Source of the DNA: a virus
Strand: one strand, 5' to 3'
DNA length: 64,000 nucleotides
IMG/VR virus record: IMGVR_UViG_3300032246_001180
Span: 104,243 to 168,242 of that record
This document shows positions 1 to 64,000 of this stretch, piece after piece. Every line of letters begins with the position of its first letter. Position 1 is the first letter of the stretch. A program made the position numbers and the translations under genes. The notes beneath the pieces are model-generated. The model did not search any database. It was given only the letters and a program-made list of their open reading frames with translations, and was not told the DNA's origin.

Positions 1-8588: not shown

Positions 8589-8890
8589 TGTCAGCCGTTT
8601 ATGATTACACCGCAAAATTGTGTTCTGCATTAAAAACAAAATACAACAATGCTGGTTATAGTTGTATCTCTCACGATTTTATAATCGAAGAAGGCCGCAA
8701 GTATTACAAAATTATTGGTGTTGGTGAACATCAACGAAGTGTTCACGCTTTCGTTGATAAAAAAAATGGCGATTTGTATAAAGCCGCTTCTTGGGCTGCA
8801 CCCGCAAAAGGTGTTCGTTATAACTTGATGAACGATTTGGATAATGTCCTCGCCAAATGTGATTGGGCAGGTTCTTATCTGTACCGATAA
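8588..8890 (+). CDS. conserved phage hypothetical protein
   Basis: GRKYYKI...SVHAFVDK..GDLYKAASWAAPAKGVRYNL. Confidence 0.75.
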   Translation: MSAVYDYTAKLCSALKTKYNNAGYSCISHDFIIEEGRKYYKIIGVGEHQRSVHAFVDKKNGDLYKAASWAAPAKGVRYNLMNDLDNVLAKCDWAGSYLYR

Positions 8891-8902
8891 TTGGAGATGG
8901 AA

Positions 8903-9028
8903 ATGAAAAAACTATTAGTTGTATTTTTGATGTGTATTAGTTTGTGTGCGTGTTCAACCGTGTCTGGTGTTGGTAAAGATTTATCATCTGTTGCTGATTG
9001 GACAAAAGAAAAAATGGGTGGAAAATAA
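8903..9028 (+). CDS. entericidin EcnA/B-family lipoprotein
   Basis: MKKLLVVFLMCISLCAC-STVSGVGKDL: lipobox plus the C-x-T-V-x-G-x-G-K-D entericidin motif; missed by ORF track. Confidence 0.7.
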   Translation: MKKLLVVFLMCISLCACSTVSGVGKDLSSVADWTKEKMGGK

Positions 9029-9261
9029 TGAAAAAGATTTTTGTATTATTGCCAATTTTGGCCGTAATGGTCGGTTGTTCTAGTACGCCTACGATTAAGA
9101 ATTATGAAGGTCCAAAAGCCTTAGAACGTAATGCTGTAATTGAAGGTGCTCGTTCTTGTGTTAATACACGAATGAAACCACAAATTGTATATTTGCCACA
9201 AAAAACTGAATTTGGTTCTGTGTTGGTACCTGTGGATGTTCATTGTGAACCTTACAAATAA
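9028..9261 (+). CDS. lipoprotein
   Basis: MKKIFVLLPILAVMVGC lipobox. Confidence 0.7.
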   Translation: MKKIFVLLPILAVMVGCSSTPTIKNYEGPKALERNAVIEGARSCVNTRMKPQIVYLPQKTEFGSVLVPVDVHCEPYK

Positions 9262-9272
9262 TTGGTGAACAT

Positions 9273-9575
9273 ATGGAAATGTTCTATCAGTTTGGTTTAA
9301 CACAAAGAATACTGGAGGCCGCCATTATTTTTGGTGGTGCCGCTATATTGATTGCCGCTCTTTGGAGATATCTTATCCTTGGCGCAGGTGTCATTTTGGT
9401 TGTGTATATCTTTATGCACCACGAACCTCAATCTGCAAATGCAAAACCTATCGATGATATGGCAAAAATAGAAGCGCAGAAAAAAGAATTTATGGAAGAT
9501 TGTCTAAGTATAGCAATGAATGATAAATTTCAATGTGATGTGATTTGGCGTGAGCGTCAACAAGAAGAAAGGTAA
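9273..9575 (+). CDS. membrane protein
   Basis: two N-terminal hydrophobic helices. Confidence 0.65.
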   Translation: MEMFYQFGLTQRILEAAIIFGGAAILIAALWRYLILGAGVILVVYIFMHHEPQSANAKPIDDMAKIEAQKKEFMEDCLSIAMNDKFQCDVIWRERQQEER

Positions 9576-9580
9576 ATAAA

Positions 9581-9979
9581 ATGGCAATATGGAAAATTGA
9601 ACCTACATTTAAAAAGTCCATCAGGGACATTAATCATTGGCGTAATAGTGCAGGCCAATTAATTACCCACGAAACTGGTTGGCGTTGGGGTGAATTCTTT
9701 ATTGAAACTGAAGATGATAATCCGCCAGATTTGCCACTAGATGGTGGATTTGACATTATGGATTGTGGTTATGAAATGAGTGATTTCTCAACTGATGATG
9801 GTTGTTGGGAAGAATATGAATTTGATGGTTTCACCGAAGAAGAAGAAGAAGCTATGCAAGAATGGCTTGATGAAAATTCCGTGTTCGATTTAGAAGATGA
9901 ACGTGGTGAAGAAGGATGGTCCTGCGATGAAGCGGAAATGTTTATTGATTGCCCAATTACTATCGAGCGAGCAGATTAA
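9581..9979 (+). CDS. acidic hypothetical protein
   Basis: E.GWRWG motif; very D/E-rich. Confidence 0.65.
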   Translation: MAIWKIEPTFKKSIRDINHWRNSAGQLITHETGWRWGEFFIETEDDNPPDLPLDGGFDIMDCGYEMSDFSTDDGCWEEYEFDGFTEEEEEAMQEWLDENSVFDLEDERGEEGWSCDEAEMFIDCPITIERAD

Positions 9980-10212
9980 TGGATGATGATAAATTCTTAA
10001 AATTGGTAGAAAAAACAGATATGTTTTTGGCCGAGATTGGCACCGAATTCTCATTAGATGCTCTTAGTATGTCTGCTGTCGTGATGGCTAGACTAACATG
10101 GGTAAACAAAGAAGTTGGCTCTGTTGAGCAGTATTCAAAACTTATATCCAGTATACAAGAAAAAATTGAAAGTGGAGTTTTGGATTTAGAAAAAGATGTA
10201 AAAATTCATTAG
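9979..10212 (+). CDS. hypothetical protein
   Basis: TAATG coupling. Confidence 0.55.
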   Translation: MDDDKFLKLVEKTDMFLAEIGTEFSLDALSMSAVVMARLTWVNKEVGSVEQYSKLISSIQEKIESGVLDLEKDVKIH

Positions 10213-10272
10213 TGTTGTTTTTATATAACAACCAAAAATAATGCTTGACTTATATCTTGGTTGTGATATAAT
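10213..10272 (+). promoter_or_regulatory. early sigma70-type promoter with (degenerate as printed) palindrome
   Basis: TGTTG...ACAAC upstream, TTGACT-N16-TATAAT; the sequence line here prints one base short, so the right half-site is uncertain. Confidence 0.7.
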
Positions 10273-10295
10273 ATTTTTTTAAACATGGAGTTATT

Positions 10296-11225
10296 ATGCG
10301 TATCGCTCTCGCATCGGATATTCATTTGGAATTTGCCGATATCAATCTACAAAATACCGACAACGCTGATGTATTGATTCTTAGCGGAGATATCTGTGTG
10401 GCTCGGGACATTGGTAGACCTGACCCAAACAATTTTATGGAAGGTGCGAAAAGTAATCGTATTACCGATTTCTTCAAGCGTTGTTCGTTTCAATTTCCTC
10501 ATGTTGTGTATATCATGGGTAACCATGAACACTATCATGGTGATTTTGCTACAAGTGGAAATAAAATTCGTTCAATGTTGGAATCTAATATGTTGAGCAA
10601 TGTGTATTTGCTTGACAAAGAATCTAAGACGATTGGTGATGTTACCTTTATTGGTGGTACTCTTTGGACTGATATGAACAAGGAAGATCCAATTACATTG
10701 CTGCACATGAGAGGCATGATGAATGATTTCCGTTGTGTTGAAAATGGTAATCGTGTTGTTAACTATAAAGCACCAATCTATAAAAAAGATGCTGATGGTA
10801 AATACATCATGCAAAAGATTGGTGAAATCAATTCTATGGTTGAAGATGGTTTTGAATTCAAAACCCGTGTTGCAACATTTTCACCAGTTGATGCGGTTGA
10901 AGATTTTAAAAAGATGGTTGATTATATTCGAATTATAGTTGAAGGTAAATTTGACCAGAAGTTTGTTGTAGTTGGTCATCATGCGCCAAGTAAATCTTCT
11001 ACTCATCCACGTTATGCGAAGGAAGAAATTATGAATGGTGGTTACAGTTCTGATTTGAATTCTTTCATTATGGAACGACCTCAAATCAAATTGTGGACTC
11101 ACGGTCATACACACGAAGATTTTGATTATATGATTGGTACTACCCGTGTCGTTTGTAATCCCCGTGGTTACGATGGTTACGAAGATAGAGCCGATAGATT
11201 TCAATTGAAGTTTATGGAGGTATGA
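10296..11225 (+). CDS. calcineurin-like metallophosphoesterase
   Basis: SDIH, GD, GNHEHY, HHAP, HGHTH motifs. Confidence 0.9.
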   Translation: MRIALASDIHLEFADINLQNTDNADVLILSGDICVARDIGRPDPNNFMEGAKSNRITDFFKRCSFQFPHVVYIMGNHEHYHGDFATSGNKIRSMLESNMLSNVYLLDKESKTIGDVTFIGGTLWTDMNKEDPITLLHMRGMMNDFRCVENGNRVVNYKAPIYKKDADGKYIMQKIGEINSMVEDGFEFKTRVATFSPVDAVEDFKKMVDYIRIIVEGKFDQKFVVVGHHAPSKSSTHPRYAKEEIMNGGYSSDLNSFIMERPQIKLWTHGHTHEDFDYMIGTTRVVCNPRGYDGYEDRADRFQLKFMEV

Positions 11226-11422
11226 TGATTTCTTTGAATCGTAAACAAGCAGAAAAGTTTGTTAAATTGGTAGACCACTTTAAAGATGTAGAGTGGTTTA
11301 CCATCGAAGAAGTCAAAGACAACGGAATTGGACCTGTAGTACAGGTTCGGTTCAATCTCTTTGGTGATAATGATAAAGATGATGATGTTAAGGTTGATAT
11401 AACGGACGTTTCGACATGGTAG
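11222..11422 (+). CDS. hypothetical protein
   Basis: GIG..V...DITDVSTW; GGAGG SD. Confidence 0.6.
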   Translation: MMISLNRKQAEKFVKLVDHFKDVEWFTIEEVKDNGIGPVVQVRFNLFGDNDKDDDVKVDITDVSTW

Positions 11423-12021
11423 ATGACCAATCTTTTATTGCATTAGATTTGGAGTTAAACAATGCTCCGGATCATTCTACGCCCAACCCGAAGATTATTC
11501 AGGTTGGTATTGCCATTGGTGATTACCAAATGTATAAATCAAATACTTTGATATCTCACCATTGGTATTTGAATCCAAACGAACCAATCTATCCTTTCAT
11601 TACTGAATTGACAGGTATCACCGATGAAGATGTTACGACCAAATCTGTAACACATGAAGTTTTGCTTACACAATTGACTGGATTTATTCACAAGTACAAA
11701 CCTTTTCTAAATCCTGTAACATGGGGTGGTGGTGATTCTACAGAACTGAAACAAGAATATATTGATAGACAAATTCCTTTTCCGCTTTTTGGTCGCCGTT
11801 GGATTGATGTAAAGACTTGGTATGTTTTGCATATGTTGACGAAAGGTAAAAGACCATCAGGCGGCTTGCGTTCCGCTATGGGAGAGTTTAAAATGAAATT
11901 CGAAGGCACACCGCACCGTGCTGACGATGATGCGTTAAATACTTTGCGGTTGTTTTTTAAAATTATGGAACAACAAAGAAAAATGTATGATATGATGGAG
12001 TTAGCTAAAGATGCGAGTTAA
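11416..12021 (+). CDS. DEDDh 3'-5' exonuclease
   Basis: ALDLE, IIQVG, ELTGIT, WG..D, HRADDDA. Confidence 0.9.
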   Translation: MVDDQSFIALDLELNNAPDHSTPNPKIIQVGIAIGDYQMYKSNTLISHHWYLNPNEPIYPFITELTGITDEDVTTKSVTHEVLLTQLTGFIHKYKPFLNPVTWGGGDSTELKQEYIDRQIPFPLFGRRWIDVKTWYVLHMLTKGKRPSGGLRSAMGEFKMKFEGTPHRADDDALNTLRLFFKIMEQQRKMYDMMELAKDAS

Positions 12022-12211
12022 TGAATACTATGTGTTATCAGATTGTGTTGAACGTGGTGTTCAATTTGGTATGAGTCGTGCTTACAAACATACCGATTTT
12101 CCTACAGAAGAACAAATTAAAATCGCTTTAGTTGATGCTGTTTTATTAGAAATTAGTGAATACTTTAATTTTGATGATGCACAAACTATAGAGATTGATA
12201 AACAATCATGA
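12011..12211 (+). CDS. hypothetical protein
   Basis: RAYKHTD.P motif, coupled. Confidence 0.6.
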   Translation: MRVNEYYVLSDCVERGVQFGMSRAYKHTDFPTEEQIKIALVDAVLLEISEYFNFDDAQTIEIDKQS

Positions 12212-13044
12212 AAAAGATTTTAGTTACTGGTAGTAGTGGATACATCGGACAACATCTTTGCAAATTGTTGAAACAAACAGGTGAATATGAAATTCACGGT
12301 ATGGATATTGTTTTTAATAATAAAAACCTTGATGTGTTTACAAAACAAAATGTTATGCAATATTCCAGAGGATTTGAAATAACAATACACAAGTATGATG
12401 CAGTTGTTCATTTGGCTGCATTGGTGCGAGTCAACGAAAGTGTGGAGAAACCTGATTATTATTATAGAAACAATTTGTTTGGTACAATGAATGTACTTCA
12501 ACAAATTAAGTATGACAATTTTATTTTTGCTTCAACGGGTGCAGCATCCAATCCTACAAGTCCTTATGGTTTGTCAAAACGGTGTGCTGAAGATGTTGTC
12601 AAAGAATACTGTAAGAAAAACAATAAACAATTTACTATGTTTCGATTCTATAATGTGATTGGTTCTGATGGTATTCCTCCAACTAATCCTGATGGGTTGT
12701 TTTACAATTTAATCAATGCAGAAAAAACTGGAGAGTTCAACCTGTATGGTGATGACTACAACACACCCGATGGTTCACCTGTTCGTGATTATGTTCATGT
12801 GATGGAAATTTGTCATGCGATTAAAACTGCAATTGAGTTGCCCGCTAATCGCTTAGAGAATCTTGGTCATGGCCACGGGTATTCAGTCAAAGAAATTATT
12901 GATATTTACAAAGATGTAAACAAGTGTAATTTCAAAGTTAATATTTTGCCACGCCGTGAAGGTGATTTAGAGAAAACTGTCCTAGATAAACCTTCTAGTT
13001 ATTTAAAGTCCATGTATATTATTGAGGAGTTATTGAAAAAATGA
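12208..13044 (+). CDS. NAD-dependent epimerase/dehydratase (GalE-like)
   Basis: TGSSGYIG, HLAA, YGLSK, RFYNV, RDYVHV. Confidence 0.9.
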   Translation: MKKILVTGSSGYIGQHLCKLLKQTGEYEIHGMDIVFNNKNLDVFTKQNVMQYSRGFEITIHKYDAVVHLAALVRVNESVEKPDYYYRNNLFGTMNVLQQIKYDNFIFASTGAASNPTSPYGLSKRCAEDVVKEYCKKNNKQFTMFRFYNVIGSDGIPPTNPDGLFYNLINAEKTGEFNLYGDDYNTPDGSPVRDYVHVMEICHAIKTAIELPANRLENLGHGHGYSVKEIIDIYKDVNKCNFKVNILPRREGDLEKTVLDKPSSYLKSMYIIEELLKK

Positions 13045-13190
13045 AAGAAGGATTTACTGATATTACACTCAACCTAGATACTGATGTGTTGTTTGAATTA
13101 ATGTTTATGGCACATGAAAGAGATATTACATTGAACCAATTGGTCAATGAAGTTTTAAAAGCATATATTGAGGAGCATAAAAATGATTGA
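13041..13190 (+). CDS. ribbon-helix-helix-like small protein (49 aa)
   Basis: ITLNLDTDVLFELMFMAHERDITLNQLVNEVL; GAGGAG SD; missed by ORF track. Confidence 0.6.
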   Translation: MKEGFTDITLNLDTDVLFELMFMAHERDITLNQLVNEVLKAYIEEHKND

Positions 13191-13698
13191 TGATGATGAT
13201 TATGATTACAACCGTTATGAAATGGTTCTCAAACAACTTCTTGGTGCTATGTGGCGTGATGAAGAAAATTTGGAAAGAGGTGAAAATATCTCCGATATTC
13301 CAGAAGTTAAAATTATGTTTGAATCTTACGCTGACAAAGAACTTGAAGATGACGATGGTAATTATGTTGAAACTATTGAGAATGGTGATACCAATCAAGA
13401 ATGTTATTGCATATTCATTCACAAAGATTCTGGTCAAGAAGGTTTTGAATTCCCCGAACATGATTCATATGCATTTACTTTTGGTAGTTTGATTCAACAT
13501 CGACCTGCTGAAGAAGTGTGTATCTATGCATGGTATGATGTTAAAGAAGATGATTGGTCTATCAATTCATTAGAAGAAACATCGGAACACGAAATGACCA
13601 ATAAACAGGTTATGGATATTTTAGAAACACTTTATAGTAGATATTATAAATCTACTGAAAACGATACAACATGGGATAATTGGAAGGCGATGAAATGA
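13183..13698 (+). CDS. acidic hypothetical protein
   Basis: GAGGAG SD, coupled. Confidence 0.6.
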   Translation: MIDDDDYDYNRYEMVLKQLLGAMWRDEENLERGENISDIPEVKIMFESYADKELEDDDGNYVETIENGDTNQECYCIFIHKDSGQEGFEFPEHDSYAFTFGSLIQHRPAEEVCIYAWYDVKEDDWSINSLEETSEHEMTNKQVMDILETLYSRYYKSTENDTTWDNWKAMK

Positions 13699-14642
13699 AA
13701 TTGAAATTAATTATTGCAACTATGGCTCTGATAACATCTACAGCATTTGCTCAAGAGTGGCCACAAAAAACGGTTAAGGTTGTTGTACCTTTGGGTGCTG
13801 GCAGTTCTTTGGATATTATTACTAGAATTGTTTTTGAACAAGTTTCTAAACAAACAGGAAAACCTTTTGTAATAGAAAATAAACCAGGCGCTAGTGGTAC
13901 GATTGCCGCTTCTGGTTTTGTAAAATCTGCGCCTGATGGCCACACTCTTTTTGTGAACACATGGACACAAACAATATTACCATCAGCATTTAAAAATTTA
14001 AGTTATAGTGTTGAAAATGATTTCACAAACATAACTGGACTCATTACACAGCCTTTTGTTTTTACGACCAAATCTAAATGGAAAAATTTCAATGACATGG
14101 TAAAGTATGGTCGAGAAAATCCAGAAAAACTGGCATATGCAACGGCAGGAAAAGGTAGTGGCGGACACTTTTGTATGGAAAAGTTTGCACAACAAGCGAA
14201 TCTCAAAATGCTCGATGTACCATATAAGTCAACAACAGAACCTCTTATGAATATTATGAGTGGTGATATCGATACGTTTTGTAATACATTAACCCAAGCT
14301 ATTCCGTTAGAAAAAGACAATCGTATCGTTTTAAGTGCTGTACTTGATTCTAAACGTTCACCGCTTTTACCAAATGTACCAACATTAAAAGAATTGGGTT
14401 ACGATGTAAATCTTCATTATTGGATTGGAGTTTTTGGTCCTGCAAAAATGGATGAAGCATTAGTTAATAAAATAAACAAAGAGATTCAATTGGCCATGGA
14501 AAACACCACAGTTAAAGGTAGGATTTGGGTTACAGGTTCCACACCTTTAACTATGACACCAAAACAATTTGATTCTTTTGTTCATAAACAAATTAAAGAA
14601 AATGCAGGGATTGTAACCCGTTCTAAAATAACAATGGAGTAA
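13695..14642 (+). CDS. Bug/TctC tripartite tricarboxylate transporter substrate-binding protein
   Basis: signal peptide, WP.K.V.VVVP..AG...D..R, ENKPGASG, PDGHTL, RSPLLPNVPT. Confidence 0.92.
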   Translation: MKLKLIIATMALITSTAFAQEWPQKTVKVVVPLGAGSSLDIITRIVFEQVSKQTGKPFVIENKPGASGTIAASGFVKSAPDGHTLFVNTWTQTILPSAFKNLSYSVENDFTNITGLITQPFVFTTKSKWKNFNDMVKYGRENPEKLAYATAGKGSGGHFCMEKFAQQANLKMLDVPYKSTTEPLMNIMSGDIDTFCNTLTQAIPLEKDNRIVLSAVLDSKRSPLLPNVPTLKELGYDVNLHYWIGVFGPAKMDEALVNKINKEIQLAMENTTVKGRIWVTGSTPLTMTPKQFDSFVHKQIKENAGIVTRSKITME

Positions 14643-14650
14643 TTATGAAA
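14609..14650 (+). repeat. 42-bp exact direct repeat, copy 1 (copy 2 at 15565-15606)
   Basis: GATTGTAACCCGTTCTAAAATAACAATGGAGTAATTATGAAA at the 3' end of both Bug genes. Confidence 0.9.
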
Positions 14651-15598
14651 TTGAAATTAATTATTGCAGCAATGGTTATGGTAACATCTACATCATTTGC
14701 TCAAGAATGGCCACAAAAACAGGTAAAAGTTATCATTGCTGGAACTCCAGGCAGTGTTTTAGATAATATCTCTAGAACCGTTTTTGAACAAGTATCAAAA
14801 CAAACAGGTAAAGCATTTACAATGGAAAATAAAGCTGGTGCTGGCGGCACCATTGCTTCAACAATTGTTGCTAAATCTTTATCTGATGGCCATACATTAC
14901 TTGTCAATACTATTACACATACTGTTGTTCCTTCAGCATATAAAAATTTGCCTTATAATGTAGAAGAAGATTTTACAAATATATCTGGACTAATTTCTCA
15001 ACCTTTTGCTGTTGCGACAAGTTTAAAATGGAAAACTGTAGGTGAAATTGTAAAATATGGAAAAGAAAATCCTGGTAAATTGAATTATGGAACACCAGGA
15101 GTAGGAAGTTCAGGCCATCTTTTTATGGAAAAATTTTCACATTCAGCAAACTTTAAAATGGAAAATATTCCTTTTCGTGGTTCTCCTGAAGCTATGATTG
15201 AATTAGCAGCTGGAAGAATAGATATCTTTCCGGCACCTGTCAGTCAAGCATTACCTTTTCAAAAAGATGGACGTGTTAATATTGTTGCTGTAACATCACC
15301 GAAACGTTCAGTAAATTTACCAGATGTACCCACAATGTCCGAATCAGGTGTTTTGGGTGCTACATATCTATATTGGATCGGTGTGTTTGGTCCATCTAAA
15401 ATGGATACGAAGCAAACCTCAATCATTAATTCGGAGATACAGCGTGCTCTATCCTCACCTGAAGTTAAATTGAAATTAAATGATTTAGGTATAACAGAAA
15501 CATTTAAAATGACTTCAAACGAATTCGATAATTTTGTTAGAAGTGAAATTAAACACAACGCAGAGATTGTAACCCGTTCTAAAATAACAATGGAGTAA
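14645..15598 (+). CDS. Bug/TctC substrate-binding protein, paralogue 2
   Basis: same motifs: ENKAGAGG, DGHTL, NYGTPGVGSSGHL, PFRG. Confidence 0.92.
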   Translation: MKLKLIIAAMVMVTSTSFAQEWPQKQVKVIIAGTPGSVLDNISRTVFEQVSKQTGKAFTMENKAGAGGTIASTIVAKSLSDGHTLLVNTITHTVVPSAYKNLPYNVEEDFTNISGLISQPFAVATSLKWKTVGEIVKYGKENPGKLNYGTPGVGSSGHLFMEKFSHSANFKMENIPFRGSPEAMIELAAGRIDIFPAPVSQALPFQKDGRVNIVAVTSPKRSVNLPDVPTMSESGVLGATYLYWIGVFGPSKMDTKQTSIINSEIQRALSSPEVKLKLNDLGITETFKMTSNEFDNFVRSEIKHNAEIVTRSKITME

Positions 15599-15600
15599 TT

Positions 15601-16227
15601 ATGAAAGTATACATGAATGGATATCCAGATAACTGGTTATCACCTTATACAATCTTGGAGAAGGTTTTCTTTTGGCGTGAGATTGATTATGATGAACCAC
15701 TTATTGATAAATGGTCAAGCCGCCTAACGCCTTTCTGTAATGCATTGCAAAAGGTTCGTAGTTTTTTCAATCCTACAATTCGTTATGTGAAGATTGACCG
15801 TTACGATACATGGTCGATGGATCATACCTTGGCTCATATCATTCACCCAATGCTTATTCAGTTGAAGAAAGATAAGCATGGCGCCCCATTTGTTGATGAT
15901 GAAGATGTGCCTGATGAAATTAAATCTATCAATGCACCACCTAAAAAAGAAGAATACGATACCGATGCATTTCATTTCGACCGTTGGGATTGGGTTATGG
16001 ATCAGATGATTTGGTCTTTTGAACAAGAACTCAGAGATGATGATGAACATCAATTTTTTGACCATTCAGAATATGATGATGTAGACAATCATAAACAATG
16101 GTTCAAAGATTTATCAGAAGGTAAATCCAAAACCAAAGTTGATTGGGATGGTCTTAAAGCACACCAAGCAAAAAAACAAAATGGATTCAGACTGTTTGGT
16201 AAATATTATCAAGCACTTTGGGATTAA
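15601..16227 (+). CDS. conserved T4-like hypothetical protein
   Basis: VKID.YDTWSMDHTLA...GFRLFGKYY..LWD. Confidence 0.75.
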   Translation: MKVYMNGYPDNWLSPYTILEKVFFWREIDYDEPLIDKWSSRLTPFCNALQKVRSFFNPTIRYVKIDRYDTWSMDHTLAHIIHPMLIQLKKDKHGAPFVDDEDVPDEIKSINAPPKKEEYDTDAFHFDRWDWVMDQMIWSFEQELRDDDEHQFFDHSEYDDVDNHKQWFKDLSEGKSKTKVDWDGLKAHQAKKQNGFRLFGKYYQALWD

Positions 16228-16229
16228 TC

Positions 16230-16466
16230 ATGTTCTCTTACTACTACTATTGGCAATCAATCAAACGTTTCAAACTATCGGAGGAAACTCTCCGTATGAT
16301 GGCACCTGATGTACCGCCAATGCTAGAAGCACAACACGAAATGATTCAGCGTGAAATGGAATATTACCGAAATGAATCTAACAAGTTTACCATTATATGG
16401 TTGATTTTTGTAATCGGTGCCTGTATAATGGGTACTCTATATGTGAAAGGACTGATTCATGTTTGA
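16230..16466 (+). CDS. membrane-anchored hypothetical protein
   Basis: C-terminal TM helix. Confidence 0.55.
   Translation: MFSYYYYWQSIKRFKLSEETLRMMAPDVPPMLEAQHEMIQREMEYYRNESNKFTIIWLIFVIGACIMGTLYVKGLIHV
16401..16429 (+). promoter_or_regulatory. intragenic sigma70-type promoter
   Basis: TTGATT-N17-TATAAT, with CCTGTATAATGG shared with promoters at 3312 and 4433. Confidence 0.5.
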
Positions 16467-16725
16467 TAAACTCTATGTATGGATAGGTAAACATCTAATT
16501 GCTTTGTTTGTAACGGCATTGGTTATTACTCTGACAATGACTGTTGTTAATTTGATTGATGTGGTTCGTAAACCTGCATCTATCAATGTTGCTGAAGGTA
16601 GTATTCAACATCGTTTGGTCTGGTCAACTAAAGGCGAATGTTTCTTTGTTCGACCATATTCAAATGAAACTGTATATTTAATTCGTGTGCAAGATTGTGA
16701 TAAAACTGAGAAAGTTGGTAAATGA
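16459..16725 (+). CDS. membrane-anchored hypothetical protein
   Basis: N-terminal TM, Cys pair. Confidence 0.6.
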   Translation: MFDKLYVWIGKHLIALFVTALVITLTMTVVNLIDVVRKPASINVAEGSIQHRLVWSTKGECFFVRPYSNETVYLIRVQDCDKTEKVGK

Positions 16726-16898
16726 AACCTAATAAAGATTTTAAATTGAGCAAAACTACTAAACGTATGTTAGCTAATTTTACGGACAAAAATCAACGTG
16801 GAGAATGGAAACGCTTGATGATTAGTGCAGAAATTGCTGAAAAGCAGGCTAGAATGGCCAAATTGACATTTAATAAATCCAACCAAGGAGATGAGTGA
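16722..16898 (+). CDS. small basic hypothetical protein
   Basis: MKPNKDFKLSKTTKRML...; coupled both ends. Confidence 0.55.
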   Translation: MKPNKDFKLSKTTKRMLANFTDKNQRGEWKRLMISAEIAEKQARMAKLTFNKSNQGDE

Positions 16899-17173
16899 TG
16901 AGTTTATTTGTAGAAGTGAATAGCATTGATAAACAATGTAAAGTTATTATTAACTTAGATGAGGTAGTTGAAATTGCCCCTTTAGTTGAAGGTGGTTGTG
17001 CCATTTTCTTTTCTGATGGTGCAGGCATGAACTCAAAAACTGCTATCAAAGTTAGTGATGATTATGATATTTTCAAACAGTTTGTTTTGCAAACCGTATC
17101 AACTGAAGATATTCAGAAAAAAGTTAAATCACTCAAAGCACAAGTACCTGCATACGAAATTCCTAAACTGTAA
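16898..17173 (+). CDS. hypothetical protein
   Basis: AAGGAG SD. Confidence 0.6.
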   Translation: MSLFVEVNSIDKQCKVIINLDEVVEIAPLVEGGCAIFFSDGAGMNSKTAIKVSDDYDIFKQFVLQTVSTEDIQKKVKSLKAQVPAYEIPKL

Positions 17174-17181
17174 CACATAAA

Positions 17182-17469
17182 ATGATCCATGATTTGTTCC
17201 GACCCACACTTGAATGGATAAAAGATGATTGGACTTCTAATCGCTTGCGTTTTGTTGTTGAGTTGTTTGCTTGGGCTATTAGCATCGGGTGTTCTATTAC
17301 TATGGCAACCACAGTCCCGAATCCTCCTTTACTCACGCTATATCCTATTTGGATTTCTGGCTGTGCTATGTATGCTTGGGCTGCTTATACTCGGAAATCT
17401 TTTGGGATGCTTGCTAACTACCTACTGTTAACAACTATTGATACTATTGGTTTAATTCGGATGTTATAA
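17182..17469 (+). CDS. three-TM membrane protein
   Basis: hydrophobic segments. Confidence 0.65.
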   Translation: MIHDLFRPTLEWIKDDWTSNRLRFVVELFAWAISIGCSITMATTVPNPPLLTLYPIWISGCAMYAWAAYTRKSFGMLANYLLLTTIDTIGLIRML

Positions 17470-17618
17470 TGTGGCGACTATGGGCAAAAGCACTTGGAGA
17501 AAAATATGGTAGAACGGATCGTGAGGCGGATAAAATCGCTATCATCAGAACAATTATCGTTGTATCTTATCTCATTACTAATTCTTTTATTATTGCTGGG
17601 GTTTTAAGGCATTGGTAA
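17469..17618 (+). CDS. small conserved T4-like membrane protein
   Basis: MWRLWAKALGEK...EAD.IA.IRT...IIAGV.RHW. Confidence 0.65.
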   Translation: MWRLWAKALGEKYGRTDREADKIAIIRTIIVVSYLITNSFIIAGVLRHW

Positions 17619-17621
17619 ACC

Positions 17622-18194
17622 ATGACATTTGAAACTATTGTTATTGATGATGTATTGCCAAAAGAATATGCCGATAAGATAGAAAGAATACACATTAGTG
17701 GATCCTTTCCTTGGACTTTCAACGTTGATATGACTTTGCCGGCTGAGTTAAGAACGAAACTACCTAATTATATTAACACTCCAGGTTTTACCCATGCATC
17801 GGTACATCTTAAAAAACAAGTTAGTCAATATATTGCCCAATTTGCTAAAATAGTTTATTATACTTTACAGAAAATAAACTATACAAAAAGTTATGAAATA
17901 ATTGTTTGTCGTTCCTTTATGTTGTTGCCAACTCCTAAAGTTGAGGAATTTACAACTAAACATATAGATACGGAAACACCTCATTTGGTTATTTTATATT
18001 ATGTGAATGATACCGATGGAGATACCTATTTATTCGGTAAAGAAAAAGATAGTGAGCTGGTACAAAAAGTTTCGCCTCAAAAAAATCGAGCTGTAATTTT
18101 TGACGGATCAAATTACCATGCAAGTAGTTTGCCAACCAACAAACATAGAATTGTAATGAACTTTAATCTTGAAATTGAAAATGATGACCTATGA
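17622..18194 (+). CDS. 2OG-Fe(II) oxygenase
   Basis: HID...LYYVND.DG.T...P.KNR.V.FDG..YHAS...R.V.NFN. Confidence 0.85.
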   Translation: MTFETIVIDDVLPKEYADKIERIHISGSFPWTFNVDMTLPAELRTKLPNYINTPGFTHASVHLKKQVSQYIAQFAKIVYYTLQKINYTKSYEIIVCRSFMLLPTPKVEEFTTKHIDTETPHLVILYYVNDTDGDTYLFGKEKDSELVQKVSPQKNRAVIFDGSNYHASSLPTNKHRIVMNFNLEIENDDL

Positions 18195-18799
18195 ATATTT
18201 TTTATCTTGACAATCATCCACAAACGTGTGCAGAAATGCACGTTGATAAACATTGCATAAAGATGATACTTGAATATGCTCAATTACTTTCTACCGCACA
18301 CCGTGTTCTTGACGGCGTTCTTACTGTTGGTCTATCTGAGTCTGGTCGCAAACGGAAGCAATACGTTCTCTCTGATAGCCGTGAGCAAATGCTTTATTCC
18401 GCTACTCATGTTAATCATCCTTCAGCAGTTTGGGTAAGACAAAGTGTTCAAAACTATATGTGGTTAGCTGAACTACTTGAATGTCTTTGTGGTGAATACT
18501 CTTATCGATATGGTAAAGTACATAAAGTACAACGTGATGGTCTTATGCAACTATTGAAGAATGAATTCCCTAAGAATCTTCCTATTGCACCGTTCACAGA
18601 ACCCACACCAGCTATGCCTGATGATGTAAAAGTGGTAGGTGATTCTGTTGCTTCTTATCACAATTATTATTTCAAAAACAAGCAACATCTTATTTCTTGG
18701 AAAGGTAAGATAAATAGTAGACCAACTCCTCCTTGGTGGAGTGAATTATGTTTGAATGCCTTATCAGAAGAAAATAGAAAACTTGGATTGGAATATTAA
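18191..18799 (+). CDS. pyrimidine-dimer DNA glycosylase (DenV/endonuclease V-like)
   Basis: MNIFYLD..P..CA..H.DKH..KM.LE.AQLLSTAH; H.NHPSA.W.R. Confidence 0.8.
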   Translation: MNIFYLDNHPQTCAEMHVDKHCIKMILEYAQLLSTAHRVLDGVLTVGLSESGRKRKQYVLSDSREQMLYSATHVNHPSAVWVRQSVQNYMWLAELLECLCGEYSYRYGKVHKVQRDGLMQLLKNEFPKNLPIAPFTEPTPAMPDDVKVVGDSVASYHNYYFKNKQHLISWKGKINSRPTPPWWSELCLNALSEENRKLGLEY

Positions 18800-19080
18800 T
18801 GCCCACATATGATTTTATGAATAGTGTTACTAACGAAGTCGAAGAACATCGTATGTCTTACACCGAATTGGATGACTTTCTAAAAAATAATCCGAATTTA
18901 TCTCGTCATTTTTCACCCGAAAATCTTCCAATTTTTGGTGATGGTATGCGTATGAATACTCCTGGTATGGGTCAACCAGATTCTACTTTTGAAAAATATG
19001 TAATTGGTCGTATGAAAGAAACAATTCCAGGTAATACAATCAAAGACGGACACAAAACAAAAGGATCAAGAGAATGGTAA
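18799..19080 (+). CDS. FmdB-like small protein
   Basis: MPTYDF start in T4-like syntenic position; no Cys. Confidence 0.55.
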   Translation: MPTYDFMNSVTNEVEEHRMSYTELDDFLKNNPNLSRHFSPENLPIFGDGMRMNTPGMGQPDSTFEKYVIGRMKETIPGNTIKDGHKTKGSREW

Positions 19081-19229
19081 TTGACAAAGTGCAGATACCT
19101 TATCTTCTAACACCAAAGAAACCAACTCACCGTAAAGTTGAGCCTGTAACTCCTATTGTACCAACACAAAAAGTGCAACGGGAAATTCCTCGTTTGTTTA
19201 CATATGAACCGAGTAAAAAAAGAAAATGA
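19074..19229 (+). CDS. small Pro/Lys-rich hypothetical protein
   Basis: 51-aa ORF filling the gap. Confidence 0.35.
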   Translation: MVIDKVQIPYLLTPKKPTHRKVEPVTPIVPTQKVQREIPRLFTYEPSKKRK

Positions 19230-19235
19230 TATATA

Positions 19236-19892
19236 ATGTTCAACTATTGTCCACCAAAAGAATTACCTGATTTACAATCAGAAACTTTCCCTGACGGAAA
19301 AAGATATTACAAATTACTTGATGGTACAAAACTACCTTCTGTAACTACCGTATTGGGTGCTATGAAAAAAGATGCAATCATGGCATGGCGCCAGCGTGTT
19401 GGTGAAGCCACCGCTAATGCAATATCAAAGAAAGCCACGGGTCGTGGTACTAACGTACATACTTTGTGTGAACGATATTTGAACAATGAAGATATGGGCA
19501 CCATGATGCCTGATGCATTAGAGATGTTCTATTCTCTAAAACCATTTTTGAATAATATCAATAATATACACTACCAAGAACAGGCACTTTGGTCTAAACA
19601 ATTAGGTTTGGCCGGTCGTGTAGACTGTATTGGTGAATATAATGGCGAGTTATCAGTTATAGATTTTAAAACTTCCAAAAAAATCAAAACCAAAGTTCAG
19701 ATTGAAGATTACTTCTGGCAGACCGCAGCGTATGCTTTGATGTATGAGGAGATGATTGGACTTCCAATCAATAACCTTGTTGTTATTATGGCTGTAGAAA
19801 ATGAACAACCTTTAGTATTTGAAGAAAAAACGGAAAACCACATTGATGGGTTGGTGAAAGCAATTCAATTTTATAAGGACCAATACAAATGA
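19236..19892 (+). CDS. PD-(D/E)XK exonuclease
   Basis: PSVTTVL, RGT.VH, AGRVDC, IDFKTS, Q.AAY. Confidence 0.9.
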   Translation: MFNYCPPKELPDLQSETFPDGKRYYKLLDGTKLPSVTTVLGAMKKDAIMAWRQRVGEATANAISKKATGRGTNVHTLCERYLNNEDMGTMMPDALEMFYSLKPFLNNINNIHYQEQALWSKQLGLAGRVDCIGEYNGELSVIDFKTSKKIKTKVQIEDYFWQTAAYALMYEEMIGLPINNLVVIMAVENEQPLVFEEKTENHIDGLVKAIQFYKDQYK

Positions 19893-20524
19893 GTTTACAA
19901 TTGTTATTTGATTATATTTGGATTAGAAAATTAAATTTAAATGTTAATACGATTAAACAATCATGTATCAAAATGGAAAGTTTTATCAATGAGAACTTTC
20001 CCGACTATAAACAAAATCCACTTTACGAACAAACAAACAAAGTATTGGAATCAAATTCACCTGATACAACAAATGCATATTTTGATTACAATTTAATGTT
20101 GTATCCTCAACAAGGATTTCATGAGTTGTTTGTATCAATAAGAGAAACATTCAATTTAGTCAGAAAAAAAAATAATGTAAAATTTAATCAATTCTATATG
20201 CAATGTTGGTTGAATACTTATGATGTAGGTCAAAAATTAGAATGGCATGGCCATTTTCCACCAGAAGTTAAATCTTGGCATGGGTTTTATTGTGTGAATG
20301 TTAAAGATTCTGTAACCTCATACAGAATTCCACCAAATGGTAAATTAGTTAATCTAAACTGTAAAGATGATTTACTGGTAATCAGTAAGAGCGATGGAGA
20401 TACACATTGTACTTCAGATTGGAATTATGAAAACGACAAAAGAATTACAATTGCTTTTGATATCGTACCAGCTCCATTCATAGCTTCACAGAAGATGTTA
20501 CTTAATCACTGGATACCATTATAA
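19889..20524 (+). CDS. putative 2OG-Fe(II) oxygenase
   Basis: WLN...WHGH...H...RITIAFD. Confidence 0.65.
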   Translation: MSLQLLFDYIWIRKLNLNVNTIKQSCIKMESFINENFPDYKQNPLYEQTNKVLESNSPDTTNAYFDYNLMLYPQQGFHELFVSIRETFNLVRKKNNVKFNQFYMQCWLNTYDVGQKLEWHGHFPPEVKSWHGFYCVNVKDSVTSYRIPPNGKLVNLNCKDDLLVISKSDGDTHCTSDWNYENDKRITIAFDIVPAPFIASQKMLLNHWIPL

Positions 20525-20527
20525 ATA
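20520..20527 (+). promoter_or_regulatory. T4-type late promoter
   Basis: TATAAATA upstream of the nuclease gene. Confidence 0.7.
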
Positions 20528-20550
20528 TACCCCATACAAAAGGGGTAATA

Positions 20551-21387
20551 ATGAAAACTATAAAAACAATCTTTGGTATCACGTTAATTGGTTTATTACT
20601 GATTTCGATTAACAATGCGTTTGCATGGACACAAAGACCTAATTTTCCACAAGAGCAATGTGCAGTTCACGCACCTTACGGATTTCCACAGGCCGCAGGT
20701 TCACCAATCTGCCGTCAAGCATATTATGTTGACTATGATGCAGCTGCAAAGTTGCCAAAGGTTGTAACATACACTTTAACACCACCAAATGCAATAGGTT
20801 GTGTTGCTAGAACTAACGCATTTACAGCAGACCAATCGATTCAGAATGGCGCCAGACCAGATGACTACGCAGCCACAGGTTACGATAAAGGTCATATGGC
20901 ACCTGATGGTGATTTAAGTTGGGACCAACAAGTTGAATATGAATCGTTTTTGATGACCAATATGAGTCCTCAAGCAGGTTCATTGAACAGAGGTATTTGG
21001 AAGTTGTTGGAAACATCTGTGCGTGGCTGGGTTGTACAACGCAATCAAGTATATACAATTTATGTTGGTGGTGTTTACAACGCAAATGATAAACGAATTG
21101 GTACTGGTGTTGTTGTACCAAATGCATTTTATAAAATTGTAATTAATCAATCAACAAACGAAGTTGCTGGTTGGTATTTCCCTCATGTGGCACCTTATCC
21201 AAATTTAGGTAATGATTTGACAAAGTTTAGAGCAAGTGTTGGACAAATACAACAAGCAGCAGGTGTACGTTTTGGTTTCCCAGCAACAGCAAGAGAGATA
21301 GCAGTTGGTCAAGAATGGCCAGTTGATTATGGTGCATTAACAAACGCTAAGCGTGCTAAATGTGGTAGTAATGCATCTGCTGATTGA
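20551..21387 (+). CDS. secreted DNA/RNA non-specific endonuclease (NucA/EndA family)
   Basis: signal peptide; GYDKGH.AP, F.MTNM.PQ...LNRG.W..LE..VR, VP.AFYKI. Confidence 0.9.
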   Translation: MKTIKTIFGITLIGLLLISINNAFAWTQRPNFPQEQCAVHAPYGFPQAAGSPICRQAYYVDYDAAAKLPKVVTYTLTPPNAIGCVARTNAFTADQSIQNGARPDDYAATGYDKGHMAPDGDLSWDQQVEYESFLMTNMSPQAGSLNRGIWKLLETSVRGWVVQRNQVYTIYVGGVYNANDKRIGTGVVVPNAFYKIVINQSTNEVAGWYFPHVAPYPNLGNDLTKFRASVGQIQQAAGVRFGFPATAREIAVGQEWPVDYGALTNAKRAKCGSNASAD

Positions 21388-21412
21388 CTTTTTAGCAAGG
21401 AGCATATATAAT
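21384..21412 (+). promoter_or_regulatory. sigma70 promoter, probably for the tmRNA precursor
   Basis: TTGACT 21384-21389, N17, TATAAT 21407-21412. Confidence 0.75.
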
Positions 21413-21542
21413 GAACTTTAAACGTAAAAAAACAAAGAGGTGCGTTCGTTGTACAATGTGTACACAGCATCGATGGTTAGGTAACAACAAAGGTCGTAAA
21501 CCTATCCGTGATATGCGAAACGAACAAAAAGAATTGTTGTAA
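21411..21542 (+). CDS. 43-aa basic Cys/His protein
   Basis: AAGGAG SD; MNFKRKKTKRCVRCTMCTQHRWLGNNKGRKPIRDMRNEQKELL. Confidence 0.55.
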   Translation: MNFKRKKTKRCVRCTMCTQHRWLGNNKGRKPIRDMRNEQKELL

Positions 21543-21826
21543 TCCCTTCTAAGCGAAGGACTTCTGGACGGGGGTGCGAATCCCCCCAGCTCCACCAATT
21601 ATCTACTTTTATCCGGAAACAGATAATTATTCGGATTAAATAAAAGTGTATAATTGATGGGGCTGCATAGTTTCGACAGGGGTAGATAGTAAAGACGGCA
21701 ACACGGTAGGCGATGACCGTTAATCAAGCAAAACAAGTAAACGCAAACGATAGCGAATACGCATTAGCAGCTTAAAGGCCGCTTAGGGTTTTTGGCAGTT
21801 TATCCTCGTAACAGAATTAAACTGCC
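21535..21826 (+). ncRNA. ssrA: circularly permuted (two-piece) tmRNA
   Basis: acceptor piece ending GGGGGTGCGAATCCCCC-CAGCTCCACCA (21597); hairpin intervening segment 21598-21658; coding piece from GGGGCTG (21659) with G3-U70, pk1 and tag ANDSEYALAA* (21743-21775). Confidence 0.93.
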
Positions 21827-21896
21827 TAAATAAATTTACTAGACAACACACACAATCGTCTAGTAATACACATAAACACACACAAGGAGTAAAAAT

Positions 21897-22172
21897 ATGA
21901 GTATGACACCCTATGAAATTCGCCTAGAACTTTTAAAAATGGCGAAAGATATGCTAACTGACGAATACTACGGTAAACGTGAAGTAATCAGCAACGAATG
22001 GTCAACCAAGGTAGAAGAATCCAAAATCAACGGAACACCTTCACCATCCCATCCAGGTTTTCCATCATTCCCCTCGGAAGAAGAAATAATCAAAAAAGCA
22101 GAACTGCTTAACGGATTCGTTTCTCAAATTCCACAACAATCCGAAATAAAGACGAAAAAATCTAATTCGTAA
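21897..22172 (+). CDS. conserved T4-like hypothetical protein
   Basis: PYEIRLELLKMAKDML...FPS.EEII.KA..L..FVS; AAGGAG SD. Confidence 0.75.
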   Translation: MSMTPYEIRLELLKMAKDMLTDEYYGKREVISNEWSTKVEESKINGTPSPSHPGFPSFPSEEEIIKKAELLNGFVSQIPQQSEIKTKKSNS

Positions 22173-22182
22173 TTGGGGTACT

Positions 22183-22210
22183 CCGTACCTGCGATTCGTT
22201 GTGGGTACGG
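22183..22210 (+). other. intergenic UUCG hairpin
   Basis: CCGTACCTGCGA-TTCG-TTGTGGGTACGG, 12 bp with GU pairs, no U-tract. Confidence 0.6.
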
Positions 22211-22229
22211 TCATCAACAAGGAGAGAAG

Positions 22230-22751
22230 ATGACAAAAACAAAAAATAATCTAGTAGTAGGTTTACTAACGATAACATTAATTGCATTTAATCTTATCAA
22301 TCCAATATCGATAAGCTTTGCACAAGATTTTGTACGCAAAGAAGTTATCCAAGAATACAATAAAGAAGTTGATTGCTTAGCAGAAAATATTTACTACGAA
22401 TCTGCAAGCGAATCATTCGAAGGCAAATTGGCTGTAGCACAGGTAACAATTAACCGTGTTAAGTCGGGTAAATTTGCAGACAACATCTGCGGTGTTGTTA
22501 AACAAAAAGATACCATCAATGGTTCTATCGTTTGTCAATTTTCATGGACTTGCCAAGCGGTTAAACACATAGTACGCAACAAGTATCAATGGGAAGAATG
22601 TCAGATTGTTGCCAAAAAAGCACTAACACAATCCGTAGCACACGAATTGCTTTATGAACAAGATGCAATGTACTATCATGCGGTGTATGTTAATCCTAAA
22701 TGGAAATTAAAAAGAGTAACACAAATAGGTAATCATATATTTTATAGATAG
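22230..22751 (+). CDS. SleB-family cell wall hydrolase (Hydrolase_2)
   Basis: CLA.NIYYE, G..AVA.V..NRV, CQFSW, IGNH.FY; N-terminal TM; GGAG SD at 22221. Confidence 0.88.
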   Translation: MTKTKNNLVVGLLTITLIAFNLINPISISFAQDFVRKEVIQEYNKEVDCLAENIYYESASESFEGKLAVAQVTINRVKSGKFADNICGVVKQKDTINGSIVCQFSWTCQAVKHIVRNKYQWEECQIVAKKALTQSVAHELLYEQDAMYYHAVYVNPKWKLKRVTQIGNHIFYR

Positions 22752-22754
22752 TGC

Positions 22755-22783
22755 TTGACTATGATAACTTAATGATGTATAAT
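22755..22783 (+). promoter_or_regulatory. sigma70-type promoter
   Basis: TTGACT-N17-TATAAT. Confidence 0.75.
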
Positions 22784-22809
22784 GATGAATTACTGATTGG
22801 AATGAGAAT

Positions 22810-23031
22810 ATGCCTACTAAAGATGAGATTAAAGAATTCAGTTCGTTGATTGAAGAAATGGCCAAACGATTGCGATGTACCCGTTTAGATGCCATTCTAC
22901 ACCATTGCAAAGAATCTGGATTAGAAGTTGAAGTGGCTTCAAGTTTGATATCGCCTGCTCTCAAGAGTCGCATCAAAGAAGAAGCACAAGATGCAAATAT
23001 GTTGAAAAAGAGTTCACGTTTGCCGATATGA
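22810..23031 (+). CDS. gp33: late-transcription co-activator gp33
   Basis: FS..IE......DAI.H.C....E.E....LIS..LK..I..EA...N.L...S.LPI; synteny with gp59/gp32. Confidence 0.85.
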   Translation: MPTKDEIKEFSSLIEEMAKRLRCTRLDAILHHCKESGLEVEVASSLISPALKSRIKEEAQDANMLKKSSRLPI

Positions 23032-23648
23032 ATGAGAATACAGGCTTTGCAGCTTACGCTCTGTGGAATGCCTTGAAGCTGCACTTTACATCCGATTCGT
23101 ATGATTATTTTAAATACAACGGCAAAACCAATGTATCAAAACAAACGTTTTCCATAAGAAAAGATAAGTACCAGTTTTATAAACTTAGTCGTAAGTATGG
23201 TTTAGAAGAATTGAAAAACTTTTATGTGGCAAACTTTGTATATGGTAAATCTGATTGGGTAGGTGAACTGTTGCAGGATGGCAACGAACATTATTTAAAG
23301 TGGCAAAAAACCATCCAGAGCTTGACTTATACCTTTGAAAATGATATAATATATTTGTTCGATTTGGTAGATGGTGCGGAGTTTTCAACCCGTGATGATA
23401 TTTTAAAACCAATTGAAGGTGGTTGGCCAATGATTATTACCAAACTAATGAAAGGTAAAGTATCATTGGAATCTGTTTGTATTATGGTTGATGTTGTTGG
23501 TTGTATGCCTAGATGGGAAAAACAAATTACTGATGATATCATTTGGCCAACGTACCATAGATTGATTAAGAAGTATACACCATTTATCGAATATGATAAA
23601 GAAAAATATACAAACATTTTGAAAGAAAAGATTAAAGAGTATGGCTGA
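23028..23648 (+). CDS. gp59: helicase loader gp59
   Basis: ALKLHFT...YDYFKY.GK...RKDKY.F.KLS. Confidence 0.88.
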   Translation: MNENTGFAAYALWNALKLHFTSDSYDYFKYNGKTNVSKQTFSIRKDKYQFYKLSRKYGLEELKNFYVANFVYGKSDWVGELLQDGNEHYLKWQKTIQSLTYTFENDIIYLFDLVDGAEFSTRDDILKPIEGGWPMIITKLMKGKVSLESVCIMVDVVGCMPRWEKQITDDIIWPTYHRLIKKYTPFIEYDKEKYTNILKEKIKEYG

Positions 23649-24126
23649 AATCACAACTATCTACTTGGACATGGATGGCGTAATTGCTGACTTCAATAAA
23701 CGGTATAAAGAATTGTTTGATATTGAACCGAGTGAAGCGGACAATTACAAAACATTTGAAAAATTCTTTTTGCAATTTATTGCACAAGAGCAATTTGCTA
23801 CACTTGATTTAATGCCTGACGCTTTCAAACTTATTGATTATTTGAAATCTTTGCCAATTGAAACTAAGATTCTTTCATCAACTTCATCCGAATCTAAAGA
23901 TGAAGCGATTCGAGGTCAGAAGTTTAAATGGTTGCAAACACACAACATTACATTTGAACCAATTCTTGTTCCAGGAAAAAGATTCAAACGTAAGTATGCC
24001 ACTCCGTCCTCAATTTTAATTGACGATACTGAATCTAACATCAATCAATGGCATGAGGATGGTGGTGTCGCCATACTACATACTAATATTGATGATACGA
24101 TTAATCGTTTAAAGGCATACCTATGA
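23641..24126 (+). CDS. HAD 5'(3')-deoxyribonucleotidase-like protein
   Basis: DMDGV.ADF, K..WL, LIDD. Confidence 0.85.
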   Translation: MAEITTIYLDMDGVIADFNKRYKELFDIEPSEADNYKTFEKFFLQFIAQEQFATLDLMPDAFKLIDYLKSLPIETKILSSTSSESKDEAIRGQKFKWLQTHNITFEPILVPGKRFKRKYATPSSILIDDTESNINQWHEDGGVAILHTNIDDTINRLKAYL

Positions 24127-24713
24127 TTAAAGATTTTATTGGCGTTTTTGATAATGCAATCAAACCTGAAACTTGCAAATATTTCATTAAACATTTTGAA
24201 AAAATGAAGTCTACTGGTTTTTCTTATAAAAGAACGGACGATGAACGTTCTATGAATATGAAAAATGATGAGGCCATTAATCTTTACGATAATGAAAGTT
24301 TAAATATGCAATTGTGGGGTGTGGGTGGAAAAAATCCACACACCAATGATTTGATGCAAAGTTTTTGGAGTAAATACACCGAATATGCGGAAGAATATCC
24401 TTCTGTAAAACAACATGGTGAAATAGATATCTTAAATATTAAGATACAAAAAACTCTACCCACTCAAGGTTATCATATATGGCATTTTGAAACTTCAGGA
24501 CCAAGAAGTATGAATAGAATTATGGCATGGATGATTTACTTGAATGATGTGGAAGATGGTGGAGAAACCGAATTTCTGTATCAAAGTATGCGTATCAAGC
24601 CAAAACAGGGAACTTTGGTTCTATGGCCTGCACACTTTACACATATGCACCGTGGCAATCCTCCGCTAAGCGGAGAAAAATATATTATGACCAGTTGGTT
24701 AGAATTTATTTAA
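24123..24713 (+). CDS. 2OG-Fe(II) oxygenase (prolyl-4-hydroxylase-like)
   Basis: GYH.WH.E, YLNDV..GGETEF, WPA.FTH.HRG.PP...KYI. Confidence 0.9.
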   Translation: MIKDFIGVFDNAIKPETCKYFIKHFEKMKSTGFSYKRTDDERSMNMKNDEAINLYDNESLNMQLWGVGGKNPHTNDLMQSFWSKYTEYAEEYPSVKQHGEIDILNIKIQKTLPTQGYHIWHFETSGPRSMNRIMAWMIYLNDVEDGGETEFLYQSMRIKPKQGTLVLWPAHFTHMHRGNPPLSGEKYIMTSWLEFI

Positions 24714-24734
24714 TGGTAAATATGTTGTATGTGA

Positions 24735-24764
24735 TTGACAAACGCCTAAATAATATGATATAAT
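24735..24764 (+). promoter_or_regulatory. gp32 promoter (sigma70 type with nested late-like CTAAATA)
   Basis: TTGACA-N18-TATAAT; CTAAATA at 24746-24752. Confidence 0.6.
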
Positions 24765-24823
24765 GTATAAAGTGAAATACTCCGTTCACACACCGTTAAT
24801 ACTCCGTTTATAAAGGAAATACT

Positions 24824-25711
24824 ATGAGTTCATTTGCAAACCTCAAACGCCAATCTGGCAATCTCGATAAGCTTTCTAAAGCAATCGAAGCTCTCAACAC
24901 TAGCGAGAGCGGTTCAGAAAAACAGGATAACTTCTGGCGACCAGAAGTAGACAAAGCTGGCAACGGCATGGCTACAATCCGTTTTCTCCCCGCACCCTCA
25001 GTTGATGGTGATGACGCACTACCTTGGGCAAAAGTCTTCTCTCACGGGTTCCAAGGACCTGGTGGTTGGTTAATCGATAACTGTTTGACTACCAAAAATC
25101 AACAATGTCCTGTCTGCGAACATAATTCTGCTTTGTGGAATTCTGGCATCGAAGCCAATAAAGATGTTGTTCGTAAACAAAAGCGTAAGCTGAATTATAT
25201 CGCTAACGTCTACATTGTTTCGGATCCAAAACACCCCGAAAATGAAGGCAAAATCAAACTCTTTAAGTTTGGTAAGAAAATCTTTGACAAGATTACTGAA
25301 GCCATGAACCCACAATTTGAAGATGAAACTGCAATCAATCCGTTTGATTTGTGGAAAGGTGCTAACTTCAAGTTGAAGATTCGTAAAGTTGAAGGCTATC
25401 AGAATTATGATAAATCCGAATTTGATTCTCCTTCTGCTCTATTGTCTGATGATGATGAGTTGGAGAAAATCTGGAAGAATGAATTCTCATTGGCAGAAAT
25501 GACTGCTGAAAAAGAATTCAAATCGTATGACGCTTTGAAACAGCGCCTAGATAAAGTTCTTGGTTTGAATGGTGAAGCACCACGCACAACTGTTGAACAA
25601 ACAAAGGCAAAGAACTTTGATGCACCTAAGAAAGCAACCGCTGAACCGGTTCTTGCTGATGGTGATGAAGATGATTTGTCATACTTCTCAAAACTTGCTG
25701 AAGAAGAATAA
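24824..25711 (+). CDS. gp32: single-stranded DNA-binding protein gp32
   Basis: DKAGNG.A.IRFLP, H.FQGPGGW, C.TT...CPVCE, acidic tail. Confidence 0.95.
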   Translation: MSSFANLKRQSGNLDKLSKAIEALNTSESGSEKQDNFWRPEVDKAGNGMATIRFLPAPSVDGDDALPWAKVFSHGFQGPGGWLIDNCLTTKNQQCPVCEHNSALWNSGIEANKDVVRKQKRKLNYIANVYIVSDPKHPENEGKIKLFKFGKKIFDKITEAMNPQFEDETAINPFDLWKGANFKLKIRKVEGYQNYDKSEFDSPSALLSDDDELEKIWKNEFSLAEMTAEKEFKSYDALKQRLDKVLGLNGEAPRTTVEQTKAKNFDAPKKATAEPVLADGDEDDLSYFSKLAEEE

Positions 25712-25731
25712 TCACTTCTTCAACATGGTCT

Positions 25732-25760
25732 CCACTCCCGTAAAACGGAGTGGTTTTTTT
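25732..25760 (+). terminator. intrinsic terminator
   Basis: CCACTCC...GGAGTGG followed by T-tract. Confidence 0.8.
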
Positions 25761-25783
25761 ATGTTTGAAAATGGAGTGAAAAT

Positions 25784-26827
25784 ATGGAAATATTGAAACT
25801 TACAGATGGCCTCGGCTATCTATGGATGGTTTTCTTCATAATGATTTCTGCTGGACTAGCAAAAGAATATAACCTTTTTGCCCCAGCGTACTCTTATGTC
25901 AAGAACACTTTCCGGTCAAACAAATTTGTTATTGTTCTTTTATCTGCTATTGGTGGTATTCTGCCAATTGAGGGTCGAGTAACAGTATCGGCAGGTTTGT
26001 TAGACACCGTTGCGCCAAAGGATGGCCAAGGTCGTGAAAAGATGGGTATTGTTGATTATCTATCAACGCATCACTATTATATGTGGTCGCCACTAGAAAA
26101 GACAGTTGTTCTTCCTATCGCAGCTTTTGGTCTTACATACACAGCATTCATGGGAATGATTGCACCATTACTGGTCGTTAGTCTTGGTTTTATTTCTTGG
26201 TATATTTGGCGAGAAGTAAAAGATGAAGATATCGTGGTTTCAAACCTAGATAATTTCAAACTAAGTTCAGTAATTCGTAATGTATTTCCAATGTTCGTTG
26301 CAATCGGCACTTACATTTATGTTGGTGGTGCAGATAACGTATTCACAATTTTTGGTTTGTTAGCTCTTTATTATGTGTTCATTACACAACAATGGAACTA
26401 TAGAAAGCTTTCTAAATATATTAATTGGGAAGTTTTGGTTACTGTAGGTGTGGTTATCATTCTAGGTAATCTGGCAAAATCCTATAACAACGAATATGTG
26501 TCATACATTAAAGGTGTGGGTTTCGATCCACACACTTTGATTGGAATGACTCTCATAAGCGTTGTCGGATTTGTGGTTAGTTTTTTGATGGGTAGTTCAG
26601 GTAAGTTTATTGCAATTGCAGTATTGATGGCACAAGTATTTGGCCTAGAATATTTTATGTGGTTTTTTGCAGTAGATTATGCTGGTTACTTGTTGAGTCC
26701 TACTCACAAATGTGTTATGGTTGGAAACCGATATTTCGGCACACCACTCAAAACATATTACAAGGCACTAGGTAGTTGGGCATTATTATTGCTTCTTACT
26801 GCCGGCGCATTTACTTTTTTAATTTAA
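25784..26827 (+). CDS. DUF401/ion-transporter-superfamily permease
   Basis: multi-TM protein; GGILP..G...SA, H.....SP, GYLLSP.HKC......YF. Confidence 0.7.
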   Translation: MEILKLTDGLGYLWMVFFIMISAGLAKEYNLFAPAYSYVKNTFRSNKFVIVLLSAIGGILPIEGRVTVSAGLLDTVAPKDGQGREKMGIVDYLSTHHYYMWSPLEKTVVLPIAAFGLTYTAFMGMIAPLLVVSLGFISWYIWREVKDEDIVVSNLDNFKLSSVIRNVFPMFVAIGTYIYVGGADNVFTIFGLLALYYVFITQQWNYRKLSKYINWEVLVTVGVVIILGNLAKSYNNEYVSYIKGVGFDPHTLIGMTLISVVGFVVSFLMGSSGKFIAIAVLMAQVFGLEYFMWFFAVDYAGYLLSPTHKCVMVGNRYFGTPLKTYYKALGSWALLLLLTAGAFTFLI

Positions 26828-26836
26828 GGGAATATA

Positions 26837-27397
26837 ATGAAGAAAATTTTAGCAATGTTGGCTTTGGCCACAGCAACCTCAGTATTTGCTGGCGACAGCA
26901 TTACACTTGAGCGTTCTAGTATTGATAACGTTGGTGCTACCAACCAAACACAATATCAGATGATGTACAAGCATACTTTCACCAACAACTTGGCAGGTGA
27001 TTTGCAGTTTCAAAATACCACAAATGATACAACAAGTGCTTTGAGCACTCGTATCGAAGGTGGTGTAACTGTGTCTGAAAAGGTTGCGGGTCCTATCGGT
27101 TTGTATGTTCGCACCGCAGCAGGTCAAAAGTATAGCAATACTACTGATTTCAGCTACTGGTCGGTTGAACCTGGCGTAACTGCTGATGTTCCTGGTATTT
27201 CTGGTTTGACAGCAAAAGTTGGTTATCGTTATCGTACCGCTTTTGATTCAACCAAAAACAATGACCAAACAAATACAATGCGTTATGGTTTGAGTTATGC
27301 AGTAACTAAGGTTGATGCAATTGGTGTTCGTTATGACCGTGTAAATGGTGATAATGACCAAAAGACTATTGCAGTTAACTATACCCGTTCCTTCTAA
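26837..27397 (+). CDS. small outer-membrane beta-barrel (porin-like)
   Basis: signal peptide, alternating beta-strand pattern, C-terminal VNYTRSF. Confidence 0.8.
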   Translation: MKKILAMLALATATSVFAGDSITLERSSIDNVGATNQTQYQMMYKHTFTNNLAGDLQFQNTTNDTTSALSTRIEGGVTVSEKVAGPIGLYVRTAAGQKYSNTTDFSYWSVEPGVTADVPGISGLTAKVGYRYRTAFDSTKNNDQTNTMRYGLSYAVTKVDAIGVRYDRVNGDNDQKTIAVNYTRSF

Positions 27398-27412
27398 TTA
27401 AATTAGAAATGC

Positions 27413-27443
27413 AAAAAGAACCCCGCTTCGGCGGGGTTTTTTA
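27413..27443. terminator. bidirectional terminator with CUUCGG loop
   Basis: AAAAAGAACCCCGC-TTCG-GCGGGGTTTTTT between convergent genes. Confidence 0.9.
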
Positions 27444-27447
27444 TTGG

Positions 27448-28950
27448 TTAAACGGTTCTCGTACTACCAATAATCATATTTCGGAAAGATGGTTCTAAAT
27501 TTCTTACAGGTGCAATTGGATTTTTAGTCGGTGCATTACTGCCAGAAGAATTGACAGCTGCCGAATTGACTGTTGTACTAGCATCAGGTGTTGAAGATGG
27601 TAGATTTAAGGCTGCATTTTCACTACTTGCACTAGGTAAGGCTGCACTAGTAGGCGTGGAAGCTGCGGCCGTAGCGGTGGACGCACCACCACCGGCAGAT
27701 GGTGTCGCAGTAGATCCAGCTGTCGGAGAAGCGCCTCCTGATGAAGTTTCTGGCGCTGTTTCGGTAGCGGTACTTGCAGGAGTGGCAGCTGGCGCAGGCG
27801 CTGGGGTTGCCGTTTTCTTAGTGCCATCCTCATTATAATCTTTGCCATATTTTTCATCCCAAGCAGCTGCTCGTACACCACGGGCAAGATTTTTTCCACC
27901 TGTTCCTGGTTTACCTGCAATAAAATCGGCCTTTGGTGGAACATTTTCTTTTATTCCCAATTCAGCATCACTTCTTTGTGGCGGAACTTCATATACTTTT
28001 TCATCAGCAGCAATGGCTTTAACTTTATCTTCACCACCAGCAGCCAACATTGCTTTTCTTTTGGCTTCTTTTTCTTCTTCGGTGGTTTCTGGCATATTCA
28101 AAATGTCTTGAGCATTCTTTTTGCCATTCTTAATAATGTCTTCTAATTTTTCACGGCCGCCCATTGCTTCAATATCTCTAGCATTTCCATTTTGTAAAAT
28201 TGCCTGTGCTTCATCAGGACTTAAAGCCTTCATATTAGGAGTATTTTCGGCCAATTTCTCCAAACCAAATTTTATCAAAGCAATAAGCGCAACCATCGAG
28301 GCTACACCCAACAATGCAAGACCAACAGGACTTGCAAACCAACCTAATACACTCATCAAAGTTTGTACAACAGCACGACCACCCAATAAAGTTTCTAATA
28401 AACTACCACCAGAATCTTGCGTTACCTTTGTGGCAGTTGCTTTGCCTGTGTATGGTTTGCCTGTAATTGCTTCAATAAGTTCTTTGTGTCGTTTTAACTT
28501 CTCAAGTTCATTTTCTTCTTTGTAGTTGTTTGCTTCTTCTCTACGTTTTGTTTCATCTTCAAAAGATTTGTTCATTAGATTATAAATCTTCTCTAACGTA
28601 GCATCAAAACCTCTACCGCCAGTACTAGTGCTTTTAATTTTATCGGCTGTATTTTTTGTATCTTGTAATTGCTCAGCTCTTTCACCTTTTTTTCTCGCAC
28701 CAGTAAAGAAATTGATAGACTCTTGTTTTCTACCTGTGGCCTTACCCAACATAGCAGGCGCCCAATTAGAACCAAATGTCATAAATTTGGCAATATTCAT
28801 TGGGTCAAAGAACTGTTTGATGCCTTCTGTTTTGGCTTTAGTTTTAAGACCGATAGCCTTTTTCATGGACGTGCCGAAGCCACCTTCTTGTTCTGCAAGT
28901 AAAGTGCCAAATGATTTTTTTCTTATCTCTTTTGCTTCTTTATAGTCCAT
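27448..28950 (-). CDS. tape-measure/baseplate-hub (gp29-like) protein
   Basis: position after gp26/gp51; helical, hydrophobic segment, A/T/S/P-rich tail. Confidence 0.55.
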   Translation of the reverse strand: MDYKEAKEIRKKSFGTLLAEQEGGFGTSMKKAIGLKTKAKTEGIKQFFDPMNIAKFMTFGSNWAPAMLGKATGRKQESINFFTGARKKGERAEQLQDTKNTADKIKSTSTGGRGFDATLEKIYNLMNKSFEDETKRREEANNYKEENELEKLKRHKELIEAITGKPYTGKATATKVTQDSGGSLLETLLGGRAVVQTLMSVLGWFASPVGLALLGVASMVALIALIKFGLEKLAENTPNMKALSPDEAQAILQNGNARDIEAMGGREKLEDIIKNGKKNAQDILNMPETTEEEKEAKRKAMLAAGGEDKVKAIAADEKVYEVPPQRSDAELGIKENVPPKADFIAGKPGTGGKNLARGVRAAAWDEKYGKDYNEDGTKKTATPAPAPAATPASTATETAPETSSGGASPTAGSTATPSAGGGASTATAAASTPTSAALPSASSENAALNLPSSTPDASTTVNSAAVNSSGSNAPTKNPIAPVRNLEPSFRNMIIGSTRTV

Positions 28951-28953
28951 ATT

Positions 28954-31164
28954 TTATCTTCTTTGAGCAGCATCCATTGGTGATGAATCATCTCTGCGTT
29001 GACCTGGTCTGGCAGGCAATGTTTGATTATTGACTGTTGTATTATTTACGGTTGTTGAATTACCACCTTGGTTATTTAACTCACCACGAAGTTGAGTATT
29101 TTCTTGTGATAGACCTAACACATTATACATCTTTTCACCTTCATGTAATTGAGTATTTAAATAAGTTGCTCTATCAGTACCACTACTAAAAGCTTTACGC
29201 ACTTGTTCAACGTCCGCAATGTTTACTTTTCCTTTACCTGCTGTTAACAGAATTAAGGCCTTTTTTAAATCTTCTGGATTTTCATAAGAATTTAAAATTT
29301 TAAGACCTTTTTGATATCCAGCTTTTAATTGTTCAACGGTCAAAAGTGGACTTAAACTATCAGCTGCCAACAAAGAAAGATAAGCTAAAGTTGCTGCTGA
29401 AGTTGTTTTTACATCTTTATTGATTAATTCAGGATTATTCACCAAGTCTAATCCCATTAATTTTCCAATAGCTTCATAGGTGTCTTTATGGGTTATACCA
29501 ATTAAAGACCTGCCTTTGTATTTTTCCCCGCCTTTGTAACCAACAGCTTCAAAGAATTTACCTTCATTAGGATCATCTATTACCGATTTCCATTGTTCGG
29601 AAGACCATTTTTTTCCAAAAGTAAAATTCATATAAGCAGTGCCGGCGCCTGCACCGCTTTGCGGAGCATCTGCATTTTTTGCTTTTATTTTTTCATACTT
29701 GTCATTTGGAATTTTAGATTTACCTGATTCCATATTGCGCCAAGTATTTTTGTAAGCTACTGGACCTTCTTCGCTTAATGTTTGTCCTGCTTGTGTTTCT
29801 TTTGCAGCAACAAGCATAACGCTAGCCGATAAAGCTGAAGAAGCACCCATAGAAACTAATTCTTTTTTAATATTTGCACTTCTTTGAGCTGCATCTAAAC
29901 CTTTTAGTCCTTCACCTTCTCTACCAACTTTTGTTGCTGTTGATGGTTTTGTCGTTGATGGTTTTGCAGGTTGAGCTGAAGGTTCTTTCTGTTGACCAGG
30001 TCTTTGAGGTTGTTGTCTAGGTGCAGTTTGAGCTGGTGCTTGTTGCTGAGGTTGTTGAGCAGGTTGTTCTTCTTTTTTCTGTCTTGTTGCGGTTTCTCTA
30101 TCAGTCTTATCTCTAGCATCTTTAGCTTCTTTATCGGCTTTTTCTTTAGCGTCTTTAGCTTCTCTGTCGGCTTTATCTTTTGCTGCCTTATTTTCTTTAT
30201 CGGCTTTTTCTTTAGCGTCTTTAGCTTCTCTGTCGGCTTTTTGTTTAGCTTCTTTATCCGCTTTTTCCTTGGCAACACGGTCTTTTTCTGCACGGTCTTT
30301 ATCCGCTTTTTCTTTAGCCTTAGTATCCTTATCTGCTTGTTTTTTATCAGTTTGAGATTTATTTTCTTGGTTTTTAGAATCTCTTTCTTGTTGTCTTTGA
30401 GCAGGTTGTTCTTCTTTCTTAGCTGGCGGCTGTTCTTTTTTAACAGGTTGCTCTTCTTTCTTAGCTGGCGGCTGTTCTTTTTTAGCAGGCTGCTCAGTTT
30501 TCTTAGCTGGCGGCTGTTCTTTTTTAGCAGGCTGCTCAGTTTTCTTAGGCGGTTGTTCCGTCTTTTTAGTTGGGGTAGGCTTTTGGGTAGGCTTAGTTGG
30601 CTTTGGTGGCGGCTTCTGTTTTTCAGAAGGTTGTCCACCAGGTTTTTCTGTAGGCTTGGTTGGTTTTGAAGGTGTTACTCTTTTGAGTGAAAGAGCTTTC
30701 AATAATTCTTTGTGTCTTCTTTCTTCTTCTTTTTTATCTTTTTTATCAAACTTGTCATCATTCTTATTCCACTTTTTGACCTCTTTTTCACGGTCTTTAA
30801 TAAGTTTGTGAATTGCTCTGACAGATTCAATTGCTGGTGTAGGTGCATCTTCACCATCATCATTATCGTTGACGGCGGCCGAACGACCCATTGTTTTGTT
30901 TTTTAATCTTGCACCGGTGAAATGTGCAATACTTTCGGCTTTTCTACCCGTCAGTTTACCCAACATGGCTGGTGCCCAATTAGAACCAAAAGTCATCTTC
31001 TTAGCAATATTCATAGGGTCAAAAGTTTCCTTAAGACCTTCTATGTTTGCTCTTGTTTTTTGGCCAATTGCTGATTTTAAAGACGAACCAAGGCCTCCCT
31101 CTTGTTCAGCCAAAAGAGTGCCAAATGATTTTTTTCTTATCTTAGCAGCTGAACTATAATCCAT
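28954..31164 (-). CDS. tape-measure-like protein with C-terminal GH19 (chitinase/lysozyme-like) domain
   Basis: KYKGRSLIGITHK..YE.IG..MG.DLVNNPEL and KET...SEE; K/E/P repeat linker; N-terminus shared with 27448-28950. Confidence 0.65.
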   Translation of the reverse strand: MDYSSAAKIRKKSFGTLLAEQEGGLGSSLKSAIGQKTRANIEGLKETFDPMNIAKKMTFGSNWAPAMLGKLTGRKAESIAHFTGARLKNKTMGRSAAVNDNDDGEDAPTPAIESVRAIHKLIKDREKEVKKWNKNDDKFDKKDKKEEERRHKELLKALSLKRVTPSKPTKPTEKPGGQPSEKQKPPPKPTKPTQKPTPTKKTEQPPKKTEQPAKKEQPPAKKTEQPAKKEQPPAKKEEQPVKKEQPPAKKEEQPAQRQQERDSKNQENKSQTDKKQADKDTKAKEKADKDRAEKDRVAKEKADKEAKQKADREAKDAKEKADKENKAAKDKADREAKDAKEKADKEAKDARDKTDRETATRQKKEEQPAQQPQQQAPAQTAPRQQPQRPGQQKEPSAQPAKPSTTKPSTATKVGREGEGLKGLDAAQRSANIKKELVSMGASSALSASVMLVAAKETQAGQTLSEEGPVAYKNTWRNMESGKSKIPNDKYEKIKAKNADAPQSGAGAGTAYMNFTFGKKWSSEQWKSVIDDPNEGKFFEAVGYKGGEKYKGRSLIGITHKDTYEAIGKLMGLDLVNNPELINKDVKTTSAATLAYLSLLAADSLSPLLTVEQLKAGYQKGLKILNSYENPEDLKKALILLTAGKGKVNIADVEQVRKAFSSGTDRATYLNTQLHEGEKMYNVLGLSQENTQLRGELNNQGGNSTTVNNTTVNNQTLPARPGQRRDDSSPMDAAQRR
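30100..30560 (-). repeat. coding tandem repeats (KKEQPPA/KKTEQPA; KEKADKEAK)
   Basis: near-identical 21/42-nt units at about 30400-30545, plus charged repeats. Confidence 0.8.
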
Positions 31165-31167
31165 TTA

Positions 31168-31356
31168 CTATTTTCTTTGTTTCTCTTTTAGTCTTTGGTT
31201 TTCTTCTTCAATATATTGTATCAGCATGGTAACGTAGATATCCCTTTCCCAAGGAATCATCGACTCAAGTTCAGTAAGACTATACTTATGGTGTTGCATC
31301 AAGGAAAAGTTAGTCTTGTAATAATTCTTTAAATTGTCATGACGAAGTGTTAGCCG
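31168..31356 (-). CDS. gp51: gp51-like domain, reached by -1 frameshift from the gp26-like gene (internal ATG at 31299)
   Basis: RLTLRHDNLKNYYKTNFSLMQHHKYSLTELESMIPWERDIYVTMLIQYIEEEN; missed by ORF track. Confidence 0.8.
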   Translation of the reverse strand, partial: RLTLRHDNLKNYYKTNFSLMQHHKYSLTELESMIPWERDIYVTMLIQYIEEENQRLKEKQRK

Positions 31357-32078
31357 AAAAAATCTTCAAGACCCTCCACAACAAGGTGGTGTTCAAAACC
31401 ACACTTACTGCAAGTGATATCAATATCTTGTTTCATTCTTGGCAACTGATTGAAGAACGCTTCAACCTTTTCAAACTGCTCTTGATTCATACTCTCAACG
31501 AATTCTAACATCTCACCAGCTTCTGCTTCTCTACCATAGTGAAATTCTTCTGTCGGTACTTCATAGATGTATTCAATACTGTTAGCAATCATATTGAAAG
31601 TAACTTCATTAATATCATCCATGTTGATTGAATCTCTGACCAATCCAAATTCTGGATATTTCATTTTGATAATGATTCGTTCTGAAAGTTTAATTTCAGG
31701 ATTAATATCCGGTACATCAACCTTAACCGAATTCAAATCAACATCTTTTTCCATAATATTTCCGCACTCTTTATCTTCAACTGTATTGTTGCAACGATAA
31801 CGTGCCTGAATCATTTCACCTACTGACTTGGCACGCAAGTTTACAAAGTAATACTCAACGTCAACAATAGGCAATTTATCGATTTCAACACCTTCTGTAA
31901 CTGTACAGTTATAAAGAATATCATGTACGTTTTGTTGAATGGTTTCACTTTCACCAGACTCTAACGCCATCAAAAGATTCTTTTGTTCTTTTACAAGAAA
32001 CGGTCTATATTTAATTTTTCTTTTTGAAACCGGCAATTCTAATTCATATGTCGGCACATCAAGTTTAGGCAACGCCAT
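31350..32078 (-). CDS. gp26: baseplate hub assembly protein gp26-like
   Basis: MALPK...YEL.LP...KYRPFLVKE.K.LL.A.E, LRAKSVGE, C..CG, EGL.DFF. Confidence 0.85.
   Translation of the reverse strand: MALPKLDVPTYELELPVSKRKIKYRPFLVKEQKNLLMALESGESETIQQNVHDILYNCTVTEGVEIDKLPIVDVEYYFVNLRAKSVGEMIQARYRCNNTVEDKECGNIMEKDVDLNSVKVDVPDINPEIKLSERIIIKMKYPEFGLVRDSINMDDINEVTFNMIANSIEYIYEVPTEEFHYGREAEAGEMLEFVESMNQEQFEKVEAFFNQLPRMKQDIDITCSKCGFEHHLVVEGLEDFFG
31356..31377 (-). promoter_or_regulatory. putative programmed -1 frameshift signal
   Basis: T TTT TTC heptamer (31362-31356) with GGAGGG 9 nt upstream. Confidence 0.7.
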
Positions 32079-32102
32079 AATATCTCCTTAATAAAAAAAT
32101 CA

Positions 32103-32789
32103 TTATCTACCAAAAACACCTTTGATAGATTCCATCGAACCACTAGCAACTGAATCAGGTAAAGAATTTATACCTGTTCCTAAACCACCAACAGCATTTA
32201 AACCACCAACAGCATCCGCAATAGCAGATATGCCAGCATCGACAATCTCCATACCAAGAGCTTGTAGTGAGTTGTTTTTCCAATATGTGTATGCAAAGGT
32301 TACTGATAATTTATGATAACCTTCACTAGACCAATCTAAATCTAATTGGTTCATAGAAATAGGAAAAGCATCATACAAACTACAAGAATAAGAAATTTCA
32401 TTCATTACATCATACTGTGAAATCGTAATAATCGAAGCGTAATCACTTTTGTATCTATAATTGTAATTAAATGTTGGATTGATATAATTCATCCAAGCAT
32501 CAAAGAAAACTTTTTGACTCATATCATCATCAACAATGAATGTTAGGTCAATATCATTATATGTTGTTTCGTAAGGAAACTTTTCAATTGGGTTTGAACC
32601 AATCTTTTGTTCTGCGGTTGCAAAAGTTCTACCTGGAAGTTGTGCTTGTTCACAACGCATAGACAAACCTCTTGCTGACTTAATATAAGGCAGTAAAGTC
32701 AAAGGCACAGGAATATCTACCAAAAACTTACTTGGTCTTGCAACGTCTTTTTTAAAACTAGATTGAAACTCTGATATTGAACCAGCCAT
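32103..32789 (-). CDS. tail tube initiator (gp54/gp19-like)
   Basis: ARP..F.V, CE.A.LPG, FFD.W...I, AFPIS...L.W, L.VTF.Y. Confidence 0.75.
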   Translation of the reverse strand: MAGSISEFQSSFKKDVARPSKFLVDIPVPLTLLPYIKSARGLSMRCEQAQLPGRTFATAEQKIGSNPIEKFPYETTYNDIDLTFIVDDDMSQKVFFDAWMNYINPTFNYNYRYKSDYASIITISQYDVMNEISYSCSLYDAFPISMNQLDLDWSSEGYHKLSVTFAYTYWKNNSLQALGMEIVDAGISAIADAVGGLNAVGGLGTGINSLPDSVASGSMESIKGVFGR

Positions 32790-33392
32790 TTAGTGTGTCC
32801 TTATTTCGTCTAACGATTCTTTCCAAACCTTTTGCGGTTTGGCTTTCTTAAATTGTTGCATAGGTAAGAATACTGCCGTTTCCCATTCATCGGGTTGTAT
32901 GGCAAGTATCTTAGATTGAACGTGGTCATGCAAATACTTTTTAAAACATGGCCTAAACTCTCTAAAACGCTTAGAGGACGATAGAATATCATATGTTACT
33001 CTTAGTCGTTTGATTTCGTTCTCATCGCTATACTGTGCATATGACATTAACTTGTTTAAAAATGCCACACGCCATTTAAGTGGTAAATAATGTAAATTTA
33101 GTCCTGTAAATCCGTCTTTTTGCCTATCTAGTATCAACACCAAAGGAAATCTATCGTAATATGGTAATTGGTCTTTGGTTTTGGGGTCATAATAGAAACA
33201 ATATAACCCACCTATAACAAATCTACTGACTTTACGAAATCCCTCTTTGTTTACTTCCACAGCTATTCTGGAAGGATTTCTCAACGAAGCAATTTTCTCT
33301 AAAAACCATTTATAAGATTCTTTAGACAAAAAACCTAGCTGCGCTGCATTTTTCTCAGCGTTTATTAGTGTTAATTTAGATGAAGTGGCCAT
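32790..33392 (-). CDS. gp2: DNA end protector gp2
   Basis: YDPKTK..LPYYD.FPL, GLNLHYL, C.K.YL..HV.S, W.TA..LP...F. Confidence 0.9.
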   Translation of the reverse strand: MATSSKLTLINAEKNAAQLGFLSKESYKWFLEKIASLRNPSRIAVEVNKEGFRKVSRFVIGGLYCFYYDPKTKDQLPYYDRFPLVLILDRQKDGFTGLNLHYLPLKWRVAFLNKLMSYAQYSDENEIKRLRVTYDILSSSKRFREFRPCFKKYLHDHVQSKILAIQPDEWETAVFLPMQQFKKAKPQKVWKESLDEIRTH

Positions 33393-33406
33393 GATTATTA
33401 TTTAGT

Positions 33407-33841
33407 TCACAGTCCTAGGTGGTCTTCGGTTAATATTCTAAACTCCCATCCTCGGTCTGCACAATACTCATTAGCCGCTTTCCATTTGGCTTGATTGACA
33501 CCCCAAGTGGTAACTTCATTGATATATTGTTTAGTTTTTCTGGTTTGTTGTTTAGGTGGTTGAGTTTGTTTTTTAGGTTTAACTTCAATCATTAATGTTT
33601 TCAGTTTACTATCTCTAGTTCTTAATTTAATAAGGAAATCGGGAAAATATCGATGAAATCGTCCATCAACAGGAGATTTGTAAGGCACAGTCAATTCTTC
33701 AGAACCCCATGCAATAACATCAGGGTTTCTGTCTAACCAGTCCATGACCTTACATTCCCATGAAGAACGATAAACTATGTTTTTGTAATCACCAATATAT
33801 TTTGAAGGATTTTTCGGTCTAAAGAGTCCACTATACGCCAT
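33407..33841 (-). CDS. gp4: head completion nuclease gp4
   Basis: P.NP.KY.GD, YRSSWE, HRYFPDF, EVKP, NQAKW.AA. Confidence 0.92.
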   Translation of the reverse strand: MAYSGLFRPKNPSKYIGDYKNIVYRSSWECKVMDWLDRNPDVIAWGSEELTVPYKSPVDGRFHRYFPDFLIKLRTRDSKLKTLMIEVKPKKQTQPPKQQTRKTKQYINEVTTWGVNQAKWKAANEYCADRGWEFRILTEDHLGL

Positions 33842-33862
33842 ATAAAACTTCCAAGTTAACCT

Positions 33863-33870
33863 TATAAATA
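33863..33870 (+). promoter_or_regulatory. T4-type late promoter
   Basis: TATAAATA before the baseplate operon; similar NATAAATA at about 40145, 46928, 58487, 63866. Confidence 0.75.
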
Positions 33871-33905
33871 CTATGTATAACATTTCCCCAACCTAAGAGG
33901 ACTTA

Positions 33906-34853
33906 ATGGCTATCATTTCAATCCCACAATCAATTGGTGGTATAACAATTCCCGGCAGCGTTACCAATGGACCGTTAGGTATGTTGTTTGGTAAAAAAGG
34001 CGCTGGCGGTCTACAATATCCTAGAGATTTAGGTTCGGCCACAAGAGGTCATTCTGTTAGGTTTGAAATTACGGAAATTCAACCAACTGGATATGAAGCG
34101 GGCAAAGAATATAATTTTTCATCAATTGGAAGTGGTCTTACTCAACAAACTACTGATGTTGCTTCTGCTGTTTCTGCTGCTGGTGGTTTTACATCTGGTG
34201 CAGGTTTAGCGGCAGGAGCTGCTAAATTGTCATTATCTCCACAAAAAAGTAAAATTATACAAACCATAGATTTATATATGCCCGAAACCATGGCCTTTTC
34301 ATATGGCGCATCATATGATGATATTAGTTTAAAAGATGCAATACAAGAGGCTGTTCAAGGTGTTTCTTCAGCAATAGGTGTGGGTAATGTTGTGCAAGGT
34401 GTTAGTGGTGCAATAGATTCACAAGTTGCTAAGTTAGCCTTAAAATCTCAAGGCCTCGCAATCAACCCAATGAAGCAATTAGTCTTTCAAGGTATCTCAT
34501 TTAGGGATTTTCAAATGACGTTTACTTTTACACCTTATTCTAAACAAGAAGCTCAGACGGTTACAAAAATCATTGAAGCATTTAGAACGGCTGCAGCACC
34601 AACTATTAATAATGGTACTGGCGGTATGTTTTTTATTCCACCTTCAGTATTCAATATTAAATTTCTTTATAAAGGCAAAGAGAATAAAAACATCAATAAA
34701 GTTACCGAAGCGGCAATAACAACGATTGATGTTAATTACGCTCCAAACGGATGGTCTACACACTCAGATGGTGCGCCGGTACAAACTCAAATGACTATAA
34801 GCTTTAAAGAAAATGCTCTTGTTGATAGAAACAAGATTAAAGAAGGTTATTAA
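33906..34853 (+). CDS. gp48: baseplate tail-tube cap gp48
   Basis: YP.DL, LYMP, NP...F.G..FR.F...F.F.P.S..EA, V.Y.P. Confidence 0.8.
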   Translation: MAIISIPQSIGGITIPGSVTNGPLGMLFGKKGAGGLQYPRDLGSATRGHSVRFEITEIQPTGYEAGKEYNFSSIGSGLTQQTTDVASAVSAAGGFTSGAGLAAGAAKLSLSPQKSKIIQTIDLYMPETMAFSYGASYDDISLKDAIQEAVQGVSSAIGVGNVVQGVSGAIDSQVAKLALKSQGLAINPMKQLVFQGISFRDFQMTFTFTPYSKQEAQTVTKIIEAFRTAAAPTINNGTGGMFFIPPSVFNIKFLYKGKENKNINKVTEAAITTIDVNYAPNGWSTHSDGAPVQTQMTISFKENALVDRNKIKEGY

Positions 34854-34855
34854 AA

Positions 34856-35458
34856 ATGAAATATTTTGAAACGCTACCAAAAGTTGTTTATAATGATCCA
34901 GTATTAGGACAAAAATTACTAACGAATCTGATGGCTCGTGTTAGTATGATGCCACAAACTTTACAAAATCCCTTGGTTTTTTATCCATACGACATACAAG
35001 AAGGTGATACTCCTGAAATTATTGCTTATAAGTATTATGGAGATTCTTATAGATATTGGATGGTATTGTTTGCAAATCAAATAATGGATCCTCAATGGCA
35101 ATGGCCGGTAGACCAATTAACATTTGATAATTATTTGTCAAACAAATATCCTAACATAGATGTTAATACGACAATACATCATTATTTAAAAACTGTAACT
35201 TCGGTTGATAACACCAGTAGAACCTCAACTATTACTGAAACTATCATAGATTTAACTGCTTATAATAATTTAGCAAGAACCACAAGAACTTATACAATTT
35301 CAAATACTTCTACAGTTACAGTTACAACAGACAAATCAGCTGTTAATATTTACGATTATGAAATGAGTGTAAACGAAAACAATAGAAATATACGTTTGGT
35401 AAATGCGATATATGCGGACCAACTGGAAAAAGAATTTCAAACTTTGATGGCAATTTAA
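34856..35458 (+). CDS. gp53: baseplate wedge gp53
   Basis: YF..LP, Y.I.EG.TPE.IA...YG...YW...AN...DP..WP, YDYE...NE..R.I. Confidence 0.88.
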   Translation: MKYFETLPKVVYNDPVLGQKLLTNLMARVSMMPQTLQNPLVFYPYDIQEGDTPEIIAYKYYGDSYRYWMVLFANQIMDPQWQWPVDQLTFDNYLSNKYPNIDVNTTIHHYLKTVTSVDNTSRTSTITETIIDLTAYNNLARTTRTYTISNTSTVTVTTDKSAVNIYDYEMSVNENNRNIRLVNAIYADQLEKEFQTLMAI

Positions 35459-35461
35459 AAT

Positions 35462-36832
35462 ATGGCAACCGTTACTTCAGTTCCAGCAGAAACTAAGGGT
35501 ATAATACAACCTCAAGATTATGCTATAAAAACTCTAAATTTTTTGACCGCAAGTGGTCAAAGAACAGAGATAAAAAAACTCATGATATCTTTAGATTATT
35601 ATGAAGACATATATTCTTTTGTAACCTCGGGTTCTGTTACAATATTAGATGCTCAAGGATTTCCTGAACTGTTACAATTAACGGGAAATGAATTTATTGA
35701 AATTAATTTTGGTAAATATAAAGACGCACCAAACACAACAGACCAAATTTTTCGTGTATATAAAATGGGTGAAAGAAAACCTCACGGAAATTTAAATACG
35801 CAAACTTTTACCTTATATTTTTGTTCTGAAGAATTGTTGTTATCGGAACAAATAAAAATTAGTAAGTCATATACTGGTACTAAAGTAAAAGATATTATAT
35901 CCAATATATTAATTGAACATTTAAAAGTGAAACCTCAAAAAATAAACGTTTTAGAAGACACGTTGGGTGTTTATGATTTTTTGTTGCCAAGAATAAAACC
36001 ATTTGAAGGAATCAGTTGGGTATCAACTTATGCACGACCAGCAAAAACTGATTTAATTGGTGCTGATATGTTGTTTTTTGAAACAAAAGACGGATTCAAT
36101 TTTAGGTCTATACAGTCTATGGTTTCTGATAAACCTTATGGCACATACAAATATCAGTTACAGAATTTAGATAAAAAAAATGACAGTATAGCTGAAAAAA
36201 TGTCTAGCATTATGGAATATGAATTTACAAAAACATATGATGCTCTTGGAGAAATTGCTAAAGGAACTTTTGCTAGTAGATTATTGACAATCGATCCATT
36301 AACACGTTCTTATCAAACAACAGATTATGATTACAGTAAATTTCAAAAAGACGTTAAAAGTTTAAATGACAATCCGGCAATAAATGACATGACCAATAGA
36401 TTAGGTCAATCATTAACAAAAGCCGCAGAAGGTGTTTTTAAATTTATGACTTCAAATCCAAATCAATCTTCAGTAGGTTACATTAAAGAAAAACAAGCTG
36501 GAGTTGCTAAAGATATTTACGCTGAAACGTATGTATTGCAAAGAACCGCACAATTATCTTTAGCCAGTTATAATATTATTAAGTTGACAATTCCTGGTGA
36601 TTCTGGTATTACAGCAGGACGAACAATAGAATTAAACTTACCAACAATACAACCTACTGAGAAAAAAAGAGAGTTGGATAAATTCTATTCAGGTAAATAT
36701 TTAATAACGGCTGTAAGACATTCAATTACTGTGAATCAATTTACAACCATTTTAGAAATTGCAAAAGATAGTTCTCCAACTAAACCTGGTGATACTAATA
36801 AAACAGACTATAAATCAAGTGTAACTGCATAA
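35462..36832 (+). CDS. baseplate hub protein (gp27-like)
   Basis: YEDI, G.E.I, FFET..GFNF.S, PGD..AG, SGKYLITAVRH; lies between gp53 and gp5. Confidence 0.7.
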   Translation: MATVTSVPAETKGIIQPQDYAIKTLNFLTASGQRTEIKKLMISLDYYEDIYSFVTSGSVTILDAQGFPELLQLTGNEFIEINFGKYKDAPNTTDQIFRVYKMGERKPHGNLNTQTFTLYFCSEELLLSEQIKISKSYTGTKVKDIISNILIEHLKVKPQKINVLEDTLGVYDFLLPRIKPFEGISWVSTYARPAKTDLIGADMLFFETKDGFNFRSIQSMVSDKPYGTYKYQLQNLDKKNDSIAEKMSSIMEYEFTKTYDALGEIAKGTFASRLLTIDPLTRSYQTTDYDYSKFQKDVKSLNDNPAINDMTNRLGQSLTKAAEGVFKFMTSNPNQSSVGYIKEKQAGVAKDIYAETYVLQRTAQLSLASYNIIKLTIPGDSGITAGRTIELNLPTIQPTEKKRELDKFYSGKYLITAVRHSITVNQFTTILEIAKDSSPTKPGDTNKTDYKSSVTA

Positions 36833-38487
36833 TGGAAAACTTTTTAGGAAAAAATGGCTTTGTTTGGTGGACAGGTGTTGTTGAAGACAGACTGGATCCT
36901 TTAAATTTAGGTCGCTGTCGTGTTCGTATTTTTGGTTGGCACACTGCTGATAAAATGGCGATGCCTACTGCAACATTACCTTGGGCATTACCAAAGTTGC
37001 CTGTCAATAATTCTAAAACATTTACCACGCCAGCCGAAGGTGAGTGGGTAACAGGATTCTTTTTTGACGGTGAATCTGGACAATTTCCTGTTTATGATGG
37101 CGTTCTTCCTGGTATAGCTAAAGGCGCTACTAATCCACAAACAGGATTTGCAGACCCTAGAACAGATGCACAGTTAACAGCCAGTCCTGCTTTTCCAGCT
37201 AAAACTGTTATTCCTACTGATGGTTCAGGTGCAGAAACAAATAATCAACCAGCACCTAGAAATCCTATAGATGTGGGATTTCCAAGCACAAATAAATTAG
37301 CAATTAATGATACTACAAATCAAGCTTCACAAATAGTCAGTAGAGCTTTTGCTACTACACAAAATATTGCTGGACCTGAAGCTAAAACATTAGGTACAGC
37401 TATTGCTGGTGCGGCTCAAGGTGCAGCACAGGTGTTACAAGGTATTCAACCTGATTTAGAAAAATTAGTACCTAAAGCTTCTGAGTTGGCGAATAGTATT
37501 GAACCTTCAATGAATTCATTAACAAAATCATTGCAGTCAAGTGGCGGAGGAATACCGTCATTATCGGGATTATTAAGTGGTGCTGCGCCGTCATTAAACT
37601 CTGCGATAGGTAGTTTAGGTGGTCCTGAAGCGCAAGCAAAATTTCAAAAAGATTTAGCCACAGCACAAAAGAATATGGCATCGGCTGAAACTTCTGTAAG
37701 TGAACAAATAGCAAAAGCACAAAAAGCAGCGAGCGAAGCAGCTGAAAAAGCAAAAGCCGCTTTAGAAAAAGATTTACCTACATTACAAGCCGAATCTAAA
37801 AATATTGCTGGTTCAATATCGGACAAATTAAAAGAATTATCTGCTGGAAATGTATCAACAAAAACTCCGGTCATATTAAGTCCAGCAACAATAGGTAGTA
37901 TAACTGCAGCCACAACAAGTTTTGAAAGTGGTCTATATAAAAACACACCAGATGACAGATTAACATATAGTGGAATGGATTATATTATTTGGGACAGAAC
38001 CAATGCGGAGAGATTAAGAAGAAAACTTCCTAGTTTAACAGAAATTGGTTCTCCTAGACCACCAGAAGATGCACCAGCACAAGTACCTAAAGCAAACCTA
38101 GGTGCTGTTGCACCCGCACCATTGGTGGCAACTTTAGCACCAAACAAAATTCCAGACCAAGTACCTTTGGAAAAAACACCTAGTACACAAAAGAAATCAT
38201 TTGAAAATTCTTTAGATTTATTTGGTAAAATGGTTGAAGAAGATACTTCTACTTTGTTAGCACAATTACCATCTGTAACAAATCGAGCCACCTTGCTTGT
38301 ATTTTTTGAAAAACAAACTGCGCTTACTGCAAAATGGAATAGTATGGCCGATGAAATCCAAAGCGCACTCACAGGCGATGATAAACAAAAAGCTTTCACT
38401 TCAACATATTCCACAAAAAATAAGGCAATAAGGAATATAAAAAAGGCAACTGATGCAAGAATTGAAGTATTAAATGCACAAGGATAA
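36832..38487 (+). CDS. gp5: gp5 N-terminal OB-fold protein with long low-complexity extension
   Basis: WW.GVVEDR.DPL.LGR.RVRI.G.H, LPWA, G.WV.GFF.DG...Q.P. Confidence 0.85.
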   Translation: MENFLGKNGFVWWTGVVEDRLDPLNLGRCRVRIFGWHTADKMAMPTATLPWALPKLPVNNSKTFTTPAEGEWVTGFFFDGESGQFPVYDGVLPGIAKGATNPQTGFADPRTDAQLTASPAFPAKTVIPTDGSGAETNNQPAPRNPIDVGFPSTNKLAINDTTNQASQIVSRAFATTQNIAGPEAKTLGTAIAGAAQGAAQVLQGIQPDLEKLVPKASELANSIEPSMNSLTKSLQSSGGGIPSLSGLLSGAAPSLNSAIGSLGGPEAQAKFQKDLATAQKNMASAETSVSEQIAKAQKAASEAAEKAKAALEKDLPTLQAESKNIAGSISDKLKELSAGNVSTKTPVILSPATIGSITAATTSFESGLYKNTPDDRLTYSGMDYIIWDRTNAERLRRKLPSLTEIGSPRPPEDAPAQVPKANLGAVAPAPLVATLAPNKIPDQVPLEKTPSTQKKSFENSLDLFGKMVEEDTSTLLAQLPSVTNRATLLVFFEKQTALTAKWNSMADEIQSALTGDDKQKAFTSTYSTKNKAIRNIKKATDARIEVLNAQG

Positions 38488-38490
38488 AAT

Positions 38491-39345
38491 ATGCCATCAG
38501 AATTAGAACAAGCACTCAGTCAGTCCAATAAACAGTTGGCGGCTTTAACTGAAATTGTAGACAATAGAAAAAAATACGACCAAAAAGGCGACCAGCTTGA
38601 GGCAGTAATTTACCCAAATAATGAATCAAGTGAACCTGTAACATCATACGATTCAAAATATCCGTATAACCACTCAACAATAACTGAATCTGGTCATACC
38701 TTTGAATTGGACGACACTCCTGGTGCTGAAAGAGTGTCTTTATCTCACAGAACAGGCACTTTCTTTGAAGTTCATCCAGATGGATCCAAAGTAGAAAAGA
38801 TTATGAATGATAATATGACAGTTATTGTTAAAAATAACGAAATCTATATTATGGGTGATGAAAAAAGGTCTACACAAGGTAATTTGAAAGTCTTCATCAA
38901 AGGAAATGCTAAATTAGAAGTAGGTGGTGATGTAGAACTTCAGGTGAATGGTAATATGACTATGAAAGTTGAAGGAATGTATACTGCAATGGCAGAATCA
39001 TTCAATTTTGTTGGTCCTATTAACCACGTTGGTGATATTAACTGTACAGGTAATATTATAAATCAAGGAAACATTTCATCCGCTAAGAATATTCAAGCGG
39101 AATTAGATTTTGTTGGCCACCAAGATTTATTGTTGGATAGAGATGCATCTATTGGTAGAGATGCAACGATTACCCGTGATGAATTTATTGGAAGAAACAT
39201 TACATCCGGTACAAATGGTTCTGCAACCATGTCAGTTAATGGTTCTGCATCGTTTACTGGCGATGTAGTAGCAAATGGTATCAGTTTAGATAATCATACG
39301 CATCCTGATGCACAAGGCGGTAACACAGGACCGCCAAATGTTTAA
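38491..39345 (+). CDS. gp5 C-terminal beta-helix spike protein
   Basis: YPYNH...TESGH..E.DDTPG.ER....HR.GTF.E..PDG, beta-helix repeats, terminal ISL.NHTH. Confidence 0.85.
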   Translation: MPSELEQALSQSNKQLAALTEIVDNRKKYDQKGDQLEAVIYPNNESSEPVTSYDSKYPYNHSTITESGHTFELDDTPGAERVSLSHRTGTFFEVHPDGSKVEKIMNDNMTVIVKNNEIYIMGDEKRSTQGNLKVFIKGNAKLEVGGDVELQVNGNMTMKVEGMYTAMAESFNFVGPINHVGDINCTGNIINQGNISSAKNIQAELDFVGHQDLLLDRDASIGRDATITRDEFIGRNITSGTNGSATMSVNGSASFTGDVVANGISLDNHTHPDAQGGNTGPPNV

Positions 39346-40135
39346 TTCCAAAAATTCGAATTTTTCTGTTCCGGCTCAAGATTTTTTTCCGACAGCTTCA
39401 GGAGCTGGAAAAGCGATTTTAGTCCACGCAAAAGAAGATAGTGATGAAAGAATTTCATGTGAAGTTGACATATTAGATGCAAGAGAATTATTAAATACAT
39501 CACTAGACACCAATGGTTTTGTTTTATGTAACAATGAAACAAAGGTTAACAATTTTTTTGATCCACAAGAAATTTGCAACATTTATTATCCAGAAATTGT
39601 CAATTTATTAAAGAAACAAACTGGAGCTAAAAAAGTTTTTATATTTAATCATACGTTTCGTTCTGGTGACGAATTAGAAAGAATTACATTAAAAAATATG
39701 CGTCAAGCAGCTTTACCGCCAGCAAAAATGGTACATAATGATTATACTGATTGGTCTGGACCACAAGAACTTAAAATAAGACTTTCTGAAGAAACAAAAG
39801 AACGATTTGCAATTATACATACATGGCAACCAATAAAACCTGTATTATCTGATCCGTTAGCCATAGTAGATGCAAAAAGTGTGAATGAAAGTGATTTAAT
39901 TGTCAAAACAATAGATTCTGGAAGTAGAATCAATCAAACTTACCATATGAAACATAATTCCACACATAAATGGTATTATTATCCTAATATGCAACCAAAT
40001 GAAGTGTTATTTTTTAAAGGTTATGACTCCGAAAAAGACGGTAGAACAAGATTTACACCACACGCATCATTCAGTATGGGAAACGATACACCTTCAAGAC
40101 AAAGTATTGAATTAAGAACATTTGTTTTCTTCTAA
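39338..40135 (+). CDS. CmcJ/NvfI-family oxidoreductase
   Basis: LD.NGF, YYPE, TGA..V.IF.HT.R, VH.DYT, W.PI, PLA..DA, WYY.P.M, F.GYDS, TPH.SF, R.SIE.R. Confidence 0.8.
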   Translation: MFNSKNSNFSVPAQDFFPTASGAGKAILVHAKEDSDERISCEVDILDARELLNTSLDTNGFVLCNNETKVNNFFDPQEICNIYYPEIVNLLKKQTGAKKVFIFNHTFRSGDELERITLKNMRQAALPPAKMVHNDYTDWSGPQELKIRLSEETKERFAIIHTWQPIKPVLSDPLAIVDAKSVNESDLIVKTIDSGSRINQTYHMKHNSTHKWYYYPNMQPNEVLFFKGYDSEKDGRTRFTPHASFSMGNDTPSRQSIELRTFVFF

Positions 40136-40156
40136 TTTAAGCGTAATAAATAAAGA

Positions 40157-40552
40157 ATGGCAACCAAACAACTAAACATATATTCCGATATAGATTTCAC
40201 TTTCACCAAGAAACCGGTGACGGGTGATGTGGCTTTATCTTACAACGACAACGCTGTGATTAGGTCAATAAGAAATTTGTTGTTGACGAATGAGTTTGAA
40301 AGACCATTTAATCCATCATTAGGTTCTAATATCAATGCGTTATTGTTTGAACCCGATTCACCATTTACGGCCAGTTCTTTAGAATCTGAAATAACGAACA
40401 CGATAAAGAATTATGAACCAAGAGCTAATTTAGTTGATGTAACGGTGGTTCCTATGCCGGATAATAATGCATATAATGTGCAAGTAACCTTCTACATAGA
40501 AAATGCCACATTACCAACCGTTGTAACACTTCTTTTAGAGAGAAACAGATAA
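40157..40552 (+). CDS. gp25: baseplate wedge gp25
   Basis: YSD.D..F, SIRNL.LT...ERPF.P..G, I.NYEPR. Confidence 0.9.
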   Translation: MATKQLNIYSDIDFTFTKKPVTGDVALSYNDNAVIRSIRNLLLTNEFERPFNPSLGSNINALLFEPDSPFTASSLESEITNTIKNYEPRANLVDVTVVPMPDNNAYNVQVTFYIENATLPTVVTLLLERNR

Positions 40553-40553
40553 A

Positions 40554-42635
40554 ATGGCAGGAGCTAACTCAAACATTCAAATGACCGACTTAGATTTTAA
40601 TGATATAAAATCAAGTCTTAAATTATTCCTACAATCACAAGATACTTTAAAAGATTACAACTATGAAGGTTCGGCTCTTTCAAATCTTTTAGATATTCTT
40701 GCATACAACACTCAATACAATGCATACTATCTAAACATGGTTGCTAATGAGATGTTTTTAGATTCTGCATTGCAGAGAGGTTCTGTTGTTTCTCATGCCA
40801 AACTATTAGATTATGTTCCAAAATCTGCGATTGCACCAACAGCACAAATTCAATTAAAAGTTAATCAAGTTACCGATTCATCATTAACTTTACCAAAATT
40901 TACAAGATTTATTTCTGAAGCAATTGACGGAGTAAACTATAGTTTTGTTACTACAGACACCAATACTGTAAACACAGTAAATAATGTGGCGACTTATGAT
41001 AATTTACATATCAAACAAGGAACACCTGAAACATTAACATTCATGGTTGATTCTATTGCTAATCCAAAATATGTATTTGAAATACCAGATTCGGGCGTTG
41101 ACACAACAACCATTTCGGTTACTGTGCAACAATCAACCTCAAACACATACTCAGATTCTTATAGTGTTGCAAGTAATTTCTTAATTTTAAATCCAGATTC
41201 TAAAGTATTCTTTTTACAAGAAAATATCAAAGGTAACTATGAAGTATACTTTGGTGATGGAATTTTAGGTAAAAAACTAAATGATGGTAATGTGGTTATT
41301 GTAACTTATATTCTGACTAAAGGTACAGCAGGAGCATCTGCGAACGCTTTTGTATTAGTAGATTCAATCGGTGGATACGCTAACACCACCATCAACCCTC
41401 TAGTTGGTGCTACTACAGGCGGTAACAGAGAATCAATTGAGTCTATTAAATTTCAAGCACCTAAGTCTTATGCATCACAAGGTCGTGCAGTTTCTAAGAA
41501 CGATTATATTACTTTGATTCAACAAAATAAATTAGGTTATTCTTTTGATGCTGTTAATGTTTGGGGTGGAGAAGAAAACTTGCCGCCTGTTTATGGCCAA
41601 GTATTTGTATGTTTAAAACCAACAGGCGCTTACGCTTTAACGGACACACAAAAACAAGATATCATTACAGAAGTAATTAAACCTATTTCTGTTGTAACAG
41701 TTTCTCCAACAATTGTTGATCCAGATTATACATACATTCAAGTTAATGCTAATGTTGTTTATAATCCAACAAAAACAAATCTTAGTTCTAGCCAACTTAA
41801 TTCAGCAGTTGCCTCAGCAATCCAATCTTTTAGTGATAGAACTTTAAATACTTTTAATGCTACTTTTTTAGGCAGTCAATTAACGTCTGCAATACAATCA
41901 GTTGATGGTTCTATTTTGACAAGCGAATTAAATATTCAACTGCAAAAGAAATTTTATCCAAGTTTAACTGTATCAAAAACATATACTTTAAACTTTAACA
42001 CACCGTTGAAAAAAGGTGTATTATTGTCTGGCATCAGTAGTTCTCCTGGTATTCAACAAAGAAACCCAACAACTCTATCACAAATTATTGATGGAATTTA
42101 TTTTGAAGAGGTGCCTAGTTCTACAGGCGGAATTTCTTCTGTTTCAATTATCAATCCTGGTTTTTCTTATACATATGCACCGACCGTAAGCATATATGGT
42201 GATGGAACAGGTGCAACGGCTGAAGCCATTATTAATACAACCGGCCGAATAACCAAAATTAATGTTACAAATGCTGGTACAGGTTATACTAGTGCGGTTG
42301 TGGTAATCACACCAAGCGCATATGATACAACCGGTCTTAATGGTGCAGCAACTGCTGTTCTAGAAGGTCAATTCGGCACACTTAGAAGTTTCTATTATAA
42401 TTCTAATAACGTCAAAACAATTTTCAATAGTAACATAGGTAGTGTGGATTATGTAAATGGTATTATTACTTTGACAGATTTTAATCCATATCAGATAGAT
42501 AATCCATTAGGTCAATTAACAATATCTGTTGTACCAAACTCAACAATAGTTAGTTCTTCATACAATAAAATTATAACTGTAGACCCTTACGATGCAAATT
42601 CTATTACAGTTAATATGATATCTAAAACACAATGA
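40554..42635 (+). CDS. gp6: baseplate wedge gp6
   Basis: LDF..IK, DYN.EGS, LAYNT.Y, FGDG..G, ES..SIK..AP, RAV...DY, WGGE. Confidence 0.92.
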   Translation: MAGANSNIQMTDLDFNDIKSSLKLFLQSQDTLKDYNYEGSALSNLLDILAYNTQYNAYYLNMVANEMFLDSALQRGSVVSHAKLLDYVPKSAIAPTAQIQLKVNQVTDSSLTLPKFTRFISEAIDGVNYSFVTTDTNTVNTVNNVATYDNLHIKQGTPETLTFMVDSIANPKYVFEIPDSGVDTTTISVTVQQSTSNTYSDSYSVASNFLILNPDSKVFFLQENIKGNYEVYFGDGILGKKLNDGNVVIVTYILTKGTAGASANAFVLVDSIGGYANTTINPLVGATTGGNRESIESIKFQAPKSYASQGRAVSKNDYITLIQQNKLGYSFDAVNVWGGEENLPPVYGQVFVCLKPTGAYALTDTQKQDIITEVIKPISVVTVSPTIVDPDYTYIQVNANVVYNPTKTNLSSSQLNSAVASAIQSFSDRTLNTFNATFLGSQLTSAIQSVDGSILTSELNIQLQKKFYPSLTVSKTYTLNFNTPLKKGVLLSGISSSPGIQQRNPTTLSQIIDGIYFEEVPSSTGGISSVSIINPGFSYTYAPTVSIYGDGTGATAEAIINTTGRITKINVTNAGTGYTSAVVVITPSAYDTTGLNGAATAVLEGQFGTLRSFYYNSNNVKTIFNSNIGSVDYVNGIITLTDFNPYQIDNPLGQLTISVVPNSTIVSSSYNKIITVDPYDANSITVNMISKTQ

Positions 42636-45600
42636 TACCTAACGACCAAAGAACCTCTTTATTAATCCCATCACAACTTCCTGGATTTATTCGGGATGAA
42701 GCTGATTCTGGTGGTGCATATGAAAATTTTGTTCACTTCATTCAAGCTTACTATGAATGGATGGAAGAAAATGGGAATGTAATTGATAGAACTAAAAATA
42801 TTTCACAGTATACGGATATTGATGCCACAACAAGTGAATTTATAGATTATTTCTTAAATGATTTTCTTGCTTATTTTCCTAAAGATTCTTTAACAAATAA
42901 ACAGCAAGCAATTAAAGTTGCTCGCCAACTATATCAATCAAAAGGTACAATTTCATCGTATCAACTTCTTTTTAGAATGTTGTTCAATTCAGATTTTGAT
43001 ATTTTTTATACAAAAGATGCGGTACTTAAAGCATCATCAGGTATTTGGTACGTTCCAAAAAGTTTGAAACTTTCTACAAATGATACCAGATTCTTAGACA
43101 TTAAAAATCTTAGAATTTTGGGTGAAACCTCAAAGTCAATTGCAACAATTGAAAATTCAATTTATGCAAGAAATAAAACAGAAGTTTTTATCTCCAACAT
43201 TGAACGACTATTCAATTCAGGAGAATTTGTTCGTATTGTAGATTCAAATAATCAAGATGTTATTATTAACGGAACAAATCTTAGAGCAAAAATTGTAGGA
43301 CAAATTAGCCAAATTAACGTAGCTAAAGATATTTTAGGTAATGCTTTGCGAGGTTCAAACTATGGCACAGGCGATCCTGTTGTAGTTTATGGTGGTTTGA
43401 ATACTGAAATTACTAATCCAGTCGGTGCTCAAGCTGTAGTTGGTCAAACAACATCTGGTTCTATTCAAAGCATCACAGTAACATCAGGTGGATTTGGTTA
43501 CAGATTAAGTCCAAATACTGTTATAAATTTTGGTGGACTAGATGCTTCTGCACAAATTCCAACTGCGGTTGTAGCATCTATTGATCCATCAGCATCCAAC
43601 TCTGCAAATGTAACCTACTTACCACAAGAAATTATTAGTTACAAATCATCTGTTGTAATAGGCAATTCAAATTACTTTTTTGCAAATGGTTATACATTAA
43701 ACGTCAATACAAGTTTGTATTCGGTTAATGCCAACACATTTAAAATTAGTGAAACTCTTTACCAAGGTCCTAGTGGCAATCCAACCTTTTCTGGCGTGGT
43801 ATCGAGATGGGATTCATCCAATGGTATTATTAAATTTAGTTCTGCGAGTGGTACTCCTACTAGAAACGCAAATGTAATTAGTAGTTCAACATCCAATGTA
43901 GCAAACGTTAGAAGTTATTATACATCAAACGCAAACACAGCTATAGTTGAAGCTTTAACTTTTATATCTTTTGAAACTTTTCCAATATCATCTGTTTTGG
44001 TCAACAGTCAAGGCGGCGGCATTAGAACACAACCAACCGTTGTAGCCGACACACTTTATCCTTCCGACATATATGATGCAACTAAAACTGGAAATTTAAG
44101 AAACATAGGTATCTTAGGTCCTATTCAAATCAATAATGGTGGAGTGGGTTACAGAGCAAATGATAGAATTGTTTTTTCTGGAGGTTCAGGTTATGGAGCA
44201 TTTGCAAACGTAACTAATGTAAGTTCTACCGGTGCAATTACAGAAATAAAATATGTTCAAAACAACAGTTCAATTTATCCATTAGGTGGTCAAGGTTTTA
44301 ATTATGCTCTACCAACAATAACAGTTAACTCATCTAATACTGCGGCTTATAATGCATCGTTGTCTGTAACATCTACTTTAGGCGATGGAGCTGTATTTGA
44401 TACTACTTTAGATAGAGTTGGAACTGTAACATCAATTGTTGTTACCGAACCAGGAGAAGATTATATTGGTGCACCAACAATTTCATTAAAAGTTATTGAT
44501 TTATTGGTACAAGGCGCAGATGTTTTGAATTTACCAAATAAAACTATGAAGGTGTATCAGGGTACTGATATTAACACCGCATCTTTTTATGCTAACGTAG
44601 ATTCTATTGCAGCGATTACTTCTACAACTAATATAAATCCAGCACTAACAGATTACTTGTTGAGAATTTATAATTATCAATCATTACCTTCTACTTCACA
44701 AGTATTGAAGTTTACTAATTCAAATATTCAATTAACAATCGACCCACAAACAGTTTCGGCTAATGCTTTCTATACAGGAAGTCCATCATTTCAAGATGGC
44801 ATTAGAATATACGGTGATGGAAATGCAAAAGCTGATGCATCTTTCTTAAACGGTCTTGTTATTGGCCAAGGACAATACTTAAACTCACAAGGACAACCAA
44901 GTTCTTATGATATATTACAAAGTCAAAATTTCAATAACTTTACCTATCAAATCACGGTAGAAAAAGAGATATCAAAATATAGAGAAGCTTTATTAAATCT
45001 ACTTCATCCTACAGGAATGAAAGTCATTGGCCGTTTCAAACTGGTTTCAGAAGGAGATAATAATAATACTCTACATTCAGTTGTATTTAATAAAGCTAGA
45101 ACTTTATATTACTATACTAATGATAACAGTTCTAATGCTGTTATGAGAACAGACTTTTCAAACACAAGTACAAATACAGTTATTTTCTATAATATTGGTG
45201 TTGGAACAAATATTGCTAATATTATTTTTGCAAACAGTTCTATCTTCTTAGGTCCAACCAATGGTCCAGACGTATATTCTAAAGTCAAAACGGTTGATTA
45301 TGCAAACAACAAAATTGTTTTAACAGAAGATATTTTCTTAACCTATTCTAACGTTGCTCATGCAACCGGATCCATTGGTTCAAGCACTATAAATATAACG
45401 TCCATATATACCGATAGATACAACATCGTTAATAATGGAGTGTACAGTAATACCGCATACCCGTTGAAGGATATTATATTTGCTGGTGACCAGATTTTAG
45501 TTGCAAACAATACTGCCAAAACAGTACAGAGTATCAATTATGTAACAGGAACAATAACATTAACTACAAACCTGACAGCAAATACGAATTCAAATGTGGC

Positions 45601-45754
45601 GGTCAGTAGAACATTTTCTGCTGGTGGAACTGTATCAAATAAACAACAAGTTAAGATTTATGGTACTGTAGGAACTCAATACTATCCAGAACTTGTAACC
45701 GAAAATGGCGATTCATTAATAACAGAAGATGGCGACTTAATTCTTTTAGACTAG
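42632..45754 (+). CDS. baseplate wedge initiator gp7-like
   Basis: F..F..AYYEWME, Y.SKGT..S...LFR.LF, LLHP.G. Confidence 0.7.
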   Translation: MIPNDQRTSLLIPSQLPGFIRDEADSGGAYENFVHFIQAYYEWMEENGNVIDRTKNISQYTDIDATTSEFIDYFLNDFLAYFPKDSLTNKQQAIKVARQLYQSKGTISSYQLLFRMLFNSDFDIFYTKDAVLKASSGIWYVPKSLKLSTNDTRFLDIKNLRILGETSKSIATIENSIYARNKTEVFISNIERLFNSGEFVRIVDSNNQDVIINGTNLRAKIVGQISQINVAKDILGNALRGSNYGTGDPVVVYGGLNTEITNPVGAQAVVGQTTSGSIQSITVTSGGFGYRLSPNTVINFGGLDASAQIPTAVVASIDPSASNSANVTYLPQEIISYKSSVVIGNSNYFFANGYTLNVNTSLYSVNANTFKISETLYQGPSGNPTFSGVVSRWDSSNGIIKFSSASGTPTRNANVISSSTSNVANVRSYYTSNANTAIVEALTFISFETFPISSVLVNSQGGGIRTQPTVVADTLYPSDIYDATKTGNLRNIGILGPIQINNGGVGYRANDRIVFSGGSGYGAFANVTNVSSTGAITEIKYVQNNSSIYPLGGQGFNYALPTITVNSSNTAAYNASLSVTSTLGDGAVFDTTLDRVGTVTSIVVTEPGEDYIGAPTISLKVIDLLVQGADVLNLPNKTMKVYQGTDINTASFYANVDSIAAITSTTNINPALTDYLLRIYNYQSLPSTSQVLKFTNSNIQLTIDPQTVSANAFYTGSPSFQDGIRIYGDGNAKADASFLNGLVIGQGQYLNSQGQPSSYDILQSQNFNNFTYQITVEKEISKYREALLNLLHPTGMKVIGRFKLVSEGDNNNTLHSVVFNKARTLYYYTNDNSSNAVMRTDFSNTSTNTVIFYNIGVGTNIANIIFANSSIFLGPTNGPDVYSKVKTVDYANNKIVLTEDIFLTYSNVAHATGSIGSSTINITSIYTDRYNIVNNGVYSNTAYPLKDIIFAGDQILVANNTAKTVQSINYVTGTITLTTNLTANTNSNVAVSRTFSAGGTVSNKQQVKIYGTVGTQYYPELVTENGDSLITEDGDLILLD

Positions 45755-45762
45755 GGTAATAA

Positions 45763-46929
45763 ATGTCAACAGTAAAAATATCACAACTACCACTCATCAC
45801 GGCATTAAATGCCAACACAGCCAATAGTTTGTTTATGGGTGTGGATATTCCAACAGGTGTTACCGGTAAATTTACCGCACATACGTTGGCGGCAAACCTT
45901 TACTCTAACGAAATATTAAATGTTGGTGTCAATCAACAGAACTTACCTAATACGATTGCACAATTTTCTTTGGGTGGCGAATCATATATCCAAACCAACC
46001 TCGTCAATACGAATGATGGTGGTACTGCTGACATAGTTGTAACCGCCAACGTAGGTTCTGGTGGTACGGATGCGGCCAACTTTATCGATATGGGTTATGC
46101 AAACAAGAACTATCAACCAGGTTCGGAATTTAATAATATTGGTAATGCTGTTAATCCAAAAGATGGTTATCTTTATGTTCAAGGTACCGCAGGATCAAAC
46201 GGTGGTAACTTAATTGTTGGTACAACTACATCGAATACAACATTAAAGTTTATTGTTGGTGGTGGTACAAGTGCAAATATTGTTGCTTCGATGACTTCTA
46301 ATAGTCTTGTGTTGAATACACAATCGTTTATTACTTTTGCTGATGGCACAAAACAAATTACAGCTGCAGCTTCTAATGCGTATTCACAGGCAGCTTTTGC
46401 ACAGGCAAATTCAGCAGCATCAAATACAATTATATCTCAAGGTATAAGTTCTACTCAAAATACAAACATTCAATCTGCATGGAACCAAGCGAATACCGCA
46501 AATAGTATTGCAAACACCGCATTACAAAACACCGCAAGTATTATTACGGCTGGTAACTTAACGGTTACTGGTAATTTACTAATAAATAACACAATTAATC
46601 CAGGAAAAGGTTTCATCTACACACCAAATATTTTTCCAAATTCGCAGACTGCAATTACGATTGACTTTGCAAATAACTCGGTTGTTCGTGCTCAGACAGC
46701 TGCAGGTTTAGTTGTAACATTATCAAACTTTGTAACAGGTAAAGTTGTTGATGCATGGATTACAAATACTGCTGGCACAAACCAAACATTTACTCATGGT
46801 GTTTCTGCTCTTAATTCAACAATTAATGCGACAACCTATAATATTCCAGGCACATCAACCATCTATGTAAAATACTGGAGTATGGATGGTACATTAACAA
46901 ATACTTTCTGTTCGATTGTTCACGCTTAA
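45763..46929 (+). CDS. virion structural/fibre protein
   Basis: MSTVKISQLP N-terminus; N/T/A-rich. Confidence 0.6.
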   Translation: MSTVKISQLPLITALNANTANSLFMGVDIPTGVTGKFTAHTLAANLYSNEILNVGVNQQNLPNTIAQFSLGGESYIQTNLVNTNDGGTADIVVTANVGSGGTDAANFIDMGYANKNYQPGSEFNNIGNAVNPKDGYLYVQGTAGSNGGNLIVGTTTSNTTLKFIVGGGTSANIVASMTSNSLVLNTQSFITFADGTKQITAAASNAYSQAAFAQANSAASNTIISQGISSTQNTNIQSAWNQANTANSIANTALQNTASIITAGNLTVTGNLLINNTINPGKGFIYTPNIFPNSQTAITIDFANNSVVRAQTAAGLVVTLSNFVTGKVVDAWITNTAGTNQTFTHGVSALNSTINATTYNIPGTSTIYVKYWSMDGTLTNTFCSIVHA

Positions 46930-46942
46930 TAAATAAGAAACT

Positions 46943-48301
46943 ATGGCAAATAAACAACTATTAACATGGGGTTCCAAAGTTGCTCAAGTAGAGCAGGCTT
47001 ATTATGCTCCGTCCGCAGGAACATTGACAACTTATATGTTTTTGGCAAACGTTGACCCTTGGACTGACGATGAAAATCCTCCCACACCAACACAAGACCA
47101 AGCTTCAATCAAAAGTTTATTCAAAAAAATCTTTGCTGCAAAATTAGTTACTGTAAATGATATTGCTCCAGTGATAGAGAGAATTGATTGGACTTCTGGC
47201 GTAACATATGACTATTATCGTGATGATATTGATATGTTTGAAATTGATGTTAATGGTTATTTGATTAGAAAATTTTATGTTAAGAACAAATACGACCAAG
47301 TTTTTAAATGCCTTTGGAACAATAACGGCGGTGCATCCGTAAGTGAACCTTATTTCCAACCAGGAAATTATAGTACCAACAATATTTTCCAAGGTGCAGA
47401 TGGTTACAAATGGAAATACATATACACAATTGAGATTGGTACAAAAGTAAAATTCATGGACACAGATTGGTTGCCTGTACCAGCTGGCGACAAGACACCT
47501 AATCCAATCAATAGTCCTGTTGGTGTTGGAAGTATCGATGTTGTTAATGTTGTTAATGGTGGTTCTGGTTATGCTCCAGGTACAGCGCCTATTACGGTAA
47601 CAATTACAGGCGATGGGACAGGTGCAACAGCAACTGTAGGAAGTGTAGTCAATGGATCAATCCAAGATATTGTTGTTTTGACTCCAGGAGCTGGTTATAA
47701 CTACGCTAATGTATCAGTAACAACAGCAAATGGTTCTGGCATAATTACTAATTCATTTACATCACCGATTGGTGGCCACGGTTACGACCCAATATCTGAA
47801 CTTGGTTGCGCTCATGTTATGTATTGTGTTGAATGGAACTCGGATGAATACACCAACGGAGTTGTTAATGTTCCAACAAATATAACATATTATCAAGTTG
47901 GATTAGTGGCCGATCCAGTATCTTTAGTAACTACACCATATCCTGCAAACAATTCAATATATAAAACCACAACAGATTTAACCGTTGCATCTGGATTTGG
48001 ATCCTATATTTCAGATGAGATTTTATATCAAGGTCCATCAGTATCTAATCCTACATTTAAAGGTACAGTAGTAACACATGATACAGGAAACAATGTGGTT
48101 AAGATGATAAATACAACTGGATATCTAACATACAATGCTCCTGTTTTTGGAAATACATCACAGACTGTGAGAACCTTGTTGACTAGTTCATCTCCTTCTT
48201 ATGTGTCTTCATCTGGATACCTGACATACATTGAAAACAGGTCAGGAATACAAAGAAGTTCTGACGGTATAGAACAATTTAAAATTATAATAGGATTCTA
48301 A
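46943..48301 (+). CDS. gp8: baseplate wedge gp8
   Basis: R.DW.SG..YD.Y, V.KCL.N, DGY.WKY.YT, GGHG, YIENR..I.R...E..K. Confidence 0.88.
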   Translation: MANKQLLTWGSKVAQVEQAYYAPSAGTLTTYMFLANVDPWTDDENPPTPTQDQASIKSLFKKIFAAKLVTVNDIAPVIERIDWTSGVTYDYYRDDIDMFEIDVNGYLIRKFYVKNKYDQVFKCLWNNNGGASVSEPYFQPGNYSTNNIFQGADGYKWKYIYTIEIGTKVKFMDTDWLPVPAGDKTPNPINSPVGVGSIDVVNVVNGGSGYAPGTAPITVTITGDGTGATATVGSVVNGSIQDIVVLTPGAGYNYANVSVTTANGSGIITNSFTSPIGGHGYDPISELGCAHVMYCVEWNSDEYTNGVVNVPTNITYYQVGLVADPVSLVTTPYPANNSIYKTTTDLTVASGFGSYISDEILYQGPSVSNPTFKGTVVTHDTGNNVVKMINTTGYLTYNAPVFGNTSQTVRTLLTSSSPSYVSSSGYLTYIENRSGIQRSSDGIEQFKIIIGF

Positions 48302-48310
48302 AGGAAAAAA

Positions 48311-51300
48311 ATGGCTCTGAACTTTAACGTAGACCCTTACTATGACGATTTTGATCCGTCTAAGAATTTCCATCGTGTGCTTTTTAAACCAGGTGCTGCT
48401 GTACAGGCTCGAGAACTCACTCAAGCTCAAACTATTTTACAGAATCAAATTTCAAATTTTGCAGACAGCATTTTTTCACAGAATACACCTGTTACCGGTG
48501 GTAAGATAACAACAAACCTTAATTGCCATTATTTAAAATTAAATTTACAATATAACAACGTTGATATTACAGCTGCGTCTTTCTTAAATAAAGTTATTCA
48601 AGACCCGACTGGTACTATTATTGCAAAGGTTATTGCAACAGCTGAATCTACTGGCACATCAACTACTGCTGGTGACCCACCAACCTTAATACTATCATAT
48701 AGATCCGGTATTCATTTTAGTGATGCTACTGTTATTATACCGTCCGATGGAACAAACATTGGTGGAACTACAATTGGTACAACTGGTGGAACAACGTGTA
48801 GCGGATTATCTTCGGTTGCTTCTATCTCTGACGGTGTTTTCTATGTCGTTAATGGTTATTCACAGTCTTCTGTGGCTAATTCAGATGGTAGTTTTACCAA
48901 ATACTCAATTGGTAACTTTGTTGCGGTACAACCACAAACAACAATACTTTCCAAATATAGTAACACCCCATCCTATCGCATAGGACTGTCTATAACTGAA
49001 ACGATTGTTGATTACGTCAACGATGCATCGTTACTTGACCCCGCCGTTGGAGCGTCTAATTATCAAGCCCCAGGCGCTGATAGATATGCTATCATATTAA
49101 CATTAACTTCAATACCACTTGCATTAGGATCCGATGATGCCTTTATTGAATTGGTGAGAATGGAAAACGGTGAAATTACCAAACAAGTAGACAATACCGT
49201 TTATTCGGTAATTGATGACTACTTTGCTAAACGTGATTTTGAAAGCAATGGTGATTATATTGTCAATGATTTCAAATTAACTCCATCCGCAAACACAATC
49301 GATAGCTCTAAGTATAACCTTGGTATTGGTAAAGGTGTTGCATATGTTCATGGTTATCGTATTGAGAACCAATCTCCATTAACTCTTGTAAGCGATAGAG
49401 CCAGAACAGTACAATCTGTTGGTACAAACAATGTTTACTTGGACTATGGTAACTACTTTTTTGTAGATACAGCCAATGGTACATTTGATGTTACTACTAT
49501 GCCAACGGTTGATTTACACCTTGTGCCTGCAATTAACATTGCATCAAACAACAATATGGTTAGTGCTAATGCTAATAGTTACAATTCAACAGTCATTGGC
49601 ACCGCTAGAGTAAGAGATATTCAATATGTTTCTGATACCAGCAGTTCAAATACACAAACATATGTTTATAAGTTATTTGTTTCCAACATACAGTCAAGAA
49701 CTATTTCTGGTGTAGCAGACTCCACAGGTTCATCTGCCACTACTATAAAGGTAAATGATGCAAGTCGTGCTAACTTTTCTAACGTAGCAAATGCTTACTA
49801 CGGTACGACAATTAATGTTACTGGTGGTACATCTATTGGTGATATTCGAACAATTGTTTCTTGGAGTGGTGCTACTAAGATAGCTACTGTTTCTCAACCG
49901 TTTACATTTGTTCCTGATGCGACAACAACCTTCACTTTAAACTTAGCACCAAAAGATGTTGACTCGATTGTTGTTAAAGATGGTGCTTATTCTTTCTCGG
50001 CAAATGCAAACATCAACGTTATTAATGGAAAAGAAAACGCACTCAATACTAATCCTACAATATTTGGTAATCCTGGATATCCCGAGATGTTATTCTCTAT
50101 AGGAAATCCTTACGTTGCTAATCTTTCTAGTTCTAGTTATAGTTCAACTAAAATTTATCGCAATCAATCGTTGTCAAGTTCAACACCGTTGACACTATCA
50201 GCACAAGGATCATTTACCTTTGTTGGTAACGGCACATTGAGTTCTGATGCCAAGAAACAAAACTTTATTGTTATCAGTAAGACCGCTACACCAGGTAAGA
50301 TATTAGATTTCTCTACCACAGGCAATACAATTGCAGTTTCTAGTTCACAAGCAACATTCACAACATCATATTATAATGACACGGTTGATATTATTGCAAA
50401 CATTAATGTGCCTTATGCGGACCATGCAACTGATGGTGGTTTGGTATTAAAGGCAAAGAGTTTAGTTACTGGTAATACAACAGCACTTGGTTCTTTTAGT
50501 TCAATTTCTGGAGTATCAAATACAACTATTGATTTGGCCAAAGGTCAAACATATATTACAAAAGTTGGTACAACAAGTTCTCAAGTATCTTTATATGTTT
50601 CTGATGTTAAGAAGATTAGAAAAATTATTGATACTGGTTCTTCTACTGTTTCTCCAACAGTTGCAATGTTAACATCGGCTTCATATGATGTAACATCTCA
50701 ATATCAATTGGTAAACGGTCAACAAGATTCTTATTATGACCATGCTTACTTGAAGCCATTGGTTGGTGGTGCAAAAGGTAATCTATTAGTGATGTATGAT
50801 TATTACAATCATACAGGCGGTGATGGTTACTTTAGTGTACTCTCATATCTATCTACTGGTGGTGGTTTTTCTACTTCACCTGAAAATTATGCAGAGATTG
50901 GTAATTATACGGCCGCTTCAGGTATAACATATAATTTAACCGATGTTTTAGATTTTAGACCTAAACGCACAAACGCCACAGGCACTTTTGCTTTTGATTA
51001 TGCAACAGCAGGTAACTTTAGAGGTATGTTGTTGCCTCAAGATTTGACTCAATTCCAAAGTTCATATTCATATTATCTTGGTAGAAAAGATTTATTAGTA
51101 TTAAGTAAAGATAAGAGTTTTAGTATTGTTTCGGGTATTCCTTCATTGACACCAACTTTCCCCACAACTCCGGATGGTTCGATGTTGTTGGCTAAACTAA
51201 CTCTTGATCCTTATACTGCATATGTTCCTGGTGAAAATACTGGCCAAGTTGTATCAAACTTATCACTTGAAAAAGTTTCTCATAATCGTTGGGCAAAAAG

Positions 51301-53149
51301 TGATATTTCCAATTTACAAACCCGTGTTAACAACTTAGAATACTACACATCATTAAGTGTGTTGGAACAAAGCGCACAGTCATTACAAGTTCCTGACGTT
51401 AATGGTTTGAACAGATTTAAAAATGGTATTTTAGTTGATGACTTTAGTTCTTTTGGCACGGCTGATACGGCTAATCCGGACTACTCAGCAAATATTAATA
51501 TCAGAACAAGACAATTAAAACCGTTGACACCTATAACCAACTTCCAATTACAAAACTTGCAAGTGTTAAATGGTTTAGGAACATTATCCAATACAAACAT
51601 TTATAATGTTTCCAGTATAAACGGTACAGGTACAAACATCTTTACATTACCATACACTAAAGCAAATGTTGTAACTCAACCACTTGCATCATCAACGATT
51701 AGTTTGAATCCGTTTAGTGTGAATATTTTCCAAGGAACAGCTGCACTAACACCTCCTTTAGACAATTGGGTTGATACTTGGAACGCACCAGCTATATTGA
51801 TTAGTGATCCTAATTTACAAATGTATCAAGTAGATGGAGTTTCTAATGCTTTAAGTGCGGGTGATTTTGCTACTGTTATTGGAACACAAGCACCAACAGG
51901 CACAAAAGGTGGATCCTCAACAGGCATGGGTAACGGTACAGACACCACAACTTATGCGAACGCAATTACCACTTACAATCCAGTTTCGGTTGCAATGAAT
52001 CAACAAAATGGTTACATAACCAACGTTACATTGTTGCCTTATATTAGACCACAAGAAATTGGTATTCGTTCTAAAGGTTTATTAATTAACACACCTATAT
52101 CAACATTTTTTGATGGAGTAAATGTCGACCAATACATTACTTCACCTGACACCTTAGAATTAAAACAAGTTGGTGGAAATTTCCAAGAAGATGATGTTGT
52201 TGGATTCTTTACAAACAACAACTTCTATCCTACTGCTCGTGTCATGGGTGTTTACAATTATCCTGGAACAGCCAACACACGATTGTACTTGTCAACAGTT
52301 CCTGGCGGACCAACATACACATCGACAGCAGTATTGCAACGTGGTGATTTTGACGAAAACGGAAATTATATTACGTCAAGTAACACCGCATGGGGTTTCT
52401 TAGCTTCAGATACAGGTCGTCAATCAATTAGTTTACAAGGTAGTATTACTGGTGTTGGTGGTTTGTATTTACCAAACTCAATAAGTCCTGTAACGATTTA
52501 TAAAGTTTATTATCCAAATATTTGGAACAGCTTTATGAATCAGTATGCCATTTGGGGAGATTTAAACCAAGGTACATCTTTCACATACAACAATGTGAAG
52601 TGGACACCATCAGTTGCAGGTGTGCATACAATCACAGCATCTTCTACAGGTACAAGTCAAACGGTAACTGCAAACGGAACTTCTGTTGGATTAGGAACAT
52701 TAAATTACTCAACAACAACTTCTGTAAATTACACAGTTACAACATTAGGGACAGTTACACTAAACGTTGCTGTAACAGGCGGAACAACCGGTTCATTTGA
52801 ACCAGGTTTTGCAATGATTATTAAAGACCCTACCGGTACTGTCGTGTATAGAACAGATGCACCGCCAAATTCTTTATATTCAGGTGTAACTGGAGAAGAA
52901 AATCTTCCAGAAGGTGGAACATATTTTACAGGTGTTACAACCGTTCAATTAGATTCTAAAGCTTCGTCTGCAAATAATTATTATGTTGGTACAGAAATAA
53001 ATGTTACTTCAAAATATGTTTACCAAGTCGTACAACAAACAGCGACATATCATCCAGCCAGATACTATCGTTCACCCGATGGTGATTCTAGTTGGAGTGC
53101 TCCAGCTTATGCTACATTTGAAAATAAGTCTGCGGACTATTCACTATAA
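48311..53149 (+). CDS. VrlC/DUF4815-like large structural protein, N-terminal part
   Basis: FNV.PYYDDFD..K.F.R.LF.PG..VQARELTQ.Q, APGADR, LDFRP, LEYYTSLS.LE, RFK.G..VD.F. Confidence 0.85.
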   Translation: MALNFNVDPYYDDFDPSKNFHRVLFKPGAAVQARELTQAQTILQNQISNFADSIFSQNTPVTGGKITTNLNCHYLKLNLQYNNVDITAASFLNKVIQDPTGTIIAKVIATAESTGTSTTAGDPPTLILSYRSGIHFSDATVIIPSDGTNIGGTTIGTTGGTTCSGLSSVASISDGVFYVVNGYSQSSVANSDGSFTKYSIGNFVAVQPQTTILSKYSNTPSYRIGLSITETIVDYVNDASLLDPAVGASNYQAPGADRYAIILTLTSIPLALGSDDAFIELVRMENGEITKQVDNTVYSVIDDYFAKRDFESNGDYIVNDFKLTPSANTIDSSKYNLGIGKGVAYVHGYRIENQSPLTLVSDRARTVQSVGTNNVYLDYGNYFFVDTANGTFDVTTMPTVDLHLVPAINIASNNNMVSANANSYNSTVIGTARVRDIQYVSDTSSSNTQTYVYKLFVSNIQSRTISGVADSTGSSATTIKVNDASRANFSNVANAYYGTTINVTGGTSIGDIRTIVSWSGATKIATVSQPFTFVPDATTTFTLNLAPKDVDSIVVKDGAYSFSANANINVINGKENALNTNPTIFGNPGYPEMLFSIGNPYVANLSSSSYSSTKIYRNQSLSSSTPLTLSAQGSFTFVGNGTLSSDAKKQNFIVISKTATPGKILDFSTTGNTIAVSSSQATFTTSYYNDTVDIIANINVPYADHATDGGLVLKAKSLVTGNTTALGSFSSISGVSNTTIDLAKGQTYITKVGTTSSQVSLYVSDVKKIRKIIDTGSSTVSPTVAMLTSASYDVTSQYQLVNGQQDSYYDHAYLKPLVGGAKGNLLVMYDYYNHTGGDGYFSVLSYLSTGGGFSTSPENYAEIGNYTAASGITYNLTDVLDFRPKRTNATGTFAFDYATAGNFRGMLLPQDLTQFQSSYSYYLGRKDLLVLSKDKSFSIVSGIPSLTPTFPTTPDGSMLLAKLTLDPYTAYVPGENTGQVVSNLSLEKVSHNRWAKSDISNLQTRVNNLEYYTSLSVLEQSAQSLQVPDVNGLNRFKNGILVDDFSSFGTADTANPDYSANINIRTRQLKPLTPITNFQLQNLQVLNGLGTLSNTNIYNVSSINGTGTNIFTLPYTKANVVTQPLASSTISLNPFSVNIFQGTAALTPPLDNWVDTWNAPAILISDPNLQMYQVDGVSNALSAGDFATVIGTQAPTGTKGGSSTGMGNGTDTTTYANAITTYNPVSVAMNQQNGYITNVTLLPYIRPQEIGIRSKGLLINTPISTFFDGVNVDQYITSPDTLELKQVGGNFQEDDVVGFFTNNNFYPTARVMGVYNYPGTANTRLYLSTVPGGPTYTSTAVLQRGDFDENGNYITSSNTAWGFLASDTGRQSISLQGSITGVGGLYLPNSISPVTIYKVYYPNIWNSFMNQYAIWGDLNQGTSFTYNNVKWTPSVAGVHTITASSTGTSQTVTANGTSVGLGTLNYSTTTSVNYTVTTLGTVTLNVAVTGGTTGSFEPGFAMIIKDPTGTVVYRTDAPPNSLYSGVTGEENLPEGGTYFTGVTTVQLDSKASSANNYYVGTEINVTSKYVYQVVQQTATYHPARYYRSPDGDSSWSAPAYATFENKSADYSL

Positions 53150-53161
53150 CGGAAAATAAAA

Positions 53162-55324
53162 ATGTCTATTCAATCGGCAATATATAATTTTAAGTCAACA
53201 ATAACTGCATATAATGGTGTAACCAAAGTTGCAACATTAAGTTCGCCTGTGGAAATTTCTTTAGGGTATAATGGTACCTTAGGTCAATTAACATCACAAT
53301 ATACGTTATCAGGAAACAACACAAGTATTCTTGCAGCTATTAGAGATGGTACACAACCAAATCAATTATCTACTGATGAAAATGGAAGTTTTTATGGCAT
53401 TCTTAATGTGCCACCAGGAACATTTAAAGTTGGTTCTAGAGTTTTTCGTTTAGACAATAGAACAATTGATAATGATCCATCGACAGCAACAACTTATGCT
53501 GAAGCAACCTTCACTGCTGCAGGTCTTTCTACAACATCACAAACGTTGCAATTTTCTCCGTCAACAGATTCGGCATCAGTAAAATTTACACCAACACAGT
53601 ACCAATCAAAACAACAAATTAGTACGATTGCCAGTTACACTCAATTTGATCCTGTTGCACAATCATTTATTGTACCAAAAGAAAACTATCCAAACGGTGT
53701 GTTTATTCTTTCGGTAAAACTTTTCTTTAGAACAAAACCTACTACAACAAACACTCCTGTTGTTGTTTCTATTGTACCAACATTGAATGGTTATCCAAAT
53801 GGCGATGCATTGGACTATTCTACTGTTTCACTACACGCAGACCAAGTTCAAACAAGCACAACACCACATTATTTGGACGCTTCATCATACACGGAATTTA
53901 TGTTTAAGGCTCCCGTGTATATTAAAGCTGGCGAAACATATGCAATATTGATTCAAACAAGTTCGCCTGATTATACTGTTTACTATGCTCAACAAAATTC
54001 TACTGCTGTTGCTTCAACAGCGAGAGCTTTACCAACAGATAGTATACCTTCAAACCCAACAAAAATTGGTGCTGTACCTAATAGTGGTGCATTTTTTGAA
54101 TCACAAAATGGTTCAACATGGACTGCGGATTTAACCAAAGATTTGATGTATGTAATTGATAGATGTGTGTTTAATACTGCTATCACACCACAAATTAATT
54201 TCGTTGTGCCGCAAGGAATGCCTAAGAGAAAACTTCTTACTAGCGATATTCAATATAAATTGGATCCAGATTTAGTAAACGGAATTTATCGTAGTGCAGG
54301 TGGTAGTCAACGTGTTGATGCTCTAAATGTAACCACAACTGACTTTTCTCCTACAAGTACCGCAATTAATTATCAATATACGGGAACACTATTGAAAGGA
54401 AATATAACAGATGGTCCTTATAGTATTATTCCTGGAAAATATGCATCACCTTTATCAGAAGAAATTCATTTAAATGATGGTAAAGGCGCTCGTGTTTTAT
54501 TGGCAAACACAGACAGCTCATTCACATTAGCTGCAACTCTTTCATCAAATGATTCAGCGGTTAGTCCAATTCTATCAGATGATGGTTTAACATTGTATAA
54601 TGTTCGATACTCTATTAACAATATGGGTTTATCTAATCCTGTTATTTCGATTGCAAATACTGGTGCTGGATATAATGCGAATACAACTAGTGTAACAGTA
54701 AGTTCTCCAGATATTGGTACAGATATTGCCGTATGTTCTGCAAACGTACAAAGTGGAAACGTTGTTTCTGTTACAGTAACTTATCGTGGTTCAGGATACT
54801 TAACTACACCAACAATCACAGTATCAGATTCTACGACCCGTGGCGGTAATGCAAACTGTGTAGTGGTTGTTTCAGGTGAAACAAGTCCTGCCGGTGGAAA
54901 CGGAATTACCAAATACTTCACTAAGAAGGTTGTGCTTGCTGCTGGACAAGACTCAGGTGATTTGCGTGTGTATTATTCTGCATACAAACCAGTTGGTACT
55001 GGTGTATATGTCTACTACAAAATATTAAGTAGTAACGACACACAAAAATTTGAAGAAGGAAATTGGCAACTAATGACACAAGTTGGAGGATATAATACAT
55101 ACTCCGCCAACAGAAATGATATTATAGAATATGAATGTGCGCCAGGTTCATTTACTAGTGGTTTGGCCAACAATTCAATTTCTTACACAGGCATTAATGG
55201 TCAAACGTATAACAACTTTATTCAGTTTGCAATTAAAGTCGTAATGGCTACCAAAGATTCAACTAATATTCCTATCATAGAAGACATCCGTGCGTTAGCG
55301 TTACCATCAGGAACAGGAATTTAA
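53162..55324 (+). CDS. VrlC/DUF4815-like structural protein, C-terminal part
   Basis: TDENG, DP.AQSF, F.F..PVY, F.SQNG.TW, F..FAIK.V...P...D.RA.A. Confidence 0.8.
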   Translation: MSIQSAIYNFKSTITAYNGVTKVATLSSPVEISLGYNGTLGQLTSQYTLSGNNTSILAAIRDGTQPNQLSTDENGSFYGILNVPPGTFKVGSRVFRLDNRTIDNDPSTATTYAEATFTAAGLSTTSQTLQFSPSTDSASVKFTPTQYQSKQQISTIASYTQFDPVAQSFIVPKENYPNGVFILSVKLFFRTKPTTTNTPVVVSIVPTLNGYPNGDALDYSTVSLHADQVQTSTTPHYLDASSYTEFMFKAPVYIKAGETYAILIQTSSPDYTVYYAQQNSTAVASTARALPTDSIPSNPTKIGAVPNSGAFFESQNGSTWTADLTKDLMYVIDRCVFNTAITPQINFVVPQGMPKRKLLTSDIQYKLDPDLVNGIYRSAGGSQRVDALNVTTTDFSPTSTAINYQYTGTLLKGNITDGPYSIIPGKYASPLSEEIHLNDGKGARVLLANTDSSFTLAATLSSNDSAVSPILSDDGLTLYNVRYSINNMGLSNPVISIANTGAGYNANTTSVTVSSPDIGTDIAVCSANVQSGNVVSVTVTYRGSGYLTTPTITVSDSTTRGGNANCVVVVSGETSPAGGNGITKYFTKKVVLAAGQDSGDLRVYYSAYKPVGTGVYVYYKILSSNDTQKFEEGNWQLMTQVGGYNTYSANRNDIIEYECAPGSFTSGLANNSISYTGINGQTYNNFIQFAIKVVMATKDSTNIPIIEDIRALALPSGTGI

Positions 55325-55325
55325 A

Positions 55326-55556
55326 ATGGCTTTAGTTAAGGTTACAGATACATCTTTTCTCCGAGATACCAACTCCAGAGCATTGTTAAATATGGATCAG
55401 ACTGCAAAGAATGATTATTTAACTAAGGTTAAAATGTTAAAGACCCAAAAGGATGAAATAAATACTGTAAAATCAGAGATATCAGCAGTAAAAGAAGATA
55501 TGTTGGAAATAAAACAACTGCTGTTCAAATTATTAGAAAAAGGCTCCAATGGCTAA
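55326..55556 (+). CDS. small coiled-coil protein
   Basis: RD..S.A.LN motif; typical after DUF4815 genes. Confidence 0.7.
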   Translation: MALVKVTDTSFLRDTNSRALLNMDQTAKNDYLTKVKMLKTQKDEINTVKSEISAVKEDMLEIKQLLFKLLEKGSNG

Positions 55557-57879
55557 TACAGTTTCCATTCTAAGTTATGCCAACACTTTTGGTGATTGGT
55601 TGGTTGCGACCAACGCCATAGGCAAAGAGCATAATGACCTAGTGTCCAATAATTGGACAAAATCCACAGGAACGTTATACTTAAACGATTCTAGTTTGGG
55701 TTTACAAGTAGGTTCAGGTGCAATTTTTGCTGGTGCTTTGCAAGTTCAAGGTACAGGTTCTACAGCTTATATTCAAAATAACCTTCGTGTAGACGGAACT
55801 ATTCAATCTACAAATACATCAAACAGTATTTTTACTGGCGGACCAATTACCGCATTAGGAAAAGTTACTTCAAACGCTACTGGTTTAGGTTTATATATTG
55901 CAAACAATGCTACAATTGCTGGTATAGCTAACGCAGCAAATTTATTTGTAACAACCAGCACGACAACAGGCAACTTACAAGTACAGTATGCGACAACAAC
56001 GGGCACATTACAATCTAATACAACAGGAAATTTTGGCACTTCATTAGTTGTTGGTACGACCATATCTTCTGGTGGTCAAACTTATGCGTCAGCAATACAA
56101 GCAAATACAACCGCTAATATTGGAACATCTCTGGTTGTTGGTACAACTATATCTTCAGGTGGCGGTGCGTGGCATTCGTCTGTACAGGCCAACACCACAG
56201 CAAACATTGGTACTTCTGCGGTCATTGGTACTACATTGTCCGCTGGCGGTGGTGCATGGGTTAATGCTCTAACATCAAATACGGCTGCAAACATAGGCAC
56301 CGCTTTACTTGTTGGTACAACCGCAACTGTAGTAGGCAAGACTTATACTGATGCGTTACAAGCGAACAACGGAATAACTACAACAAATATTAGTGGTACT
56401 GGTACCGCTTTTATGAATGTTGTGCAGGCAAATACATCGGTTAATACAAGAACACTTAGTGTTACTGGTACAGGTTCGTTTGATACAATTATTGCTAATA
56501 CAGCATTTACATCGCCAGCTGCAGCAGGTCAATTGTATAGTCTAGCTGTTGGTGTTGGTGGTATGACTGTTGCAGGTACATTCACCATCAACGGTGCAAC
56601 AGTCTATAATACACCAACATTTACTCTAAGTGCATTAACACCATTAAGCAAAGACAACAATGGATCAGTTAACTTTACTGCTTATAGAGTTGTGGGTAAC
56701 TCTGCAAATACACTTACTGTTACACAACAAATTGCGGCAAACGTAGCTAACGTAGCAAATGCCACACTCAGATTTAATAACTCAAATAACTATTGGGAAC
56801 TTGCAAACACCTCCGCCAATACTCTCGGATATGCAACATCTAATGGTTATTTTTATCGCATACTTACACAAGAATTAATTGATAATTCAGGTACACAATC
56901 AACCATCGCAAGTGCAAACATAGCATCTGCATACTTGGCTAACGTTTTAAATACTGCGATTCAAACTGCCAACACATTTAACCAAGCAAACACTTTAACT
57001 GCAAGATTAAATGCTGAAGCAAATACGGGTGCAGCTTTAGCAGCTGGAAAAGTATACACAGATACAGCCAACACATCGTTGAAGTCTTATACGGACAATT
57101 CAATAACAAACAACGCAATTAATCCTGTTACGGCTGCATATGCTCGTGCAAACACGGCTGCAAATACATTTAATGGTACTACAGGTCAAGCGGTAGCCAA
57201 TACTGGTATAATTACTTTCTCAAGTAATAACGGATTTGTAATCTCTGGTACAGCAAATACATTATATTTAAATAGTGCTCAAGATTTAAGAACAACTGCA
57301 ACACCATCGTTTGCTGATTTAACTATAAGTGCTGGTAAACCAACTTCGCCAACACCGGCAACCAACACCAGCAATACAATGATTGCTACAACTGCTTTTG
57401 TTCAGAACCAGTTGAACAACGGTAATGTATATCAACACACAGCAAATGTTTCAAACTTCCATGTTGTGGTTAATGATACCAGTACCAACGCAACAATGTA
57501 TCCTGTTTGGGTTACAACAACTGGTGCAAATGTAGCACTTAAAACTTCAACTACTAATCTGTATTTTAATCCAAGTACAGGTTCAGTAAGTGCAACAGTA
57601 TTCAACGCACTTTCTGATGAGAATAGAAAAGAAAATATTGTTCCAATTGTTGGTGCATTGTCAATAGTTAAAAAAATTGAAGGTGTTGGATTTAATTGGA
57701 AAGATAATGGTAATAAATCTTATGGTCATATTGCTCAAAGATTGGAAGAAATTCTACCTGAGTTGGTAGATACAAATTCAGAAGGTGTCAAGTCAGTTAA
57801 CTATAATGGTATAATTGCCTTCTTGGTTGAAGCCGTAAAAGAGATGGACAAACGTATCATAGAATTGGAAAGTAAATAA
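55549..57879 (+). CDS. tail fibre with C-terminal intramolecular chaperone (peptidase S74)
   Basis: NTF.DW..TN start; SD...KENI, G.IAQ.LE..LPELV, V.Y.G....L.EA.KE. Confidence 0.85.
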   Translation: MANTVSILSYANTFGDWLVATNAIGKEHNDLVSNNWTKSTGTLYLNDSSLGLQVGSGAIFAGALQVQGTGSTAYIQNNLRVDGTIQSTNTSNSIFTGGPITALGKVTSNATGLGLYIANNATIAGIANAANLFVTTSTTTGNLQVQYATTTGTLQSNTTGNFGTSLVVGTTISSGGQTYASAIQANTTANIGTSLVVGTTISSGGGAWHSSVQANTTANIGTSAVIGTTLSAGGGAWVNALTSNTAANIGTALLVGTTATVVGKTYTDALQANNGITTTNISGTGTAFMNVVQANTSVNTRTLSVTGTGSFDTIIANTAFTSPAAAGQLYSLAVGVGGMTVAGTFTINGATVYNTPTFTLSALTPLSKDNNGSVNFTAYRVVGNSANTLTVTQQIAANVANVANATLRFNNSNNYWELANTSANTLGYATSNGYFYRILTQELIDNSGTQSTIASANIASAYLANVLNTAIQTANTFNQANTLTARLNAEANTGAALAAGKVYTDTANTSLKSYTDNSITNNAINPVTAAYARANTAANTFNGTTGQAVANTGIITFSSNNGFVISGTANTLYLNSAQDLRTTATPSFADLTISAGKPTSPTPATNTSNTMIATTAFVQNQLNNGNVYQHTANVSNFHVVVNDTSTNATMYPVWVTTTGANVALKTSTTNLYFNPSTGSVSATVFNALSDENRKENIVPIVGALSIVKKIEGVGFNWKDNGNKSYGHIAQRLEEILPELVDTNSEGVKSVNYNGIIAFLVEAVKEMDKRIIELESK

Positions 57880-57880
57880 C

Positions 57881-58216
57881 ATGGCTGCAGGATATCAAGA
57901 TATTTACTTAGAACAAGGTGTAACATATGTCAATCAAATTACTTTGGATGATGTTACTGGTTCACCTTACAATTTAACGGGATTTTCTGTACACAGTCAA
58001 GCAAGAAAATCATACTTCTCAACAAATCCAACAATCACATTTGTTGCCACAATTTATGATGCAAATAATGGTATAATTCAATTGTCTGCCAATTCAGCTG
58101 TAACCGCAAATGTTGCAGCTGGAAAATTAGTTTATGATGTTGTTATTTCAACTGCAAATACAACAACCCGTGTACTTGAAGGCCAAATATTTGTATCTCC
58201 AGCCGTAACTAGATAA
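57881..58216 (+). CDS. conserved virion adaptor-like protein
   Basis: EQG, NLTG, Q.RKSY, YDV, RVLEG...V.P.VT. Confidence 0.7.
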   Translation: MAAGYQDIYLEQGVTYVNQITLDDVTGSPYNLTGFSVHSQARKSYFSTNPTITFVATIYDANNGIIQLSANSAVTANVAAGKLVYDVVISTANTTTRVLEGQIFVSPAVTR

Positions 58217-58224
58217 GGCTAAAG

Positions 58225-58491
58225 ATGCCAAATGTCAGAGTCAACCCAATACAAAGTGTAAATGTAAGGGTAAATCAACGAAATCAAGTTACTGTTGCTT
58301 CGTCTTCTACTTTTGTGGCTGCTACGGACGCACAAGCACAAATTGATTTTGCTTTACAACAAGCAAATACTGCGGTTGCAACTGCGGGACAGGCTTATAT
58401 TGTTGCAAATTCTGCCTATGCTTTGGCCAATACTGCAAATACCAGTGTTGCCGAGTTAGGAACTTTAATTGACGGCGGCACTTTTTCATAA
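58225..58491 (+). CDS. short fibre-associated protein
   Basis: AN-rich coiled repeats; ends IDGGTFS. Confidence 0.6.
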   Translation: MPNVRVNPIQSVNVRVNQRNQVTVASSSTFVAATDAQAQIDFALQQANTAVATAGQAYIVANSAYALANTANTSVAELGTLIDGGTFS

Positions 58492-58524
58492 ATACTACAA
58501 TAACAATAACAATAGGACTTTAAA

Positions 58525-60399
58525 ATGGCCATTTCTAACACAAGCATCCTGATTAAACGTTCGGCTGTAGGCGGAACAGGGCGCCCAAGTTCATTACTTG
58601 CTGGTGAATTAGCTTATTCTTATGCATCAAACACAATTTTTATTGGTTCTCCAACAGGTAACGGTGTCGTTAACGTTGGTGGTCAATTCTATACTGCACA
58701 GGTTGATGCTGCAACTAGTTCAAATACTGCAAGTACATTAGTAAAACGTGATGTTAATGGTATGTTTGCTGGTCGTTTGACTGGTATTGCAGATAAAGCA
58801 GACATTTTAACTAACGCCAGAAACTTTAGTATCTCTGGTACAGACATTACCGCATCAGCACAAAGCTTTGACGGTTCTGCGGCCATAACCTTAAACGCAG
58901 CTCTTAATGCTGTTCCTGGTCTTTCTGCTGGTTCTTATGGTTCAACCACAGCAATTCCTGTTGTTACTGTTGGTGCAAACGGTCGTGTTCTTGCAATTTC
59001 TACATCAGCAATTTCTACATCATTTAACATTAATGATGGCACAAACAGCAACACGATTAACGGTGGTTCAACATTCTACCATCTTGGTACGAAAGGTATC
59101 ACAACCGCTGTTACTGCAAACACAGTAACTTTTGGCACAGACAACACAGTTGTTCGTTCTAACACAACATCTGTTGGTCCACAAACCATCGGTACAGACG
59201 TACAGATTTCTGGTAACTTAACTGTTACAGGTACAACAACTTATGTAAACACATCAATCGTACAGACTAACGATTCGATGATTCAACTGGCTGCAAACAA
59301 TACTGTAGGCGATGTAATCGATATCGGTTTCGTTGGAACATATAACAACGGTTCACAAGTTGCAACCGGTCTTGTTCGTGATGCAGGTAACAAAGCATAC
59401 TACTTGTTTAAAGATGTTGCCGCAGGTTCCATCTCTGCTGCCAACACGATTGCAAATAACTTATTTACTGCCGCTAATACGGCAACTCTGTATGCTAACT
59501 TGATGGCCAACACGGCATCTATTACTGGTACAGTAACCTTAGGCACCGCACTAACAGTACCTAGCGGTGGTACAGGTCAGACTACATTTACTTCAGGTCA
59601 AATACTTGTTGGTTCTGGTGTCAATGGTCTTGCACAAGTTGCTAACGTATCGACCGCAATCGGTCAGAGTTTTGGTTCTGCATCAGTTGTTCCTGTGTTC
59701 CAAACAGATGCTTATGGCCGTGTTTCTGCCGTAACTAATACAAGTATTTCGATTGCTGCCTCTCAAGTTACTTCTGGTCAATTAGCAATTGCTCAAGGTG
59801 GTACAAACGCTGCTTCATATGCACAGAATGGTTTACTATTCTACAACGGCACATCGTTCTTAACATCTGCTAACCAAACTGCATACACCACACAAGGCGG
59901 TGCAAGTTATGTTCCATCTATTACAACAAACGCACTTGGCCAAGTTACTGCAATCGCTAATACACAGATTGCAATTGACGTTGCTAACATTACTTCGGGT
60001 ACATTAGGTTACTCTAGAGGCGGTACAGGTGTTACCTCATACACAACTAGTGCTTTACTTGTTGCTGGCGCTACAGGATTGGTATCATTAGCTAACTCAA
60101 CATATACTGTAACAGGTACACCTGCAGCAAACAACACAGTTACTTCTATGACTGTTGATGCGTATGGTCGTACAACTGCAAAAACATATGCTGCAATATC
60201 CGGACTAACTGTTGGTCAAGGCGGTACAGGATTTGCAACTGCAACTACAAAAGGTATAGTATACGGCAACGGTACAGGTGCATTACAAGTTACCAATGCG
60301 GCCGATACTGGCGACCAAACATGGAGTAACCAAATTCTTACTGTAACCAATGCGGGTATACCTGTGTGGTCTACAGCAATGGATGGAGGATCGTTCTAA
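58525..60399 (+). CDS. fibre protein (Mtd-N-like N-terminus)
   Basis: ILIKRS...P.SL..GELAYS; GGTG and D.YGR repeats; ends DGGSF. Confidence 0.75.
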   Translation: MAISNTSILIKRSAVGGTGRPSSLLAGELAYSYASNTIFIGSPTGNGVVNVGGQFYTAQVDAATSSNTASTLVKRDVNGMFAGRLTGIADKADILTNARNFSISGTDITASAQSFDGSAAITLNAALNAVPGLSAGSYGSTTAIPVVTVGANGRVLAISTSAISTSFNINDGTNSNTINGGSTFYHLGTKGITTAVTANTVTFGTDNTVVRSNTTSVGPQTIGTDVQISGNLTVTGTTTYVNTSIVQTNDSMIQLAANNTVGDVIDIGFVGTYNNGSQVATGLVRDAGNKAYYLFKDVAAGSISAANTIANNLFTAANTATLYANLMANTASITGTVTLGTALTVPSGGTGQTTFTSGQILVGSGVNGLAQVANVSTAIGQSFGSASVVPVFQTDAYGRVSAVTNTSISIAASQVTSGQLAIAQGGTNAASYAQNGLLFYNGTSFLTSANQTAYTTQGGASYVPSITTNALGQVTAIANTQIAIDVANITSGTLGYSRGGTGVTSYTTSALLVAGATGLVSLANSTYTVTGTPAANNTVTSMTVDAYGRTTAKTYAAISGLTVGQGGTGFATATTKGIVYGNGTGALQVTNAADTGDQTWSNQILTVTNAGIPVWSTAMDGGSF

Positions 60400-60434
60400 A
60401 TACTTTGTAATTATTTTATAATAGGGAGTTTGAA

Positions 60435-61004
60435 ATGAGTGAAAATTATGTCAATCATTATGTTGAAATTTTAACTGGTACAATGACAGATGCTGTAATT
60501 AGAAATATCTCTTTACAGGCAAACGCAAAAATTAGTGATGAAATTATTGCTGAATTGAATAGGCAAATTGAAGGATTAAATTCTTCTCTTGAAGGTTATG
60601 AAAAAGGCCAAAATAGTGAGGTTGAAAATTTAAAAAGTTCAATCAACGAACATTTGGCCACCATAACCAGACTTAATAATGATATTGCTAATTTGAATAC
60701 GATGCGTGGTGAGTATGAAAACATTAAACATCAGGTTCAACACGTTGATACATTCAGAAATGAATTGGTTAAAGCCAGAGATGAACATAAAAAAGTTTGT
60801 GACCAATATGAATCTAGAATTTTAGGTTTGAATACAGAACATCAAGTTAAAATTTCAGAACTAAATGATAGAATAGAGTATTTGCAATTAACTCCCGCCA
60901 AGCGAAAGAAAATTGATGATGAGAAGGCTAAGCAGGTTGAACCTATATTAAATGGTGTTCTTCCTATTATGCAAGAACCAATCAAGGATGGCGGAAGTTT
61001 TTAA
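60435..61004 (+). CDS. coiled-coil protein
   Basis: heptad pattern; ends DGGSF. Confidence 0.65.
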   Translation: MSENYVNHYVEILTGTMTDAVIRNISLQANAKISDEIIAELNRQIEGLNSSLEGYEKGQNSEVENLKSSINEHLATITRLNNDIANLNTMRGEYENIKHQVQHVDTFRNELVKARDEHKKVCDQYESRILGLNTEHQVKISELNDRIEYLQLTPAKRKKIDDEKAKQVEPILNGVLPIMQEPIKDGGSF

Positions 61005-61007
61005 TAA

Positions 61008-63863
61008 ATGGCAATAGCAAATACAACAATCCAACTTAAAAAATCGGGAGCAACAGGTAACGTACCAACATCACTAAATTTAGGTGAGTTGGCGTTAAAC
61101 TATGCCGATGGAAGGTTGTATTATAAAAATTCAGTAGGCACCATAACTTACATTTCAAGTGGTGCTACTAGCAATTCTTTTGCCACCATCAATGCTAACT
61201 CATCGTTAGTAATTGCAACCTCAAATACTGATATTCTCAGTATCGCACCTGGCAATAACATTACTGTTACTGCCAACACCACATCAAAAACAATCACAGT
61301 TGGTCTTTCTAATAATATTACCATTCCTGGAACATTAACAACAGGTAGTGGGTCTGGTGGTTATATTACTGGTGCGAATATAATCTATGCAAACACATTT
61401 GTTGCAAACACAGGTGGCATAACCTCAAACGGAATTGTAACTGTTAATTATATTAATGCAACAACTACTTCTAATGCTGCAATTGAAATGTATGGTGCCA
61501 ACACAAAAGGTGGCACAGGATATTTTGATTTTATTGCAGCAAACAATAAAAGTGCTGGCACAACGAATCCAAATAAATGGTTTAGAATTGATTCGAATGG
61601 TAAATTTCAAATCATCAATTCTTTATACACAGCTGCCATTTTTGATTTAAATGATTCTGGTTACTTAACAGTACCAGGCGGTATTGCAACATCACAGTAC
61701 ATACAATTCTCGGATGGTTCAAGACAGTATGCTGCCAATTCGTCTTTATCTAATACTCAAATACTATCAGGTTTAAAAACTGTATCTAATACCTCTAACA
61801 TTACTTTTGATTGGGTCGCATCTGCAAATAATGGTCAAGGCTTTAACTTTAAAGTTGGTGATGATACTTGGATTGGTGATATTAATGTTGCCGATACAAT
61901 GTCCGTTCGTGGTCAACAAAATGCTGCAAACGGATATATCATATTTGGTAATGCAGATAGCACTTCAAAATTGGGTCGTGCTGGTTCTGGACCACTAACT
62001 TATGCTGGTGGATTTAATGCCACTTATATTCAATTTGGTGATGGCACAACACAATATACCGCTAACGCTGGTGGCGCAGGAAGTTCTGATACTATTGCTA
62101 GAAATATTGGTTCTGCAGCATATACTCAAGCAAACGCTGCATTTATTCAGGCCAATGCGGCTTTTGCTCAAGCAAATGCAACTGCTGGTGGATTAGTTAC
62201 TGCTAACACAAACATAACAACCGCTAATAATGCGGCTTGGGCTGCATATGCGGCTGGTAATACTAATGCAACTAACATTACTGCGGTAAATAATTTTGCT
62301 GCAGCTGCCTTTGCCAATGCTAATGCGGCTTTTGCAACTGCTAACTCAGCACAATCCAATACAGTTATTATTCAAGGTGTTGATACAGCACAGAATACCC
62401 GCATGACTATCATCGAAGGTGTTGATACAGCACAGAACACCAGAATGACTATTATTGATGGTGTAAATCTTGGTCAAAACACTTTCATGCAGGCCGCTTT
62501 CAACAAGGCAAACACCTCGATACAAACTACTGGTGACCAAAGCATCACCGGTAACCTAACAATCTCCAAAGATTTGTCTGTTACAGGTAACTTGATTGTT
62601 CTAGGTAACACTATTGCAATTAATACTTCATCTTTTACGGTAGTCGATTCGTTGATTACATTAGGTATTGGAAACTACACCACAGACGTATTAGATATTG
62701 GTTTTGCTGGACACTATAATGATGGTAGTAATGCTCATGCTGGCTTTATCCGTGATGCAACCACAAAAGACTGGTACATCTTTAAAGGTTATACACCAGA
62801 ACTAAATGCAAATAATAATGTTGATATCAATGACGCTTCGTTTAGAAAAGCCAACGTCAACTTTGATTATGGTAAAGGCAATCTGATTGCTACTACTGCA
62901 ACTGTAAATGGTTGGGACGTATCTTCTGTATGGTCTACACAGAATACTAATATCACCGCTGTAAACACTTATGCTGGTTCTGCTTATGCTCAAGCAAATG
63001 CAACTGCTGGTGGATTAGTTACTGCTAATATTAATATTACGACCGCTAACAATGCTGCGTGGGCAGCTTATGCTGCTGGTAATACTAATGCAACCAATAT
63101 TACAGCGGTCAATACTTATGCTGGTTCTGCATATGCGGCCGCCAACTTAGCATTAGGTATTGATGCATCACAAAATACTCTTATTACGGCCGCAAATACA
63201 ACGGCCACAACAGGTAATAATGCGGCTCAGGCGGCCTTTGCGTTAGCTAATACCCATACATCACAGATAACAATCATACAAGGTGTGGATGTTGGTCAGA
63301 ACACCAGAATGACCATCATTGAAGGTGTTGATGTAACGCAAAACGCTCGCATGACAATCATTGAGGGTGTTGATACAACACAGAATACAAACATCACAAC
63401 GGCCAATACTAGAGCATACAATTCTGTATTGAAGACCGGTGATGTAATGACAGGCGCTCTAAATATTGCTGTTACAACAGCCGCAACATCATTGACTACG
63501 GGTGCTTTGATTGTTGGTGGCGGTTTGTCTGTATTAGGCAACGCATATTCTACTGCCGTATACACCAACGGATTATACTACGCTGCGAACGGTCTTCCTA
63601 TTTCAACTGGAGGAGGTGGCGGCGGTTCTTCTTTTGGTACCGTTTCTGTTCTCGGTTCGCAAACCGCAAATATTGTAGCTTCAGCATCGAACACACTATT
63701 AACCTTTAGTGCTGGATCCGGAGTTACAATTACTCCTTATTCTTCGAATAACACCGTAAGTATTGGTATATTAGGCGGAGCTCAAGGAGTTCAACTGGAT
63801 TGGGGTCTTATAACTGATACCTTTAGTGCGGTGACCTTTGATTTTGGACCAAGCCTAGTATGA
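61008..63863 (+). CDS. long fibre protein
   Basis: IQLKKS...P.SL..GELA.NY.DG; A/N/T-rich repeats; IIEGVDTAQNTRMT repeats. Confidence 0.75.
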   Translation: MAIANTTIQLKKSGATGNVPTSLNLGELALNYADGRLYYKNSVGTITYISSGATSNSFATINANSSLVIATSNTDILSIAPGNNITVTANTTSKTITVGLSNNITIPGTLTTGSGSGGYITGANIIYANTFVANTGGITSNGIVTVNYINATTTSNAAIEMYGANTKGGTGYFDFIAANNKSAGTTNPNKWFRIDSNGKFQIINSLYTAAIFDLNDSGYLTVPGGIATSQYIQFSDGSRQYAANSSLSNTQILSGLKTVSNTSNITFDWVASANNGQGFNFKVGDDTWIGDINVADTMSVRGQQNAANGYIIFGNADSTSKLGRAGSGPLTYAGGFNATYIQFGDGTTQYTANAGGAGSSDTIARNIGSAAYTQANAAFIQANAAFAQANATAGGLVTANTNITTANNAAWAAYAAGNTNATNITAVNNFAAAAFANANAAFATANSAQSNTVIIQGVDTAQNTRMTIIEGVDTAQNTRMTIIDGVNLGQNTFMQAAFNKANTSIQTTGDQSITGNLTISKDLSVTGNLIVLGNTIAINTSSFTVVDSLITLGIGNYTTDVLDIGFAGHYNDGSNAHAGFIRDATTKDWYIFKGYTPELNANNNVDINDASFRKANVNFDYGKGNLIATTATVNGWDVSSVWSTQNTNITAVNTYAGSAYAQANATAGGLVTANINITTANNAAWAAYAAGNTNATNITAVNTYAGSAYAAANLALGIDASQNTLITAANTTATTGNNAAQAAFALANTHTSQITIIQGVDVGQNTRMTIIEGVDVTQNARMTIIEGVDTTQNTNITTANTRAYNSVLKTGDVMTGALNIAVTTAATSLTTGALIVGGGLSVLGNAYSTAVYTNGLYYAANGLPISTGGGGGGSSFGTVSVLGSQTANIVASASNTLLTFSAGSGVTITPYSSNNTVSIGILGGAQGVQLDWGLITDTFSAVTFDFGPSLV

Positions 63864-63989
63864 TAATAAATACTATACAATCTAATTAGAAATTTGGAAG
63901 GCAGAAGATTTAAAAACTTTCTTCGAAGAGTCAAACTTCAACTTCAACTTCAACTTCTTAGTACTGGAGCTTGAAGTTTCTTTTTTCCC

Positions 63990-64000
63990 AGATCGGAAGA
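63990..64000 (+). other. possible Illumina adapter remnant
   Basis: AGATCGGAAGA matches the start of the TruSeq adapter AGATCGGAAGAGC. Confidence 0.55.

What the first reader, a model, noticed from the sequence alone, without database searches (positions are those of the whole stretch)
21535..21826. Phage-encoded circularly permuted (two-piece) tmRNA
Seen: the 3' tRNA-like half (T-arm, CAGCTCC-A-CCA at 21597) comes BEFORE the 5' half (GGGGCTG at 21659). A 61-nt AT-rich spacer between them folds back (CAATTAT/ATAATTG, ACTTTTAT/ATAAAAGT, ATCCGGA/TTCGGAT) and extends the acceptor stem. The stem has the G3-U70 alanine identity pair. Inter-piece helices are ACTTCTG/CAGGGGT and TGTTGT/GCAACA; pk1 is ACGGT/ACCGT; the tag is ANDSEYALAA*. 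Established: two-piece tmRNAs occur in alphaproteobacteria, some marine cyanobacteria and a few betaproteobacteria, and phage tmRNAs are uncommon. Inference: a compact phage ribosome-rescue RNA that uses host SmpB, possibly backing up a host tmRNA cut by defence RNases, and possibly from an independent permutation event.
Basis: partly seen in the sequence, partly recalled or inferred. Interest (0 to 1): 0.85.

Follow-up and report, generated by a model that had tools for sequence, protein, structure and literature searches.

The report
Two-piece tmRNA gene in phage
This uncultured T4-like phage carries a real, conserved "back-to-front" (two-piece) gene for tmRNA, the RNA that frees stalled ribosomes. 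Such genes are already described in aquatic T4-like phages, so it is a sound but ordinary find.

Summary
ARAGORN calls a permuted tmRNA with tag ANDSEYALAA. Rfam matches tmRNA_permuted (150.9 bits, cut-off 47) and, end to end, the betaproteobacterial two-piece model (140.8 bits, cut-off 84).

The record is a 168-kb virus, rated complete by CheckV. It is T4-like (gp32, gp59, gp33, baseplate genes), carries 24 tRNAs, and has no integrase, SmpB, SspB or ClpP.

Eighteen related viral copies show compensatory changes in the helices, an invariant G3-U70 acceptor stem and a preserved tag frame. The spacer between the halves varies widely but always forms a hairpin. The gene is therefore under selection as a working tmRNA that must use host SmpB, AlaRS and proteases.

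It lies upstream of gp33-gp59-gp32, the same neighbourhood as the published tmRNA of phage Melnitz. Phage two-piece tmRNAs are in print (Buchholz 2022: 53 of 133 unique phage tmRNAs).

An independent permutation is not supported. The RNA shares PK1 and the 3' hairpin loop with cellular beta-type genes, and is as close to them as they are to each other. The anti-defence idea is untested.

This scan has noted phage two-piece tmRNAs hundreds of times on other DNA. Verdict: new member of a known kind, low interest.

The parts
21384..21412 (+). Sigma-70-like promoter, TTGACT-17-TATAAT (11 of 12). It is the only good promoter-like site upstream of the tmRNA on this strand.
   Evidence: Consensus match only. 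In 15 or so relatives a -10-like element (often TGTTATAAT) lies directly before the first helix instead.
21411..21543 (+). Small basic Cys-rich ORF of 43 aa. Its stop codon overlaps the first helix of the tmRNA. It is a neighbour, not part of the RNA's function as far as shown.
   Evidence: six homologues of 40-47 aa at 68-90% identity. One search finds a homologue in L026 downstream of that contig's tmRNA. No Pfam or PHROG match.
21535..21597 (+). Acceptor piece (3' tRNA-like half, 63 nt). Contains helix strands 21535-40 and 21560-66, a local hairpin CCTTC/GAAGG, the T arm at 21570-86, the acceptor 3' strand at 21587-93, discriminator A at 21594 and an encoded CCA at 21595-97.
   Evidence: The T arm and acceptor strand are invariant in 17 distinct relatives.
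21598..21658 (+). Intervening sequence (61 nt, AT-rich), presumed to be cut out. It folds into a hairpin that extends the acceptor stem.
   Evidence: z -7.6. In relatives it ranges from about 20 to about 85 nt and varies in sequence, but its base helix is kept with compensatory changes (96.6% of cells paired, 4 of 7 pairs changed on both sides). TGAT before G1 is invariant.
21659..21829 (+). Coding piece (about 171 nt). Contains the acceptor 5' strand GGGGCTG, the TTTCGAC D-loop-like element, helix strands 21677-83 and 21698-703, the PK1 hairpin at 21704-19, the tag frame, a hairpin around the stop codon at 21767-82, and the 3' hairpin at 21794-21826 with loop CCTCGTAACAGAAT.
21743..21775 (+). 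Tag reading frame: GCA AAC GAT AGC GAA TAC GCA TTA GCA GCT TAA, reading ANDSEYALAA*.
   Evidence: In relatives the frame is kept (ANDSQFALAA in most), with synonymous changes and a Ser TCA/AGC codon switch.
21836..21866 (+). 12-bp hairpin just after the gene. It has no T run on the + strand, so it is not a canonical terminator for the tmRNA.
   Evidence: The scan flagged it only on the minus strand.

Best explanation
This is a functional ssrA gene of the circularly permuted, betaproteobacterial-type two-piece form, carried by a lytic T4-like phage.

Proposed mechanism:
1. Host RNA polymerase makes one precursor. The likely promoter is at 21384-21412, because no -10 element sits directly before the gene here.
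2. Host tRNA-processing enzymes cut it. RNase P would cut 5' of G21659, and 3' trimming would stop at the encoded CCA at 21597. The 61-nt hairpin spacer is removed.
3. This leaves an acceptor piece of about 63 nt and a coding piece of about 170 nt, held together by the acceptor stem and two further helices.
4. Host AlaRS charges the RNA through G3-U70.
5. Host SmpB and EF-Tu deliver it to ribosomes stalled on broken messages.
6. Translation resumes at GCA 21743 and adds (A)ANDSEYALAA. The LAA end sends the product to host ClpXP-type proteases.
7. The ribosome is released at UAA.

Likely benefit: together with the phage's 24 tRNAs, it keeps ribosomes available while host and phage nucleases generate truncated mRNAs.

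Shown: gene anatomy, family membership, selection on structure and tag, and absence of phage-encoded protein partners. Inferred: processing, charging, use of host SmpB and the benefit to the phage.
For: - ARAGORN permuted call and tag.
- Rfam RF04321 at 150.9 bits and RF01850 at 140.8 bits, full length.
- Covariation in 18 viral homologues: 19 pairs changed on both sides against 8.7 in shuffles (0 of 500 reach it), and 4-11 in slid controls. 87.8% of cells are paired. The acceptor stem with G3-U70 and the T arm are invariant.
- The tag frame is preserved, with synonymous changes and a Ser codon-family switch.
- The spacer is hypervariable, as expected for an excised segment, but keeps its hairpin.
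- Conserved slot between an exonuclease gene and gp33-gp59-gp32 across related contigs.
- The phage has 24 tRNAs and no SmpB, SspB, ClpP or integrase.
- The same kind of gene in the same neighbourhood is published for phage Melnitz (PMC9004378).
Against: - There are no expression, processing, charging or tagging data.
- The host is unknown.
- The T loop is UGCGAAU, with G in place of the usual U55. Only 5 of 120 cellular tmRNA hits to a degenerate pattern had this G.
- The last hairpin of the beta model is missing.
- A second PK1 stem was not found.
- Unlike most relatives, this copy has no -10 element directly upstream, and a 43-codon ORF overlaps its 5' end.
- There is no canonical terminator.
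Confidence: 0.82

Rival explanations
1. The RNA works as a tmRNA, but its main use is a phage-specific tag. The phage would redirect which stalled products are degraded, or how fast, for example to recycle host proteins or to spare its own, rather than simply add rescue capacity.
For: The tag differs from the one-piece tags of Methylophilaceae and Burkholderiales found in the genome scan (ANDETYALAA, ANDERFALAA) at two inner positions. Within the phage family these inner positions vary (SQF, SEY, EKF, ESY) while AND...LAA is kept. Buchholz et al. raise this idea for Melnitz (PMC9004378).
Against: The residues known from E. coli work to matter for SspB and ClpX (N, D, Y/F, LAA; my knowledge of Flynn 2001, cited in PMC5587285) are all kept. 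The tag therefore looks like an ordinary degron. The phage encodes no adaptor or protease.
Confidence: 0.08
2. Counter-defence spare part: the phage copy replaces host tmRNA, or escapes a nuclease, when a host defence or toxin cuts tRNA-like RNAs or floods the cell with non-stop mRNAs.
For: It sits in a genome with a near-complete tRNA set. Its sequence is far from any cellular copy found: at most 73% identity in the coding piece. Its T loop is unusual.
Against: Nothing in the sequence tests this. No defence system is known to me that targets tmRNA. The simpler capacity argument explains the same facts.
Confidence: 0.06
3. Decoy: the RNA binds host SmpB or ribosomes and blocks host trans-translation, as reported for the tag-less tRNA-like form of mycobacteriophage DS6A (cited in PMC11915505).
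For: The phage depends on host SmpB, so competition with the host tmRNA is unavoidable.
Against: A complete tag frame with a canonical degron is conserved across the family, which a decoy would not need.
Confidence: 0.02
4. Passenger or remnant: a recently captured host gene, or a leftover of an integration site, with no function for the phage.
For: tmRNA genes are common integration sites, and fragments of them occur in prophages (PMC9004378, PMC4383910).
Against: The gene is complete. There is no integrase. No near-identical cellular gene was found in the loci fetched or in 151 sampled genomes. Position, structure and tag are conserved in many diverged phage contigs.
Confidence: 0.02

Closest known systems
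Two-piece tmRNAs of aquatic T4-like myophages (Methylophilales phage Melnitz, pelagimyophages; Buchholz et al. 2022, PMC9004378)
   Same: - A permuted ssrA in a lytic T4-like phage.
- It lies upstream of the gp33 late-transcription coactivator, gp59 and gp32, behind a sigma-70-type promoter.
- No phage SmpB.
- Related contigs of the Melnitz kind (L004, L017, L020, L027, L028) have their tmRNA in the same slot.
   Different: - The Melnitz gene is reported as alpha-type and carries a glutamine riboswitch in its 3' part. This one scores best as beta-type, and Rfam finds no riboswitch in the window.
- Here two genes (orf91 and a cell-wall hydrolase) lie between the tmRNA and gp33.
Betaproteobacterial two-piece tmRNA (Rfam RF01850; Sharkady and Williams 2004, cited from memory because the paper was not held)
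   Same: - Same gene order and the same helices joining the pieces.
- Near-identical PK1 hairpin (CGGUAGGCGA-GACCG).
- 3' hairpin with an AACAGAAU loop.
- AND..(F/Y)ALAA tag.
   Different: - It scores 140.8 bits against 169-296 for three cellular genes.
- The spacer is 61 nt, against about 27 in the model.
- The terminal hairpin is absent.
- The T loop has G55.
- It is carried by a virus of about 36% G+C.
Unannotated permuted tmRNA of Pseudomonas phage SM1 and relatives (NC_041877 and five other records)
   Same: Beta-type by Rfam (111 bits; 118.6 bits for tmRNA_permuted). It is a phage gene in a group whose named host genus is not one of the lineages known for two-piece tmRNA (my knowledge).
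   Different: - A 93-kb siphovirus with different synteny.
- Tag ANDTSFDVRLAA.
- Long spacer.
- Canonical UUCGAUU T loop.

Membership tests
tmRNA (SsrA), permuted two-piece form | The 3' tRNA-like half with CCA lies upstream of the 5' half in the gene | tested here: met
   CCA ends at 21597 and G1 is at 21659. ARAGORN flags it tmRNA*. RF04321 scores 150.9 bits against a cut-off of 47.
tmRNA (SsrA), permuted two-piece form | tRNA-Ala-like domain: 7-bp acceptor stem with G3-U70, a T arm, and a D-loop-like UUUCGAC element | tested here: met
   All are invariant in 17 distinct relatives. The T loop has G at position 55, which is unusual.
tmRNA (SsrA), permuted two-piece form | A short tag frame that starts at an Ala resume codon and ends in a hydrophobic degron plus a stop codon | tested here: met
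   GCA at 21743 to TAA at 21775, reading ANDSEYALAA*. The frame is conserved in relatives.
tmRNA (SsrA), permuted two-piece form | The precursor is cleaved into two base-paired RNAs | not testable with these tools
   Only indirect support: the spacer is hypervariable while the flanks are invariant, and the helices joining the pieces covary.
tmRNA (SsrA), permuted two-piece form | Alanylation, SmpB binding and tagging of non-stop products | not testable with these tools
   The phage has no SmpB, so host SmpB would be needed.
Beta-type two-piece tmRNA (RF01850) | Full-length match over the family's gathering score, and the best match within the tmRNA clan | tested here: met
   140.8 bits against a cut-off of 84, model positions 1-331 of 331. 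Lower-scoring matches from the same clan were suppressed.
Beta-type two-piece tmRNA (RF01850) | Type-specific elements outside the tRNA domain: the PK1 hairpin sequence, the 3' hairpin with its conserved loop, and the terminal hairpin | tested here: inconclusive
   PK1 and the 3' hairpin loop are shared with cellular L154. The terminal hairpin is absent. The AACAGAA loop motif also occurs in the alpha model consensus, so it is not specific to the beta type.
Beta-type two-piece tmRNA (RF01850) | Descent from the betaproteobacterial permutation rather than a separate event | tested here: inconclusive
   Identity to cellular beta-type genes (62-64% overall, up to 73% in the coding piece) is within their own range. 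No rooted tree was made.

The most novel reading that the evidence does not exclude
Aquatic T4-like phages, rather than cells, may be the main reservoir and vector of beta-type two-piece tmRNA. On this reading the gene is inherited in a fixed slot next to gp33-gp59-gp32, and alpha-type and beta-type versions are exchanged there. The patchy cellular distribution (4 of 151 sampled genomes of the order) would partly reflect transfer from phages.
Probability: 0.12. Interest if true: 0.55.

Novelty: new member of a known kind. Interest (0 to 1): 0.2.

Why it matters
It adds one more well-supported case showing that large aquatic phages carry their own ribosome-rescue RNA alongside a near-complete tRNA set. 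It also shows that the beta-type form occurs in the same genomic slot as the published alpha-type form. It opens no new question by itself. The useful by-products are an annotation for an uncultured phage, evidence of selection on structure and tag, and a pointer to unannotated copies in cultured Pseudomonas phages, which could serve as an experimental system.

Tried and rejected
- **Prophage or host fragment.** Rejected. The record is a 168-kb T4-like virus rated 100% complete, with no integrase.
- **Close relatives among deposited phages.** Megablast of 15 kb around the gene found nothing. Sensitive blastn of the gene found only the acceptor half in six Pseudomonas phages.
- **Host lineage from a genome-wide pattern scan.** The 31-mer pattern was too generic. 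It mostly hit one-piece tmRNAs from many phyla, and no cellular locus matched beyond the T arm.
- **Phage-encoded partners.** SmpB, SspB and ClpP were all absent.
- **The downstream 91-aa ORF as gp33.** Rejected. gp33 is the 73-aa ORF at 22810-23031. The 91-aa ORF is a viral hypothetical protein.
- **The 43-aa ORF as a tmRNA-linked factor.** Its homologues lie next to a tmRNA (L026), inside a tRNA array (L183), or in unrelated phage contexts (L184, L185). No firm link emerged.
- **A second stem for PK1.** I looked by eye on the alignment and found none convincing.
- **A covariance model of the phage family.** Not built, because the alignment exceeds the size the tool will calibrate.
- **Sharkady and Williams 2004.** The paper could not be read.

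Full report
**Observation**

- A T arm (GGGGG, loop UGCGAAU, CCCCC) is followed by CAGCTCC, a discriminator A and an encoded CCA ending at 21597.
- A 61-nt AT-rich spacer follows.
- GGGGCTG then starts at 21659 and pairs with CAGCTCC. This gives a 7-bp acceptor stem whose third pair is G-U.
- The two helices that would join the pieces (21560-66 with 21677-83, and 21535-40 with 21698-703), the PK1 hairpin (21704-19) and the tag frame (21743-21775) are all present.

Standard programs agree.
- ARAGORN reports a permuted tmRNA with tag ANDSEYALAA.
- Rfam gives tmRNA_permuted at 150.9 bits (cut-off 47). It also gives the betaproteobacterial two-piece model at 140.8 bits (cut-off 84), covering all 331 model positions.
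- The acceptor stem and spacer fold into one long hairpin (-29.7 kcal/mol, z -7.6).
- The 303-nt precursor fold recovers the T arm, the acceptor stem, one inter-piece helix and the 3' hairpin (z -3.4).

**Context**

The window is the last 64 kb of a 168,242-bp virus record that CheckV rates complete. The record is a T4-like myovirus.
- gp59 is at 23028-23648, gp32 at 24824-25711 and gp33 at 22810-23031.
- A baseplate and tail-fibre block lies at 34.8-57.9 kb.
- The closest gp32 among deposited phages is about 58% identical, in marine cyanomyophages.
- The genome has 24 tRNA genes in one region, plus this tmRNA.
- Six-frame Pfam searches found no integrase, SmpB, SspB or ClpP.

Upstream of the tmRNA lie an exonuclease gene (19236-19892), a 2OG-oxygenase-like gene and a non-specific endonuclease gene (20551-21387). 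Downstream lie a 91-aa viral hypothetical gene, a cell-wall hydrolase gene and then gp33-gp59.

**Relatives and selection**

An exact 32-mer from the T arm and acceptor strand occurs in 27 IMG/VR contigs. ARAGORN finds a permuted tmRNA in 22 of them. The others are cut at contig ends or were not called.

The closest relative, L016, is 92% identical over 286 nt and has the same tag.

In an alignment of 18 copies the helices show many compensatory changes. Examples from the end helix are TGTTGT/GCAACA, TGTCGT/GCGACA and GCTGT/ACAGC. The second helix shows A-U, G-C and C-G at one position. PK1 reads CGGT/ACCG, CACC/GGTG, CATC/GATG or CGTC/GACG. The 3' hairpin reads GGCAGTTT/AAACTGCC, GGTTGGTT/AACCAACC or GGTAGGT/ACCTACC.

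Counted on the alignment as MAFFT made it:
- 19 pairs carry changes on both sides, against 8.7 in shuffles. None of 500 shuffles reaches the observed value, and slid controls give 4-11.
- 87.8% of cells are paired.
- The acceptor stem, including G3-U70, and the T arm never vary.

The tag frame is kept. Most copies read ANDSQFALAA. This copy differs by synonymous changes, a Ser TCA-to-AGC switch, and Q to E and F to Y.

The spacer behaves like an excised segment. It runs from about 20 to about 85 nt and is unalignable in sequence, yet its base always pairs so as to extend the acceptor stem. TGAT always precedes G1.

These are the signatures of a working tmRNA, not a relic.

**Position in the genome**

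Across the contigs the order exonuclease, tmRNA, (orf91, hydrolase), gp33, gp59, gp32 recurs, with variable small inserts.

Five contigs (L004, L017, L020, L027, L028) carry a tmRNA that Rfam scores as alpha-type (87.5 bits; tag ANYNFAHEDYALAA). In these it lies directly before gp33. [quoted passage not shown] The gene studied here therefore occupies the known slot, but in the beta-type form.

**Relation to cellular genes**

In 151 genomes sampled from the order that holds one Oxalobacteraceae MAG, only four had a beta-type match over the cut-off: 296, 251.5, 169 and 86.3 bits. One unpublished genome (G028) was in that sample.

Aligned with three cellular genes, the phage RNA is 62-64% identical over alignable positions and up to 73% in the coding piece (L154). 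The cellular genes are 60-79% identical to one another.

PK1 is almost the same as in L154, and the loop of the 3' hairpin shares AACAGAAU. The last hairpin of the model is missing and the spacer is longer.

I therefore file it as a divergent member of the beta type. I find no support for a separate permutation event.

The AACAGAA loop motif is also in the alpha model consensus. The G at T-loop position 55 is the alpha consensus and is rare elsewhere: 5 of 120 cellular hits. The alpha/beta boundary is therefore not sharp for these phage genes. I did not build a tree.

**Mechanism**

The best reading is an ordinary trans-translation RNA that runs entirely on host proteins.
1. One precursor is transcribed.
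2. RNase P cuts at G21659, the 3' end is trimmed to the encoded CCA, and the spacer is lost.
3. The two pieces stay paired.
4. AlaRS charges the RNA through G3-U70.
5. Host SmpB delivers it to stalled ribosomes.
6. The tag is added, and its LAA end directs proteolysis.

Only the anatomy, the selection and the absence of phage partners are shown. Every biochemical step is inferred from what is established for tmRNA.

The likely benefit is ribosome recycling during infection, in a phage that also supplies its own tRNAs and nucleases.

This copy has one oddity. Most relatives have a -10-like element directly before the first helix. Here that position is taken by the end of a 43-codon ORF, and the only good promoter-like site is about 120 nt upstream, at 21384-21412.

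**Known or new**

Buchholz et al. 2022 (PMC9004378) found tmRNA in 402 of 18,146 phage genomes.
- These gave 133 unique forms, 53 of them two-piece by ARAGORN and 50 of those from aquatic samples.
- 17 of 47 Melnitz-like contigs carried one.

The tmRNA database paper (PMC11915505) lists 79 bacteriophage sequences and produced the model RF04321 that matches here.

This scan's own notes hold hundreds of phage two-piece tmRNA findings. These include look-alikes of this one, which earlier follow-ups also judged real but ordinary. I reached my verdict from my own tests.

This is a new member of a known kind. A standard annotation tool finds it without help.

Noticed in passing
window 21411-21543 (+); L026 9674-9790 (-); L183 3001-3141: A 43-aa basic protein with a KRKK...C-x2-C-x2-C...RWLGN motif overlaps the tmRNA 5' end. 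Six homologues (40-47 aa, 68-90% identity) exist in metagenomes. One lies just downstream of another phage's tmRNA and one lies inside a phage tRNA array; two others are in unrelated phage contexts. It has no Pfam or PHROG family. Its ATG falls inside the -10 hexamer of the promoter-like site.
   Followed up: partly
L182 1154-1596 (NC_041877.1, about 54020-54460); also OQ383211, PP869205, JQ067090, KU245542, ON857939: Cultured Pseudomonas phage SM1 has an unannotated beta-type permuted tmRNA (Rfam 111 and 118.6 bits; ARAGORN tag ANDTSFDVRLAA) beside a tRNA-Arg. Five other Pseudomonas phage records (one of them a second SM1 entry) matched the acceptor half but were not scanned. This would be a tractable system for testing what phage two-piece tmRNAs do.
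   Followed up: partly
L004 4380-4846, L017, L020, L027, L028: Related T4-like contigs carry an alpha-type permuted tmRNA (tag ANYNFAHEDYALAA) directly upstream of gp33. This is the same slot as the beta-type gene here, and the 34-nt T arm and acceptor strand are identical. Either the slot is ancestral and the RNA diverged, or the types are swapped in place.
   Followed up: partly
L038 7261-7652 = L155 1500-1891 (Oxalobacteraceae MAG, 188-kb contig): A permuted tmRNA barely over the beta cut-off (86.3 bits) has a 28-residue tag ending QQAA. The long contig may be a mis-binned large phage. Earlier notes of this scan mention a lake phage tmRNA with a 27-residue tag.
   Followed up: no
window 21575-21581: The T loop reads UGCGAAU, with G at the position of the near-universal U55. 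Among 120 cellular tmRNA hits to a pattern left open at this base, only 5 had G: four candidate-phyla-radiation genomes and one alphaproteobacterial two-piece gene. The alpha model consensus also has G there.
   Followed up: partly
window 21649-21654: A TATAAT hexamer sits inside the spacer, 5 nt before G1 of the coding piece. It is present only in the closest relatives (L016, L006), so it is probably a by-product of the AT-rich hairpin rather than an internal promoter.
   Followed up: no
genome 42.2-47.1 kb (outside the window): An array of 24 tRNA genes covers 19 of the 20 amino acids (no tRNA-Cys), with three Met-anticodon genes. Earlier first-reader notes describe long stems there that start in the CCA of tRNAs, a layout like the spacer hairpin of the tmRNA.
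   Followed up: no
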